A model generated the notes under the pieces. The model saw only the letters and a program-made list of their open reading frames with translations, ran no database searches and was not told where the DNA came from. DNA of 64,000 nucleotides from Candidatus Cloacimonadales bacterium (lineage in GTDB: Bacteria; Cloacimonadota; Cloacimonadia; Cloacimonadales; JAIOQZ01), in assembly GCA_963665815.1 (NCBI GenBank), contig OY762463.1, positions 640,001 through 704,000 on the forward strand, read 5' to 3'. Made by a program: the position numbers and the translations under genes. Below, piece by piece: positions 1 through 64,000 of the stretch (positions are counted from its first letter, which is position 1; the number at the start of each line of letters is the position of its first letter).

Positions 1-1
1 T

Positions 2-928
2 TCTGAGCAGCTCGGAATAGAATATATTTCTCTTAACTCTGGAGTTATGCATGCTTGTGGTCATGATGGACACTCTACGATTATGGCTGGTCTGGCAGTA
101 AAAATAAGCAATAATCCACCCGATACAGGTAAAGCAGTATTACTTTTTCAACCAGCCGAAGAAACAGGAGAAGGAGCTGAACGGGTTGTAACAAATTCTA
201 AGTTCAGTCGTATTGAACCGGATTATGTCTTTGGTCTTCATAATATACCCGGCTATCCTCTGCATAGCATTCTTGTAAAAGACAACAGTTTTGCCTGTGC
301 TTCCAGGGGAATGACAATAAAACTAATTGGGAAAACATCTCACGCTGCAGAACCTGAGAATGGAGTTAATCCTGTATTTGCCATCAAAGAACTGATTGAC
401 AAGTTCTATGCACTCATTGCTGAAAAGGATACTTTTTCTGCATTTACTAATCTTACAATCATTCACATCAGACTTGGTGAGATTGCCTTTGGTACTTCTC
501 CGGGATATGCTGAAGTAATGGCAACATTGCGTTCAGAAACAAATGATGATATGGATTTACTTGTTAGTAATTGCGAGAATATACTTCAGAAAGTTGCCAA
601 AAAAGAAAAACTGCAATTTGATATATCTTATTCAGAAATTTTCCCGGCAACAATCAATGATAAAGAAGCTTCTGATATGATAAGAGATGCTTCTTCCGAG
701 CTTAATCTTTATATTACTGAACTTAAAAATGCATTCAGATGGTCAGAAGACTTTTCTCAATACACAAGCAGATTTAAAGGAGCATTTTTCGGACTGGGTG
801 CCGGATCTGATCATCCAATGCTGCACAATCCTGATTATGACTTTCCCGATGAGATCATAGAAACAGGAATTAACACGTTTTACAAAATATACACTAAACT
901 TATGAAAAAAAATAAAAGGATTTTATGA
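2..928 (+). CDS. M20D family amidohydrolase, 5'-truncated by the window edge
   Basis: MHACGHDGH, FQPAEE, GLHN, SEDF and LHNPDYDF motifs; the frame is open from position 2. Confidence 0.9.
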   Translation, partial: SEQLGIEYISLNSGVMHACGHDGHSTIMAGLAVKISNNPPDTGKAVLLFQPAEETGEGAERVVTNSKFSRIEPDYVFGLHNIPGYPLHSILVKDNSFACASRGMTIKLIGKTSHAAEPENGVNPVFAIKELIDKFYALIAEKDTFSAFTNLTIIHIRLGEIAFGTSPGYAEVMATLRSETNDDMDLLVSNCENILQKVAKKEKLQFDISYSEIFPATINDKEASDMIRDASSELNLYITELKNAFRWSEDFSQYTSRFKGAFFGLGAGSDHPMLHNPDYDFPDEIIETGINTFYKIYTKLMKKNKRIL

Positions 929-2082
929 GCTGTTCAACTGAAATTTTTCTTAGCAAAAAAGCAATTATAAACAATATCCGTTTTCTACAGAAAACTTTCG
1001 GAGAAAAAGTGAGAATATCATCCGTCGTTAAAGCTAATGCATATGGTCACGGAATAGAACACTTTGTACCTGCAGTTGAAGAATGCGGTGTGAATCATTT
1101 TTCCACTTTCAGTTATCATGAAGCTCTGAGGGTTAGAAATGTCGTTAAGGATTCAACAGACATTATGATAATGGGTTGGATTGATATTGAAGACCTGGAA
1201 AATGCTATTAAAAATGGATTTGAGTTTTTTGTCTTTGAGCTGGTCATTATCAAAAATGCTGTGAAATTTGCAAAGGACCTTAACACAAAAGCTAAAATCC
1301 ACATTGAAATTGAAACAGGCTTGAATAGAACAGGCTTATCAAATAGTGATTTCATTCAGGTCATGGAACTTATTAATGACAATAAAGACTGTTTCGAGGT
1401 AAAAGGAGTTTGTTCACATCTTGCAGGTGCGGAAAGTATTGCAAACCATGTAAGGGTAGAGTCTCAGATAAACAAGTTCAAACTATACAGGGAAATACTT
1501 CATTCAAACGGTATCAAACCAGAATATTCTCATATAGGATGCTCAGCCGGAGCAATGAGCTATCCGCATTCCAGATTCAACATGGTGCGAATTGGCATAA
1601 TGCAATATGGATTCTGGTCGAGTATGGAAACATTCATCAGGTATAAATCCAGCAATGGCGACATGAATGATCCATTAGAGCGAGTTATCTGCTGGAAATC
1701 TAAAGTAATGAGTATTAAGAAAGTAACAACAGGTGAATTCATCAGTTACGGGACAACCTACCTTGCATCTGAAGATAAAACACTGGCAATTGTTCCTGTT
1801 GGATATTCTAACGGATACAGTAGATCGCTCAGTAATAACGGACGTGTATTAATCAACGGTACCAGATGCGGAGTAATAGGTCTGGTTAATATGAATATGA
1901 TTATTGCTGATATTACAGCACTGCCGGACAATCAGGTTCAGATTGGTGATGAAGTTGTAATTGTTGGTGAACAGGATGATTTGGAAATATCAGTTGATTC
2001 CTTTAGCGAAATCAGTCAGCAGGTGAATTACGAGATTCTTTCACGTATTCCAAAAGAAATTCCAAGATATATTATAGATTAA
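925..2082 (+). CDS. alr: Alanine racemase
   Basis: PLP-lysine motif VVKANAYGHG, IETGLNRTG, VRIGI, ISYG, PVGYSNG, NYEIL; ATGA overlap with the upstream stop. Confidence 0.93.
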   Translation: MSCSTEIFLSKKAIINNIRFLQKTFGEKVRISSVVKANAYGHGIEHFVPAVEECGVNHFSTFSYHEALRVRNVVKDSTDIMIMGWIDIEDLENAIKNGFEFFVFELVIIKNAVKFAKDLNTKAKIHIEIETGLNRTGLSNSDFIQVMELINDNKDCFEVKGVCSHLAGAESIANHVRVESQINKFKLYREILHSNGIKPEYSHIGCSAGAMSYPHSRFNMVRIGIMQYGFWSSMETFIRYKSSNGDMNDPLERVICWKSKVMSIKKVTTGEFISYGTTYLASEDKTLAIVPVGYSNGYSRSLSNNGRVLINGTRCGVIGLVNMNMIIADITALPDNQVQIGDEVVIVGEQDDLEISVDSFSEISQQVNYEILSRIPKEIPRYIID

Positions 2083-2220
2083 TATTTCAATACATACGTT
2101 CATGTATAAACCATCTTCAATATTTGATATCAGAACATGAATCAATTTTAGCTTATATAATCATTGACACACCTGAGCACCATTCTTTAATTAAGAATAA
2201 AATTTTAAGAGGAGCCGGTG

Positions 2221-3960
2221 ATGAAATTTTTTGTATTTTCTTTAATGTTAGTGTTATCTTTCTGTCTTTGTGCAGAAACTTTGATAAATCTCAATTTCGA
2301 AAACAGTTTTGAAAACTGGACTGTAGTTGACAATGATGAAGATGGTAAGCAATGGGAACGATCAGATGATGCTGATGCTGTACATAATGGTGCCTGGGGG
2401 GCACAGATAGAATATAACAGAGAGCAAAACGATGACTGGCTTCTCAGCCCTCAGCTTAGCATTCCCTATAACAGAACTCTTGAATTAAAATTGTGGGCTA
2501 AATCTTCATCCAATAATTTACCTGAATCGTTCAAAGTTAAAATATCCACAGCATCCAGCGATATAGCAGACTTCACCGATTATATTGCTGGAGTATCAGC
2601 TGTTCCGAATGTATGGACTGAATACGTTTATGATCTGACTGATTATCAGGGAAATGTATTTTATATTGGTATACAGTGTGATTCTGAGGATCAGGCTTTT
2701 CTTTACATTGATGATATAACTCTGACTATGGAAGATGGTCCCGGGGTTGATGGGTGGCTGTTATCCAACAATTATGATATTGGAATGGATTTTAACTCAA
2801 TCTATTTCCCTACTGAAACAATCGGATATGCCTGTGGCCTTGCTGGTACAACAACAAGTGCCTACAAATCTACTGATGGTGGAGCTCATTGGACAGGACT
2901 TGATGTAAACACAACTAATTCCACAAATCGTTACTTGAGAGATGTATACTTTAAAACGGATTTAACAGGTTTCTTTTTTGGAGGGCTTGGTGGAGATGCA
3001 GTTATCATTAAGACAGAAGATGGTGGTACCACATGGAACGAAGTGACTAACAATGCAGAAGGATATGTCAACTCAGTCGATTTTCTTGATGATAATCACG
3101 GAATTGCCTGTCTAAATACTGGCAAGATACTGGAAACAACAGATGGAGGAAGTACCTGGACTCAGAGAGATATCGGAAATCTGGTACACCTTAATGTTGT
3201 TCAGTTTGTAGATAATCTGGTTGGCTACATGGGTGGAAGACTTTCGACAGTTCTTAAAACGACTGACGGTGGTCAAAACTGGACTAATCTTGATATAGGA
3301 GCGGACAATTATGATATTCATGATCTTCATTTTATCACGTCCGATTACGGTTATGTAATTACCGGAACAAGTCTTTACTTCACAGATGACGGTGGAGTAA
3401 CCTGGAATGAACGTGTTGTTACAGGTAATACTCAGGATTTAAGAGCTATTGAGTTTGCCGATGCCAGCAATGGCTGGTTAGCAGGTAACAACGGAACAAT
3501 ATACAAAACAGGGAATGGTGGACTGACATGGTATTCTCAGCCCAGTGGAACTCTCAGTAATCTTCTCGACATTTACTGCTATGATTTTGAAAAAGACTGG
3601 ATTGCAGGAGCAGAAGGTATTGTTCTTTATTCTGTTACAGGTGGTGGAGTAGATAACGATGAGAATACTGTTGAAAGAGTAACTGATATGGAGGCGTCCA
3701 ACTATCCCAATCCGTTCAATCCAAGAACAACAATTAGTTTTTCAATCAAAGATGCGAATATAGCAAATGTTGCCATATATAATATTAAGGGTCAAAAGGT
3801 ATTCTCTTTCGACAATGTGAAAATGAACACTAATTCCGGTCAGGTTGTCTGGAACGGTATAGACAGAAGTGGAAAAGTTGTTGGAACAGGTGTTTATTTT
3901 TACAAAATAACAACAGATAATCAAGCTATTCTCACAAAAAAAATGGTGCTGATTAAATAG
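2221..3960 (+). CDS. Exported protein: cleaved-adhesin/choice-of-anchor J-like domain, YCF48/BNR beta-propeller, and FlgD-Ig/T9SS-type C-terminal domain
   Basis: Signal peptide; DDWLLSPQL...YIDDI domain; repeated (K/E/F)TxDGGxTW Asp-boxes; NYPNPFNPRTTISF...GVYFYK C-terminus; RBS GAGGAG. Confidence 0.8.
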   Translation: MKFFVFSLMLVLSFCLCAETLINLNFENSFENWTVVDNDEDGKQWERSDDADAVHNGAWGAQIEYNREQNDDWLLSPQLSIPYNRTLELKLWAKSSSNNLPESFKVKISTASSDIADFTDYIAGVSAVPNVWTEYVYDLTDYQGNVFYIGIQCDSEDQAFLYIDDITLTMEDGPGVDGWLLSNNYDIGMDFNSIYFPTETIGYACGLAGTTTSAYKSTDGGAHWTGLDVNTTNSTNRYLRDVYFKTDLTGFFFGGLGGDAVIIKTEDGGTTWNEVTNNAEGYVNSVDFLDDNHGIACLNTGKILETTDGGSTWTQRDIGNLVHLNVVQFVDNLVGYMGGRLSTVLKTTDGGQNWTNLDIGADNYDIHDLHFITSDYGYVITGTSLYFTDDGGVTWNERVVTGNTQDLRAIEFADASNGWLAGNNGTIYKTGNGGLTWYSQPSGTLSNLLDIYCYDFEKDWIAGAEGIVLYSVTGGGVDNDENTVERVTDMEASNYPNPFNPRTTISFSIKDANIANVAIYNIKGQKVFSFDNVKMNTNSGQVVWNGIDRSGKVVGTGVYFYKITTDNQAILTKKMVLIK

Positions 3961-4108
3961 TATCATGCCGTTTTTCCAGAGATAACTGAATAGTATTATA
4001 AATAATTCATATCAAAATTTGCTATTTATAAAAATTTAGATAATATTTATTGCTGGACTGATTTCAATTAGAATAACCCAGTAAATAATAGAAAGGTAGA
4101 AATAAACA

Positions 4109-4783
4109 ATGAATGGAAAACTCATAATTGTAATAGGAGCTTATGGAAGCGGAAAAAGTGAGTATGCAATAAATCTGGCTTATAATATGAATAAAAATCA
4201 CGATAATGTCGTACTTGTAGATATGGATGTTGTTAATCCTTACTTCAGATCAAGAGATGTAACCGAAGCTTTCACAGATCAAGGAATTGATGTTATCAGC
4301 CCGGAAGGAGAATACAGATTTGCTGACCTTCCCATGATTTCCCCTAGAATTCGGGGTGCAATTGTCAACAAAGAAAAGAACGTCATCCTTGATGTTGGCG
4401 GAGATCCTGCCGGCTGTAGAACTCTTGGTAGATTCGTTAAGGAGATTAAAAACAGAGGATACGAAATGCATCATGTTGTAAACACAAACAGACCATTCAC
4501 ATCTGATGTTAAAGGCGTAATAGACATGAAGTTCATGCTTGAGAATACATCTCAACTGAAGATTACGGAATACGTGTCAAATGCAAATCTGATGGAACTG
4601 ACTGATATTGAAGTCATTACATCAGGTATAAATATACTTTCGGAAGTATCAGAGAAGACAGGTGTTGCATTCAGTAATTTCCTTGTCCTCGATAAGCTCG
4701 ATAGAAATATTCCTTCAGAAATAAACGGTAAAAAGAAAATGATTCTTGATTATTATCTGAAAAAACCCTGGGAATTGAAATAG
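4109..4783 (+). CDS. P-loop NTPase (MinD/ParA/CobQ-like nucleotide-binding family)
   Basis: Walker A GAYGSGKSE, DMDVVNPYFRSRD, ILDVGGD. Confidence 0.8.
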   Translation: MNGKLIIVIGAYGSGKSEYAINLAYNMNKNHDNVVLVDMDVVNPYFRSRDVTEAFTDQGIDVISPEGEYRFADLPMISPRIRGAIVNKEKNVILDVGGDPAGCRTLGRFVKEIKNRGYEMHHVVNTNRPFTSDVKGVIDMKFMLENTSQLKITEYVSNANLMELTDIEVITSGINILSEVSEKTGVAFSNFLVLDKLDRNIPSEINGKKKMILDYYLKKPWELK

Positions 4784-4815
4784 TTTTTTAATATAAGGAG
4801 ACTTTAATATAGTCG

Positions 4816-7809
4816 ATGTCTGGAACTCAGCGATGGAACAACAAAGGAGATATTCCGGAACAGAATAATAACACAAAATCTGATTCCGAAGTTTCTCTTT
4901 TTGCTGAGAATGACCAGATTATTGATTTTCGCTATAGTGTTGTCAGCTCAATTGGTTCTGGAAATTTCGCCGAAGTCTTCCGAGTTCGCGACCTGAATGA
5001 CAAATCTGAAAAAGCCCTGAAGCTGTTCTACAATACAGGAATTCTTCATCCGGAGCAAGTTCAGGAGGAGATCAAATTACTTAGATCTCTCAAACACGAT
5101 AATATTCCCAAAGTCAATGACTTCAACATAAGAGCAGAAAAACCTTATATTGTAACTAATCTTATAAAAGGAAAAACACTTTCGGACAAGTTAACTCAAT
5201 ATGACCTGTCAGATAAGAATAAGACAAAAATTTTTGTCAGCCTGCTAAAAACCCTCATATATGTTCATAACATGAATATCCTTCACTGCGATATAAATCC
5301 TGATAACATTCTTGTAAAAAATGATAACTCTATAGGACTAATAGATTTCAGCAGTGCAAGAAACAAACAGTCTATAGACTACAGCAGAAAAGAAGGAACC
5401 TTTGAGTACACAGCACCGGAGGTTCTGGAAAGCAATAAACTTTCCGACTCAAGTGATATCTTTTCATTCGGAGTAACCTGCTTTAGACTATTTCATGGGA
5501 AACATCCCTTCAAACTCAATACTGTCAGTGTTGACTATACTATGCCATTAGAGATAAGGAACTCCGACAGTAAAATAGATAAAATCCTGAAGAAATGCCT
5601 CTATCTGAAACCTGAAGATCGCTATAAATGTTTCCCGGATATACTAAAAGACTTTGAGGCAAGTCCAGCAGAAGATGAAGCTGTCAGGTCTGAGATTCCT
5701 CAAAAATTTACACCGGTAAAACAAGAAGAAGAATCTGATAATACGAAATATTATATATATACAATAGCAATTCTTATAATGCTTAATCTGCTATTACTGA
5801 AACCATTTGTAGAATCAATGGAAATACTGGTTAACCCGGTCAGAAAAATACAGTTCAGTGCAGAAGGTTATTCTGTTGAAGTCAATAACCAGAATCAATC
5901 CCAAAGTGATGGAACAGTCTCTGTAAAACCAGGTGATTTGATAACACTTATGAGAAAAAACGGAGATAAGCTGAAAAAGTTCAGTTTCATCTATGATAAT
6001 CAGGACTCACTGATGTTCAACATCAATAACAGCAGGATTGTATTAAATAACAGATTGTTCGGTGCTGCAATAAACCGTGAAGAAGACCTTGATTCACTTA
6101 ACAATCTCTCAGTGTATGAGTTTCATATACCGCTGACAAACCTCATTGTGAACCGTCTCAAAAGCAGACAGATAAGCATATCGATAAAAGACTCTCTTGC
6201 AGCAGACAGTCTGTCTGAAAATATTATTGTGATGCAGTTAAATGATATGACAATAAGTTGTCCAGTTCTCAAAAAGCTGAAGCGTGTTAGGGCTATATCC
6301 CTCAACAATACTATTGTATGTTCCGGGGCTGATTCAATAAATTCAGAATTTTCTGACAGTTTGAAATTTCTGAGCATTAACAACAGCAGAATCTCTAATA
6401 AGTCGTTATTTAATTCTCTAAATAATCTGGAATACTTCAATATCAATAACAGTATTCTACCATATATTGATCTGAGAAATGCAAAGAACCTTAAGAACTT
6501 GAACCTTGGAGACAAAAGTCAGGGCTACACAATCCATTATCCGGAAAAAACCAGCCAGACATTCAGTAATGACTCTACCGGAAATTCAAAAAGACTGAGA
6601 AAAGAACGTATTATTGAGCAATATGCAGGTTTAAAAGAGAAATTGATTATCTTTGTATTTGTAATATCACTCCTTATAATAGTCTACTATGCATTCAAAT
6701 TAATAAAAATCTTACTTGAACAGAGAAAGTATCTGATAAAAAAGAAGAATAAACCTGAACATATTCCTACAAATACTTCTGATGTTGAGCCTGATTCTGA
6801 AGATGTAAATCCTGAGCTGAAAGAACCAGAAGAAAATGTTTTTGATAATGAGAAGAAAGCTGATGTTGAACCGGAATCTGAACCTCAGCATGTTGAAACA
6901 ATCTCCAGAGACGAGTTCAAGCAGCTAAAAAAGAAGATTGCAGTATATAGAAAACACAATGAGTTCGAACCAATCTACCATATAGCAAAGAAATTGCAGA
7001 CAAGAGATTCTTCTGCAAAATGGATTAAGCTTGAAAAAGAAATGCTTAAGAAGCTGAGTCGCAATAACGCTCTAAGCTTTATAGAAGTAAAAGGCGGTAG
7101 CTTCAAAATTGGTGATTTTATGGATAAATCCCTTAGTATAGCCTTACCGGTCAAAGATATAATGATATCTACTTTCTACATGAGTGATGTCCCTGTTACT
7201 AATCAGCAATTCTGTGATTTCCTTAATGCAATGGGTCAACATAAATCGGGCAGATATAACTGGCTGAACTTGAACAGCCGTTACTGCCTCATAGAGAAAA
7301 CGGATCGTTACCAGCCGAAACTGCCCTATGGAGACTTTCCTGTAATAGAAGTTACCTGGTACGGAGCTAAAGCCTATTGTGACTGGTGTGACTGTAGACT
7401 GCCCACTGAAGCAGAATGGGAGTTTGCTGCAAGAGACAGAGGTCTTCCCCATCCTTTCAGTTTTTATGGAAAAGTTGATAGAAATAAAGCGAATTATCTG
7501 GTTGACCAGAATGATAACCGGTGGCACTCGTTAGTTCCAGTGAAATCATTTAAACCCAATAAACTGGGATTGTATGAGATGTCAGGAAATATTCTTGAGT
7601 GGTGTCTCGACTATTATGATGCTGAATACTACCAGACAATACCCAAGGTTAATCCTCTATACAATGGTACAACCGGAATGCGTTCTGTTCGCGGTGGAGC
7701 TTGGTGCTTTGAAGCAAGAAAAATGATGACGTATTACAGAGGTGGACTTAATCCTGCATCAAACAATAACTTTACGGGATTCCGTATAGTAAAGAAAGGA
7801 ACCGAATGA
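4816..7809 (+). CDS. Ser/Thr kinase - TM - LRR-like ectodomain - TM - FGE-sulfatase (SUMF1) domain protein
   Basis: IGSGNFAEV, ALK, HCDINPDN, DFS, APE; two hydrophobic segments; LxxLxLxxN-like repeats; RLPTEAEWEFAAR, LYEMSGNILEWC, RGGAW, GFRIV. Confidence 0.85.
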   Translation: MSGTQRWNNKGDIPEQNNNTKSDSEVSLFAENDQIIDFRYSVVSSIGSGNFAEVFRVRDLNDKSEKALKLFYNTGILHPEQVQEEIKLLRSLKHDNIPKVNDFNIRAEKPYIVTNLIKGKTLSDKLTQYDLSDKNKTKIFVSLLKTLIYVHNMNILHCDINPDNILVKNDNSIGLIDFSSARNKQSIDYSRKEGTFEYTAPEVLESNKLSDSSDIFSFGVTCFRLFHGKHPFKLNTVSVDYTMPLEIRNSDSKIDKILKKCLYLKPEDRYKCFPDILKDFEASPAEDEAVRSEIPQKFTPVKQEEESDNTKYYIYTIAILIMLNLLLLKPFVESMEILVNPVRKIQFSAEGYSVEVNNQNQSQSDGTVSVKPGDLITLMRKNGDKLKKFSFIYDNQDSLMFNINNSRIVLNNRLFGAAINREEDLDSLNNLSVYEFHIPLTNLIVNRLKSRQISISIKDSLAADSLSENIIVMQLNDMTISCPVLKKLKRVRAISLNNTIVCSGADSINSEFSDSLKFLSINNSRISNKSLFNSLNNLEYFNINNSILPYIDLRNAKNLKNLNLGDKSQGYTIHYPEKTSQTFSNDSTGNSKRLRKERIIEQYAGLKEKLIIFVFVISLLIIVYYAFKLIKILLEQRKYLIKKKNKPEHIPTNTSDVEPDSEDVNPELKEPEENVFDNEKKADVEPESEPQHVETISRDEFKQLKKKIAVYRKHNEFEPIYHIAKKLQTRDSSAKWIKLEKEMLKKLSRNNALSFIEVKGGSFKIGDFMDKSLSIALPVKDIMISTFYMSDVPVTNQQFCDFLNAMGQHKSGRYNWLNLNSRYCLIEKTDRYQPKLPYGDFPVIEVTWYGAKAYCDWCDCRLPTEAEWEFAARDRGLPHPFSFYGKVDRNKANYLVDQNDNRWHSLVPVKSFKPNKLGLYEMSGNILEWCLDYYDAEYYQTIPKVNPLYNGTTGMRSVRGGAWCFEARKMMTYYRGGLNPASNNNFTGFRIVKKGTE

Positions 7810-8441
7810 AAAAAGTAATTACTGAAGATAAATCTATTACATTCTACAATGAAGAGTTTGACGAAACTTATCACTCGACAACAGGAGCTGTAGAAGAAGC
7901 TTATGAGAAATATGTAAAACCGCTCAATGTATCTGATGGGATGACAATACTGGACTTCTGTTATGGGTTAGGCTATAATTCTGCAGCAGCTATGTCCTCA
8001 TGCAGCAATCTCAACATCACTGCTCTGGAGGTTGACGAGGATATTATCAGTAAATCATTCACTATAAACATTCCTGAGAAACTGGAAGAGACATATAAAT
8101 ATCTACGTCAACTTATGGGAAAAAATCCTGTTAGTGACGCAAAAGGTAATGTCATCCATTTAATTATCGATGATGCATTGAAAGTAATGTATGAGCTACT
8201 CCCAAATATGTTTGATCGTGTTTTTTTTGATCCTTTTTCCCCACAGAAGCATCCTGATATGTGGACAGAAGATGTTTTCAAGGAAATGATCAGGATTATG
8301 AAGCCAGGAGGAAAACTGGCAACTTACAGTTGTTCAAAGAGAGTCCGCAGAGCAATGTCAGCAGCGGGATTTGATGTTAAAGATGGTCCGTGCATTGGCA
8401 GAAGAAGTCCATCCACAATAGCTGTTAAACCGTCGATATAA
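7806..8441 (+). CDS. MnmC-like (MnmD-type) tRNA mnm5s2U34 SAM-dependent methyltransferase
   Basis: FDETYHSTTGAVEEA, DFCYGLGYN, FFDPFSP..HPDMW, LATYS, AGFDV. Confidence 0.8.
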   Translation: MKKVITEDKSITFYNEEFDETYHSTTGAVEEAYEKYVKPLNVSDGMTILDFCYGLGYNSAAAMSSCSNLNITALEVDEDIISKSFTINIPEKLEETYKYLRQLMGKNPVSDAKGNVIHLIIDDALKVMYELLPNMFDRVFFDPFSPQKHPDMWTEDVFKEMIRIMKPGGKLATYSCSKRVRRAMSAAGFDVKDGPCIGRRSPSTIAVKPSI

Positions 8442-8603
8442 CTGTATAATCTTTTGCATGGTAATTTAGCAACGGGTTTATATAAATTATTTGTGGAAAT
8501 CATAATCATTATTTCCTAAAGCCTGAAACATGATTGAAAAGAGTTAAAGATCTATATTATTGTAGAACAATTATATAGTATTATGCAATTACAATTAAGT
8601 AAA

Positions 8604-8632
8604 AACAGACTGTCAGTAATTAACAGTCTGTT
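8604..8632. terminator. Hairpin between convergent genes
   Basis: AACAGACTGT-N9-ACAGTCTGTT perfect 10-bp inverted repeat. Confidence 0.5.
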
Positions 8633-8704
8633 CATTGTGGTATTTATTAGAGATCTCTGCATATTTGAGCACATATTTTTACTTCTATACAAAGCACTCT
8701 TCAT

Positions 8705-10894
8705 TTATTTGATTAAGATCATTTTGTTAACTTTAACATCTCCCCCATATTCAAGCATTGTGAAATATACACCGGATCCAACAGATAAACCTTCTGAATC
8801 TCGCCCTTTCCAGACTATACTATTATCTCCTTTTTCACAGAAACAATCTATAAGTACTGCAACCTTCTGTCCTTTAATATTATATACAGATAACTTCACT
8901 TGCTGTCTCTCAGGTAAATTAAAACTTATAGTTGTTTCGGGATTAAATGGGTTTGGGTAGTTTATCAGACTTACTCCAGTATATGAAGATGCACTGCTAT
9001 GATCAATGTCTGTATTATTTCTACCATATATCCTGAAATCATCGATTGATACATCTCCAAATCCAATTCCTGCACATTCAAAGGCAAATTCAACATTACT
9101 GGACGTTAAAGCTGTAATATCTGCCGTCTGCTTTGTCCAGCAGAACATTCCCGTCTCATCAGTACTTACCCAGAGAGTTATCCAGTTCTGAGTCCCGACA
9201 AATCTTGCTTTTAATCTCAGCGAAGGACTCTGCGGATACTGGTGTGCATATGCAGTATAAAATTCTACATTCAATTCATCCATATAAGGAATTTGAATTT
9301 GAGGTGAGATTATTTCAGTACTCTGATTCTGAAAATCAGCATGTACTGTCGGACTAAATACATTCATTTCATCAATTACACTGAAATCCTGTAGACTGTT
9401 TGAGTCATTTTCCCACAGATTGTTTTGGCAAATCCAGCCATTCAAACCATTATCGAAATTTTCATTGTATATCAAACTATCTTTACTCACAATTACATTA
9501 ACACTCTTGTAGTTGCATATACTGTCATTGTTTGTGACAGCAACCGTAATGGTATGAAATCCGTTTCCCATTGTTAGAGTATTATATGTAAAATTTATAG
9601 GTGTAGACCCTGTATACCATTGCTCTCCATCTATATAGTAGCATATCTCTGAAACTGATTGAGCGTCTTCCAAATTTGCAGCAACCAAAATACATTCATT
9701 ATCTCCATAGACTGATGAAGGTATCGGAGATGTTATAGAGAAATCAGCATAGTTTGAGCTGTCTTTATTTATATCCAGAACTACAGAAGAGAAAATATTC
9801 AGACCGGAAGGCATTCCCGAAAGCGGGAAACTATACCAACCATCAGCCATTCCACCCCAGCCAAAGTTAAAGTGAAACTCCTCATTAGTATTGTAGCCAT
9901 CAACAATAATCTGATGTCCTCCCCCTGATGCTATCAATGCACACATTTGAGCAGGCATTCCAAGTTTCATGTTTTGTTTCATTCTCTCGGAAAGATCAAT
10001 ATCTGAATCAAGCAGAGTTACTGCATCGGTAAATCCAAATCTTTTGTATCCGTTTTCAATCTGCGGAGTAAAGTATGTTCCTGATCCACTCACGGTATAT
10101 GCTTGTTGCTTAGCAGATACACCACAGGCGAATATCAGTGCAGCCTTCAAGGTATCATTAAGAGCAATATTATTGTCATAGCAGTTCTGAATTTGCCCGA
10201 TGTATGAATTAATATCGGAAAAACTGAGAAAATCCCAGGCAACATAATCAACACCAATTGAATAATTATAAGGTGTAATGTAACTATCACTCTGGGAGAA
10301 CGTAGTATTGTTAGTCTGTTTGTGATAATCAACTATCATACCCATAGCAACTGAGGGACAACCTGCCAATGATTTTGATGACTGATCTGTTGGATCATTT
10401 GGACAGAACATGTTATAAGGTGCATACTGCTCCCAGCTGGTTTCAATCCAACCCCCGGAAACTGTTGTTCCGTCAGGTGGCCAATATTCCACTGGACGAT
10501 CAATGGTTTGTCCTGAAAGCAATAAATCCCATTCGAGTATGTTATCTGCGTCGGAATAGCTAATACTGTTAAGTAACATCAATTTACTGATAAATTTACT
10601 GAAAGTGTGAGAATACTTCTCACATATTTCCAGGTTTGAACTGAACGAATATCCCAGAACTGGAACATCTTCCCTGCTATCTGACATTAGAATGAATCCT
10701 GTTGGTTCTAATTTTACTACGTTAGTTTTCATTTTGCCCTTAATTTGAAGATGTTTCACTGATTTGATTGAAAAATCACGATTGTGTTCTCTCAGAAATG
10801 AACTTGCAGCTCTTTCGATTTCGTTGGTAGTCAAAGCGAAAGAATAGGTTAAAATTAAATAGAAAACAACTGTCAATATACAAGCCTTCTTCAT
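8705..10894 (-). CDS. C10 family (streptopain-like) cysteine peptidase with propeptide, Ig-like domain and FlgD-Ig/T9SS-type C-terminal domain
   Basis: WEQYAPYN, AGCPSVAMG (catalytic Cys), GGHQIIVDGY (His), HFNFGWGG; NYPNPFNPETTISF C-terminus. Confidence 0.88.
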   Translation of the reverse strand: MKKACILTVVFYLILTYSFALTTNEIERAASSFLREHNRDFSIKSVKHLQIKGKMKTNVVKLEPTGFILMSDSREDVPVLGYSFSSNLEICEKYSHTFSKFISKLMLLNSISYSDADNILEWDLLLSGQTIDRPVEYWPPDGTTVSGGWIETSWEQYAPYNMFCPNDPTDQSSKSLAGCPSVAMGMIVDYHKQTNNTTFSQSDSYITPYNYSIGVDYVAWDFLSFSDINSYIGQIQNCYDNNIALNDTLKAALIFACGVSAKQQAYTVSGSGTYFTPQIENGYKRFGFTDAVTLLDSDIDLSERMKQNMKLGMPAQMCALIASGGGHQIIVDGYNTNEEFHFNFGWGGMADGWYSFPLSGMPSGLNIFSSVVLDINKDSSNYADFSITSPIPSSVYGDNECILVAANLEDAQSVSEICYYIDGEQWYTGSTPINFTYNTLTMGNGFHTITVAVTNNDSICNYKSVNVIVSKDSLIYNENFDNGLNGWICQNNLWENDSNSLQDFSVIDEMNVFSPTVHADFQNQSTEIISPQIQIPYMDELNVEFYTAYAHQYPQSPSLRLKARFVGTQNWITLWVSTDETGMFCWTKQTADITALTSSNVEFAFECAGIGFGDVSIDDFRIYGRNNTDIDHSSASSYTGVSLINYPNPFNPETTISFNLPERQQVKLSVYNIKGQKVAVLIDCFCEKGDNSIVWKGRDSEGLSVGSGVYFTMLEYGGDVKVNKMILIK

Positions 10895-10904
10895 TTTTCC
10901 TCCT

Positions 10905-11516
10905 TTATCTGAATGCTTTTAACAGCATTTCGAATAGCGCATTAAATTTGTCCTCTCTTTCAGATGGGTGTTCAGAGATTAGAATAGCGTTCTTCATTAT
11001 TGACTGAATTGTTGACATGTAAAACTGACAACATAGCTCTACGTCCAAATCTTTGGTAAAACTTCCGTCATTCATTCCAATCTGAAATATATCTGATAAG
11101 CGTTTAAGAAAAAGCTTTTTCTGATCAAAATACTCTTCAAGAGTTTCTTTGCTGATGTTATGTCTATTATCTTCAATTATATGAAAGTAATCATCTAAAG
11201 TAAAAAAACCGAAGTTTTTGTTATATGTCCTGAAGCGTTCAATTCCGTATACTCTGAATTTCTCTATACCTGTTTCTTTTTCAGAGATCAGTTTATCATA
11301 ACGTTTTTGATTCATTTTAACCATTACGAGATAAGCATGCAAAAACAAATCCGGTTTGCTTGAGAAGTAGTTGTAAACAGTTCTTTTTGTGAATTCTGCC
11401 TTTTCAGCAATCTCATCAAGTGAAACATGATCATATCCCTTTTTCATGAAAAGTCTATACGCAACAGAAATTATCTCTTTTTTCTTTCTGTACTTATCTC
11501 TTTCCTTTCTATTCAT
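10905..11516 (-). CDS. TetR/AcrR family transcriptional regulator
   Basis: LFMKKGYDHVSLDEIAEKAEFTKRTVYNYFSSKPDL helix-turn-helix. Confidence 0.93.
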   Translation of the reverse strand: MNRKERDKYRKKKEIISVAYRLFMKKGYDHVSLDEIAEKAEFTKRTVYNYFSSKPDLFLHAYLVMVKMNQKRYDKLISEKETGIEKFRVYGIERFRTYNKNFGFFTLDDYFHIIEDNRHNISKETLEEYFDQKKLFLKRLSDIFQIGMNDGSFTKDLDVELCCQFYMSTIQSIMKNAILISEHPSEREDKFNALFEMLLKAFR

Positions 11517-11525
11517 TATGACTCC

Positions 11526-11550
11526 TTTAGTATACTGTGAGTATACTAAA
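11526..11550. promoter_or_regulatory. Putative TetR operator
   Basis: Perfect 11-bp-arm palindrome TTTAGTATACT-GTG-AGTATACTAAA just upstream of the tetR RBS; TTGACT on the minus strand at 11574-11569. Confidence 0.65.
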
Positions 11551-11631
11551 TATCCCCTCTGTGTTTTCAGTCAAGATTTTTTTGATTGACTTTATATTTC
11601 AAATCTTGAAATTTTTGATAGTTGAGTATTC

Positions 11632-11760
11632 ATGAAAGTATTCCTAATTGCAGATGATCTAACAGGAGAAAAGCAGGAGGAGATAATGAGTAGTAAGAAA
11701 AAATTCAAGACAAGAAAAGTCTTTATTAATGTTGGACTAAAACTAGAAGCTGTATTTTGA
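11632..11760 (+). CDS. Small ORF (42 aa, or 24 aa from ATG 11686), not in the ORF track
   Basis: MKVFLIADDLTGEKQEEIMSSKKKFKTRKVFINVGLKLEAVF*; AGGAGG before ATG 11686; its TGA overlaps the next TTG start. Confidence 0.35.
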   Translation: MKVFLIADDLTGEKQEEIMSSKKKFKTRKVFINVGLKLEAVF

Positions 11761-12305
11761 CTTTACCAAGAGAAACAAGAATAATTTTTATACTGTTATT
11801 GCTGACATCCTCATTGGCATATGGTGAATCAGCTTTATACTATAACCCCCTTTCTCAAATTTTCTCAGGTAAGGATAATATATCTATTGAGAATCAAGTT
11901 TCAGAGAAAGTTACCATTTCATTCTCATACAGCGAGACACAGACAAAAGTTCCAAAAATTGATAACACTGAAACACACTCAGTAGAACAAAGTATCAGTG
12001 TTTCTGGATACAGAAAGAAAGCTTTTGAAGGAGGTTATCTCGGGTATTCAATCAATTTTGTCACATCTGATATTCTTGGGGAAAATAATGCAGTTTATGA
12101 TGTATCATCTTTAGGAATGTCCATAGATGGAGGTTATATACTAAGACTAAGAAGTATTTGTATAACGCCTATCTGTAAAGTAAATTATGACTTGACTGAT
12201 AATCTTTGGGGGAACAAATACCGAGAAAGATGGGGTGATGGTGAAAAAGTGGATATTGTCGATTTTTACATTCAGCTTGGATTGAAACTTGGTTACAGAT
12301 TTTGA
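11757..12305 (+). CDS. Small outer-membrane beta-barrel protein (DUF3575-like)
   Basis: Signal peptide, amphipathic strands, C-terminal LGLKLGYRF barrel signature. Confidence 0.6.
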   Translation: MTLPRETRIIFILLLLTSSLAYGESALYYNPLSQIFSGKDNISIENQVSEKVTISFSYSETQTKVPKIDNTETHSVEQSISVSGYRKKAFEGGYLGYSINFVTSDILGENNAVYDVSSLGMSIDGGYILRLRSICITPICKVNYDLTDNLWGNKYRERWGDGEKVDIVDFYIQLGLKLGYRF

Positions 12306-12454
12306 TTATTACTTATATATATACATTTAGTTCAAATCATTATTGACAGCATTTATTATGTTAATATGTATTTGACAAAGAAAATTTTAATTGATTTGAA
12401 ATTATTTTTGTGCTGCAAGCGTTTTTTGATTAATATTTGTATAAAGGAGAAGCT

Positions 12455-13171
12455 ATGATACCAAAGGATTTGATTGATAAAGAAATTAGTCTGTTAGACA
12501 AATGGGAAGAAAAAGCAAAGTCTGTTTCCTTATATAGTGGAATAGGATCAATAGTTACCATTTTGTTTTTAATTGGATACCTGTTTATTTTTTCAAATTC
12601 CAGTATGGATATTTATACCAGATTCTTCATTCTCTTATTGGGAATCAATGCTTTATCTATTACTCTGAGCCCATTTTTGAAGACAAGAAGATTGGTAAAA
12701 ATGTATAACTTCTATAAAGAACAGCTTGTAAAACTTGCAGATGATAGTTCAGATAATTCAGAGGCTATTGCCAGAATCAACTATATCTGTAAGCATAAAT
12801 TCATCAAGAAAGATCAGATCCACGATGCAATAATCCATAAGATCAACAGCTTTGAACTGAAGTCCAAGAAAAGCATATACAAGATAGTTCTCCACACTGC
12901 TTATATTTTCATTGTTGTTATGACATCAATTCAGTACATTGCTGGAGAGCAGGACTTCAAAATTCTTTCAATGGTTTTCCCGATAGCACTTGTAATGTTT
13001 TCTATACATTCAATAATCAACTACTATCAGCAGAAGAATAACTTTTCTCGTTTGACAAAGCAATGGAAACATCATCTTGAAAAAATACAGGAAAAAGCGT
13101 ATAATGCAGAATTAGTCGAAATCCTGAATGATACGCTTTGCAATCCAGAAAAAATTGTTGTGATTGAATAG
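12455..13171 (+). CDS. Hypothetical membrane protein, four TM helices in two hairpins
   Basis: AAGGAG RBS before ATG 12455; two pairs of hydrophobic helices separated by a soluble linker. Confidence 0.7.
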   Translation: MIPKDLIDKEISLLDKWEEKAKSVSLYSGIGSIVTILFLIGYLFIFSNSSMDIYTRFFILLLGINALSITLSPFLKTRRLVKMYNFYKEQLVKLADDSSDNSEAIARINYICKHKFIKKDQIHDAIIHKINSFELKSKKSIYKIVLHTAYIFIVVMTSIQYIAGEQDFKILSMVFPIALVMFSIHSIINYYQQKNNFSRLTKQWKHHLEKIQEKAYNAELVEILNDTLCNPEKIVVIE

Positions 13172-13173
13172 AC

Positions 13174-14169
13174 CTATTCAAATATGGGAAGACTGCAGCT
13201 TGAACCCAATCCGGCAGTACAACCATAGCAATGGTTTGCCAGGTTGATCCTCCTCTCCGAAAGTTCATCATAGTCAAAATCCCGGATATGACTTACTGCG
13301 TTACTACTTAAACCCAGGATATGATTGAAATCACAGTCATAAATATTACCATCCCTGTCTATTGTAATCTGATTACGGCATGCCAAAGTATTGACTGTTT
13401 CAGAATTAAAATTATTGTAAAGCTTTTCAAGATAGCTTTCAACAGAATTAGTTTTATGTAGAACAAACAAGAATCTATTAATCGGCATATTATTCATACA
13501 ATACAGATTCGTGAATTTTATATCATGATCTCTTTTTAATACTGCCCTGTAAGCACTCTCAATAACACAATGAGAATCAGGAATATCTGTTCCCTGGGGA
13601 TTATATATAAAATGCAGGGGTAGAAAATCTCCATATCCAAGACTATTAAGTTTTTTTATCACAGAGACAGATTTTGCAAAAACTCCGTCTCCTCTCTGAG
13701 AATCTGTCTTGCATGGATAATAAAAGGGCAGGGAAGCCATAATCTCTACATTATGCTTAGATAGAAACTCAGGAAGATGAGAATATTTTTCTTCTGCCAT
13801 TATTGTCAGATTGGTTCTAACAACAACAGTTTTGTACATTTCTGTAACAGTCTTCACGATGTACTCAAAATCCGGATGCATTTCAGGAGCACCACCTGTC
13901 AAATCTACAGTTTCGATATCTCCATGATTTTGAATAATTTCGAGACACCTATCAATTACTTCACGAGACATTTCCTCACTCTGATCCGGTCCGGAATTTG
14001 TATGGCAATGCTCGCATGTTTGATTACACTTGAGTGTCAAGCTCAGCTGAAGAGTATTTATCGAAAAAGGAGTAATATCACTATATCCGATTTTTTCATT
14101 CAATCTTGAATGGATATTGTGTTTGAAATTCTCAAGAAGTTTCAGTTGCTTTAGTTTATCAGTATGCAT
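13174..14169 (-). CDS. arsS: Radical SAM protein, ArsS/DUF3641 family
   Basis: CNQTCEHCH (CxxxCxxC), DLTGGAPE, DSQRGDGVF, IYDCDFN, HCYGCTAGLGSSC tail. Confidence 0.82.
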   Translation of the reverse strand: MHTDKLKQLKLLENFKHNIHSRLNEKIGYSDITPFSINTLQLSLTLKCNQTCEHCHTNSGPDQSEEMSREVIDRCLEIIQNHGDIETVDLTGGAPEMHPDFEYIVKTVTEMYKTVVVRTNLTIMAEEKYSHLPEFLSKHNVEIMASLPFYYPCKTDSQRGDGVFAKSVSVIKKLNSLGYGDFLPLHFIYNPQGTDIPDSHCVIESAYRAVLKRDHDIKFTNLYCMNNMPINRFLFVLHKTNSVESYLEKLYNNFNSETVNTLACRNQITIDRDGNIYDCDFNHILGLSSNAVSHIRDFDYDELSERRINLANHCYGCTAGLGSSCSLPIFE

Positions 14170-14190
14170 CTAAGATATCCTGTACAAGTC

Positions 14191-15081
14191 CTATTTACTA
14201 TTCTTTCTTAAATAGCTTTTAATTTTAAAATTTTTCTTCTCAAGAGTTTTTATGATTCCATTATCTCCAATGTAATGAGCAGCTCCTACAACAACAAAAT
14301 GTACTCCACCTTCATTAGTCATTTTTACAATTTTATCAGCCATTTCAACATTTCTTTTATCTAAAAGAACTTTATATAACTCTGAGTAAGCTTTGTTATT
14401 TCTTTCTTTGAGAAGTTCATTTTCAAGTTCTGTCATATCACCGTTTTTCCATGAATCAGCAATCTTTTTCAGTTGATCTCCAATATTTTCTCCCGGTTCT
14501 GCAACTTCCTTCAGAAATGATAATTGAAGATCCAGGCTAAGATTATCAAAAATCTGAAGCTGATAAATAAAAGATTCCAATTCACTGACTTTTTTCTTTT
14601 TTTCTCTTGCCTCAGCAATGAAATATGCATCAATACCATGTTCCGGAGATAATCCTGCATTAAGGTATTCTACATTTGATAACTGTATTGCAGCAGCCCA
14701 GGGTTTAAAGTTTACGAGCTTTTGAACAATAAAAGGGTTAAACTTATCTTTCAGCTTCTTCCATGTATCGGATGGTACAATATTATCAAGAGTTTTACCA
14801 TTTTTCAAAAGCATCATTTTTGTCATTGTTGACTGCATTTTGGCTGCAGAACTCGGATCCGCCTCTACATAAAGAGTCGAACTCTCATCAAATGCCTCTG
14901 TAATATATTTCGGTAATGGGTAGAAAGATTCATCAGCTACATGAATTGACCCCAGCATGTATATCGTTGTGTTATCTGTCTTCAGCTCCCAGAATGGAGC
15001 ATACTTTACATCTTCAGCGAATAATCCAGATGCAATTGCCAGAATTATTATTATAATCAAACTAATATTTCTTTTTTTCAT
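14191..15081 (-). CDS. TraB/GumN family protein
   Basis: Signal peptide, YMLGSIHV, GIDAYF, ELES..YQ, DKRNVEMA, VVVGAAHY. Confidence 0.88.
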   Translation of the reverse strand: MKKRNISLIIIIILAIASGLFAEDVKYAPFWELKTDNTTIYMLGSIHVADESFYPLPKYITEAFDESSTLYVEADPSSAAKMQSTMTKMMLLKNGKTLDNIVPSDTWKKLKDKFNPFIVQKLVNFKPWAAAIQLSNVEYLNAGLSPEHGIDAYFIAEAREKKKKVSELESFIYQLQIFDNLSLDLQLSFLKEVAEPGENIGDQLKKIADSWKNGDMTELENELLKERNNKAYSELYKVLLDKRNVEMADKIVKMTNEGGVHFVVVGAAHYIGDNGIIKTLEKKNFKIKSYLRKNSK

Positions 15082-15089
15082 TTTTACCT

Positions 15090-15296
15090 CTATTTTAGAA
15101 AATACTTAATAATTTTATCAATATATGAAGAGAGCAGTATATACACAAATAACGCTCCCAGAATAACACTTGACCAAGCGTTAGAAGTTAATGGACATCC
15201 CCCACTCCTGCATCCAACAAATTTATAATAAAGATAGCCTGCTCCGGCTCCCAGCAAAAGAAGCAGAACATGCATAGCAATCTTAAACACTAACAT
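15090..15296 (-). CDS. Small membrane protein, DUF6132-like
   Basis: GYLYYKFVGCRSGGCPLTSN between two TM helices. Confidence 0.7.
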   Translation of the reverse strand: MLVFKIAMHVLLLLLGAGAGYLYYKFVGCRSGGCPLTSNAWSSVILGALFVYILLSSYIDKIIKYFLK

Positions 15297-15297
15297 T

Positions 15298-16239
15298 CTA
15301 TCTTGTATCCTTTTTCAAAATAATATACATAAAAAACGGAGTTCCTATGAATGCTGTTACAATTCCAACCGGAACAGGCACAACAGATATATGTAATGCA
15401 AAAAAGTCACATATTGTCAATAGAAAAGCTCCTGCAATTCCTGACCATAATATTGAAAACCTCTGATTAACACCAAACAGCATTCTTACAATATGCGGTA
15501 CAATCAGTCCGGCAAATCCAATAATTCCTGTATATGAGACAATAAATCCGGTGAGAAGTGAGCATATTATAAACATCTCTATCCTGAACTTCTTGATTGA
15601 GATACCAAGATTTTCAGCTATAAGATCTCCACATGCAAGTATATGAATCTTTCTGGCAATTATATTCAGATATAACATCAGAACTACTGCGATTGCAGAA
15701 AATATCAAGAAGTAATTCCATTCTCTGTCAGTAAAAATATGTCCAAGATTACCAAGTAAAACCTGTAGAATATTCCCGGCATCATCCTGATGTAAGTACA
15801 TAATCAAAGAGATACATGCAGAGAAAAACATACTGATGATTATCCCCGACAGAATCAGCTTTGTCTGATTGAAAAAGCCTTGAAAATTAGCAAGAGTCCA
15901 GACAGCCAGCATGCTGATCAAAGCTCCTGCGAACCCCAGAACAGGCATTAGAATAAACATGTTCATTACAGCTGCAAGAGTACTGCCCAGAGCAGCTCCT
16001 GATGAAACACCCAGAATATAAGGATCAGCAATCGGATTATTAAGCATAAGCTGAAATACGTAGCCTACTGTAGAAAGTATTGCTCCTGCCATAATTGTCA
16101 GTACAAGACGCGGAAGCCTTATTCTGGTGATAATGTTCTCACTACCTGCATCAAATGTCAGGTAAATCCAGATCACAGACGCAAATGCAATAAGCATAAA
16201 AATCAGATACAAACCTTTTCTATTTCGTATCAATCTCAT
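15298..16239 (-). CDS. FecCD/BtuC-type ABC transporter permease
   Basis: IRLPRL, NPIADPYILGVSSGA, GIIGFAGLIVPHIVR, PVGIVTAFIG; GGAG RBS before ATG 16239. Confidence 0.9.
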   Translation of the reverse strand: MRLIRNRKGLYLIFMLIAFASVIWIYLTFDAGSENIITRIRLPRLVLTIMAGAILSTVGYVFQLMLNNPIADPYILGVSSGAALGSTLAAVMNMFILMPVLGFAGALISMLAVWTLANFQGFFNQTKLILSGIIISMFFSACISLIMYLHQDDAGNILQVLLGNLGHIFTDREWNYFLIFSAIAVVLMLYLNIIARKIHILACGDLIAENLGISIKKFRIEMFIICSLLTGFIVSYTGIIGFAGLIVPHIVRMLFGVNQRFSILWSGIAGAFLLTICDFFALHISVVPVPVGIVTAFIGTPFFMYIILKKDTR

Positions 16240-17101
16240 ATTCTCCAAATATTTCTTCCATTTTCCTGACACCTTCGACAATTCTCGGACCTGCTCTCAA
16301 TATAAGATCAGGGTCAATATCTTCAACAGTGTAGACCTTTCTGCTTCTGATAGCCGATATATCCTGCCATCCCTTTCTATTGAGAACAGTTTCTTTGTCT
16401 GTTTCATACGTCAATAAAATAATGTCAGGATTTGCCAGAATAACGTCCTCGGTGTTAATCATGGAGTAATCCCTTGGGAGTGTTTCAAAAATATTATCAC
16501 CACCTGCAGTAGTAATCAGTTCACCGAGAAAAGACTCATCAGATGCCGACATCACAGGATCACCATAAATCTCAATATAAACTCTGGGTTTAATCTCCAA
16601 ATTTCGTTGTTGAAGATTTGTTTTGATATAATCATTCAATGAATCTGCTTCTGTTCTTAGTCCCGTAAGTTCTCCGAGTTCAGTAACAACCGTATAGAGC
16701 CCTTCAACAGATTTCGGATAGAATGATCTTGTTTTAATTCCCAGCTTGTTAAAATCTGAATTTAACTTCTCCTGCTCAAGACCCGAAGTAAAGACATACT
16801 CTGGGTTTAACCTTATCACTGATTCGACATTTATTGTACTGAAAGAGCCAACAATCTCCGGCTTTTTCTGTAAATCAGGAAATGTACATTCTCTAGTTCT
16901 GCCTGAAATCATAGAAGATCCCCCAATAGCACATACTATTTCATATACTTCCGGACTTGTAATAACAAAATTTGCAGCAGATTTTTGCCTTTTATCGTTT
17001 GAAGTGCAGGCTGTAAGCACTACGATAACAGGTAAAAACCTGATAATAAAAGAAAAGGCGGATTTAACTCCGCCTGAATTATATTTATTGAGTCTACTCA
17101 T
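16220..17101 (-). CDS. BtuF-like helical-backbone metal/cobalamin-binding lipoprotein
   Basis: LTAC lipobox, INVESVIRLNP, AGGDNIF, NPDIILL, ILRAGPRIVEG; start uncertain (ATG 17101 overlaps the hppA stop). Confidence 0.8.
   Translation of the reverse strand: MSRLNKYNSGGVKSAFSFIIRFLPVIVVLTACTSNDKRQKSAANFVITSPEVYEIVCAIGGSSMISGRTRECTFPDLQKKPEIVGSFSTINVESVIRLNPEYVFTSGLEQEKLNSDFNKLGIKTRSFYPKSVEGLYTVVTELGELTGLRTEADSLNDYIKTNLQQRNLEIKPRVYIEIYGDPVMSASDESFLGELITTAGGDNIFETLPRDYSMINTEDVILANPDIILLTYETDKETVLNRKGWQDISAIRSRKVYTVEDIDPDLILRAGPRIVEGVRKMEEIFGEYEIDTK
17048..17075 (-). terminator. Intrinsic terminator-like hairpin after hppA
   Basis: AGGCGGA-GTTAAA-TCCGCCT followed by TTTCTTTT on the minus strand. 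Confidence 0.6.
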
Positions 17102-19487
17102 CTGTACCATTATCATTAAGAATTTCTTCGTTTTCTTTCTGAACAAGTGCAGCTTCTGTTTTCTCAATTTTAATTTCATCGTTAATTATCTTGTATTTTT
17201 CGTATTCACCTTCGATAGTGTATTTAGCTTTATACTCCTGAACAACATCTCTGCTATCACCGTAAATATTCGCAATCTTCGGAGCATAGGCAACAATAAG
17301 TCCCGCAAATACAATACTTACCATACTCATAAGCTTGATAAGAATATTGATTGATGGTCCGGCTGTATCTTTGAATGGATCACCAACAGTATCACCAACA
17401 ACACATGCTTTATGGCAATCTGAACCTTTACCACCCATGTGACCTGATTCAACATACTTCTTAGCATTGTCCCAGGCACCACCGGCGTTGTTCATCATAA
17501 TTGCAAGAACAAAACCTGTAGCAAGTCCACCGGCAAGAAGACCGAGAACACCTGCTATACCAAGAGTCAATCCGATTACAATTGGTGTAAAAAGACCAAG
17601 AAGTGCAGGTGCAACCATTTCTTTCTGAGCACCCATTGTTGAGATTTTCACACAACGAGCGTAATCAGGTGTTGCTTTTCCTTCCATGATACCTTTGATT
17701 TCTCTGAACTGTCTTCTTACTTCTGCAACCATGTCGCCTGCAGCTCTACCAACAGCTTTCATGGTCATCGCTGCAAAAACGAAAGAAACCATCGCACCGA
17801 TAAAGATACCGATGAGGAACTTAGGATTCATAAGGTGTACTTCATAGTAATTCATGAAGTCAGTAGCTGTGGCTGTTTTTGTTACAATCCATTTATTCGC
17901 AACTTCTACAAATATTCTATGTGTTTCAGGGTTAAGTCCGGCTTTTTCTACGAGGATAAGAATACCCGTTCTTACTTCTTCAAGATAAGCAGCGAGAAGA
18001 GCCATAGCTGTAAGAGCTGCTGAACCGATTGCAAAGCCCTTACCTGTAGCAGCAGTAGTGTTACCAACGGAGTCAAGAGCATCTGTTCTTTCTCTTACGC
18101 TTTTTGGAAGCTCGGACATTTCTGCATTACCACCTGCGTTATCTGCGATAGGACCAAAAGCATCCATAGCCAGAGTAACACCAAGTGTTGCCAGCATACC
18201 AACTGCACCAAAACCGATTCCGTAGAGTCCCATTTCAGGCATTGTAAATCCACCGCTCACACTGAATGCTGCGATGATACCAATACCGATAATGATAACA
18301 GGAGCGGCTGTAGAGTTCATACCAACTGCAAGACCGTCAATTATAACGGTTGCAGGACCGAACTCAGCCTGTTTAGCAATACCCTGTGTAGGTTTGTAAG
18401 CATCAGAAGTAGCTCTTTCTGTGAAGTATCCGATAAGTATTCCTGCAACAAGACCAATCACACTTGCCATAAATACGCCAAATGCATATTTCTCAGGAAG
18501 CATGTATTTTGTTACGAAGAATGCAACGATTGCGATAAGAACTGAACTTCCGTAAACACCTTTATTTAATGCGAACATTAAGTCTTTAGTTGTAGCATCT
18601 TCTTTTGTAGATGCCATATAGATTCCGATAATGGAAAGGAATGCTCCAACACCAGCCAGTACCATCGGTGCTGTGATAAACTTTATAGCCCAGTCATGGA
18701 AAGCCGGTCCAAGCTGAGTGACAGCAGCCATACCAAGCGCAGCAGTAGCCAGAATTGAACCTGCATAAGATTCATAAAGGTCTGCTCCCATACCGGCAAC
18801 GTCACCAACGTTATCACCAACATTATCTGCTATTGTAGCCGGATTACGCGGATCGTCTTCCGGGATACCAGCCTCAACCTTACCAACAAGGTCAGCACCA
18901 ACATCAGCAGCTTTTGTATAGATACCACCACCGAGACGTGCGAACAACGCCTGAGTAGATGCTCCCATACCGAAGCTGAGCATGATAACAGTTATTTTGT
19001 GTAAGTCCATACCGTAGAGTTTAAGGCCGTAGAACCATGCTGAAATATCAATCAAAGCCAGTCCTACAACAACAAGTCCCATTACTCCGCCTGCTCTGAA
19101 TGCAACTTTCAGTCCCTGATTAAGACTTTTTGAAGCTGCCTGAGCTGTTCTGTTGGAGGCGAGAGTAGCTGTATTCATTCCAATGAAGCCTGCCAGACCG
19201 GAAAAAAAACCACCGGAAAGGAATGCCCATGGAATAAGCGGGTGAAGAACCTTTAAGCCCCAAGCCATAATATTAAATACTATAATTGCACCTATAAAGA
19301 AGAAACCAACTCCCTTATACTGCTGTCTCAGATATGCAAAAGAACCGTCTCTGACATGCTTTGCAATTTCCTGCATTCTTGCATTGCCCGGATCCTGTTT
19401 TTTTACATTTCTGAAGAGAATATACGAAAAAATCAGTGCTACGACTGCTCCGGCAGGAGCTACGTACCATATTGCCGGTATATTCAT
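17094..19487 (-). CDS. hppA: Membrane-integral ion-translocating pyrophosphatase, K+-dependent type (probably Na+-PPase)
   Basis: [35 protein letters not shown] (Ala marks the K+-dependent type), [11 protein letters not shown]. Confidence 0.95.
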
Positions 19488-19743
19488 TTAAACCTCCAAA
19501 TATTGTTTCGTGAGATGCCAACATTCTCACTTGAAATTAGTTGTCAAGTCACTGTCTAAAAAAGTCAAGTTCTTTGTATTTAAAAATGTGCTTATTTTGC
19601 TTTGATAGCATAATAATCTGAAATAGCGTTCGCATTATCCGTGTATAGTTTTGACATAGAAATTATGTAGTGAGAAATAGTAGTCTGGTGCAACTGAAAT
19701 TGTTTTAAGATATGTTATTGTGGTTGCAAACCAGGTAAGATAG

Positions 19744-19773
19744 AACCACGAAATACACAAAAAGACACGAAAG
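19744..19773 (+). repeat. Short imperfect tandem repeat, (A/C)CACGAAA-like x3
   Basis: AACCACGAAATACACAAAAAGACACGAAAG. Confidence 0.45.
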
Positions 19774-19832
19774 TATTGTTCTTCCAAGCCCCGGGATTAA
19801 CTCTTTTGGAATGGTCAGAGACATTCTATAAA

Positions 19833-20050
19833 GGTGTAGCACAAAAGTTCCTGACATACCGTGTGAAAGGAGTCGAAACATGCGTAAATATAAGTATTTA
19901 CATGCCTTGAAGAAATTCGGGACTATTTCATTAAGAAATGATGTTTCAACATCACATTTAGTAAAGCTGAATCAATTCTTCCATTGGAGTGAAGTTTTTA
20001 CTCAATGTTTCATGGCAATGAGCCTACCCCATATTTTGTACCAAGTCTAA
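19833..20050 (+). mobile_element. Probable truncated IS5-like element: left end plus a 56-aa transposase N-terminal stub (19880-20050)
   Basis: GGTGTAGCACAAAAGT end-like sequence; AAGGAG RBS; ORF contains SHLVKLNQFFHWSEVF, resembling the HxLxKLxxxIxW motif of IS5-family transposases; no DDE domain. Confidence 0.45.
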
Positions 20051-20134
20051 GTTTAGTAAGTTTGAGTTATTCTGATTGATTTTGTTTCAACAAGATTTTT
20101 TATAGTAATTTCTATATTATACCAAACACTGTTA

Positions 20135-20644
20135 CTATTCCAGTGGAATCCATTCTCCTTTATTTACATCGTAACGATAACGTATCCGTGATTTCCAATC
20201 GACTGCATAGTATTTCTTCATGAAGTAAGTTACTTCAGATTCATCATTAATTTCTCTATCAATAAAACATGCCATCCATCCAGAAGGCAATAAAGTATAT
20301 GTATCCCAAACATCTTGGAACACAAATGTATCAAATTTCATTTTTTTTAGATCATTTAGAGTCGTCCCAATAGAAACACCTTCTGGACTAATGAAGGAAC
20401 TATCTGAAACGTGAATGATGCGAACAGTATCTGAAAATATCAAAAATTTGAACTCAATTCCATCAACTTTTGAGTGATACCATCTAGAACCATTTAAGTA
20501 ATGATCGTCATGGTAGTACATGAATAACCTGCAGTCTATTTTGTCTCCGATATTCAAACTATCCATATTAGGCACAAATTTGAGAAATGTGCAAGAAAAA
20601 CAAACTAATGCTGATGCAATCAAAATAAACTTTCTCATTTTCAT
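20135..20644 (-). CDS. Hypothetical lipoprotein
   Basis: AAGGAG RBS; signal peptide ending FSC; SPEGVSIGTTLNDL motif. Confidence 0.7.
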   Translation of the reverse strand: MKMRKFILIASALVCFSCTFLKFVPNMDSLNIGDKIDCRLFMYYHDDHYLNGSRWYHSKVDGIEFKFLIFSDTVRIIHVSDSSFISPEGVSIGTTLNDLKKMKFDTFVFQDVWDTYTLLPSGWMACFIDREINDESEVTYFMKKYYAVDWKSRIRYRYDVNKGEWIPLE

Positions 20645-20726
20645 TTTATAAATACTCCTTTCTTAAAGCAAAGTGAGATATCTCACTTCATCTCGTGCGT
20701 AAATCTAAGAAGAGGGACGTATGAGT

Positions 20727-20863
20727 TTATAATTCCTGGACTAATGGCAATATCTGCTCTCGGGCGTTTATCAAGAATTCATCTACAGACATCTCTTTGT
20801 AGAACAACAGTCCATGACAAGCACGCAATCTCGGTATTTCACTCTGATAAAAATAGTATTCCC
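20727..20863 (-). pseudogene. Orphan diverged copy of the nagB 3' end
   Basis: 20758-20857 matches 22462-22561 at 89/100 nt; encodes identical YFYQSEIPRLRACHGLLFYKEMSVDEFLINARE, then QILPLVQEL*. Confidence 0.9.
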
Positions 20864-20962
20864 CTTATACAATTCAGCCTCCTTACTCCATAATATGGCA
20901 AAATTGAGCTCATTAGTGGCAAAAGGTCAAGAAAATTGTTCACTTGATTATAATCCTCCTAT

Positions 20963-21204
20963 ACATTTTTCAACATCATACCTTGTACAGCTAAAGCAGT
21001 ACTCCTGAATATAGTCCCCTTCGCAATGGACCTGTCCTTGCGAATGGTGGTCTTGATAGGCTCTAAGGGCTATTTTTTGGAGTGCATTGACTGTGTCAAT
21101 GCAAAGACGGAACAATGATTATTGTTCCCTACACACGTAACTTCCTGCGAAGAACGTAAAACATATTTCAACCTCATATCATGTACAGCTAAAGTAGTAC
21201 TTCC
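20963..21204. repeat. Imperfect direct repeat (about 41 bp; 20963-21003 and 21161-21201) enclosing several hairpins
   Basis: ACAT(T/A)TTTCAAC(A/C)TCATA(C/T)C(T/A)TGTACAGCTAAAG(C/T)AGTACT, 5 mismatches. Confidence 0.8.
21107..21132 (-). repeat. GTAG-type REP-like palindrome
   Basis: Minus strand GTAG-GGAACAAT-AATC-ATTGTTCC-GT: GTAG tetranucleotide followed by an 8-bp stem. Confidence 0.55.
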
Positions 21205-21259
21205 ATGGGGTTGACGTTTTAATGTCACATCATCAACTAATAAGCCAATTGGAGTAGGC

Positions 21260-22348
21260 TTATATTTTCTTTGGGATCACTGTCAGTGAATCCCATGGAA
21301 AACTTTTAACTATTTGCTTGGTCTCCGGATCTAGTATTGCTAAATGATATATGTCTTGGGGAGATACTAAACCTATCATAAGATCGGATTCCGGTAAAAA
21401 CTGAACATTTTCAATTCCGATTCTTCCCCAAAGAGTATCAAATGGTTTTCCATCTATTGTACCGGTGAAATCCAAGATAGTGCCTTCCTCAAATTTCATT
21501 TTGTATAAACCGGATTTGTTGCTTGAAATTACATAATTTTTATGTTTTGGGATTTTAATATCATTATTAACATTAAAATCACTATTTGTTGAAATGTTTC
21601 CAATGTATTTCATACTTAGTTTTTCAAGTCTATTATCGTCCAGATAGAACTTATAGTAGCCATTTGCAAATGGCTTTCTGCTGAATTCCACATTGTATCT
21701 CTTATTGTTCTTCTTAATATAATTTTCATCTGAGACAATCTCACAGTAAAATAAATTATTGTTTTCATTGTATATCACATTCCCAAGACATCCAATCATC
21801 CATTTACTAAGCCTATGCATTTTCTTGTTCTCAATATCAAATTCATAAAAATCATTACTATAGTGTGTCCAGTGCTGTTTATTATATAGTTCATCAGTCA
21901 TTCGAGATCCGACAATGTAAAGCTTAGTATTTGTAGAGTTAACAAAATAGCGTTTGATCATCATAGAGCTGTCATTGTTTTTGAGTATAGTATCCTGAAC
22001 TGACCCATCAGTATTTGTTCGACATATATCATAACAAAATCTTTCGTCTGAGTAATGCATATAATACACTTGCTTACCATCGTCCGAGACTACAGGATAT
22101 ATATTATTTCCTTTGTCTATCAGAACATGAACATTTCCTGTTGATGTATCAAGTTTACAAATTTTCAGATCACCGTTCATATTCATTGAGAAGTATACAT
22201 TGTCATCTATTCCGACAGAGTATTTGTAAGGAAACATACCATACAGTGGACTTCTCACTCTTCCGGCGTTAAATATTTTATTGAATGTGTATCCACAGCC
22301 TGCTAAAGTCAATGTACTAAGGAATAAGAGAAAAAGTCTCTTTAGCAT
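21260..22348 (-). CDS. Hypothetical lipoprotein with TolB-like beta-propeller blades
   Basis: LAGC lipobox; YPVVSDDGKQVYY and ICRTNTDGS blade motifs; AGGAG RBS. Confidence 0.72.
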   Translation of the reverse strand: MLKRLFLLFLSTLTLAGCGYTFNKIFNAGRVRSPLYGMFPYKYSVGIDDNVYFSMNMNGDLKICKLDTSTGNVHVLIDKGNNIYPVVSDDGKQVYYMHYSDERFCYDICRTNTDGSVQDTILKNNDSSMMIKRYFVNSTNTKLYIVGSRMTDELYNKQHWTHYSNDFYEFDIENKKMHRLSKWMIGCLGNVIYNENNNLFYCEIVSDENYIKKNNKRYNVEFSRKPFANGYYKFYLDDNRLEKLSMKYIGNISTNSDFNVNNDIKIPKHKNYVISSNKSGLYKMKFEEGTILDFTGTIDGKPFDTLWGRIGIENVQFLPESDLMIGLVSPQDIYHLAILDPETKQIVKSFPWDSLTVIPKKI

Positions 22349-22427
22349 AATAACTCCTATTGATATTGAGAGAAGTTATTCCCTCTCATTGAAACATAAT
22401 TACAATTCTCGATAATGATCAACTTTA

Positions 22428-24755
22428 TCACAACTCCATTCCTTCCATTGAGCGTTGCAGTTCTCGTGCGTTTATCAGGAACTCATCCACAGACATCTCT
22501 TTGTAGAACAGCAGTCCATGGCAGGCACGCAGTCGCGGAATTTCACTCTGATAGAAATAGTGTTTCCCAAGCAGTAACTGGATTGTCTTTAGCTGATCCA
22601 CCCATATTTTCTGAGCAAGCTCGTTAAACTTTCCGTCATGACGATAACTCGGAAATGAAGCGTTTACCTGGCTGAGATAAGAGTTCGTGAATGCGGAATC
22701 CAGATTTGACATAGCATTGAGAGATACAGGCACTATCACATTTGCTTCTGCCGGATGGAACTGATACCACACATTACGGTATCCCCAGATTCTCAAACCT
22801 GTCAAATCCTTTTCCTTCTTCCAATACCTTACAGCTTCTGCTATCGTCTGCAAAACTTTGTAATGAGTATCAGGACCGGAGCCTTCCGGATCAAGTGCCA
22901 GACTGATTACCGTAGGGTCAATCTTTTTGAGCATATCGAGAACAGGTTTTACATCTCTCTCAAAGTTAGGTTGTTCCGTAAAAATATCTCCTGTGTAAAA
23001 GCCCAGTCGTAAATGCTGCACCTGTCTGGTTGGTATACCATAATGTGCCCAGACCAACTCTTCTTCGTATTCCCTAACCATTCCTTTCAACTTCTGTATC
23101 TCAGGAACATCCTTTTCCCCATTGTAAATAGATTTCAATCCTGTTAGAATCTCATTTATCTGTGCAATAAGCTGTTCTTTGCTTTTTATCTGCCATATTT
23201 CTACAATACTGCGGACAAGTCTGTGTGACAACGCTCTGTTCAGTTCCTTAGGTTCACAGGAAGCAACGCGAATAAGGTAATGGTAAACATCCTTATCTCT
23301 TTTGTGTAGGTAGCCCGATTCAAAGAAATCAGCATACTTAAGCATCTGCACCTGTCCAATATCAATAAAATGCAATGTATCTTCCAAGGCTTTGATGATG
23401 AATTTGTTGGTAACGGCAGTAAATCCGGAAGTAAGCACAGCAAAATGAGCCGAGTTTGTCTCGTTACGCAAAGTCCGGTGAATATGCGGAAGCAGTCCGA
23501 GCATAATATCATCGTGGTGAGGTCCTGTGTGCAGAAATCTTTGATTGCTCTCCCCTGCCATGCCTTTGTGTATCTTCTTCTCAATCGTCTGCTGTACCTG
23601 TGGTACCGTTTCTTCATTAACCGACGGAATAAGTCTGCAGTATTCATCATGATTAAGGTCATCCATAGTAATATGATGTCCGTACTTATACAGTCTGCTG
23701 CATAAATCGATGATAGCTCGTTCAGTTTTCTCTCGGTTCCACTCTCCACCGGTATAATACTGCTTAATCATGTCATCTAAACGGCAGGCTGCTCCCTGAG
23801 TGATATAAAATCTGCTGTTCTTCAACCCTCTCAGCACTGAAGCGGGATAGATATTAGAAGGCGTGTTCTCCAGAGCATCTTTCACGACAGGTGCTTTTGC
23901 TTCTCCCGCTGCAATGATAATTGCTGTAACATCCTTATTATAGACAATAGTATCCAGCCCGATCGTGATAACAAGGTGGTCTCTGGCAACTTCGATTCCT
24001 CCCAGGTCACCTGCAGCAACAGCTTCTGTTTCAAAGTTGATTGAGGTTAACCTGGTTGTAGAGTAATGGTCAGATCCTCTGGTGTTAAATGCTATATGAC
24101 CGTCCGGTCCAATACCTCCAAGAAAGAATCCTATTCCTCCCTTAGCTCGGATTTTTGCTTCATACTCGCTGCACCAGTTATCAATGGCAAAGATTGACTG
24201 CTGTTGGATAACTTCGAAGGCATTCTTAGCTTCACGGTAACGCAGACTGAGATCAACTTTGCCTTCCGGGAATACTTCTGAATAGGTTATCCCTTCCGGT
24301 AAAGGAATCTCGTTGCAGTTAATCAGTTGTGCTTTAGCAGGATCAAGCCCCAGACCCTGAATATAAAATTTATTTACATAATAGTAAAAGCTGTTGTGCT
24401 GTTTTGAGTTGATTGGGTAAAATTCATCGATCTGTACAAAATGCAGATTATTAAAGCAGGGCTTGTTTTTGCCGTCTATGTCATATCTTTTAAGGATAGC
24501 CTGAATTTTATCAGTATCCCAGTTACTGATAATATGCTGTGTCCATTTAATGAAAAACTCAGGAGTCTTCCCTGTAGGCAGACTGATAACACCATTGGGA
24601 TTATTCTGTACCCACTCGATAAATCGCAAAGCTGTCAAAAAACCAAGTTGAGGAAAATTCTCGACAATTAAATATGGTATATCAGTTGTAATTGATTGTT
24701 GCTCTGAAATCTGAAGGAATGCCTGTTCTATTTTTGAGAAGTGATAGTCTTTCAT
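22428..24755 (-). CDS. nagB: Long glucosamine-6-phosphate deaminase with C-terminal PIG-L/LmbE-like domain
   Basis: SLPTGKTP, QIDEFY, LGGIGPDGHIAFN, ITIGL; second domain with GPHHDD and DPEGSGPDTHYK. Confidence 0.88.
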   Translation of the reverse strand: MKDYHFSKIEQAFLQISEQQSITTDIPYLIVENFPQLGFLTALRFIEWVQNNPNGVISLPTGKTPEFFIKWTQHIISNWDTDKIQAILKRYDIDGKNKPCFNNLHFVQIDEFYPINSKQHNSFYYYVNKFYIQGLGLDPAKAQLINCNEIPLPEGITYSEVFPEGKVDLSLRYREAKNAFEVIQQQSIFAIDNWCSEYEAKIRAKGGIGFFLGGIGPDGHIAFNTRGSDHYSTTRLTSINFETEAVAAGDLGGIEVARDHLVITIGLDTIVYNKDVTAIIIAAGEAKAPVVKDALENTPSNIYPASVLRGLKNSRFYITQGAACRLDDMIKQYYTGGEWNREKTERAIIDLCSRLYKYGHHITMDDLNHDEYCRLIPSVNEETVPQVQQTIEKKIHKGMAGESNQRFLHTGPHHDDIMLGLLPHIHRTLRNETNSAHFAVLTSGFTAVTNKFIIKALEDTLHFIDIGQVQMLKYADFFESGYLHKRDKDVYHYLIRVASCEPKELNRALSHRLVRSIVEIWQIKSKEQLIAQINEILTGLKSIYNGEKDVPEIQKLKGMVREYEEELVWAHYGIPTRQVQHLRLGFYTGDIFTEQPNFERDVKPVLDMLKKIDPTVISLALDPEGSGPDTHYKVLQTIAEAVRYWKKEKDLTGLRIWGYRNVWYQFHPAEANVIVPVSLNAMSNLDSAFTNSYLSQVNASFPSYRHDGKFNELAQKIWVDQLKTIQLLLGKHYFYQSEIPRLRACHGLLFYKEMSVDEFLINARELQRSMEGMEL

Positions 24756-25020
24756 TATTGCTCCAACATTTTACTTTGTGATTGAGATTGCATAGATGAT
24801 TATCGTACTAAGAGTGTCAATAAAATAAAGGCGGTAGAGATTTTTTTTGAAAGAAGTATAGATTTTCGCACATTTCTGATTATGATGAGAATCAGTATTC
24901 ATCTATTTTCTTAAAAGATGATTCATAGACATTTCTTGTATGAATTTTACTCATTCTTTAATCCTAAAATACTTGGTTTACAAAGAGAAATCGTTACTTT
25001 CTATTAAAAAGGAGATTCCA

Positions 25021-25701
25021 ATGAAAAATTTGTTTTTTACAATTTTAGTATTCTTTTTGATGTTTTCTAATATGCAGGCAGAAGAAGTATGGAAAATTAC
25101 TTCTCTCGACTGGCAGCCTTATTCAGGAGGAGACTTAACTAATCAGGGAAATTCTATTCAGAAGCTGAGAGAGGAGTTGAAGAAAGAAAATATACGGCTT
25201 CTTGTCGAATTTTATCCATGGAAGCGAGCTCAGAATATTGCGATAAACAAGGATTATGTCGGTTACTTCCCAGCATGGCCTGAAGAAGTCTCTGATGGTT
25301 TTGAGGAATCAATTGCCATAGACTGGTCCGAGATTGCCTTAATGACAAAATCAGACTTTAATGTAGAATATACGAGTATTGATGAACTTTGCAGTAAATA
25401 CAAATTCGCCATAATAACCACATATGTTTATCCTAAAGAAATAAATGATGCTGTAAAAAAATATTCATCAAACGTTGTTGAAGCACAAGATGAAATGTCG
25501 TTACTGAAGATGCTGTCAAAAGATCGTTTTTCTATTGCAATAACTGACCCAAATGTAATGCTGTATCATGCTGGTAAAGCGGGAATTTCCGGTATAAAGG
25601 AATACAAAGTTCTTCAGAAAAAGAAACTAGTTTTAGCACTTAGAAGAGGTAAGAATACTGAGAAAAGAGCAAAGTTGTTAAGGAAATTATTTAGAAAATA
25701 G
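25021..25701 (+). CDS. Periplasmic substrate-binding protein (family 3-like), orphan
   Basis: Signal peptide, LDWQPY, FYPWKRA; GGAG RBS before ATG 25021. Confidence 0.8.
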   Translation: MKNLFFTILVFFLMFSNMQAEEVWKITSLDWQPYSGGDLTNQGNSIQKLREELKKENIRLLVEFYPWKRAQNIAINKDYVGYFPAWPEEVSDGFEESIAIDWSEIALMTKSDFNVEYTSIDELCSKYKFAIITTYVYPKEINDAVKKYSSNVVEAQDEMSLLKMLSKDRFSIAITDPNVMLYHAGKAGISGIKEYKVLQKKKLVLALRRGKNTEKRAKLLRKLFRK

Positions 25702-25874
25702 ATTACTCTTGTTATCCAGATAATGTGAAGAAAGACTAATGATTATTCAGTTCTTCTTTTTTCAAGATTAGGATAAACTATTATACACAATATCCCTTCC
25801 CTTTGCATACTTACAAGAATTTCTTTTCCAAAATTGATTTAAAATATTGAACAACGGAGCAATGATTATTATTT

Positions 25875-25965
25875 CCGGCTTCAGTTTACGAAGTTGTAAT
25901 TCCGACAATTGTGACGGAACAGCATAAACATGTGTGTCTCGGTGCAATACATAGGCTGCAACCGG
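25875..25965. other. Long imperfect inverted repeat (about 91-nt hairpin)
   Basis: CCGGCTTCAGTTTACG...TTGTA...CCGA pairs with TCGG.TGCAA...CATAGGCTGCAACCGG; higher GC than its flanks. Confidence 0.45.
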
Positions 25966-26039
25966 CAAAAATAGAGAAAAAAAATCCATTTACCTCTAAC
26001 GCAATGTCAATTTTTGAGTAAGTGACTGATAAATATAAA

Positions 26040-26060
26040 GGGAGCAAGATAGTTGCTCCC
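26040..26060 (-). terminator. Terminator-like hairpin
   Basis: GGGAGCAA-N5-TTGCTCCC, 25 bp after the stop at 26086. Confidence 0.6.
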
Positions 26061-26085
26061 ATAGATAGAAACTAGTTATTTATCA

Positions 26086-27717
26086 TTACTTCAACAGCAT
26101 CAGTTTTTGATGCAATATCTTCTTCCCGGCTTTTAGAACAGCAAAGTATACTCCGGATGAAACAGACTTACCTTCATCTGATCTGCCTTTCCAGATTGCT
26201 GAGTATTCTCCCGGTGCATGGTTTTCATTGACCAGACTTCTTACTTTCTGGCCTTTGATGTTGTATATAGCCAATTCAGTTTTCCCTTCTTCCGCAATAC
26301 TGTAGCTCAGATTCGTTTCCGGATTAAACGGATTAGGATAAGCACCAATAAGTTCTGTACTGAACTTAACTACATTGTTTTCATTAGTTCCTGTCAGTTG
26401 ATCAAGAACAACATCAATTGTATCACATGTTCCGGGGTCAACTACATTACCCAAAGATGTAAATGGGGTACATCCATCTCGAGTAACAGTTACGTCATAG
26501 GTGCCCGGTCTCATATCCCGCAGAGTAATCTGATCATAATGATGAGGGAATGAGTAGTCCTGTGCTCCGGTTAAATTGATCTGCATATTGTCGTAAACAT
26601 TATCGAAAGTTGATATAGCAAGGTGGATTCGGCAGTTTCGCATAAGCTGGAAATCTACAACAGTTACAGAATCATCAGCTATGAATATGCTATCTGCAAC
26701 ATCCGCACAATGCAGGATATCTAAGACATGTACATCATAAAAACCTTCCTGAACCTGAACTAAGCAATAGTTTCCAAGAGAGTCTGTACTTGTCTGATAT
26801 AATAATCCCGATAGATTTACTGTACAGAATACTGGAATTCCTCTATCATCAACAATGTTACCGGTAATTATTCCACCACGTGATACAGGAATAGCAACAT
26901 CAGTAATTGAGCCGGTACTGACTATAACATTATCATAAAGCTCAATTCTATATCCATTTTGTGCAATTTCAAGTTCATAAACACCAGGGCTGATATTCTG
27001 AAAACTGAAAAATCCGGTTGAATCTGTAATGCATGATTCTCCCGTTTGAATTATGGTTACATTAAGATCAGTGTATGCACCTCCATCAGTATCTGTAATC
27101 ACTCCGGTAATCGATCCGGGCATTATGACACCAGCAGAATAAATGCTGGCACTATCAAAATAGAAATCAGCACCATAATCAGAAACTCCACGAACTCTGA
27201 TATATATACTCTGCCCTGAATACTGTGCCAGAGAAATAGTTTCAGTTATGAAAGCCGGTGGAAACATATCGTTGGGATCAGAATCAAAAGTAGAACCAAT
27301 CTGAGACCACAAGGTTGTCCAAGTTGAATTATCTGTGGAAACTTCTACATACCCGGCTTCTGCTGGTGCAGTTATCCAATAATTATGTCCCCACTCAAAA
27401 CTTAATTCCATTACATCACTTGCGGGAAGATTGATTACATCGGATGTAATGATAGCTTCAGTACCGCTTGCCCAGTTGAAAAAATCACAATAGACATGGT
27501 TTAGCCTTGCCATATGCTGCCAATTGCCAGTTCCCGATAATGTCCAGAAATTTGTATCGAAAGTTGAAAAATCATCTGACCAGGGAAAAGTATCAACGCT
27601 TCTGGTCTCCTCCATTGAAATGTTAAATTGTCTGCTGTCGCCCTGAGTTTCTGATGCATTAAGCATCAGAGAAAATGCAAATAGGACCACACAGACAAAA
27701 ATTACTTTTTGTCGCAT
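26086..27717 (-). CDS. Exported protein: jelly-roll domain, carboxypeptidase-regulatory-like repeats and FlgD-Ig/T9SS-type C-terminal domain
   Basis: Signal peptide; GSITGVITD...TDSTGFFSF...PGVYEL-type repeats; AYPNPFNPETNLSY...SSGVYF. Confidence 0.8.
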   Translation of the reverse strand: MRQKVIFVCVVLFAFSLMLNASETQGDSRQFNISMEETRSVDTFPWSDDFSTFDTNFWTLSGTGNWQHMARLNHVYCDFFNWASGTEAIITSDVINLPASDVMELSFEWGHNYWITAPAEAGYVEVSTDNSTWTTLWSQIGSTFDSDPNDMFPPAFITETISLAQYSGQSIYIRVRGVSDYGADFYFDSASIYSAGVIMPGSITGVITDTDGGAYTDLNVTIIQTGESCITDSTGFFSFQNISPGVYELEIAQNGYRIELYDNVIVSTGSITDVAIPVSRGGIITGNIVDDRGIPVFCTVNLSGLLYQTSTDSLGNYCLVQVQEGFYDVHVLDILHCADVADSIFIADDSVTVVDFQLMRNCRIHLAISTFDNVYDNMQINLTGAQDYSFPHHYDQITLRDMRPGTYDVTVTRDGCTPFTSLGNVVDPGTCDTIDVVLDQLTGTNENNVVKFSTELIGAYPNPFNPETNLSYSIAEEGKTELAIYNIKGQKVRSLVNENHAPGEYSAIWKGRSDEGKSVSSGVYFAVLKAGKKILHQKLMLLK

Positions 27718-27879
27718 AGTATAGCTCCTGTTTTTGTTTTTCCTCCCTCAGATAAACATGCAAATATATAAATGAATTTCAATCAGTGTCAACAGATTTA
27801 ATGAGATAATCAATATTTTTTGGTGTAGTGTATTTATTTAGCCTTGTTTATGAATATACTTACTGCAAAGTTTTGTATT

Positions 27880-29298
27880 TTACTCTGCAAGTCTCCAGCT
27901 TGAATTGATCTCTGTTCCCGGAAAATAGTGTTCAAGAATCCTGGTGTATTTCCAACCTCTTCTCGCAAGATTCAACGCTCCCACCTGACACATGCCTACT
28001 CCATGTCCCGATCCCTTTCCATTTACAAATACTATTCCTTTTCTTCTGTCTATCTCCACCATAAGCAAAGTCGATTTTGCTCCCGGAAAAAGACTTCTTA
28101 TCTTGTATTCACCTTCAATGTTCGTCACACCTTCAGAAGAAACAATACGTAATACTGAAATGCGTCCTGACTTCCCTCTTGTAAGCGGTTCAATTCGACT
28201 GATATCATGTAGGTTCAACTTCTGTTCAATAAATGACAGTTTTACTTCTTCCGACCATTTGAATGCTCTATGCTCCCAACTGAAAGAATCTTCATTTGGA
28301 GAACAGAATACCTTCCTGTTAGATTTTATCCATTTCTCAGCTTCAGCATTTGTTGATAAATCAGGCACACTACCATCCAGTACATCAGATTTACTTGTCA
28401 GATAATCCCGTTTCCCCCCATTCCAGATGAAATCAGAATCTTCTGTTCTTCCGCCACAGCAGCTTGCAAACACAGCATCTGCCACATAGACCGTTCGGCA
28501 TAATATCTCATGTTTTGTGTCATCAACAGCTTTATTAACAAATTCATTCCTTCTTGATAGTCCTCCGAACACTTGACAATGAGTAGTCGAACATAAATCA
28601 ATATATGGCTCTTCATGCTTGGATGCCAGAAGTTTAATCAAGGTCATTGATCTGCTCGCAACTGCTTGAGCTTTCAGTGCTTCCTCCGGTGAGTTAGAAC
28701 CGATCTCGTAAGCGACAACGCTTTTGAGGTATTCTTCTATCTCAATAATGTTAACAAGCTGAAGCTTGCCTTTGTTCGAGTATAATCTGAATTTTCCGGT
28801 ATACTTGTATTTATTTGCAGTAATAGTATCTACTGTAGTAATATTAATCGGAAGCTGCCCAAGAATATCCTTACTATCATCAGATATCTTTACAATATGA
28901 TGGTTTTCTCTGATCGGAGTAATTCCGCATATATCAATTTCATTCTCAAGAGCATAAGCAATAGCTTCGGATTTCGTTCTGAATATCAGAGAATCGTCAT
29001 TGTGGTGACATCTGATAGTAAAATCCTGCCAGGTAACAGGTTTTACATTTACAGTATTTCTAATTGTCCACACTTCTGTTGTATCCTGCTCAACTATTTC
29101 AATATTCATTCTTTCTGTAAAATTGCTTACGAATGGAGAATTATCTTCAAAAACAGATGCATTATCAGATAGCTCAAGAACCATCTCCTTGCTTTCAGCT
29201 ATAAGAACATTGATTATAAGCTTGTTATCTATAATTGCTGCCGCAAAAATTCCGACTGATAGTATATGCAGAAAGAGTATTGTAAAAATTGATTTCAT
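27880..29298 (-). CDS. SpoIID/LytB domain protein (lytic transglycosylase-like)
   Basis: IEEYLKSVVAYE, EALKAQAVASRS, DLCSTTHCQVF, GSGHGVGMCQVGA, ILEHYFPG. Confidence 0.9.
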   Translation of the reverse strand: MKSIFTILFLHILSVGIFAAAIIDNKLIINVLIAESKEMVLELSDNASVFEDNSPFVSNFTERMNIEIVEQDTTEVWTIRNTVNVKPVTWQDFTIRCHHNDDSLIFRTKSEAIAYALENEIDICGITPIRENHHIVKISDDSKDILGQLPINITTVDTITANKYKYTGKFRLYSNKGKLQLVNIIEIEEYLKSVVAYEIGSNSPEEALKAQAVASRSMTLIKLLASKHEEPYIDLCSTTHCQVFGGLSRRNEFVNKAVDDTKHEILCRTVYVADAVFASCCGGRTEDSDFIWNGGKRDYLTSKSDVLDGSVPDLSTNAEAEKWIKSNRKVFCSPNEDSFSWEHRAFKWSEEVKLSFIEQKLNLHDISRIEPLTRGKSGRISVLRIVSSEGVTNIEGEYKIRSLFPGAKSTLLMVEIDRRKGIVFVNGKGSGHGVGMCQVGALNLARRGWKYTRILEHYFPGTEINSSWRLAE

Positions 29299-29305
29299 AA
29301 TAATT

Positions 29306-29333
29306 AAAAAAGGCTGGTACTCAAATACCAGCC
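29306..29333 (-). terminator. Intrinsic terminator after metG
   Basis: GGCTGGTA-N6-TACCAGCC plus a T6 tract on the minus strand. Confidence 0.7.
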
Positions 29334-29343
29334 AAAAAATAAA

Positions 29344-31362
29344 TCAGGATACGTCTGATCCGTCTTTTAAATCTTTATCAGGTACTAATAATGAAAGAAC
29401 ACCATCATTTTCTGCTGCAAGAATCATTCCCTGTGATTCAACTCCCATCATTTTTCTTGGTTTAAGATTCAATAGCATTGTTACTGTTTTTCCAACCAGA
29501 TCATCCGGTGAATAATGATTGGATATACCTGACATAACTGTTCTCTGAACATTACCGCACTGAATCTGAAGTTTAAGCAGCTTCTTTGATTTCTTAACTT
29601 TCTCTGCTGATAAAATCTTAACGAGTTTAATATCAAGCTTCATAAAATCATCGAATTCTATTTCCGGTTTAATTTCAATTTCCGGAGCTGGTTCTGCAGC
29701 TTTTGATTTTTCTTCAAGAATTTCTATCTGTTTCTGAATTTCCTCATCAGTAATTTTTGGGAAAAGAGGTTGCTGAACACTGAATGTATATCCATCCGGT
29801 GTGTTTGATAAATCATTCCATATAAAGTCATTGCTGAGTCCAAGCATATCTCTCAGAGCTTTCATTTTAACAGGAAGTACAGGAGAAAAAACTATTGATA
29901 CAGTTCTGAGAATTTCTGCACAGATATAGAGTATATCATTAGTTTCATCTTTCGATTCCTTAACCTTTTTCCAAGGCTGCTGTTCGTCAAAAAACTTGTT
30001 TCCAAGTCTTGCAATATCCATAATTGTATTTACTGCTTTCCTTACTCTGTAATTTGCAAAACAGTCTTTAACTTCAGAAGTCATTGTATCTATTTTTTCA
30101 AAAAGTTCTTTGTAACTATCAAGATTTTCAGGTTTAATAATATCTGAATCAAAATACTTCTTCGCGAAAACAAGAACTCTGTTAATGAGGTTACCCAGTA
30201 CATTAGCTAAATCGGTATTTACTCTGTTCTGGAAATCAGTCCAGTAGAAATCACAGTCTTTAGTTTCGGGGGCATTGGCAGCCAGAACATATCTGAGAAG
30301 TTCGCCATCAAAGTATTCCAGAAATTCATCCACCCAGATAGCCCAGTTTCTACTTGTTGAAAGCTGCTTTCCTTCCAGATTAAGATATTCGTTTGCAGGA
30401 ACATCATGAGGAAGGATGTATTTCTTTTCCTGTTCCATTACCATAGCAGGCCAGATAATAGTATGGAAAGGGATATTGTCTTTACCAATAAAGTGTATCA
30501 GCTTTGTATTCTGATCGAACCAGTAGTCTTTCCATTTGTCAGAATTTCCCTGGGCTTCAGCCCATTCTATTGTTGAAGATATGTAACCGATAGGTGCATC
30601 AAACCAGACATAAAGAACTTTGCCTTCAGCATCTTCTACAGGTAAAGGAACACCCCAGTTGATATCTCTTGTGATTGCACGTTTTCTGAGTCCGTCATTA
30701 AGCCAACCCATAATAAACTTATGGACGTTGTCTTTCCAGTATGTTTTTGTTTCAAGCCATTCTCGTAAATGAGGTTCAAATTTAGGAAGGTCAAGGAACC
30801 AGTGCTTTGTCTCTTTAATAACAGGAGTATTACCGCACAGTTTACATTTTGGTTCTTTAAGTTCCAGTGCATCAATTAGTTTTCCACAATGATCACATTG
30901 ATCACCTCGAGCACCTTCTTCATTACAGAAAGGACAAATCCCTTCAACATACCTGTCTGCGAGAAAACGTTTATCATGCTCGCAGTAAAACTGAGTAATA
31001 ACTTCAGTATCTATAAAACCTTTTGTCAGCAAAGTTGAGAAGAATTCCTGAGCAAGTTTGTGGTGCTGTGGTCTGGCAGTTCCGGAAAAGTTATCAAAAC
31101 AAAAGTTAAGACCTTCAAAACTCTTCTTAATGCTTTCATGGTAGAAATCAACAATTTTCTGGGGTTCAGTTCCTTCTGCATCAGCTTTGATAGATATTGG
31201 AGCACCGTGTTCGTCAGTACCGCAAATGTAAATTACGTCATTCTCAATAAGTTTTTGAAATCTGACAAAAATATCTGCAGGTAGATAGGCTCCTGCAACA
31301 TGTCCTATATGAAGTTTACCGTTAGCATACGGCAGTGCACTTGTTACTAAATATTTTTCCAT
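29344..31362 (-). CDS. metG: Methionine--tRNA ligase with C-terminal tRNA-binding domain
   Basis: PYANGKLHIGH, GTDEHG, zinc knuckles, LYVWFDA, QLSTS (KMSKS equivalent), GVESQGMIL. Confidence 0.97.
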   Translation of the reverse strand: MEKYLVTSALPYANGKLHIGHVAGAYLPADIFVRFQKLIENDVIYICGTDEHGAPISIKADAEGTEPQKIVDFYHESIKKSFEGLNFCFDNFSGTARPQHHKLAQEFFSTLLTKGFIDTEVITQFYCEHDKRFLADRYVEGICPFCNEEGARGDQCDHCGKLIDALELKEPKCKLCGNTPVIKETKHWFLDLPKFEPHLREWLETKTYWKDNVHKFIMGWLNDGLRKRAITRDINWGVPLPVEDAEGKVLYVWFDAPIGYISSTIEWAEAQGNSDKWKDYWFDQNTKLIHFIGKDNIPFHTIIWPAMVMEQEKKYILPHDVPANEYLNLEGKQLSTSRNWAIWVDEFLEYFDGELLRYVLAANAPETKDCDFYWTDFQNRVNTDLANVLGNLINRVLVFAKKYFDSDIIKPENLDSYKELFEKIDTMTSEVKDCFANYRVRKAVNTIMDIARLGNKFFDEQQPWKKVKESKDETNDILYICAEILRTVSIVFSPVLPVKMKALRDMLGLSNDFIWNDLSNTPDGYTFSVQQPLFPKITDEEIQKQIEILEEKSKAAEPAPEIEIKPEIEFDDFMKLDIKLVKILSAEKVKKSKKLLKLQIQCGNVQRTVMSGISNHYSPDDLVGKTVTMLLNLKPRKMMGVESQGMILAAENDGVLSLLVPDKDLKDGSDVS

Positions 31363-31373
31363 CTTAAATCCTC

Positions 31374-31400
31374 AAAAAAAATAGCCTGCAAAGCGCAGGC
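31374..31400 (-). terminator. Terminator-like hairpin between the response regulator and metG
   Basis: GCCTGC-GCTTT-GCAGGC-TA-T8 on the minus strand. Confidence 0.55.
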
Positions 31401-31420
31401 ATTTAAAATATTTCTGCGTT

Positions 31421-31798
31421 TTACGCCTGTTGTTTGTAGCTCATTATAATTTTGTGTAAATCTTTGAATGAATATGGTTTTGGTATAATTTCGTTGAATC
31501 CCATGCTTTTATATTCATCAATATCAGAGTCTGTAATCATTCCGGAAGAAAGAATTGATATAAAATTATCGTCAATCTTCTTTAACTCGTTGAATACTTC
31601 AATACCAGTATTATACTCAAGATTCATATCAAAAATTATCAGCCAGATATTTTCCTGATCATTTTTATAAACATCAATAGCCTGTTCCATATCTTCAGCA
31701 GACAGTACTGAGACTCCAAATACTGAAAGTAATTCTTTAGTTAAATCAACCAGAGTTGGATCATCATCAATCAACAATATACTTTTTTTATTCTCCAT
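31421..31798 (-). CDS. Single-domain response regulator (CheY-like)
   Basis: LLIDDD, FDMNL (phospho-Asp), SSG, IPKPY. Confidence 0.88.
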   Translation of the reverse strand: MENKKSILLIDDDPTLVDLTKELLSVFGVSVLSAEDMEQAIDVYKNDQENIWLIIFDMNLEYNTGIEVFNELKKIDDNFISILSSGMITDSDIDEYKSMGFNEIIPKPYSFKDLHKIIMSYKQQA

Positions 31799-32969
31799 AA
31801 TACCTGTCTTCAATGTATTTCTTGTGCAGTGTCTTTACTGCGTTATTATAACTATCGGTTTCAATGAAAAAACGAAATCCTGTTTGAATTCTGTCAAACA
31901 TTATTACTTTAACATTTAAAATATCAAAATCTGTGAGTATGTCCGACAATAAATCAAAGTCATCCTTTATTCTGTATCCGCTTATGCAGATCAATGATAA
32001 ATTAGACGCTTTTTCATTAAAATCCAAACTAAATTTTTCAATGATTCGTAGCAACTTATTTTTAAATGAATTTGAGATTATCACCTCAAGCCCATTATCC
32101 TGACTGAATCTGGATTCTTCTGTAGATATCTTATTCAACTCACGTAGAATGATATTTCTGCTGTTGTAAGGTTTCAATGTGTAATATATAAGATCAGTTT
32201 TCCCTGTTATACCAACAATTTTCTGTTCTTGCATTTCTTCTCCATGAAATATCTGAGTTCCCGGTTTAAATGTATAGGAAGACTTTACTTCAACCGGAAT
32301 TTTATATTGAATAGCAAATTCCAATGCCCTGGAGTGTAATACTCCTGCTCCGCAGTTTGCCAGATCAAGAACAACACTGCTTTCAGCAGAATCAAGTTTG
32401 ACAGCCCTATCAGTTATTCGGGGATCAATTGTAAAAACTCCGTCTACATCAGTAAAAATCTCACAGGAATCCGCATTCAGGTAACATGCCAGAGCTACTG
32501 CAGTTGTATCCGAGCCACCTCTTCCAAGAGTAGTAACTTCCTTTAATCCGCTTACACCCTGAAAACCGGCAACAATAACTATTTTACTGTTCTTGAGTTC
32601 CTCTCTTATACGAAATGCACTAACATTCAGAATTTTTGCATTCCCATGATTATTGCATGTAATGATTCCACTTTGTGAACCGGTAAAAGAAATTGACTCC
32701 AGCCCATGCTCGTGTAATGCAAGAGCAAGGAGTGACATACTTATACGCTCTCCTGCGGTCATCAGCATATCAAGTTCCCTGTCAGAGGGATTTGCAGAAA
32801 TACTCTCAGCCATATCCAGCAGCTTATTTGTAGTATCACCCATTGCAGATACTACTATAACCATCTGATCTTCTTTGGAAAAATCAGATGCCAGTTTATC
32901 AGCTATGTTTTTTATCTTATTGATATCAGCCAGAGATGTTCCGCCAAACTTCTTTACTATTAAACTCAT
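31788..32969 (-). CDS. lysC: Aspartate kinase
   Basis: KKFGGTS, VVSAMG, AGFQG, TTLGRGGSDTTA, FTDVDGVFTIDPR. Confidence 0.93.
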   Translation of the reverse strand: MSLIVKKFGGTSLADINKIKNIADKLASDFSKEDQMVIVVSAMGDTTNKLLDMAESISANPSDRELDMLMTAGERISMSLLALALHEHGLESISFTGSQSGIITCNNHGNAKILNVSAFRIREELKNSKIVIVAGFQGVSGLKEVTTLGRGGSDTTAVALACYLNADSCEIFTDVDGVFTIDPRITDRAVKLDSAESSVVLDLANCGAGVLHSRALEFAIQYKIPVEVKSSYTFKPGTQIFHGEEMQEQKIVGITGKTDLIYYTLKPYNSRNIILRELNKISTEESRFSQDNGLEVIISNSFKNKLLRIIEKFSLDFNEKASNLSLICISGYRIKDDFDLLSDILTDFDILNVKVIMFDRIQTGFRFFIETDSYNNAVKTLHKKYIEDRYYGE

Positions 32970-33119
32970 AAGCCTATCTGCAAAGAAGTGTAAAGAATGT
33001 CAAGATTTATCAAGCAATAGAGACTTTGCATAGTTTTAAGAAGTTGATAAAATTCCTGTATTCAATTGAAATCTGTTACCTGAAACTACAGTTTTACTCC
33101 AGATAGAAACAAATGATCC

Positions 33120-34271
33120 CTATGTATGCTTTGGTTCGGTTGTAAATATACTGTCTGCGAATGATTTGTTCATTCGTATCAGGTTTTCATAATTACTGAT
33201 TGAACTCTTTCCATGTTTTTTAGCATCTTTGAGAGCATAATCTGCATTCTTAATCATTTCGTCAACGGAATCAGGCAAGCCAATACAAGAATCTGTCAGC
33301 CCAATACTTACTGTCATCTGAATAATACCGCGGTCCGTAGCTATGATAGAGTCTTCAATCTTTGTGTTAATCTTATCAGCAACAAGTTGAGCATTAGCTA
33401 TAGATGTATTAGGCAAAACAATGAGGAATTCTTTACTCGAATATCGACCAAAAATATCCATTCTCCTGATATTCTGCTGAATAATCAGCGAAACCTGTTG
33501 TAAAATCTGATCTCCGATCAGGTGACCATACGTATCGTTAATAAAACTGAAATTATCTATATCCAGCAGCATGCAGGAAAGATTTATACCGTATCTCTGG
33601 GTCTTACTGAATTCCTTCAGAAACATATCGAGAACAAATCTTCGATTGTATATTTTTGTGAGATAATCATGAGTTGCCAGCATGAATAACTCTTCGTTCT
33701 TCTGCGACAGAACAGCATTTTTCTTTTTCAGTTGACTGTTAAGCTGCTTGAGTTTATTGCGCTGTTTTCTTACTTCTGAGTATAATTCTTTCAGCAGGTT
33801 ATTTTTAACAGAATGAGAAATTTCAGTATATTTAGTATCGAAGACAATTTCTGAAACAGCCTCAAAAATATTCTCATTAATCTGAGGTACGATATCAATA
33901 ATTACTGCCAGATTATCATAATCGATAAGAACAAGCTCTGCTTCTTCATGACACACTATTTCATCGGTAACAATCTCCCTGTTAAAATAACCAAGTTCAC
34001 CAGTAAAACTATTAGCTGATCGCTCTAATCTCAACTCTCTGAACTTTCCATCTCCTGAATCATTATCTGAGACAGAACAATGTACTGAGATTAATCCGTT
34101 AACAACAAGTATTAATTCGACATCACTTAGTGACTCTTTTTTAAGCTTTTCTCCGGCATCTAACTTTACGGAAGTAAACATATCATCAGTTAAATCAATC
34201 AAATCACTTTGTTCAATACCATGGAACAGGAGATTGCGGATTATCTTATCGGCATATTTTGCTGAAATCAT
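33120..34271 (-). CDS. cNMP-binding-like domain, coiled coil and degenerate GGDEF domain
   Basis: FTGELGYF cNMP-like motif; HDYLTKIYNRR, LDIDNF..INDTYGHLIGD, active-site position reads RYSSKEF. Confidence 0.85.
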   Translation of the reverse strand: MISAKYADKIIRNLLFHGIEQSDLIDLTDDMFTSVKLDAGEKLKKESLSDVELILVVNGLISVHCSVSDNDSGDGKFRELRLERSANSFTGELGYFNREIVTDEIVCHEEAELVLIDYDNLAVIIDIVPQINENIFEAVSEIVFDTKYTEISHSVKNNLLKELYSEVRKQRNKLKQLNSQLKKKNAVLSQKNEELFMLATHDYLTKIYNRRFVLDMFLKEFSKTQRYGINLSCMLLDIDNFSFINDTYGHLIGDQILQQVSLIIQQNIRRMDIFGRYSSKEFLIVLPNTSIANAQLVADKINTKIEDSIIATDRGIIQMTVSIGLTDSCIGLPDSVDEMIKNADYALKDAKKHGKSSISNYENLIRMNKSFADSIFTTEPKHT

Positions 34272-34481
34272 ACATACCTCATTATTAAGTATTTTACACT
34301 ATAAATATACTTGATATTTGCTTCATGTAAATAAAAAGATTTTAAAATGTGTTGTCAATCTTATATATTATTTTATATATTACTTTCTTTAAAGAGACTT
34401 TTGCATAATTTTGATTAGTTGATTCGATTTTGGAAATCATCTTGCAATGGTCTTCTATAACTGGAAACTCAGGAGATTCTT

Positions 34482-37040
34482 ATGCATAAATTTTTAACTT
34501 TGTTTTTCTTTTTAATTATTTTAATTCCGGGAGGACTTCTCTGTAAAATGAGCAATAACAATAATGCAAAAAAATACGTCTTCAGGTTTGAACCACTGAC
34601 AGCCGGGGATTACGAAGTCTACGTTGTTGGAGATTTTAACGGTTGGAAGAAAAATGACGACTCAAAAATGTTAAATAATAATGGGATCTATACTAAGGAA
34701 TATTCACTTATTCCCGGTGAATATGCTTATAAATTCTACGTAAACGGAAAATGGATTAAAGACGAAAAAGCTGAAAAGTTTGCACCTGACAGCTTTGGTG
34801 GAGAAAATTCAATTCTGGTTATCGAAGAGACTGACAAAACTCTTCGGCGTATACATCTTGAATATCCTGCATCATCAGGCATATCTTCTGCTGCCGTTAC
34901 AGGCAGTTTCAATAAATGGAATCCTAAGAAATTCGAGATGATTAAAAAAAATGGCAGATTTCAACTCGATTTCATGCTTTATGATGGGAAATATGAGTTT
35001 AAATTTTTGATTGATGGAAAGGAATATCTGCTCAACAAGTTAAAATATAGAACAGTCCCGGATGGACTTGGAGGAGAAAATCACCTGTTAGTAGTTGATA
35101 GTAAACATCCTGAAATAATTGCTGAAAAAGGAGATTCAAGCATTGAAACTGACGTTCTATCAGGTATTAACAGAAATATCTTAGAAAAGATAAGCGATAA
35201 TCTGATTCAATTTACTTTCAGAACGGTAAGAAATGATGTAGAGTATGTCAAACTAAACCTTAATAATAAAGATTATGTAATGCATAAAGCGTATACTGCC
35301 AATAATTTCGATGTATATCAGATTATTCTTGATGCTGAGGAGAACATTGATATTCTTGTTGAATTAACTGACGGTTCAAAAAGTTTGTATTGGAATGGAT
35401 CAAAATTCTCAGATACTAAGGTAGCACCACTAAAAAATGTTCTCAGTGAGATTGATAATCCTGAGCCCAAATGGATTAAAGAAGGGATTATCTATCAGAT
35501 TTTTCCGGATAGATTTCAGAATGGCAATGCTGATCTGAATCAGGATTTCAGTGAATGGTATTATCAGGGTATGACAACACCTCCACCAAAAGGTAAAAAG
35601 CTAAAACCTAAGCAGAAATATTTCAGATTTGTTAAAAACTGGTATGATCATGCGCTTCTGCAGCATAATCCTCTTGCAGAAGACGGAGGACCGGACCTTA
35701 ACACTTTTTATGGTGGTGATATTGATGGAATTCACCAGAAACTTGATTATATAGACGATCTGGGCATAAACATCATATATCTGAATCCAGTTAATGAAGC
35801 ACGATCCAACCACAAGTATGACGTTATAGATTTTAAGAAAATAGATCCACACTTCGGGGATAAAGCTACATTCAAGAAATTTGTTGCTGCTGCACATAGA
35901 AAAGGTATTCAAGTAATTCTTGATCTGGTTCTGAATCATACTGGAGATGGCTTTCATGCGTTTCAACATGTCATAAAGTATGGAAAAGACTCAAAGTATT
36001 TCAATTGGTATGAATGGCGTAAGCTGCCTGTACCTTATCCATTCCCGGATGGATTCAATCCCGAAGAGTATTATGCATCATGGTGGGAACATGCAGACCT
36101 GCCGGATCTGAACTATGATCTTGCTCATCCCATTCCACAGGAAAATAAAATCGAAAATATTGAGGATGCTTCCCCCAATCAGGAGCTTGTTGACTATATG
36201 CTTTCAGTTGCAGATTTTTGGCTTTCAGAGATGGACATAGATGGGTTCAGACTGGATGTTCCTAATGAAGTTCCTTTCTGGTTTCTGGAGCTATTCAGGG
36301 ATAAATGTTATTCAATAAAGCCTGATGCAGTTATTATCGGGGAAATCTGGCAAAACGCTGAAAAATGGATGGATAATGATTATTTCAACGGGATAATGAA
36401 CTACGAATATTTTAAAGATCCTGTTTTGGACTTTATCTGTAACAGTAAAATTAGTGCTGAAGAATTTGATAATAAGATCACTCATGGTCTTGATAAATAT
36501 AGAAACAGTCAGATATCCAGCATGATGAACCTTCTCGACAGTCATGACACCTACAGAATTCTCCGGGTTTCTAATGGTATTTACGATAAAGTAAAACTGG
36601 CAGCATTGTTTCAGATGACATTTAAAGGAATGCCTCACATCTGGTATGGAGATGAAATAGCTATGACCGGAGGTAAAGATCCTGACAATCGCAGACCATT
36701 CAATTGGAAATATTATAGAGACAAGAAAAGCGTTGAGATGAGAAATTATTATAAAATACTGATTGCTCTACGTAAAGACAATAGTGAATTCACATTGGGA
36801 GGATTCAAGACTATTCTTACAGATAAAGATGTATATGTATACTCCAGATTTCTCAAAGATAAAGAATCATTTGTTGTTCTCAACACGGGAAACTCTGAAA
36901 GAACAATCACAATAGATATTGAAAATGCTGCAGACAAATACGTAAATCTCCTGGATGGTACCGAATTCAATTCTGAAAATGGAAAGCTGATTATAAAAGT
37001 ATCCCCTGTTTCAGGAGCTGTTCTCAAAGCTGCGGACTAA
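34482..37040 (+). CDS. Exported GH13 alpha-amylase/neopullulanase with two N-terminal CBM48-like domains
   Basis: Signal peptide; VVGDFNGW and VTGSFNKW; YQIFPDRF; catalytic GFRLDV, GEIW, LDSHD. Confidence 0.9.
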   Translation: MHKFLTLFFFLIILIPGGLLCKMSNNNNAKKYVFRFEPLTAGDYEVYVVGDFNGWKKNDDSKMLNNNGIYTKEYSLIPGEYAYKFYVNGKWIKDEKAEKFAPDSFGGENSILVIEETDKTLRRIHLEYPASSGISSAAVTGSFNKWNPKKFEMIKKNGRFQLDFMLYDGKYEFKFLIDGKEYLLNKLKYRTVPDGLGGENHLLVVDSKHPEIIAEKGDSSIETDVLSGINRNILEKISDNLIQFTFRTVRNDVEYVKLNLNNKDYVMHKAYTANNFDVYQIILDAEENIDILVELTDGSKSLYWNGSKFSDTKVAPLKNVLSEIDNPEPKWIKEGIIYQIFPDRFQNGNADLNQDFSEWYYQGMTTPPPKGKKLKPKQKYFRFVKNWYDHALLQHNPLAEDGGPDLNTFYGGDIDGIHQKLDYIDDLGINIIYLNPVNEARSNHKYDVIDFKKIDPHFGDKATFKKFVAAAHRKGIQVILDLVLNHTGDGFHAFQHVIKYGKDSKYFNWYEWRKLPVPYPFPDGFNPEEYYASWWEHADLPDLNYDLAHPIPQENKIENIEDASPNQELVDYMLSVADFWLSEMDIDGFRLDVPNEVPFWFLELFRDKCYSIKPDAVIIGEIWQNAEKWMDNDYFNGIMNYEYFKDPVLDFICNSKISAEEFDNKITHGLDKYRNSQISSMMNLLDSHDTYRILRVSNGIYDKVKLAALFQMTFKGMPHIWYGDEIAMTGGKDPDNRRPFNWKYYRDKKSVEMRNYYKILIALRKDNSEFTLGGFKTILTDKDVYVYSRFLKDKESFVVLNTGNSERTITIDIENAADKYVNLLDGTEFNSENGKLIIKVSPVSGAVLKAAD

Positions 37041-38522
37041 TTTCATAAACTCAGATATCTTACCGGAACTTATAGCAGTCTCAGACATTTTCCAGTTCCA
37101 GTTACCTGTTCTGGTTCCAGGTGTATTCATTCTTCCATAAGAACCCAGTCCGAGTGCATCCTGAACAGGAAATATCAGCGTTTCCGCTCCTGAACATACA
37201 GCAGCCTTCAAAATCTCTCGGAATATTGCTGATTCGCCGAAAGTATGCATATTTCTGCTCTTGCACCAATCCATCAGTTGCCTGTTATTACTGCGAATTG
37301 ATGATTTGATCCAGCCAATCAGAGTATCATTGTCATGTGTTCCCGTGTAAAGATAATCACTTTTATCCATATGTTTCAGGTCTTCGATGTAATGAAATTG
37401 CATAACCTTCATACCGGGAATATCATTTTCTTTTCTTATGGATTCCACTACATCTGTCAAGATACCAAGATTCTCTGCTAATACCTTTATTTTTACGTGT
37501 TTTATAACATGTTCAATAAATTTTACTCCCGGACCATCTTTCCATAATCCTTTTTTTGCAGTATTGGAACCATAAGGTATTGACCAGTAATTAATCAGAC
37601 CAATAAAGTGATCGATCCTTACTTCATCCATCAGCTCAGATAAATGATTCAATCTTTCCTGCCACCAGAGATATACCTTATCACTATTACTGTTCCACCT
37701 GTATAACGGATTACCCCATAATTGCCCTGTTTTTGAGAAATAATCCGGAGGTACGCCTGCAACAGAATTTGGAAGACTCTTGTCGGAAAGATCAAAAATA
37801 TCTTTGTTACTCCAAACATCAGAACTATCCATAGCAACATATACTGGTATGTCACCAATGATTCTTATTCCTTTTTTGTTCGCATATTTCCTCAAAGCTG
37901 TCCATTGCATATAAAACAAATACTGTTTGAAAACGATGTAATCGAATTTTTCCTGATTACCATAGATTGTACTTTTAACCAGTTCATGTGAGAAACATCT
38001 ATCGGAAGTTCTCCATTCAATCCACGATTTTCCTTCATTATCCTCTTTCAAAATCTTATATGCCGCAAAAGGTTCTATCCAGTATGAATTACCCAGCACA
38101 AAATCATTGTATGTTTTACTATCTTTGTATATCCCGTTTAATGAGTTAAACAGTATTTTAAGGAGCCTTGCTTTTGCAGAATAAGATTTTTGATAATCTA
38201 TCTTAGGTGTCTTCTTCCATGCTTCAAGTACCAGTATATATTCCTTTGTTACCCCTGAAACATCAATATATTCTGAAAAATACATCAAAGCTTGTGAGAC
38301 GGATATCATAATTGGATTACCTGCAAAAGCGGATATAGAGCTGTAAGGAGAATTATCAAATCCTGTGTGGTTCAGAGGTAGAATCTGCCAATATCTGATA
38401 TGTTCAGCATGCAACATATCGATAAATTTATAAGCCTCGTTTCCAAAGTCTCCAATGCTGAATTCAGATGATAGTGATACAGGATGAAGGAGAAACCCGT
38501 ATTTTCTTTTATTTTCTTTCAT
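37011..38522 (-). CDS. malQ: 4-alpha-glucanotransferase (GH77)
   Basis: WQILPL, IIGDIPVYV, AGVPPDYFSKTGQLWGNP, RIDHF, YTGTHDNDT, RMNTPG. Confidence 0.93.
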   Translation of the reverse strand: MKENKRKYGFLLHPVSLSSEFSIGDFGNEAYKFIDMLHAEHIRYWQILPLNHTGFDNSPYSSISAFAGNPIMISVSQALMYFSEYIDVSGVTKEYILVLEAWKKTPKIDYQKSYSAKARLLKILFNSLNGIYKDSKTYNDFVLGNSYWIEPFAAYKILKEDNEGKSWIEWRTSDRCFSHELVKSTIYGNQEKFDYIVFKQYLFYMQWTALRKYANKKGIRIIGDIPVYVAMDSSDVWSNKDIFDLSDKSLPNSVAGVPPDYFSKTGQLWGNPLYRWNSNSDKVYLWWQERLNHLSELMDEVRIDHFIGLINYWSIPYGSNTAKKGLWKDGPGVKFIEHVIKHVKIKVLAENLGILTDVVESIRKENDIPGMKVMQFHYIEDLKHMDKSDYLYTGTHDNDTLIGWIKSSIRSNNRQLMDWCKSRNMHTFGESAIFREILKAAVCSGAETLIFPVQDALGLGSYGRMNTPGTRTGNWNWKMSETAISSGKISEFMKLVRSFENSS

Positions 38523-38625
38523 TATTTCTATTCCATTAACATTCTTTCTATACTCTGAAAAAAGATTGTCAATTTATGTTTTCAGGATATATTATTTTAA
38601 AAATTACATCGAACAAGGAGAAAGT

Positions 38626-39087
38626 ATGCTAATCAGAACAAAATCAACAATTACTTTACCTCTTTACAATATGAAATCAAGAGATTACGATGAACAGAAA
38701 GATAAAATAAGCAACTTAAAAATTACTGGAAGGATAAAAAAAATATCATTCCATGCTCCTTCAGATGAAAAAGTCACTATTATAACTAGTCACATAATTG
38801 AGATTCGCAAAATCAAAAGAACAGATGAAATACATAAGAATCGTGATGGAAGTTTCACTTTAGCAAAACAGGAAATTATTGTAAAAGTACAATCCGTAAA
38901 CAATACATATATGATTTTTGCAAAACTATTCAATAATGAAAATGAAAAAGAGATAAATGAAGAAGCAGATTTAATAGTTAGAGAAATTACTGCTGCAATT
39001 GATGATATGGTTACAAACTCGAATCCATTTGTTAATATATCTAATCAATTGGAACATAGATTCAATAAAATTACAGATACCCTATAA
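38626..39087 (+). CDS. Hypothetical protein
   Basis: AAGGAG RBS before ATG 38626; 153-aa ORF filling the intergenic gap. Confidence 0.65.
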   Translation: MLIRTKSTITLPLYNMKSRDYDEQKDKISNLKITGRIKKISFHAPSDEKVTIITSHIIEIRKIKRTDEIHKNRDGSFTLAKQEIIVKVQSVNNTYMIFAKLFNNENEKEINEEADLIVREITAAIDDMVTNSNPFVNISNQLEHRFNKITDTL

Positions 39088-39132
39088 AAAAGCGGCATTG
39101 CTTAATATGATTAAAGTATTCAATACAAAGAA

Positions 39133-39882
39133 CTAATTTCCCAGTATACTATCCAAAGTTCCATCAGACTTCATTTCATGTAGAGCTGCGGATACTTTCA
39201 TTTCTAACATTCTACCTTTATCAGTATCTCTGAAAACATAATATGTATTCGCAATGGCAATAGGCGAGTTCTTATCATAGTGCACTTTATCCAGTATTCC
39301 CAAGATTCTGCAGGACCCAAGAACTGCAGTTTCCTCTCCTACAAAAGCATCTATCCTATTGTTTCTAAGTTTAATTGCACTTTGCTGAAGGTTATCAGTT
39401 TCCTCAATTTTAAAATCTCTGTCTTCAGCTTTAAAATCCTTACTAACACAATGATCAAGGTATCCACGGAGTATACCAACAGTCAATCCTTTAAGTTCTT
39501 TTACGTCACTGAAAATTGGTTGATTCTTATGTGTAAAGATATAATCTTTTTTCGTATAGAAAGATTCCTCAGACTGTATTATTCCATCTTTTTTCTTGTA
39601 GATTCCTTCAACTGCCGGAAAGAGCATATCCCCCTCCCCTGCTTTGAAATCTTCTACAGCACGTTTTGTAGGCTTAAATACAATATTGAATTTTAATCCG
39701 GTTCTTCGTTCTACTTCTCGAGTAATTAACACGAAAGTACCTTCAGTATCATTGATCATAAGTTCCGGAACAAGAAATGACATTACTTTAACAGGCTCTC
39801 CATCAAAATCATAAAGACAATTAATTGAGCTTGTAACAATAATAAAAAGATAAAATAAAATACATTTTCTCAGACGCATCAT
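39133..39882 (-). CDS. Periplasmic substrate-binding protein (family 3-like), orphan
   Basis: Signal peptide, KPTKRA, LKGLTVGILRGY, NRIDAF, MKSDGTLDSIL; GGAGG RBS. Confidence 0.82.
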   Translation of the reverse strand: MMRLRKCILFYLFIIVTSSINCLYDFDGEPVKVMSFLVPELMINDTEGTFVLITREVERRTGLKFNIVFKPTKRAVEDFKAGEGDMLFPAVEGIYKKKDGIIQSEESFYTKKDYIFTHKNQPIFSDVKELKGLTVGILRGYLDHCVSKDFKAEDRDFKIEETDNLQQSAIKLRNNRIDAFVGEETAVLGSCRILGILDKVHYDKNSPIAIANTYYVFRDTDKGRMLEMKVSAALHEMKSDGTLDSILGN

Positions 39883-40184
39883 AATCTCTACCTCCGGAAA
39901 GAGATTCATTCAATTGTAAAGGAATACACGGAGTATCAATACTATTTTAATAACTTTTTTTGCAAATATTTAATAGTCAAAATAGATTTGTCAATATAAT
40001 TTTCATAACTTGAACATACTCTCTTATGAAGTTATGATTTTTTAAAATTAACACTATCCATGTTTAGAATCAGGTTATGGAAAAAGCAGTCCTGATACAG
40101 AACTGGAAAGATTCTGTTGACAGACATTTAGAGAATATTCAATCTTTCTCAAATCAAAAAAAATAATAAGGAACTTGAGGTAAT

Positions 40185-40685
40185 ATGGCAATAGAAACAG
40201 CAGCAATAACTAAAATTGTATCTCAACTCACTACTGTAGTTCCTAAAATAATCAGCAAATACAGACAATCAGGCCTGCAACGGAAAGTGATGTTTCTTGA
40301 TATGCTGGAAGAAGCTCAGGATAATCTGACAATGCTCAAAGAAGACTATATCAGAAACGCAGCAGCACACAATTTGATTATCGATAATCTTGAAAATGAG
40401 AAGCTTAAAGAGTTGATAAAAGCAATCCGGTATAAAAAATTCAGCCCGAAAGCAATTGTTTTGAATGAGCAGTCCAAAGACCTGTGTTCCTGTTACAAAC
40501 AATATAAACAGTTTAATTCAATGGGGCTACAGGATTTTTTGGTTAATATAAACAAAAAGATCAAGGAACTTAAAATAAAGAGAAAGCTATATCAGGAAAA
40601 TGAATCAGGAAAATACAAACCTGATATCCGCCTGAGAAACCTGATAAAGATGTATGAACTGTTATTCGCCAGATTGAAACTTTAG
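40185..40685 (+). CDS. Hypothetical protein, helical
   Basis: GAGG RBS, TTGACA at about 40117, 166-aa ORF. Confidence 0.65.
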   Translation: MAIETAAITKIVSQLTTVVPKIISKYRQSGLQRKVMFLDMLEEAQDNLTMLKEDYIRNAAAHNLIIDNLENEKLKELIKAIRYKKFSPKAIVLNEQSKDLCSCYKQYKQFNSMGLQDFLVNINKKIKELKIKRKLYQENESGKYKPDIRLRNLIKMYELLFARLKL

Positions 40686-40831
40686 TCACCCATTATTGGC
40701 ATTGTTAGATACTACTTTGAATACTAGTCTGATAATGCCAGTTCAGCAAGTTCCACAAAAGTTTTTAAGTACCCGATCATACCTATTCCATTAATAATAG
40801 CTCATCATATGCAGAATGCTATTAATTTTTT

Positions 40832-41833
40832 TTAATCCCCAATATTAACCAGTTCATGTTCCTGTAAAGGCAAACTGTATTTATACACTTTTTCACTTTT
40901 AATATCAATAAAGAACATGAGATTATCTTTGATGACTTCAGAATTATCCAAGAGTACATGATGCTCGGGAAGAGCAAACTGCCTGAGTACTTTCCCTTTT
41001 CGACTTACTAGTGCAATAACAGATCGTGATCTCTCCACTTTTGTTCTGAAATCTCTGACCTGTTGTTCTTCACCATATTTGTATGATGTTACAACTAACC
41101 ATAATCCAATATCGTTGTAACCGCATATATGAGCTGAAGAGCCGTCATCATACTCCCGGTACAGATTTTCCAGCAAATTCTCTTTATCTTCAGCAACATC
41201 GGAATAGGTATTCAGATATAAGTTTTCTTCCTTTTTATCCAGAATATAGGTGTAATCACCTTTGATAAAATATGAACTGAAACTGTAGTTCTCCCTTAGA
41301 AATTTCTCAACCTTGCCTTTTATGACCAGGCTTCCGTCTTCAATTGAATACAGCTTATTCTCTGGCAGAAGCTTACCTGTAAAATCTCTGCAATAAATAC
41401 CTGAACTGCTTCTCAACATATCACTGACCTGCACATCACTGATTTCATTAACCAGCTTACCATCTCCATTCAATACTGATATTCGATTGTTACCGATATC
41501 ACTTATATAAACAAATGAGTCATCGCTTGTGACACTCATGACCTGAAAGAACTCTCCGGGACCTCTTCCCTCTTCACCGGTTTTCCTGATAAATGACATA
41601 TCTTTTATTCTGTACTCCCAGATTCCCTTAAATTCATCAGCAATCACAAGTTTGTCATCAAAAACTGCTAAATCAATGGCATTGCTCATATCCAACTCAA
41701 GGCTATCAGCAGAAGTCAGAAAATCTATTCTGTACTTTTCTACCGTACAGGAAGTAATGCTCACTGCTAAAATTATAAGAAATGATATTGCTGAAATATT
41801 CATGATATTTAAGATGGCTCTTTTATACAACAT
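40832..41833 (-). CDS. 6-bladed beta-propeller (NHL-like) lipoprotein
   Basis: ITSC lipobox; GEEGRGPGEF and YISDIGNNRISV motifs. Confidence 0.8.
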   Translation of the reverse strand: MLYKRAILNIMNISAISFLIILAVSITSCTVEKYRIDFLTSADSLELDMSNAIDLAVFDDKLVIADEFKGIWEYRIKDMSFIRKTGEEGRGPGEFFQVMSVTSDDSFVYISDIGNNRISVLNGDGKLVNEISDVQVSDMLRSSSGIYCRDFTGKLLPENKLYSIEDGSLVIKGKVEKFLRENYSFSSYFIKGDYTYILDKKEENLYLNTYSDVAEDKENLLENLYREYDDGSSAHICGYNDIGLWLVVTSYKYGEEQQVRDFRTKVERSRSVIALVSRKGKVLRQFALPEHHVLLDNSEVIKDNLMFFIDIKSEKVYKYSLPLQEHELVNIGD

Positions 41834-41970
41834 ATTATACCTTTCATTTTTTAGATTTTTAATTTTTTAAAATGATTTTCCATTATTAACTGTCAATTAG
41901 AATAACTCTACAGAATTATATTTACATAACATAGCACTAAATAATAATCAATCATTGAAGGAGATAAATC

Positions 41971-42759
41971 ATGATTTATAAAAATGGTAACACTGAAATA
42001 TACTATGAAGTTTATGGTGAAGGTAACCCTGTGCTTCTTATTGCAGGTCTGGCTTCAAATTCTGTTAGCTGGGGATCTGTAACACAAGAGCTTGCAAAAA
42101 AACATAGAGTTATTGTGTTTGACAATAGATACTGCGGTCGAACAAAAACAACAGAATCAGATCTCAATGTGAATATAATGGCTAATGATGCTAAGAGTCT
42201 TCTTGAATACCTTTGTATTGATAAACTGGATATTGTTGGGCATTCCATGGGTGGAATAATTGCCCTGGAACTTGTGCAGCTTATTCCGGATAAAGTAAAT
42301 AAGGTTATAGCTGCTGCATGTCCACATAAAATATCAGCCAGAAACACAGCATTATTCAATAGCTGGTTAGAATTGAAGAATGCAGGAATTACTGCCAGAT
42401 TATGGTTTGAGAATATTTTTTACTGGATTCTAACTCTTGACTTTTTTGAGGACAAGGAACTCCTGAAAACTGCTCTTGACTTCTCTGAAAACTATCCTTT
42501 CAATCAAACAGCTCAAGCTTTGGGTAAGCAGGTTCAAGCACTTAACGACTTTAATTTCGGGGAAAACCTGAGTAAAATTGATGCGAAAGTGCTTGTAATA
42601 GCCGGAGAAAAAGATATCCTGATACCGATTGAAGAATGCAGAATTTTAGCAAGGAGCCTCGAGAATTCTCAATTCAAAATTATACCTGATGCAGCTCATT
42701 CATTACACTCTGAAAAACCATTGGAGTTTGTCAGAGTTATCGAAGATTTTCTTCAGTAA
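41971..42759 (+). CDS. Alpha/beta fold hydrolase
   Basis: GHSMGG nucleophile elbow, AGEKD, AAH catalytic His. Confidence 0.92.
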   Translation: MIYKNGNTEIYYEVYGEGNPVLLIAGLASNSVSWGSVTQELAKKHRVIVFDNRYCGRTKTTESDLNVNIMANDAKSLLEYLCIDKLDIVGHSMGGIIALELVQLIPDKVNKVIAAACPHKISARNTALFNSWLELKNAGITARLWFENIFYWILTLDFFEDKELLKTALDFSENYPFNQTAQALGKQVQALNDFNFGENLSKIDAKVLVIAGEKDILIPIEECRILARSLENSQFKIIPDAAHSLHSEKPLEFVRVIEDFLQ

Positions 42760-42856
42760 TAAATGCTGTAAATTTCATTGAAATGATTATCCTTTGACAT
42801 TAAATCAATGATTTTAAATATGGTTAACCAAAATAATAAAGAAACAGGAATTGAAA

Positions 42857-43603
42857 ATGGAAAACAAAATTTTAGCAAAGGTAAACGGAAAAGAAATCAC
42901 TCAGAACGACATGAACATGCTTTTACATAGCCTTGGACAGCAAAGAGCTGCACAATTCAACAGCGAAGAAGGAAGAAAGCATATACTGAATGAACTCATT
43001 AATCAAAATCTGTTTTTAATGGACGCAAGAGCTAATAAAATAGATGAAACCAAAATGTTTAAAGAAGAACTTGATAGAATGATCGACACAATGATGATTC
43101 AATTCAGAATGAATCAGGTTATGGGATCTGTTCAAGTATCTGACGAAGAACTTAAAGAGTATTATGAAGTACACAAAGCTCATTACAGCAAACAGGAATC
43201 TGTGACAGCATCACATATTCTTGTGGCTTCCGAAGATGAATGCCGTTCTATAAAAGAGAAGATCACTGCAGGTGATGTAACTTTTGAAGATGCTGCTATG
43301 GAATACTCATCATGTCCATCTAAACAAAATGGTGGATCACTCGGTAATTTTGGTAGAGGAAGAATGGTTCCTGAATTTGATCAGGCTGCTTTTGAAATGG
43401 AAGTTGGTGAAGTCAGTGATCCTATTCAAACACAATTCGGTTTTCATCTGATTAAAGTTACAGAAAAAACTGATGCAGAACCATCAACTTTTGAAGAATC
43501 TAAAGAGCATGTATTCAATCATTTAATGCAGGATCGTCAAAAAGAAGTTTATATGTCTAAACTTGAAGAACTTAAAAAACAATATACAGTTGAAATGCTG
43601 TAG
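42857..43603 (+). CDS. Parvulin/PpiC-type peptidyl-prolyl isomerase (no signal peptide)
   Basis: ASHILV, YSSCPSKQNGGSLG, MVPEFD, TQFGFHLI. Confidence 0.92.
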   Translation: MENKILAKVNGKEITQNDMNMLLHSLGQQRAAQFNSEEGRKHILNELINQNLFLMDARANKIDETKMFKEELDRMIDTMMIQFRMNQVMGSVQVSDEELKEYYEVHKAHYSKQESVTASHILVASEDECRSIKEKITAGDVTFEDAAMEYSSCPSKQNGGSLGNFGRGRMVPEFDQAAFEMEVGEVSDPIQTQFGFHLIKVTEKTDAEPSTFEESKEHVFNHLMQDRQKEVYMSKLEELKKQYTVEML

Positions 43604-43621
43604 ATAGATCAAAATTTCTAT

Positions 43622-43648
43622 GCCCCTGTACAAGGGGCTTTTTCTTTT
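43622..43648 (+). terminator. Intrinsic terminator
   Basis: GCCCCT-GTACA-AGGGGC followed by TTTTTCTTTT. Confidence 0.65.
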
Positions 43649-43657
43649 GGAGCTAAC

Positions 43658-44125
43658 ATGTACAAAATCAGAACTTCAGCAAAAGCCATTATCATTCATG
43701 AAGACAAGATACTTCTTTCTAAGCACGCAGACGAAAATGGAAAAATATACTACATACTCCCGGGTGGAGGGCAAAACCATTATGAGGATTTAGAATCTAC
43801 AGTTAAACGAGAATGTCTCGAGGAAGTCGGTGCAGAAGTAAAAGTGCAGGATATTGCCTTTGTACGTGACTATATAGAGGAAAATCATGAGTTTGCAGGC
43901 AGGAATAAGGATTTCCATCAAGTAGAGTTGATGTTCCTCTGCAATATTACTAATCCGTATAATCTGCATCATCCTACAGAGCTGGATACCAGACAGGTTT
44001 CCCGTGAATGGATTCCGCTGAGTGAAATCCCGGAGATCAATCTCTATCCAAAAGTACTTAAGGACAAAATACCGGAATACCTGAACGGAAATACGTGTAG
44101 GATATATTTAGGTGATGTGAATTAA
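43658..44125 (+). CDS. NUDIX hydrolase
   Basis: Nudix box GGGQNHYEDLESTVKRECLEEVG. Confidence 0.92.
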   Translation: MYKIRTSAKAIIIHEDKILLSKHADENGKIYYILPGGGQNHYEDLESTVKRECLEEVGAEVKVQDIAFVRDYIEENHEFAGRNKDFHQVELMFLCNITNPYNLHHPTELDTRQVSREWIPLSEIPEINLYPKVLKDKIPEYLNGNTCRIYLGDVN

Positions 44126-44144
44126 AGGAATTGGATTACAAAAC

Positions 44145-44178
44145 TCCGCAGACCAAACTACAACGTTCAATCTGCGGA
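44145..44178. terminator. Hairpin between convergent genes
   Basis: TCCGCAGA-N18-TCTGCGGA. Confidence 0.4.
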
Positions 44179-44256
44179 TATAAACACTTTTCTAAAGTTT
44201 CAGCATAGTCAAAGAGTAATCTTAGTAACATTTAATTAATAACAGTATTGAACATC

Positions 44257-44381
44257 CCTCTTAATGATCCTTCAGAGGACTGGTATAGTTGATGAAAACA
44301 AGCTTTCATCTAAGAATTTCGTTCGAATCTGTTTATTGTGATATTTTGAGTACAAACCTCTTAATGATCCTTAAGAGGACT
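44257..44381. repeat. 25-bp palindromic direct repeat duplicating the prxU 3' end
   Basis: CCTCTTAATGATCCTT(C/A)AGAGGACT at 44257-44281 and 44357-44381. Confidence 0.85.
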
Positions 44382-45068
44382 CCATTCTTTCCACACGTTT
44401 CCGACTAATGCAGGTCCAGGTTTAAGGACTTTCTTGCCCTCGTCCCAACCGGCAGGACAGACTTCAGCACCTTTAGTTTTTCTAACATGCTGATAAGCCT
44501 TAATTTGACGTATTGTTTCTTCCAGTTTACGACCAACCGGTGGTGTCAGTACTTCCATTGCCTGGATAACACCATCCGGGTCTATAATAAAGCGTCCACG
44601 GAATTCTACCCCGGCAGCTTCATCATAAACACCATATATTCTTCCAACATGACCGGCTCCATCCGAAGCCATATGGAAAGGCACATCCTTTCCTGCCATC
44701 TTGCTTAATTCCTGATCATTCCATACCTTGTGGACAAATTGACTATCGACACTAACGGATACAACATCTGCACCCAGATCAAGTAACTTTTCATAATTGG
44801 CAGCGACCGCTGACACTTCTGTTGCGCAAACAAACGTAAAGTCGCCCGGGTAAAAACACAGTACGAGCCACTTTCCTTTAAAATCAGAAAACTTTACAGT
44901 AGTAAAACCTCCCTGATAATAAGCCGGAGCTTCAAAATCAGGAGCTTTATGACCTACTCTTGCTACTTCCATAGCAATCTCCTTAACAACAGCTTCTTCT
45001 GCTTTTGCTTCGGGAACGCCTTCGACCTTGCTTATTGGTCTGGCACATCCTGCAGATTTTTCAGCCAT
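44361..45068 (-). CDS. prxU: Peroxiredoxin, PrxU family (Cys form)
   Basis: N-terminal GCARP, FYPGDFTFVCATE, FIIDPDG, VCPAGW. Confidence 0.88.
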   Translation of the reverse strand: MAEKSAGCARPISKVEGVPEAKAEEAVVKEIAMEVARVGHKAPDFEAPAYYQGGFTTVKFSDFKGKWLVLCFYPGDFTFVCATEVSAVAANYEKLLDLGADVVSVSVDSQFVHKVWNDQELSKMAGKDVPFHMASDGAGHVGRIYGVYDEAAGVEFRGRFIIDPDGVIQAMEVLTPPVGRKLEETIRQIKAYQHVRKTKGAEVCPAGWDEGKKVLKPGPALVGNVWKEWSPLKDH

Positions 45069-45211
45069 TACTTTCTCCTTGATATCCGACTATGCTGAAT
45101 AAAATTTATATCAATGATCTAATACATCCTTATATGAATAAATAATAATTGTTATAGGGAATATGTAAAGAAAATAATTGGAAATACCTAAAATTCTAAG
45201 TGAAAATAAGC

Positions 45212-46204
45212 TTACCCAATCTGTGAATTATATTTTAGAAAATTATAAAAATCATTGCGACCTATACTGTTAATAAGACTAATCTTGTATTGCTCATAAA
45301 ATCCTGATTTCAGATCTCCCCTATCAAAATACCACAAACAGTCTATAAGAATACAGAATTTTAGTAAATCGAATATATGTTTCATTTCTAACTCATTTAA
45401 AGGTCTAATTGAATTGTATATCGCAATTATATTTTTTGCACTTTCGAAATCCAAAGAACATTCATCTGAATTAGTATCTCTCCAATTTTTCCAATTAAAC
45501 TTGAATATTACTGAGTCAATTAACAAAACCAGATCCAACATCAGATATGTATAATTTGCATCATCAAAGTCAATAAGTGCCTGAAATTCATTATTCTTGT
45601 ACAGGATATTGGTAAAATGAAAATCGCAATGGCAAACACCTAATGGAAGTTCCACGTAAAGATTGAGGTTATACATTTCATTTCTGAACCATTTGAATTT
45701 CTCATAGATCGGCTTACTTGGATCTTCACCTATTTTCTTGGTCAATGCCTTCATAATTGATTCAGGATTATAGTTAAAGCGAAATTGCTTGTATTCAGAT
45801 TGAAAGCTTCTGGTGATAACACTCAATTCAGCCGTTTTTTTTACGAGTTCTTCTTCTTGGAGTTTATCAGGATTTACAATGTGAGAACCCTCAATATACG
45901 TGAATAAAGCAATGGGTTTATCCATATGTGTACCGGCATAAGCTCCATCTCTATCCATAATTGCATAAGGACAAGGAAAACCATGATTATAAAGAAAGTT
46001 GATCAACTCAAGTTCAAAATACACAGATTCAAGTAATCTGCCTTGTTGGTAATATCTCAGTACATATCTATCATACTCCGTTCGAATAAGAATATTGATC
46101 TGAACTGTGCCAGATTCAAAATATTCATAGTCTAAAAGTCTTCCTATATTGAACCTACTAACAATTTCTTCAAGATCAGATTTTACTAGTATCTCATTTC
46201 CCAT
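45212..46204 (-). CDS. APH-fold phosphotransferase (type II homoserine kinase-like)
   Basis: YVLRYY, HCDFHFTNIL, LIDFDDA. Confidence 0.85.
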   Translation of the reverse strand: MGNEILVKSDLEEIVSRFNIGRLLDYEYFESGTVQINILIRTEYDRYVLRYYQQGRLLESVYFELELINFLYNHGFPCPYAIMDRDGAYAGTHMDKPIALFTYIEGSHIVNPDKLQEEELVKKTAELSVITRSFQSEYKQFRFNYNPESIMKALTKKIGEDPSKPIYEKFKWFRNEMYNLNLYVELPLGVCHCDFHFTNILYKNNEFQALIDFDDANYTYLMLDLVLLIDSVIFKFNWKNWRDTNSDECSLDFESAKNIIAIYNSIRPLNELEMKHIFDLLKFCILIDCLWYFDRGDLKSGFYEQYKISLINSIGRNDFYNFLKYNSQIG

Positions 46205-47072
46205 ATTTTCTATCCTGATTTAAATCTGAATGATCATTTCCATGTAATATCCTTTGTATATAATCCCTCTGGCTAACCTCTTTGAAAACTTCATACCCTT
46301 TTTCTGCAATCTGTTTTCGTTCTGCATCCCTATGTAGAAAATGCAGACAGGCTGCAACAAGGTCTTTATAGTTGCAGAATACTGCTCCTTTTCTGAATTT
46401 CATTTCCATTTCAAGATCATTACCTGCTTCCGTAATTACGAATTGCTTGTTCGCGAATAGATATGATACTCTAATGATTTCAAATATTGATGCCTCATAG
46501 TAGTGAACATTCAACACTATTTTAGATCGAGCTATATACTTATCCCGCTCTGCCCCATACACATCATATAAATGCTTAACTCTCACTCCTTGTCTGGCAA
46601 GCTCATTCAAAATCTTTATTCTGCGCTCATTCAGACTCCCGTAAAAAAGCACATCAATATCCTTGCTTTCAATATGCATTTCATGTTCAAGTGTTTTATT
46701 ATATCCGATACCGCAATAATTGACATTACATATATTTAATCGCTTCAGTTCTTTTATATTTTGAGGTGAATAATCCCAGACCCTGAATCTCTTCAGTAAC
46801 TCAGGATATTGTCCTTTCATCCAGGGAGATTCCGGACTTATCTGCTCAAGATTGAATATTATGGTGTCTTCAGATAAATATTTAGCTTCACTACCCAGCA
46901 GATTTGCACCGAACACAATAGGAGTTCCTTCAATCTCGTCAACACTGACTGCATGCTTACAATCATATCCGAGTTCCAATAGAGAATCTTTAAATGACAG
47001 AGCAATCTCATCAAATGCACGAGAATGCTTATATTCTTCCGGTGTAACCTGAAACACTGTATATTGTTTCAT
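46194..47072 (-). CDS. Glycosyltransferase, GT-B fold (CgeB/Glyco_trans_1_2-like)
   Basis: DIDVLFYGSLNERR, SKIVLNVH, FEIIRV, ERKQIAEKGY; ATGA overlap with the GT2 stop. Confidence 0.78.
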   Translation of the reverse strand: MKQYTVFQVTPEEYKHSRAFDEIALSFKDSLLELGYDCKHAVSVDEIEGTPIVFGANLLGSEAKYLSEDTIIFNLEQISPESPWMKGQYPELLKRFRVWDYSPQNIKELKRLNICNVNYCGIGYNKTLEHEMHIESKDIDVLFYGSLNERRIKILNELARQGVRVKHLYDVYGAERDKYIARSKIVLNVHYYEASIFEIIRVSYLFANKQFVITEAGNDLEMEMKFRKGAVFCNYKDLVAACLHFLHRDAERKQIAEKGYEVFKEVSQRDYIQRILHGNDHSDLNQDRKYGK

Positions 47073-48031
47073 ACCTGTCTGTTCAACCACATTTCTTTTA
47101 ACAGTTTATACTTTTCAAACAGCTCCTGTGAATCCTTTATATTTCTCGGAAAGCTGATTTCCATTTTTGCATTTCTCAAGAATCTTCTGAACTCTTTTAT
47201 TTCTTCAGATTCACTAAGTACCGAATCTACGTCCAGAGAATATTTGAGTCTATCTAAGGAGTATTCCGGCTTTAAAATGTATCTTCTCTCTGCTTTTTTG
47301 GATTTTATACCAAGGAGATACATAAAGAAATTTGCTGCCATCATTTTTGATAAATCATTGAATTTCTTCTGTTTGAAATCCATGTATTTCTCATCCTTTA
47401 CATCCTCTGTCTCTCCATGATGGAGCATAAGATTATCTTCTCTGATAAACGCACAATTATAACCGGACAGCATTAACCTGATTCCGTAATCAGTGTCCTC
47501 CCAACCATATCTTCCGAAATCTTCACACCAGAATCCAAGTTCTTTATGTATGGCTTTGTTAATGAACACACATCCACCGTAAATCTCGGCAGTATTCTGA
47601 GGTATTTCAAACCTGACACCTTCTGATTCAACTTGATTAACTACCGGAGCATCCGGAGCATTACGGTAAAAGTTATATGATACAGCACCTATATTATTTC
47701 TCTTCCCAGCTTTTAGGATATTTAGAAATGGTTCTGTCCAACCTGCCTGATTTATCTCAATATCGTTATCAAGCTTCACAAAGTAATCTGCATCAGATAG
47801 TTCCCACAAACAGTTTGACGCTGCTGCAATTCCATAGTTACGATTGAGTAATATCAGTTTATCTATGACACCTTCGTCATATAATTTCGTCAGATAATCT
47901 CGAGTACCATCTGCACTGGCGTTATCTGCTATCAGAATGTTAATCTCTTTCTCAGTATATCGTTTTAATGAGTCTATGCACTTTTGGGTCAGTTCCAGTC
48001 TGTTCCAGGTCACGATGCAAATATCTATCAA
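47069..48031 (-). CDS. Glycosyltransferase family 2
   Basis: ICIVTWN, DNASADGT, KLDND, GWEDTDY; AAGGAG RBS before TTG 48031. Confidence 0.9.
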   Translation of the reverse strand: MIDICIVTWNRLELTQKCIDSLKRYTEKEINILIADNASADGTRDYLTKLYDEGVIDKLILLNRNYGIAAASNCLWELSDADYFVKLDNDIEINQAGWTEPFLNILKAGKRNNIGAVSYNFYRNAPDAPVVNQVESEGVRFEIPQNTAEIYGGCVFINKAIHKELGFWCEDFGRYGWEDTDYGIRLMLSGYNCAFIREDNLMLHHGETEDVKDEKYMDFKQKKFNDLSKMMAANFFMYLLGIKSKKAERRYILKPEYSLDRLKYSLDVDSVLSESEEIKEFRRFLRNAKMEISFPRNIKDSQELFEKYKLLKEMWLNRQV

Positions 48032-48312
48032 ACTAATTCTCCTTAAATACGTATTGTAAACATACAAGCAGGTTCTGTCAATTCTTTATCGACCTTTAGA
48101 TGATTTTATAAAGCACTAATTACATTTCGTCTAAATGAATCAAGTGTATTGTGTCTGAACATCTATAATTGATTAGTACTGGAATACGCAATTTATTTGC
48201 AGACTTCAATAGAAATTACAGCAATTCAAATCTTAGGATTGTGAATTTGCTTGACATTGATTGCTATTTAACACCGACTATATAGGAATTTTTATTAGAA
48301 TAAGGAGATTAA

Positions 48313-49080
48313 ATGAAAAAGATAGTTTTCATACTATTTGTTATGTTGCTTTTTATCATAAGCTGTAACAAAAGAGAGAAAATTACAGACCTGAACCAGT
48401 TAGCTGAGAAAGAATTTGCAGTTCCCACAGGAACCATTGCAGATAAGCTTGTACAATCAAAGTTTCCGGACACATCATTCAAGTATTTTAACACAGTACT
48501 TGATGCATGCATGGCTGTAAAAACAGGTAAAGCAGATGCTGCAGCTTACGATGAACCTATCCTTAAAAATATAGCAGCAAAAGTAGAAGGGTTAACCGTA
48601 CTGCCTGACATGATCACCATAGATGAATACGGCTTTGCAGTTGATAAAGAAAATGTAGAACTTAAAAAAGTAATAGATGAAGTTGTGGCATCTTTAAATG
48701 CTGATGGCAGCTATAATGATATGATGAAACGCTGGTTACCGGAACAGGGGGCTCCTGCAGATATGCCTCAATTTGATTACTCCGGTACTGATGGTATTTT
48801 AAGATTTGGAACATCCGCTGTCACTGAGCCATTCTCATTTATTGATGGTAAACAGAATGTTGTTGGACTTGACATTGAAATTGCTTCACTCGTTGCAAAA
48901 AAAATGAATATGAAACTCGAAATAGTAAATATGGATTTTGGTGCGATGATACCGGCTGTTCTTTCCAAAAAAGTTGATTTTATAGGTGCCTGCATTACAA
49001 TTTCTGAAGAAAGAAAACAGAAAGTACTTTTCTCAGAACCATATTACAAGGGTGGGATTGCTGCACTTGTTGCAGAATAA
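48313..49080 (+). CDS. Polar amino acid ABC substrate-binding lipoprotein (circularly permuted)
   Basis: IISC lipobox; SBP family 3 motifs AVPTGT, GKADA, EPFSF, GLDIEIA, FSEPYY. Confidence 0.88.
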   Translation: MKKIVFILFVMLLFIISCNKREKITDLNQLAEKEFAVPTGTIADKLVQSKFPDTSFKYFNTVLDACMAVKTGKADAAAYDEPILKNIAAKVEGLTVLPDMITIDEYGFAVDKENVELKKVIDEVVASLNADGSYNDMMKRWLPEQGAPADMPQFDYSGTDGILRFGTSAVTEPFSFIDGKQNVVGLDIEIASLVAKKMNMKLEIVNMDFGAMIPAVLSKKVDFIGACITISEERKQKVLFSEPYYKGGIAALVAE

Positions 49081-49118
49081 AAACCTTATTTTTGAAATAA
49101 AAACTTTGTCATCTAATG

Positions 49119-49138
49119 AGCCGATTGTAAAATCGGCT
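49119..49138 (+). terminator. Intergenic stem-loop (mRNA stability or attenuation)
   Basis: AGCCGATT-GTAA-AATCGGCT. Confidence 0.5.
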
Positions 49139-49154
49139 TATCTTTAATAAAGGG

Positions 49155-49838
49155 ATGTTTATGGATTCTTTAGTATCAAGCTTTGTTAATAATATCATTG
49201 TTGAAGACCGTTATCTGTTAATTATTGACGGTCTGCTTACAACAATTACTATTACTTTACTATCTGTTCTGTTCGGGGTTTTACTGGGAAGTATTATCTG
49301 TATGCTGAGAATGTCGGGAAACAAAATACTTTCCGGATTTGCCAGAGCTTATATATCCATTCTAAGAGGTACACCACTACTGGTACTGCTGATGCTGATT
49401 TTCTATGTTGTTTTCGCATCAGTGGATATTGACCCTGTTCTGGTTGCAGTTATAGCATTCGGATTAAACTTTGGAGCTTATTCCTCAGAGATATTCCGTA
49501 ATGGGATTAACAGTGTTCCAAAGGGACAGACTGAAGCCGGTCTTTCCATGGGATTCTCCGCTTACCAGACTTTCATCCATATAATCCTCCCACAGGCATT
49601 AAAGAGAATTATCCCTGTACTTAAAGGGGAAATTATCACATTGCTGAAAACTACTTCTATTGTTGGTTATATTGCTGTGCAGGATTTAACCAAAGCAAGC
49701 GATCTGATTCGCGCCAGAACATTTGACCCGTTTTTCCCTCTTGTACTGATTGCGATTATTTACTTCCTTCTGTCAAAGCTTCTTACGGTACTACTTGATT
49801 TTGCAGGCAACCATCTGATTCATGGTGGTTCAAAATGA
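49155..49838 (+). CDS. Polar amino acid ABC permease
   Basis: [35 protein letters not shown]. Confidence 0.94.
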
Positions 49839-50929
49839 TCAAAGTACGAAATTTAAAGAAATCATTTGGTGATACTTTGGTCCTGAAAGATGTTAATGCA
49901 GAAATCAGTAAAGGTGAGGTCATATCAATTATCGGACCATCAGGAACCGGTAAATCAACATTCCTGCGGTGTCTTAATCTGCTTGAAGTACCTGACTCCG
50001 GAGAGATACAATTCCAGAGCAAAGACCTTCTTGCCGACTCTACTGATATAAGTCTTGTACGTCAAAAAATGGGGATGGTTTTCCAGGCATTTAATCTGTT
50101 TGAACACTTGACGGTAATCCACAATCTTACGATTGCCCCAATCAAGTTACTGGGTATGAGCAAATCCAAAGCACACAAGAAAGCTATCGAAACACTCAAG
50201 AAAGTAGGGCTGACTGAGAAGGCGGACAGTTACCCGGATGAATTGTCCGGAGGCCAGAAACAGCGTGTAGCCATTGCCAGATGCCTGATGATGAATCCGG
50301 AGGTCATATTATTTGATGAACCGACATCAGCTCTTGATCCAACCATGGTCGGAGAGGTATTATCAGTAATAAAAAACCTCGCAAAAACTGGAATGACAAT
50401 GGTGATAGTAACTCACGAAATGGACTTCGCAAGAGATGTTTCAGACAGAGTATTCTATATGGATCAGGGAATTATTTTTGAGAACGGTTCTCCTGAACAG
50501 ATATTTGAATCACCGCTGACAATTGAAGCGGATGTATTTATTAACAGAATTAAGAATTTCCATTACAGCATAAAATCCAGAAACTATGACCTTTATGCTC
50601 TTAATGCAGAAATAGTAACATTTGCAGAGAGACAGTTCCTGAACAAACTATTGATTGAGAGAATCGAACTTGTTACAGAGGAAATCATTCAGATGTATCT
50701 TGATAACAGTGCTACAGTCGATGCTGAACTTGAAATAGCTTATTCAGGTAAAAAGAAGCAGTTGCAAATAATCCTGAACTACAAAGGCAGCAAACACGAT
50801 GTATTTGAGATGTCAGATAATGCTATCTCTCGCAAGTTGTTGGAAAGCTATACAGATAAGATAGAATATGAATATTTAGGTGACAATCGAATTGTACTTT
50901 TCGTAAAACTTGATCACATTGATCATTAA
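49835..50929 (+). CDS. Polar amino acid ABC ATPase with about 120-aa C-terminal extension
   Basis: [27 protein letters not shown]. Confidence 0.93.
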
Positions 50930-51948
50930 GATTTTTTTGTCTGATTTTCAGCCAGAAAATATATCTGCCATAGCTCTTTTACAGATTGATTAAGTAAAGG
51001 AGAAACCACTTTCTGACCAGACTTTCCTATACTTTTTTTCAAGTATTCCAGTTCTTTGAACTTGTCCTTAATTTCCTGTTCAACCGGTTCATTGAATCCT
51101 GCTTCTCGCATCATAAGAACCCCCTTAGACCTTATAGCTAATTCCAGGTAAACTCTTAAATAGCAGTGAAGATCTAAAACAATCTCAGGAGTAAAGCTGG
51201 ATGAGAATCTGGACATATATTGCCCTGTTTTCGAGTCTTTAAACTTTCCGCTCTTCAGGTTGTTAAGCAGCTCAACGTTTGTATCAAAACCTGTTTGAAG
51301 CCATTTCTTAAGTCCCTTTTCACTCTCAGTAAATACAAAACTGATTATTACCGGAAGAACAATGACCTGAGAAATAACTTTGTATAATGGATCAATGCTG
51401 AGTGTATTAAATGCAAAATGGATTGATGCAGCAGCAATATACCCGGGGAAAAATCTACTTACTTGAAAAGTGGTACTTTTACTAATTAGCATTATTGATA
51501 TCATGGAAAAGATTGCCGTTGTACCACCATGCATTATTGCAGTACCAAAACCTCTGACAATCCAGAAATAGATTCCTGAGTCATGTATATAAGTCAGATA
51601 ATAGATATTCTCAAAAATTGCAAAGCCACATCCGACAGAAAATCCGGATATTGCTGCATCGATAGTAAATCCTATCTTATTTCTTCTTATCAGAATGATT
51701 GGCATTATCACCTTTAAAGCTTCCTCAAGAAATGGAGCAATGTATCTTATCAGAACACTGTCTGCAACACCAAAATGATTTAAGAGCGAAAAGTTTGCAA
51801 TCCAGGCAACAATAGCGACAATAAGACCTGAACCGATATAAATCAAAATCCTTCTATAGCTCATCAGCTTGTATGAGTCAAGAAAAGCCAGAAGTGCAGA
51901 GAACAATACTATCGGGGCAATACTTATCAGAATATCTAAAACTAACAT
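50926..51948 (-). CDS. prsW: PrsW family intramembrane metalloprotease
   Basis: [28 protein letters not shown]; about 7 TM helices plus a soluble C-terminal tail. Confidence 0.85.
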
Positions 51949-51954
51949 GGCATC

Positions 51955-54885
51955 CTATAGTATTTTAAGACTGAACATGATTTCTTCTTCTCGGTTGCTG
52001 TCTCTATCCCAACCTGTAGAATAACCAATTGAGAAAGTTGTCTTAATGAATGAGAGAGTCACAACTCTTAAATCTATCTGAGTTCCTGCATTATAATAGT
52101 ATGCCTTATCGTCATTATCAATGTCAGTATGGATAATCGATCCAAAAAGAGACATTCTGAGCCATCTCATGTAAAATGCAGCGTTTCCTATTTCTTCAAA
52201 TCTTAGTGGTGGTAAATTCAGTTCCAACATATTTCTTACGAAAGATTTACCTTTGATTTCATTTATATCAAATCCTGGAAACGAGCTGTATTTCCTGTAC
52301 TGTTTCTCATGTTTCTTTTCTACATAGTTGTTACCAAAACCACCAAAATAGTAATTACTGAAAGAGTCTTTTCTATCGCCAAAAGCATAACCTGCAGCAG
52401 ACCTGAGAAATATTGATGTATGTTTAACAGGAAGTAAATAACCCAGCGAAAAATCTCCGTGAATTTTCGGATGAATATCTGAATTTACTTTTGTTCCCTG
52501 TACATTCACTGAAAATGCAGCTCCCTGCTCATCATCTACATGTCCCAGAGAGTTCTGAAAGAATTTGTAATCCAGTTTTGCTGCTGCAACATACATTTCA
52601 GTAAAATCAGAGCCTATTTTCTGATACTCAGGAAGTTTTTTCAGGTCTCCATAACCATCAAAATCCAGAGAAAGATTCATCATCTCAGGTTTATTGTAAA
52701 TCAGGCTTTGAGTAAAACCTGCACCATAAGAATATCCCTTTCTACTCACTTTTACTGGGCCGAATATATCGTAGAAATCAGCCTTATTGTAAGTTCCTCG
52801 CAAGTTGAACATCCTGTAAGAATATCTACAGCCCAGATGCAGCTTCTCTTCATCTTTTAAATTATCACCAATCGGAGAGTAAGATACGGATAGTTTAATG
52901 CTGTTGAATCCGATATCATCCGAGTAGTTCATAAGATAACCATAAGCCATATAGTCTTTATAGCCTTCAATAATGGGATAAGTACCTTTATTTCGAAAAT
53001 TGCGGATATAACTGTATTTTCCTTCATATGTTTTGAGAGAATCCAGATTAATTTTTGCAGGCGAGCCATCTCCCCACTCTTTTATGTATGGATACTTCTC
53101 ATAAACTTTCTGTCCAAGGAAAGCAATAGCACTGACATTTTCCACATTTTCATTCTTTATAAATCCCGGCTGCCATCCTTTACCACCAACATAGTTATAG
53201 ACAATAAGACTATCATTGCTTATCGGAAGAGGACGAAAGAATCCGGTTTCGCTGTTGGATATGATTGATATATCATTTTCTTCAAAATCGTATCTGTATA
53301 TGTTTGAAACTCCTGAATAATAGGATGTACCAAACAAATATCGACCATCATCTGAGAATACAAAATTTGCCGGAGAGCTGTAGTCAAAGTCATAGATCAG
53401 ATTTTCTACTACCTTGCCTGACTGCAATGCAGCCATATCATAATACACAAGCTTCTGATTTCCATCTATCTGTGTCAGTGCCCCGGTTAGTTTTGTTCCA
53501 TCTGGAGAAATGTCCAGATCATATAAGTCGCTTCCATACTCAAATGCATAAATTGCAGTCCAGTCTTTATATGGAGGATCGATTTTCACAATTGTGGAGA
53601 TACCGTTCTCATGCCTGATACCCCATATTGATTTATCTACCTTATTCAGAGCCAGTTCTCCTGTTCGACTGTCTCGAATCAACAATTCTGTTTTCCCTGT
53701 TGATATATCAACAGTGTTAAGGTCTCTTCTGTAAAAGTTGTCTGTAGTAAATATTATTCTGTTCTCATCTTCAATGTAGACAGGATTGGTTGTAAAATAT
53801 GTGGAGGCACCTTTGATATTACATATCTTTCTTTTCTTTCCGGATTCCAGATCAATTTCCATCAAACCTGGTAATTGACCTGCATACTTCACACCTACAA
53901 ACAGTTTTTTTCTGTCTTTGCTCAGGTAACTACGCGAAACTGATCCCATTGGTTTTGAACCATTCACAGGTCTGAAATCAGTAACCGGATTCTGTCTTAT
54001 TCTTTGCAGATTCATCAGTTGAAACTCTCTTTCAAACTCAATCCATCGATCCCATTCCTCAGAAAGGTTTTTGTTATATACTTTAGTAAACTGCGAAGCG
54101 TAAAAACCCTTTGACTCTTTGTCTCTTTTCACCCATTCAACAAGTTTATCCGGACCATACATATAAGCGAGATATCCGAAAAAACGTGTGCCATACATAT
54201 AAGAGTTAGCTCCAACCTGAAAGTCAATTGCTGTTCCTTCCGCTTCCAGCCCCACCATTCTGTAGAAATGGGCATCATCTTTAATCATTCCACGGAAAAC
54301 CATTTCATCATAGGCACCCATTGCCCTGCCTATACCACCTCCCATCCAGGTTTCCATAGAGACGGCTATTCCTTCATGATACCATCTGGGAGCGTATTTT
54401 CTTGGGTTTGTAAGATATCCGTAGAGAAATGTTATAGGATCATCTGCAGTATGCTGTATTTTGCTTCTGAATAGCTTTCTGAAAAAGTAATCCTGAGGAG
54501 AATACATATCCATAGCCAACACATGAGTAAGTTCATGGTGCATAAGTAAACTCATTCGTTCTGCTGCAGGAGCAACTTCAAAAACATACATATACGGAGA
54601 CATACTGATATAAACAAAATTGTTTGTAACAGCTGTTGCTCCACCATTAGACCAATCAGAGAAATCCTCAATGAATATTGATGTTTTTTCGTATGGTTTA
54701 TACTTCCAGAAATCCTTATAGTAATCCCATGTCCTCAAATAGCATCTTGAAATATGAGGTATGATATAGCTATGAGAATTACTGTAGTATATTAAATTCA
54801 TGTCATCTGTTTTGATATTGTTTAAAGGAAATGAAAATATCAGCACATTAACTGCTAGCAAAATCAATGTCATTTTGAATTTCAT
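51955..54885 (-). CDS. Large exported protein: gluzincin-type peptidase domain, TolB-like propeller and C-terminal outer-membrane beta-barrel
   Basis: Signal peptide; HELTH...PRWYHEGIA; DISPDG and VFSDDG blades; aromatic amphipathic strands in the last ~350 aa. Confidence 0.72.
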   Translation of the reverse strand: MKFKMTLILLAVNVLIFSFPLNNIKTDDMNLIYYSNSHSYIIPHISRCYLRTWDYYKDFWKYKPYEKTSIFIEDFSDWSNGGATAVTNNFVYISMSPYMYVFEVAPAAERMSLLMHHELTHVLAMDMYSPQDYFFRKLFRSKIQHTADDPITFLYGYLTNPRKYAPRWYHEGIAVSMETWMGGGIGRAMGAYDEMVFRGMIKDDAHFYRMVGLEAEGTAIDFQVGANSYMYGTRFFGYLAYMYGPDKLVEWVKRDKESKGFYASQFTKVYNKNLSEEWDRWIEFEREFQLMNLQRIRQNPVTDFRPVNGSKPMGSVSRSYLSKDRKKLFVGVKYAGQLPGLMEIDLESGKKRKICNIKGASTYFTTNPVYIEDENRIIFTTDNFYRRDLNTVDISTGKTELLIRDSRTGELALNKVDKSIWGIRHENGISTIVKIDPPYKDWTAIYAFEYGSDLYDLDISPDGTKLTGALTQIDGNQKLVYYDMAALQSGKVVENLIYDFDYSSPANFVFSDDGRYLFGTSYYSGVSNIYRYDFEENDISIISNSETGFFRPLPISNDSLIVYNYVGGKGWQPGFIKNENVENVSAIAFLGQKVYEKYPYIKEWGDGSPAKINLDSLKTYEGKYSYIRNFRNKGTYPIIEGYKDYMAYGYLMNYSDDIGFNSIKLSVSYSPIGDNLKDEEKLHLGCRYSYRMFNLRGTYNKADFYDIFGPVKVSRKGYSYGAGFTQSLIYNKPEMMNLSLDFDGYGDLKKLPEYQKIGSDFTEMYVAAAKLDYKFFQNSLGHVDDEQGAAFSVNVQGTKVNSDIHPKIHGDFSLGYLLPVKHTSIFLRSAAGYAFGDRKDSFSNYYFGGFGNNYVEKKHEKQYRKYSSFPGFDINEIKGKSFVRNMLELNLPPLRFEEIGNAAFYMRWLRMSLFGSIIHTDIDNDDKAYYYNAGTQIDLRVVTLSFIKTTFSIGYSTGWDRDSNREEEIMFSLKIL

Positions 54886-54943
54886 AGAAATTTTAAACTC
54901 CTGTAACTTATTTTGAGAGAACCTGATTGGAACATATAAATGT

Positions 54944-54969
54944 AAAAAAAAGAGCCGAATAAACGGCTC
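54944..54969 (-). terminator. Intrinsic terminator after the 308-aa gene
   Basis: GAGCCG-TTTATT-CGGCTC plus T8 on the minus strand. Confidence 0.7.
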
Positions 54970-54977
54970 AGAACTTT

Positions 54978-55904
54978 CTACCAGCCACTTAACTTCAGTT
55001 GATTATGTTTCAAATCCTGAAAATCACTCTCATGCAAGTGAATTACAACGTTCTGAAAAGATTGATTAAATGCCAATGCTTTGAAAGCAGTATTATTAAA
55101 ATCAAGACCATAAGCACCTATACTTTTCTGAAAATCTGCTGACCAAAATTTATTGAAATCTGAGGAAAACGTACCGACACTGGATTTCAAACCAGTACTA
55201 AAGAATTTTTCCAGATTCATATTAGTATAAAGTAACTTAGAAAGTTCATCTGAACTTATTGCTTTGTCTGCATCATAGCCAGGAATAATAAAAGCATGAA
55301 TATCACTGTCATTCTGTAGTGCATTACCAATATCCGTATTCTGCATAACAGCCATAAAAAGATTGAATTGATTATCACCTTTATCTGAACTCCATGCAAA
55401 GTTTTTTTGATATTCTAACGCCCATGCACAGAATTTTTGTATATCAATCGAAAAATAGCTTAGAAATGATCCCAGAACTGAATCATTCTCCGAGTTATTT
55501 GTTACATAGTTCTTGTATTGCTCACTTAGCTTATTCACATCCATGTTTTCGAAGTCGACTTCTAAAAACATCTTATTGACACTTCTCATCCAGAGTGCGG
55601 AACCCTTCAACTTATAAATAGCTCTCATTCCCTGTTGAAAGTGATCACTCTGAAGCATTTTTACGAACTTTTCATCTTTCATGGCATTCTGCCACTCTGC
55701 ACTCTGAGTAAGCTTTGTCACTTCAGGGCTATCCAGAGTTAAATCCTTTTCAGACATCTGTTTTCCCCTGAACTTCTCAGCTTTCTGAACACCACCAAGG
55801 GTTCCCTGAGTGTTATTATTATCAGTTAAAGGCCAGTTTTTGGCAACATACATTATCCCTGCAGCTATTACAAAAACGACGACCAAAATAATGATTTTTT
55901 TCAA
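54978..55904 (-). CDS. Hypothetical N-terminally anchored or exported protein with short helical repeats
   Basis: GGAGG RBS with TTG start; hydrophobic N-terminus; recurring SxxFQx-like units. Confidence 0.8.
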   Translation of the reverse strand: MKKIIILVVVFVIAAGIMYVAKNWPLTDNNNTQGTLGGVQKAEKFRGKQMSEKDLTLDSPEVTKLTQSAEWQNAMKDEKFVKMLQSDHFQQGMRAIYKLKGSALWMRSVNKMFLEVDFENMDVNKLSEQYKNYVTNNSENDSVLGSFLSYFSIDIQKFCAWALEYQKNFAWSSDKGDNQFNLFMAVMQNTDIGNALQNDSDIHAFIIPGYDADKAISSDELSKLLYTNMNLEKFFSTGLKSSVGTFSSDFNKFWSADFQKSIGAYGLDFNNTAFKALAFNQSFQNVVIHLHESDFQDLKHNQLKLSGW

Positions 55905-55919
55905 TTTTTCCTCCAGTGA

Positions 55920-56243
55920 TTAAAATTTTTCTATCGAATTTTCCAGTTTATCATCAATATTCAGAATTCTTGAAAATCCTGCTATATCGAATATCTCTTT
56001 TATGAACTCTTTCATACAGCATAATCTGAAATGACCACCATTTTTTTTCATTTTTTTGGCATTCATCAGGATTATCCTTAATCCGGCACTACTGATGTAT
56101 TCCAGCCCAGAAAAATCCATTATAATTTTCATGTTATCTACAGATTTCATCTTCTGACCCAGCTTATCAAATGTATTGGAATCAAGTCTACCGGATAGTT
56201 TTATTATCAAAACATCATTATACAAGACTTCAGTAATATCCAT
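55920..56243 (-). CDS. STAS anti-sigma-factor antagonist (RsbV/SpoIIAA-like)
   Basis: LSGRLD, DFSGLEYISSAGLR (phospho-Ser), IFDIAGF. Confidence 0.93.
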   Translation of the reverse strand: MDITEVLYNDVLIIKLSGRLDSNTFDKLGQKMKSVDNMKIIMDFSGLEYISSAGLRIILMNAKKMKKNGGHFRLCCMKEFIKEIFDIAGFSRILNIDDKLENSIEKF

Positions 56244-56245
56244 TC

Positions 56246-56665
56246 TTACTCCTTTATTATCTTTTTTAAAACTAATATATTATGTTCATTATCTCTTGAG
56301 TATCTTACATCATCCATTTTTTCTTTGACCAGCATAATTCCCAGTCCTCCAATCTCCATCTCATCAATTTCCAAATCAAGATCAGGTGTATCACTTTCAA
56401 GAGGATTAAATGCTTTGCCATCGTCAGTAATAGTGAGTTCCAGTGTATCACCATTGTAATCATAGGAGACATGGATAATGTGTTTTTCAGTATCATCAAA
56501 ACCATAGGAGATAATATTCGTCAGAATCTCATCAAGTGAAAGAGTTAAATCAAAAACTGATTTCACGGGGAAATCCAGTTTCTCTCCGATACTTTCTATC
56601 CATTCAACAACTTTTCCAATTTCCGGAATCTTATTCTCTATTTCGATTTTATCTGTATGTTTCAT
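56246..56665 (-). CDS. Anti-sigma Ser kinase (RsbW/SpoIIAB-like HATPase)
   Basis: DEILTNIISYG, ITDDGKAFNP, IGGLGIMLV. Confidence 0.93.
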   Translation of the reverse strand: MKHTDKIEIENKIPEIGKVVEWIESIGEKLDFPVKSVFDLTLSLDEILTNIISYGFDDTEKHIIHVSYDYNGDTLELTITDDGKAFNPLESDTPDLDLEIDEMEIGGLGIMLVKEKMDDVRYSRDNEHNILVLKKIIKE

Positions 56666-56671
56666 AATATC

Positions 56672-58570
56672 TCACATATTACGTTTGAGGAACAATAATG
56701 TAATATCATCGAACTGCCTGTTCCTCTGAAAATCAGCTAACTGGTCAGTTAACTTATTAATCAATTCTTCCATTGTCAGAGAATGATTCTCCTCAAGATA
56801 GTTAAGAAACCTATCCTCTCCGAACAAGTTATTGTCTGCATCAGTAGCTTCAATTACGCCATCTGTATACAGTATAAGAGATTCATTAACATCAAGTTTT
56901 ATTTCACCATTATGAAATTCATGTTCATCATCAATACCAAGTGCTATATCCTGTTCTGTCTTCACAACTTTGGAAATCCCTGATTCAGATATAATTATCG
57001 GATAATCATGACCGGCATTGGAATATGTCAGTACTCCGGTTGAAACATCATAGAATCCAAGAAACAATGTGGTGAACATGCAGGCGTCATTATCCTGACA
57101 AAGTATGTAATTTGCTTTATTCAGTGCTTCAGCAGGTGTTAAATCAACTGTACAAACCGTTTTCAGCAGGGTTCTGGTTACAGCCATAAACAATCCGGCA
57201 GAAATCCCCTTTCCGGAAACATCTGCCATAATTACAGCAAGAACGTTATCATTCAAAAAAAAGAAATCGTAAAAGTCACCGGCAACCTCTTTTGCTGCAA
57301 TATTCTTTGCATATAAGTCAAATTCTTTTCTGTGAGGGAAAGCAGGGAAAATCTGAGGAAGAAGCGATTCCTGAATCTGACGGGCAATTCTCATTTCACT
57401 TTCTACGGCTTCTTTTGCCTGAGTCACACTGGTGAGATTACTGATGTATTGCTTCAAGTCTGCAACCATCTTAACAAATGAATGCTGAAGAGCCGCAATC
57501 TCATCCTGGCTGTCATTTGTTTCCATCTTGACATCTAATTCACCATAAGCAATTCTTTCGGTTACATCAACCAGTTTTTTCATCGGCACAGAAAAACGTT
57601 TTGCAGAAATAATAATTATAACCAATACAATAATCAATCCTGAAAACATTATGAGAAACTGCTTAATCACGTTTTTTCTGACTTCTGACAATACAATTTC
57701 TTCCGGTATTACAGCGGCAAAGCTCCATCCTGTTGACTGTATAGGTGTATAAACAATCCACTTTTTTTGATCATTATCAAGATCGTTATAACTCTCTATC
57801 CCACTCTCTCCTGCCAGCATACTTCTGCCAAGCTCTCTCAGTTCAGGTCTTCCGTATTGTTCTGCAAGGCTGAATATAGACTCGACCATGATATAATCCT
57901 CTCGCGGATGATATATAAATGTCCCGTTTTTACTGATTATAAATGTATAACCATTCATTATCTTTATATTACTTAGCATTTCAGACATGACTTTCAAAGA
58001 AATATCAGCATAAGAAACTCCAATAACCTTATCTTTTTTAATAATAGGATATGCCCGTAACATCAGCAGTGTTTTGCTAATTCTACCCCAGAATGGATCA
58101 GACCAGTATCCCTTTTTTAATACTGCCGGGATTACAAACCAGTCCTCTTTTAGATAATCGTATTGTGCAGCAACATCAGACATTGCGAATTCGCCGTCTT
58201 TTCTGTGAATAAAATTTGCATACTTCTTATTCTTGAAAGCTTCAGGATAAAATGCTACTCCCGAGCCAACATTATCCGGATCGCTTTCCAGTTCCTTAAC
58301 AACAAAATCGAAAACCAGGTCTTCATTATAGGTGTCGGTTGACTCTACCAGATTTCTTATACTGTTTGAAGTCTGAGACAGTTGCTCGAACTCTCTATCA
58401 AGCTTTTGAGCATTGTGACGAGTAAGCTCTTTTAAATACCTTTTTGTTTGATCAAGAGCATTATTCTTATTAATTATATAATTGTAAATGAGAACAAACA
58501 TATAGATTATTATTAGAGGGATTCCAAGTCTAGCTGTGAGCTTAAGCCATATTGGTCTTTTAATTTTCAT
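56672..58570 (-). CDS. dCache-HAMP-PP2C (SpoIIE/RsbU-like) sensor phosphatase
   Basis: Two TM helices flanking a Cache domain (DWF...WSDPF...FIYHP), HAMP DEIAAL, VAGDFYDF, ADVSGKG, YTDGV, DDIT. Confidence 0.92.
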   Translation of the reverse strand: MKIKRPIWLKLTARLGIPLIIIYMFVLIYNYIINKNNALDQTKRYLKELTRHNAQKLDREFEQLSQTSNSIRNLVESTDTYNEDLVFDFVVKELESDPDNVGSGVAFYPEAFKNKKYANFIHRKDGEFAMSDVAAQYDYLKEDWFVIPAVLKKGYWSDPFWGRISKTLLMLRAYPIIKKDKVIGVSYADISLKVMSEMLSNIKIMNGYTFIISKNGTFIYHPREDYIMVESIFSLAEQYGRPELRELGRSMLAGESGIESYNDLDNDQKKWIVYTPIQSTGWSFAAVIPEEIVLSEVRKNVIKQFLIMFSGLIIVLVIIIISAKRFSVPMKKLVDVTERIAYGELDVKMETNDSQDEIAALQHSFVKMVADLKQYISNLTSVTQAKEAVESEMRIARQIQESLLPQIFPAFPHRKEFDLYAKNIAAKEVAGDFYDFFFLNDNVLAVIMADVSGKGISAGLFMAVTRTLLKTVCTVDLTPAEALNKANYILCQDNDACMFTTLFLGFYDVSTGVLTYSNAGHDYPIIISESGISKVVKTEQDIALGIDDEHEFHNGEIKLDVNESLILYTDGVIEATDADNNLFGEDRFLNYLEENHSLTMEELINKLTDQLADFQRNRQFDDITLLFLKRNM

Positions 58571-59516
58571 TGTCTGCTCCTTCAGGATCATAAATGAAAT
58601 CATTATACTCAATCTTATTTTTAATCATTTTCTGATTAAACAGAGCTTCTCTCACATTTTTATACTTGGATTCGTCCAGTTCACCAAAAGTATCATCTGT
58701 GAAAGCAGATTCAAGTATAGTTTCCAGCATCCACCTCTGCTCAGCATAGTTTGTTTTCAGTTTCCACTTAGAACAATATTCAAGAACCTTATTGATAGTC
58801 TCTTCCTTATTATCTCTGGCATACTCCCAGCCTCTTTTCACTGCTTTTCTGACACTATCTACTTCATTTCTATTTGATTCCATGTATTTAGAGGTAACGT
58901 ATAAGCCATCTTCCGGGAAGTTCATATCTGGATCTTTGGAAAAGAATATTGTGTTCATCTCATCGAAGTTTTTTCCTGCCAGATACAACTTGTAATATTC
59001 ATTGTAGTACATTGCTGCTGTGGCTTCGCAGGCACCGGATAAAAACAGGTCCATATTATAAGAACCTTCAATTCTATCAAATTTCAAATTATGCTTTCGG
59101 ATAAATGCATTGAATGACACATCAAAATCACCACTCCAGAGTCTGATTTTTCTGCCGTTCAAGTTATCAGGTGTCTCAATCCCGCTTTTACTGTCAGAAA
59201 CAATCATCAACGAGGAGTTTTGCAATATCTGCATAATATTTACAACTGATTTGTCATCATTATTTCTAATTGCACCTGTCAGCCAGGCTGTACAATAATC
59301 GATTTCACCGGATTTCAACTCATTAATCAAATTCTGAGAACCATCGGAAAAAATGAACTCAACTTCAAGATTGTTTTCTTCAAAGAATCCCTTTTCTTCT
59401 GCCATGATAAAACCAGCAAACTGGGCTTGAGGGTACCACTGAAATTTCATTTTAATAACATCTGCATTACAGTATACTGATACAAAAAAAATCATTATTA
59501 CAATTGCTTTTCTCAT
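58560..59516 (-). CDS. NMT1/THI5-like substrate-binding protein
   Basis: Signal peptide, QWYPQAQFAGF..AEEKGFF, YYNE, GWEYA. Confidence 0.88.
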   Translation of the reverse strand: MRKAIVIMIFFVSVYCNADVIKMKFQWYPQAQFAGFIMAEEKGFFEENNLEVEFIFSDGSQNLINELKSGEIDYCTAWLTGAIRNNDDKSVVNIMQILQNSSLMIVSDSKSGIETPDNLNGRKIRLWSGDFDVSFNAFIRKHNLKFDRIEGSYNMDLFLSGACEATAAMYYNEYYKLYLAGKNFDEMNTIFFSKDPDMNFPEDGLYVTSKYMESNRNEVDSVRKAVKRGWEYARDNKEETINKVLEYCSKWKLKTNYAEQRWMLETILESAFTDDTFGELDESKYKNVREALFNQKMIKNKIEYNDFIYDPEGADNEN

Positions 59517-59925
59517 TAATTGTTCCCTTATTCCTGTTTGATTTCCGGATTTTATGTATATTTATACAATAATATTAACATATATGTAAAAATGTCCACA
59601 TAAAAAAAGAGGTTAGTATACAGTGCTACTTTAAAAATCTGCTCAATTTCACTGTTGATAGTAAATTAACAATTATCTATACAAATGTAAAATTTCTACT
59701 ATCACAACATCAACACATGTTTTTTCATTTTCAAAATCTTGTCTTATACAGCAGGCTATGAGTATATTTTCTCGAATGATGAATATAGTTAATATGTAAA
59801 ATAAATGATTAACTAACTCAACTAACTTACAGTCTTAAAAGTATAACAAAAATTGACACTGACTTCAGGAATACCTTCATTGAAAGTTAATGTTAGAAAT
59901 ACTTCCTGTAATATACTCTTAGCTC

Positions 59926-64000
<4,075 letters not shown>

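Follow-up and report, generated by a model that had tools for sequence, protein, structure and literature searches.

In Bacillus subtilis, sigmaW, RsiW, PrsW and RasP make up a system of regulated intramembrane proteolysis. The RsbU/RsbV/RsbW and SpoIIE/SpoIIAA/SpoIIAB proteins form partner-switching systems. In FecA/FecR/FecI and TamA/TamB, the gene for an outer-membrane barrel adjoins the gene for an inner-membrane-anchored periplasmic protein, which in the Fec system is an anti-sigma factor released by proteolysis. The role of PrsW in the sigmaW system is stated in the available sections of Zhang et al., 2012 (PMC3482391), where PrsW-family peptidases are also proposed to release exported proteins. 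The available sections of Heinz and Lithgow, 2014 (PMC4104836) define a 'WD40-Omp85' subfamily of the Omp85/TpsB superfamily, in which a TolB-like beta-propeller replaces POTRA domains before the Omp85 barrel; they apply the term 'metalloprotease' Omp85 to the PF00149 group and report that some Omp85 relatives translocate passenger domains.

The locus analyzed here is from a Candidatus Cloacimonadales bacterium (GCA_963665815.1, contig OY762463.1). The window, by which we mean the whole stretch of DNA analyzed, is 64,000 nt long (positions 640,001–704,000 of the forward strand), and gene positions are given in window coordinates.

Organization of the locus

ORF calling places seven co-oriented genes on the minus strand between 50926 and 59516, separated by −11, 6, 2, 15, 92 and 6 nt when the PP2C start is set at 58570. 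ORF calls and Pfam confirmed the gene string, gaps and domains that the earlier note had read from the DNA:

58560..59516, minus strand: NMT1/SsuA-type periplasmic solute-binding protein, 318 aa (Pfam NMT1, 3.5e-31), first gene of the switch module
56672..58570, minus strand: membrane sensor phosphatase, TM-dCache-TM-HAMP-PP2C (SpoIIE type), 632 aa from the ATG at 58570
56246..56665, minus strand: RsbW/SpoIIAB-like serine kinase, 139 aa (HATPase_c_2, 1.7e-22)
55920..56243, minus strand: STAS protein of the anti-sigma-antagonist type, 107 aa (STAS, 3.8e-16)
54978..55904, minus strand: p308, anchored repeat protein, 308 aa, TTG start, no Pfam or NCBIfam family
54942..54969, minus strand: terminator- or attenuator-like hairpin (54969–54952) followed by T8, in the 92-nt p308/p976 gap
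51955..54885, minus strand: p976, HExxH/propeller/barrel protein, 976 aa
50926..51948, minus strand: PrsW-family membrane protease, 340 aa (PrsW-protease, 5.8e-19)

The string joins two conserved modules, a partner switch (module A) and the p308–p976–PrsW trio (module B).

The trio is a conserved envelope unit

Conservation was assessed across more than 10 phyla in a set of 80 related loci. In all 68 that have 1.5 kb or more of flank, p976 is immediately preceded by a gene with the p308-type N-terminal block (N-block). The gene immediately after p976 encodes PrsW or a PrsW-like protein in 58 of 65 loci, and five more have one elsewhere in the locus; these counts overstate the number of independent events because the kin are not independent of one another. 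Among 151 Cloacimonadota genomes, 12 have p976 (orthologue threshold E<1e-100), and these are also the ones with PrsW, the two genes being adjacent in each; the other 139 contain neither, save for a 45-aa PrsW remnant in one (G053). The order p308–p976–PrsW is kept in all seven Cloacimonadota contexts that have upstream sequence. The grouping of the three downstream genes suggested in the earlier note is thus borne out, and the trio is shared widely among FCB-group phyla and Acidobacteriota as a unit of the cell envelope. We found no published description of the trio or of the cluster in the literature.

The p976 protein consists of a signal peptide, a helical HExxH (MA-clan-like) domain (residues ~25–295), a six-blade TolB-like propeller (~296–580) and a 16-strand Omp85/BamA-type barrel (~615–976; AF2 model pLDDT 79.2). 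The HExxH residues (H117, E118 and H121) are invariant in 20 of 20 homologues, the propeller superimposes on TolB (VIA Z 21.9, rmsd 2.8 over 240 residues; Foldseek E 2.5e-9), and the barrel on BamA (VIA Z 18.6), so that the gluzincin/propeller/barrel architecture proposed previously holds. Among 20 members, Pfam detects Omp85_2 in 10 and PD40 in 9; the window protein itself gives a weak PD40 match only. A PDB profile search with the N-terminal domain returned no match, and its putative peptidase fold is suggested by the HExxH motif, weak Peptidase_MA_2 matches in 3 of the 20 members and an Atlas lead ('Peptidase MA-like', score 0.96), a basis that counts against the main reading developed below. 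As in the WD40-Omp85 subfamily, a propeller takes the place of POTRA before the barrel, whereas the available sections on that subfamily make no mention of an HExxH domain. The pairing of a barrel gene with that of an anchored protein resembles Fec and TamA/TamB by analogy only: Pfam finds no TonB-dependent transducer, FecR domain, DUF490 or POTRA in the window proteins or p976 members, and the associated protease is PrsW.

The protease part of PrsW comprises residues 1–205 (the Pfam model ends at residue 202), and E75, E76, K79, E113, N114, H140, H177 and N181 are invariant in 28 orthologues; the window protein has the EE..K, E-N, H and H...N residues of its B. subtilis counterpart. In the AF2 model (pLDDT 84.5), the best structural neighbor is APH-1 (TM 0.43/0.57, E 0.1). 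The catalytic residues of both PrsW and p976 are intact. The enzyme also bears a conserved, all-helical domain of 135 aa (residues 206–340) outside the Pfam PrsW model, which is predicted to be cytoplasmic (22 Lys and Arg in 207–340); to our knowledge, B. subtilis PrsW does not have such a domain.

A stress sigma factor usually accompanies the trio in related loci

In related loci, all seven of the ~180-aa ORFs tested that follow STAS encode ECF sigma factors, which are RpoE/SigW-like (SigW, 6.3e-20), and a cluster sigma is present in 34 of the 50 loci with at least 5 kb upstream. Sequence comparison indicates that these kin carry the anti-sigma domain in one of two ways, as a fusion to the p308-type protein or on a protein of its own: the first ~100 aa of fused p308-type proteins share homology with the N-terminus of the separate membrane proteins, ~250 aa in length, that are encoded after the sigma gene (~30 loci; E 1e-20 to 7e-5), and an anti-sigma-like domain is found on the anchored protein in ~40 of the best 150 family representatives (about a quarter) and in 14 loci. 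The motif CAAC[CT][TA]-N14-17-[GT]GTA marks the start of the sigma gene in 24 of 40 loci that have one, and in 23 of 41 loci it lies 40–90 nt ahead of the p308-type gene. The p308 family is the membrane and periplasmic half of an anti-sigma arrangement. Related loci thus parallel the sigmaW system in having an RpoE/SigW-like ECF sigma, followed by a single-pass anti-sigma-type protein, and an AAC/GTA-type promoter; the genome from which the window comes also encodes two M50 proteases of the site-2 type.

The window departs from this pattern. It contains no Sigma70_r2 match, upholding the earlier observation that no sigma factor is encoded there; of 14 such matches genome-wide, the nearest are one located 3.3 kb ahead of the window and another at 777.5 kb. 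Against the cluster-sigma HMM, no protein of the genome scores above 110.8 bits, compared with 220–263 bits for members; the anti-sigma-domain HMM has zero matches in the genome, and the sigma-type promoter motif was not found in the window. The window p976 belongs to a clade of 12 p976 sequences with 99% support; none of the 6 members with known flanks has the sigma. Sigma factor, anti-sigma domain and promoter are all missing from this clade (Cloacimonadota and some Marinimicrobia).

Because the kin cluster normally has an ECF sigma and an anti-sigma domain, the window can be understood as the descendant, now without a sigma, of a SigW/RsiW/PrsW-like proteolytic switch to which an outer-membrane partner has been added. 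It shares with the usual sigma-bearing clusters the p976, PrsW and anchored repeat-protein families and an upstream RsbW-STAS pair, and differs in that its copy is fused to a binding-protein-dependent sensor phosphatase module. Relative to the sigmaW system, it is set in a diderm host, has a partner switch attached, and adds the HExxH-propeller-barrel protein and a repeat ectodomain. Our main reading, in which we place even confidence, is that the locus combines a switch with a trans-envelope module for regulated proteolysis of the PrsW type, in a derived form that has no sigma, and that it is not a peptide-secretion circuit. The overall proposal of the earlier note, a trans-envelope system built from these genes, thus stands in part: the trio is a real unit, but elsewhere the same cluster normally carries an ECF sigma and an anti-sigma.

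The partner-switching module and its linkage to the trio

The solute-binding protein has an N-terminal signal-like segment (hydrophobic residues 5–23), and its gene accompanies that of the PP2C protein in 8 of the 9 related contexts from Cloacimonadota (L082 and L093–L099, not L100) and in a Marinimicrobia MAG (L005). The PP2C ORF is open up to a TTG at 58612 (56672–58612, 646 aa); in the 646-aa numbering, transmembrane segments 29–47 and 319–337 flank a double-Cache domain that is predicted to be periplasmic (SpoIIE 3.6e-51, MCP-like PDC 1.5e-16, dCache_1 3.5e-12, HAMP 2.2e-9). The kinase matches RsbW models at 7.5e-15 and 1.3e-13, both below their cut-offs, and the STAS protein matches TIGR00377 at 75.6 bits, above the 53.45 cut-off. 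Y49, S51, S52 and G54 of the phospho-serine motif are invariant across 25 cluster-linked STAS proteins, and the catalytic residues are intact in the window protein. The module therefore has the phosphatase, HATPase_c_2 kinase and serine-bearing STAS of known partner switches. It also resembles the sigma-independent SiaABCD system of Pseudomonas aeruginosa, as far as the available accounts of that system go, in having a HAMP-PP2C membrane phosphatase and no sigma encoded alongside, although the window has no diguanylate cyclase or other recognizable output gene. SiaA is the best NCBIfam match of the phosphatase, at 74.5 bits far below the 700-bit cut-off, and the double-Cache sensor, the dedicated NMT1-type binding protein and downstream genes for envelope proteases set the window further apart from these systems.

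The switch could be functionally independent of the trio, the two being neighbors merely in this genus, with the switch controlling an unlinked target such as one of the 14 sigma-70-family proteins and the trio acting on its own. The four-gene NMT1-PP2C-RsbW-STAS module is self-contained, with STAS last, and is apart from the trio (G055, G049, G031) or in trio-less genomes (G053, G040, G139, G063) in 7 of the 9 Cloacimonadota contexts examined; the trio conversely occurs without an adjoining switch in L083, L086, L087 and L088. Since the switch is usually not next to the trio among Cloacimonadota, adjacency in the window could be a local rearrangement, which also counts against the main reading. 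With 5 STAS and 9 SpoIIE-type genes, switches are common in this genome. A terminator-like hairpin also parts p308 from p976. Against independence, STAS is found within 6 kb upstream in 32 of 48 related loci, compared with 2 of 41 in the downstream control, and the PP2C orthologue occurs in 10 of the 12 Cloacimonadota genomes that have the trio and only 11 of the 139 that do not. Several sigma-less contexts of differing arrangement likewise place switch genes next to the trio (the window, G001, G114, where they are divergent, L004, L005 and L046), and the order NMT1-PP2C-STAS-p308-p976-PrsW is repeated in the Marinimicrobia MAG. In the window, p308 starts 15 nt past STAS, which leaves no room for a promoter. 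We therefore regard independence as unlikely. Linkage of the switch, a second element of the earlier proposal, is supported by the STAS enrichment but is looser than that of the trio.

The anchored repeat protein and the hairpin

A GGAGG located 5 nt ahead of it and the homology of the encoded transmembrane segment both favor the TTG start of p308; the public gene model, in contrast, begins at Met18. An N-terminal membrane anchor (residues 3–21) precedes a conserved juxtamembrane block (GT[IL]GGV[EQ]KAEK[FY]R ... QSAEWQN) and degenerate DFQ-type helical repeats; the predicted topology leaves only ~2 residues on the cytoplasmic side, and no cytoplasmic anti-sigma domain is present. The N-block HMM recognizes p308 at 1.9e-32 and no other protein in the genome, and the N-block family has 1311 representatives at E<=1e-3. 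The hairpin that follows has a 6-bp G+C-rich stem and a 6-nt loop before the T8 run; the stem is kept in the congener, with one loop change, and 51 of 59 related loci have a strong hairpin (<= −17 kcal/mol) in the corresponding gap, compared with 11–12 of 59 shuffled gaps. The hairpin and T-run may terminate the switch transcript, leaving p976 and PrsW without an identified promoter, which counts against the main reading.

By analogy with TamB/TamA or TolA/TolB, p308 and p976 might instead build a machine that spans the periplasm and has a structural or assembly role, with PrsW only removing damaged or surplus p308 and the sigma elsewhere providing ordinary expression feedback. Such a role would suit the p308–p976 pair as the most constant feature of the loci, the Omp85 barrel and TolB-like propeller, the sigma promoter ahead of the p308-type gene, as in a regulon member, the long persistence of the trio without sigma, and the hairpin, which suggests that the anchor protein is made in excess of the barrel protein. 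It is at odds with the anti-sigma-like domain on the anchored protein of many kin, which makes that protein a signaling component there, and no motor or lipid-transfer fold was seen. Unlike TamB or TolA, the repeat region diverges rapidly (congeners share 48% identity there, compared with 78–94% for neighboring genes) and ranges fourfold in length, from ~200 to 800 aa among taxa, a poor fit to a fixed-length periplasm-spanning link that also counts against our main reading. We judge a purely structural role to be rather improbable.

The proposal of the earlier note, that PrsW frees the p308 ectodomain for export or processing by p976 into a secreted or surface signal or peptide, is in line with the releasing activity proposed for PrsW-family peptidases, the passenger translocation by some Omp85 relatives and the hypervariable central part of p308, and appears quite improbable, as nothing specifically supports export or peptide signaling: the cluster holds no toxin, bacteriocin, immunity or receptor genes, the low-complexity DFQ units have no conserved mature-peptide core, and most phyla couple these proteins to a sigma/anti-sigma pair, an arrangement that indicates inward signaling.

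Proposed mechanism

Under the reading of a sigma-less regulated-proteolysis module, the trio of the kin would be transcribed from the promoter type of the cluster-encoded RpoE/SigW-like sigma. PrsW would most likely make the site-1 cut at the conserved juxtamembrane block, an RseP-type protease would finish the cleavage, and sigma would be released once the link between the anchored and outer-membrane proteins is disturbed. In the window, cleavage by PrsW could do no more than release the periplasmic repeat domain or turn it over, since p308 has so few cytoplasmic residues, and the HExxH/propeller part of p976 may bind or degrade that domain. Module A would sense a periplasmic small molecule and set STAS phosphorylation. 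Given the short distance from STAS to p308, it would supply trio transcription in this genus, and it may also act through the C-terminal domain of PrsW, the only cytoplasmic part of the trio. The trio here would then be the effector part of an old regulon, serving envelope proteolysis or maintenance with no transcriptional output. The p308–p976–PrsW trio is widely conserved yet unstudied, and the window presents a rare form of it that is without the usual stress sigma factor.

Organization of the gene string

Seven ORFs follow one another on the minus strand of the window between positions 50926 and 59516. Listed from 5' to 3', they are:

minus strand, NMT1/SsuA-type binding protein (Pfam), with a signal-like N-terminus by hydropathy
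minus strand, membrane sensor phosphatase with MCP-like PDC/dCache, HAMP and SpoIIE-type PP2C domains; two transmembrane segments flank the Cache domain (hydropathy)
minus strand, RsbW-like kinase (HATPase_c_2)
minus strand, STAS protein (TIGR00377, above cut-off)
54978-55904, minus strand, p308, the 308-aa membrane-anchored repeat protein; one transmembrane segment at residues 3-21 (hydropathy)
minus strand, p976, the 976-aa HExxH/propeller/barrel protein; a weak PD40 match alone in Pfam/NCBIfam, and a signal-like N-terminus (hydropathy)
minus strand, PrsW-family protease (Pfam, 68.8 bits vs a cut-off of 23.5), 6 nt 3' of p976

The gaps of -11, 6, 2, 15, 92, and 6 nt agree with the earlier note, given a PP2C start at the ATG at position 58570, and the identities that it had assigned to the binding protein, sensor phosphatase, kinase, STAS protein, and PrsW were all matched in Pfam and NCBIfam. 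No family in either database matches p308. The genome is a single contig of 3.96 Mb, of which the window occupies 640001-704000, and the string lies among unrelated genes: a fucosidase and a GH2 beta-galactosidase on the same strand upstream, and a convergent amino-acid ABC transporter downstream.

The window p308 begins at a TTG codon (position 55904) located 15 nt after STAS, with GGAGG 5 nt upstream, and its transmembrane segment starts at residue 3. The public prediction is 291 aa long and begins at Met18, inside that segment. Given the GGAGG before the TTG and the conservation of the anchor in homologues, the deposited annotation probably misses the p308 anchor.

A conserved p308-p976-PrsW unit

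Relatives of p976 were surveyed in one genome per species, yielding at least 591 confirmed members among at least 692 pattern matches, from which the best 80 loci were kept. ORFs in these loci were called by longest frame, so that some start sites are wrong, and were searched with the window proteins and with HMMs made from the first matches. Most loci are MAG contigs, for which taxon labels such as Alphaproteobacteria or Chondromyces may be binning errors, and the relatives are non-independent, so that counts describe prevalence rather than a number of events.

Among these 80 loci, a gene encoding the N-block (the conserved N-terminal part of the p308 family, which the window p308 matches at 1.9e-32 by HMM) is found immediately 5' of the p976 gene and on the same strand in all 68 that include at least 1.5 kb of upstream sequence. 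Immediately 3' of p976 is a PrsW gene in 58 of the 65 loci that extend for at least 1.1 kb in that direction, and five further loci carry PrsW elsewhere. No PrsW is present in loci L020 and L080; the L020 genome encodes a PrsW of the clade under study at another site. The 58 downstream genes comprise 50 with a long C-terminal domain and eight that encode a divergent form of 227-235 aa, all from one Bacteroidota clade. A class of Bacteroidota p308-p976 pairs devoid of PrsW was considered and dropped, as HMM searches located a divergent short PrsW-like gene directly 3' in eight such loci.

The same association is evident within the phylum of the window. Orthologues of p976 (E<1e-100) occur in 12 of 151 sampled Cloacimonadota genomes, and PrsW is encoded in these same 12, adjoining p976 in each, and in none of the other 139 save for a 45-aa remnant in genome G053. 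The 12 genomes fall within four families and thus represent far fewer than 12 independent events. The order p308-p976-PrsW is found in all seven Cloacimonadota context stretches that include upstream sequence. The co-occurrence of these three genes (hereafter, the trio), on which the earlier note's proposal of a single system depended, is upheld by the two adjacencies and by the shared set of genomes.

Several variations were observed around the unit. A tandem pair or triplet of p308-type genes is found before p976 at L025:7449-9571 and in L019, L046, L068, and L075, and a Delongbacteria MAG has three copies of ~205 aa each. In two Neomarinimicrobiota loci (L004:13941-14849 and L005:8741-9649), a cation-diffusion-facilitator gene of the zinc-transporter type is situated directly 3' of PrsW, which is of possible interest in view of the zinc-peptidase motif of p976. 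The remnant in G053 (C76:18258-18392) is 56% identical to the PrsW C-terminus in a genome that yields no match to the p976 query, and resembles the vestige of a trio that has been lost. Lastly, the Cloacimonadota families f2, f6, and f13 contain ORFs of ~750-1050 aa (e.g., G047:C62:19192-19632) with weak local matches to p976 (E 1e-7 to 6e-4), which align mostly to residues ~140-290 in the HExxH domain and in a few cases to the propeller; these could be a distant paralogous peptidase-like family in genomes that lack the trio.

Domain architecture of p976

More than 4055 homologues of p976 were scored among 8000 candidates taken forward, and the family spans more than 10 phyla. Among the best 120, lengths are 916-1015 aa and identities 45-68%; those that carry a name are annotated as 'hypothetical protein' and come from Cloacimonetes, KSB1, Marinimicrobia, Delongbacteria, Krumholzibacteria, or Bacteroidota, and our literature search found no study of the family. 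The AlphaFold model (pLDDT 79.2) consists of a helical N-domain that extends to residue ~295, a six-blade propeller (~296-580), and a barrel of 16 long strands. The top Foldseek match is TolB (E 2.5e-9), with which the propeller superposes over 240 residues (VIA-align, Z 21.9, rmsd 2.8), and the barrel aligns with BamA of Deinococcus radiodurans over 281 residues (VIA-align, Z 18.6). Member-wise Pfam searches of 20 homologues recovered Omp85_2 in 10 (best E 1.9e-5) and PD40 in nine.

The HExxH motif (His117, Glu118, and His121) is invariant in all 20 aligned homologues, as are many other residues, and several invariant Glu residues downstream of it, Glu171 and Glu194 among them, are candidates for the third zinc ligand. 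Peptidase_MA_2 is matched weakly by three of the 20 members (best E 1.3e-3), and an Atlas lead reads 'Peptidase MA-like' (score 0.96). A sequence-profile search of the PDB with the N-domain returned nothing meaningful, that with the whole protein gave only weak propeller matches, and the fold searches by Foldseek and VIA-align were likewise filled by propeller matches. The predicted peptidase is the weakest of the p976 domain assignments, as it draws on the invariant motif, three weak Pfam matches, and the Atlas lead. Of the gluzincin/propeller/barrel architecture claimed from the sequence in the earlier note, the propeller, the barrel, and the invariant motif stand, whereas the peptidase part is weak.

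A cluster sigma factor is present in other phyla and absent from the window

The usual gene order in other phyla is (PP2C)-RsbW-STAS-ECF sigma-(anti-sigma)-p308 type-p976-PrsW. All seven ~180-aa ORFs tested from these loci are ECF sigma factors, for which the nearest solved structures are AlgU/SigH, SigW, and RpoE. Within the 50 loci that have at least 5 kb of upstream sequence, this cluster sigma is present in 34, STAS in 31, RsbW in 26, and PP2C in four. The sigma loci share a promoter-like motif, CCAAC(T/C)TT followed after 15-16 nt by (T/G)GTA, very near the sigma start codon. Of 40 sigma loci, 24 have a looser form of the pattern at the sigma start, and 23 of 41 have it 40-90 nt 5' of the p308-type gene. 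For the strict pattern, 48 matches were counted in 1.26 Mb of loci, vs 27 on both strands of the window genome, a background equivalent to an expectation of about 4 per 1.26 Mb. The presence of the motif at both genes argues that the regulon of the sigma factor includes the trio in taxa that encode this factor. In L012, L015, L021, L022, and others, the -10 element ends about 3-8 nt before the sigma ATG, a spacing that implies an autoregulated transcript with little or no leader.

Conservation within the p308 family is confined to the first ~95 residues, which comprise the transmembrane segment, a juxtamembrane GT[IL]GGV[EQ]KAEK[FY]R block, and a QSAEWQN..KDE.F unit; the remainder consists of short DFQ-type helical repeats and is very variable in length (about 200-800 aa across taxa). 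Between two congeners, p308 is 61.8% identical (90/100 positions in the N-block and 99/206 in the rest), and its six neighbour genes are 78-94% identical. An exhaustive profile search, from which the family size is taken, identified 1311 N-block representatives at E<=1e-3 and 764 at E<=1e-10; a word-indexed search with the same block gave six proteins. The 150 best representatives include ~40 in which the block begins at residue 55 or beyond, reflecting an N-terminal extension. At 14 loci a p308-type protein with such an extension, ~100 aa long, is encoded directly 3' of the ECF sigma gene, and the extension is homologous (E 1e-20 to 7e-5) to the N-terminus of separately encoded single-pass proteins of ~250 aa, whose genes come after the sigma gene at ~30 other loci. 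This homology points to an anti-sigma-like domain that occurs either as a fusion to the p308-type protein or in a separate protein whose gene immediately precedes that of the p308 type.

None of these regulatory elements was detected in the window. It contains no sigma-type promoter motif on either strand and no Sigma70_r2 match, in accord with the earlier note's report that it lacks a sigma factor; the 14 genes of the sigma-70 family in the genome all lie elsewhere. The best match in the genome to the cluster-sigma HMM scores 110.8 bits, vs 220-263 bits for members. The anti-sigma-domain HMM has no match in the genome, in which the window p308 is the one N-block protein recovered by HMM search, and p308 thus has neither a fused nor a separate anti-sigma domain. 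In a FastTree phylogeny of the 80 p976 sequences, the window falls within a clade of 12 with 99% support (Cloacimonadota families f1, f4, and f13, and two Neomarinimicrobiota), and all six members with known flanks are sigma-less. Presence and absence of the sigma gene require at least five changes on this tree over 55 scored rows. TTGAC-type -35 boxes could be discerned by eye before the p308-type gene of sigma-less loci.

PrsW and the p308-p976 hairpin

Eight residues of PrsW (Glu75, Glu76, Lys79, Glu113, Asn114, His140, His177, and Asn181) are invariant in 28 aligned orthologues. The nearest fold to the membrane part is APH-1, in keeping with membership of the CPBP/PrsW superfamily (PMC3482391). 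The whole model has no Foldseek match at E<=1e-3, and phmmer finds nothing in the PDB. The conserved C-terminal domain (135 aa, helical, model pLDDT 84.5) has no family or fold match in Pfam or Foldseek, and Atlas leads of at most 0.80 were uninformative. It is rich in Lys and Arg and is therefore probably cytoplasmic, in which case it is the only cytoplasmic part of the trio. The eight loci of the short-PrsW clade all lack sigma, STAS, and RsbW.

A terminator-like hairpin followed by eight T residues (54969-54952) is situated directly 3' of p308, in the 92-nt gap that precedes p976, and the congener retains its stem. Hairpins of -17 kcal/mol or below occur in this gap in 51 of 59 loci, compared with 11-12 of 59 shuffled gaps, and are followed by at least five T in 10 nt in 32 of the 59. 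This arrangement suggests that more transcript is made for the anchored protein than for p976 and PrsW. No bipartite motif is shared among the p308-to-p976 gaps (at most 6/33).

The partner switch and its association with the trio

The PP2C, RsbW-type kinase, and STAS components of a partner switch are all matched in the window, and STAS has a phosphorylatable serine, with Ser51/Ser52 invariant in 25 sequences; the genome has only five STAS genes above cut-off. Neither a sigma factor nor any other recognised target of the switch is encoded in the window. The sensor phosphatase has orthologues (E<=1e-150) in 21 of 151 Cloacimonadota genomes, in contexts that define a self-standing NMT1-PP2C-RsbW-STAS module, to which a cupin, another binding protein, or another PP2C is sometimes added.

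The phosphatase orthologue is present in 10 of the 12 trio genomes vs 11 of the other 139, and across the survey 32 of 48 loci have STAS no more than 6 kb upstream, vs 2 of 41 in a downstream control. Switch genes are likewise kept near the sigma-less trio in L004 and L046, and the Marinimicrobia MAG locus L005 has the order NMT1-PP2C-STAS-p308-p976-PrsW. However, the module is distant from the trio in G055 (112 kb), G049, and G031, stands without a trio in G053, G040, G139, and G063, and adjoins it in divergent orientation in G114; among the Cloacimonadota contexts examined, a switch co-oriented with and fused to the trio is confined to the genus of the window (G001). The linkage put forward in the earlier note is thus borne out by the upstream enrichment of STAS but does not extend to every genome, and the association is real but not obligatory. 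A motif search upstream of the first switch gene gave G+C-rich noise only.

Two other proteins accompany the module in related loci. Proteins of 504-546 aa in which an RsbW-type HATPase_c_2 domain at the N-terminus is joined to a ~370-aa extension (L095:2516-4030, L096:1610-3250, and L097:6637-8187) recur beside NMT1-PP2C; one has a weak GNAT match, and in G114 such a protein is encoded directly 5' of p308 on the same strand. A small Cupin_2 protein, absent from the window, follows the sensor phosphatase in several Cloacimonadota modules, at L093:6327-6743, L095:5543-5869, and L097:6059-6382.

Relation to known systems

The window shares with the conserved sigma/PrsW/Omp85-peptidase cluster the N-block-p976 adjacency, the downstream PrsW, and the hairpin, but lacks its ECF sigma, anti-sigma domain, and sigma-type promoter. 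Full-text literature searches found no description of this cluster, and a search of the ECF reclassification paper (PMC7826278) found no mention of PrsW, STAS, or RsbW in its main text. The closest characterised system is SigW/RsiW/PrsW/RasP of B. subtilis; the window has a PrsW with catalytic motifs, but its p308 lacks a cytoplasmic sigma-binding domain and does not qualify as an RsiW-type anti-sigma substrate. With the WD40-Omp85 subfamily, p976 shares the C-terminal Omp85 barrel and the N-terminal TolB/WD40-like propeller; the part of the catalogue consulted (PMC4104836) lists this barrel type without an HExxH domain. SiaABCD, as far as the source consulted describes it, sets a precedent for a sigma-independent partner switch, but membership was rejected, with a SiaA model score of 74.5 bits vs a cut-off of 700 bits and no GGDEF domain in the seven proteins. 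TonB-dependent cell-surface signalling was dismissed, as no such domains were found.

Proposed mechanism and significance

The ancestral system may be read as a regulated-proteolysis switch, for which we infer all contacts and cleavages. The anchored protein would extend towards p976 in the outer membrane, PrsW would cut it at the conserved juxtamembrane block, and an M50 protease, of which the window genome encodes two, would complete the cleavage and free the sigma factor to boost transcription of its own gene and of the trio. In the clade of the window, where the envelope part alone remains, PrsW could only shed or turn over p308, which p976 may bind or degrade. The switch module would provide transcription and might also exert a post-translational input by way of the C-terminal domain of PrsW. 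For the latter, STAS (phosphorylated or not) or RsbW could dock on this domain and gate cleavage of the anchored protein, such that the output is envelope proteolysis and not a sigma factor, a reading that we put forward as a long shot. It is prompted by the predicted status of the domain as the only cytoplasmic part of the trio, by the retention of switch genes with the trio in several sigma-less arrangements, and by the clade of eight loci in which PrsW lacks the domain and sigma, STAS, and RsbW are missing as well; domain loss and switch loss in one clade amount to a single evolutionary event, and hence lend weak support.

What the window adds is a stable sigma-less form of the cluster, fused directly to a sensor phosphatase module that depends on a binding protein, together with the phyletic tie of that module to the trio and the promoter and hairpin motifs. 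The sigma-less copies narrow the question to the target of the partner switch attached to them, and so render a sigma-independent partner-switch output directly testable. The retention of the trio over long evolutionary times without a transcriptional output implies that its primary job must lie in the envelope, with sigma control layered on top. In FCB-group bacteria and Acidobacteriota, the trio looks like a major pathway of envelope monitoring, for which our literature search found no study, and would be the diderm counterpart of the Bacillus SigW pathway, equipped with an outer-membrane component.
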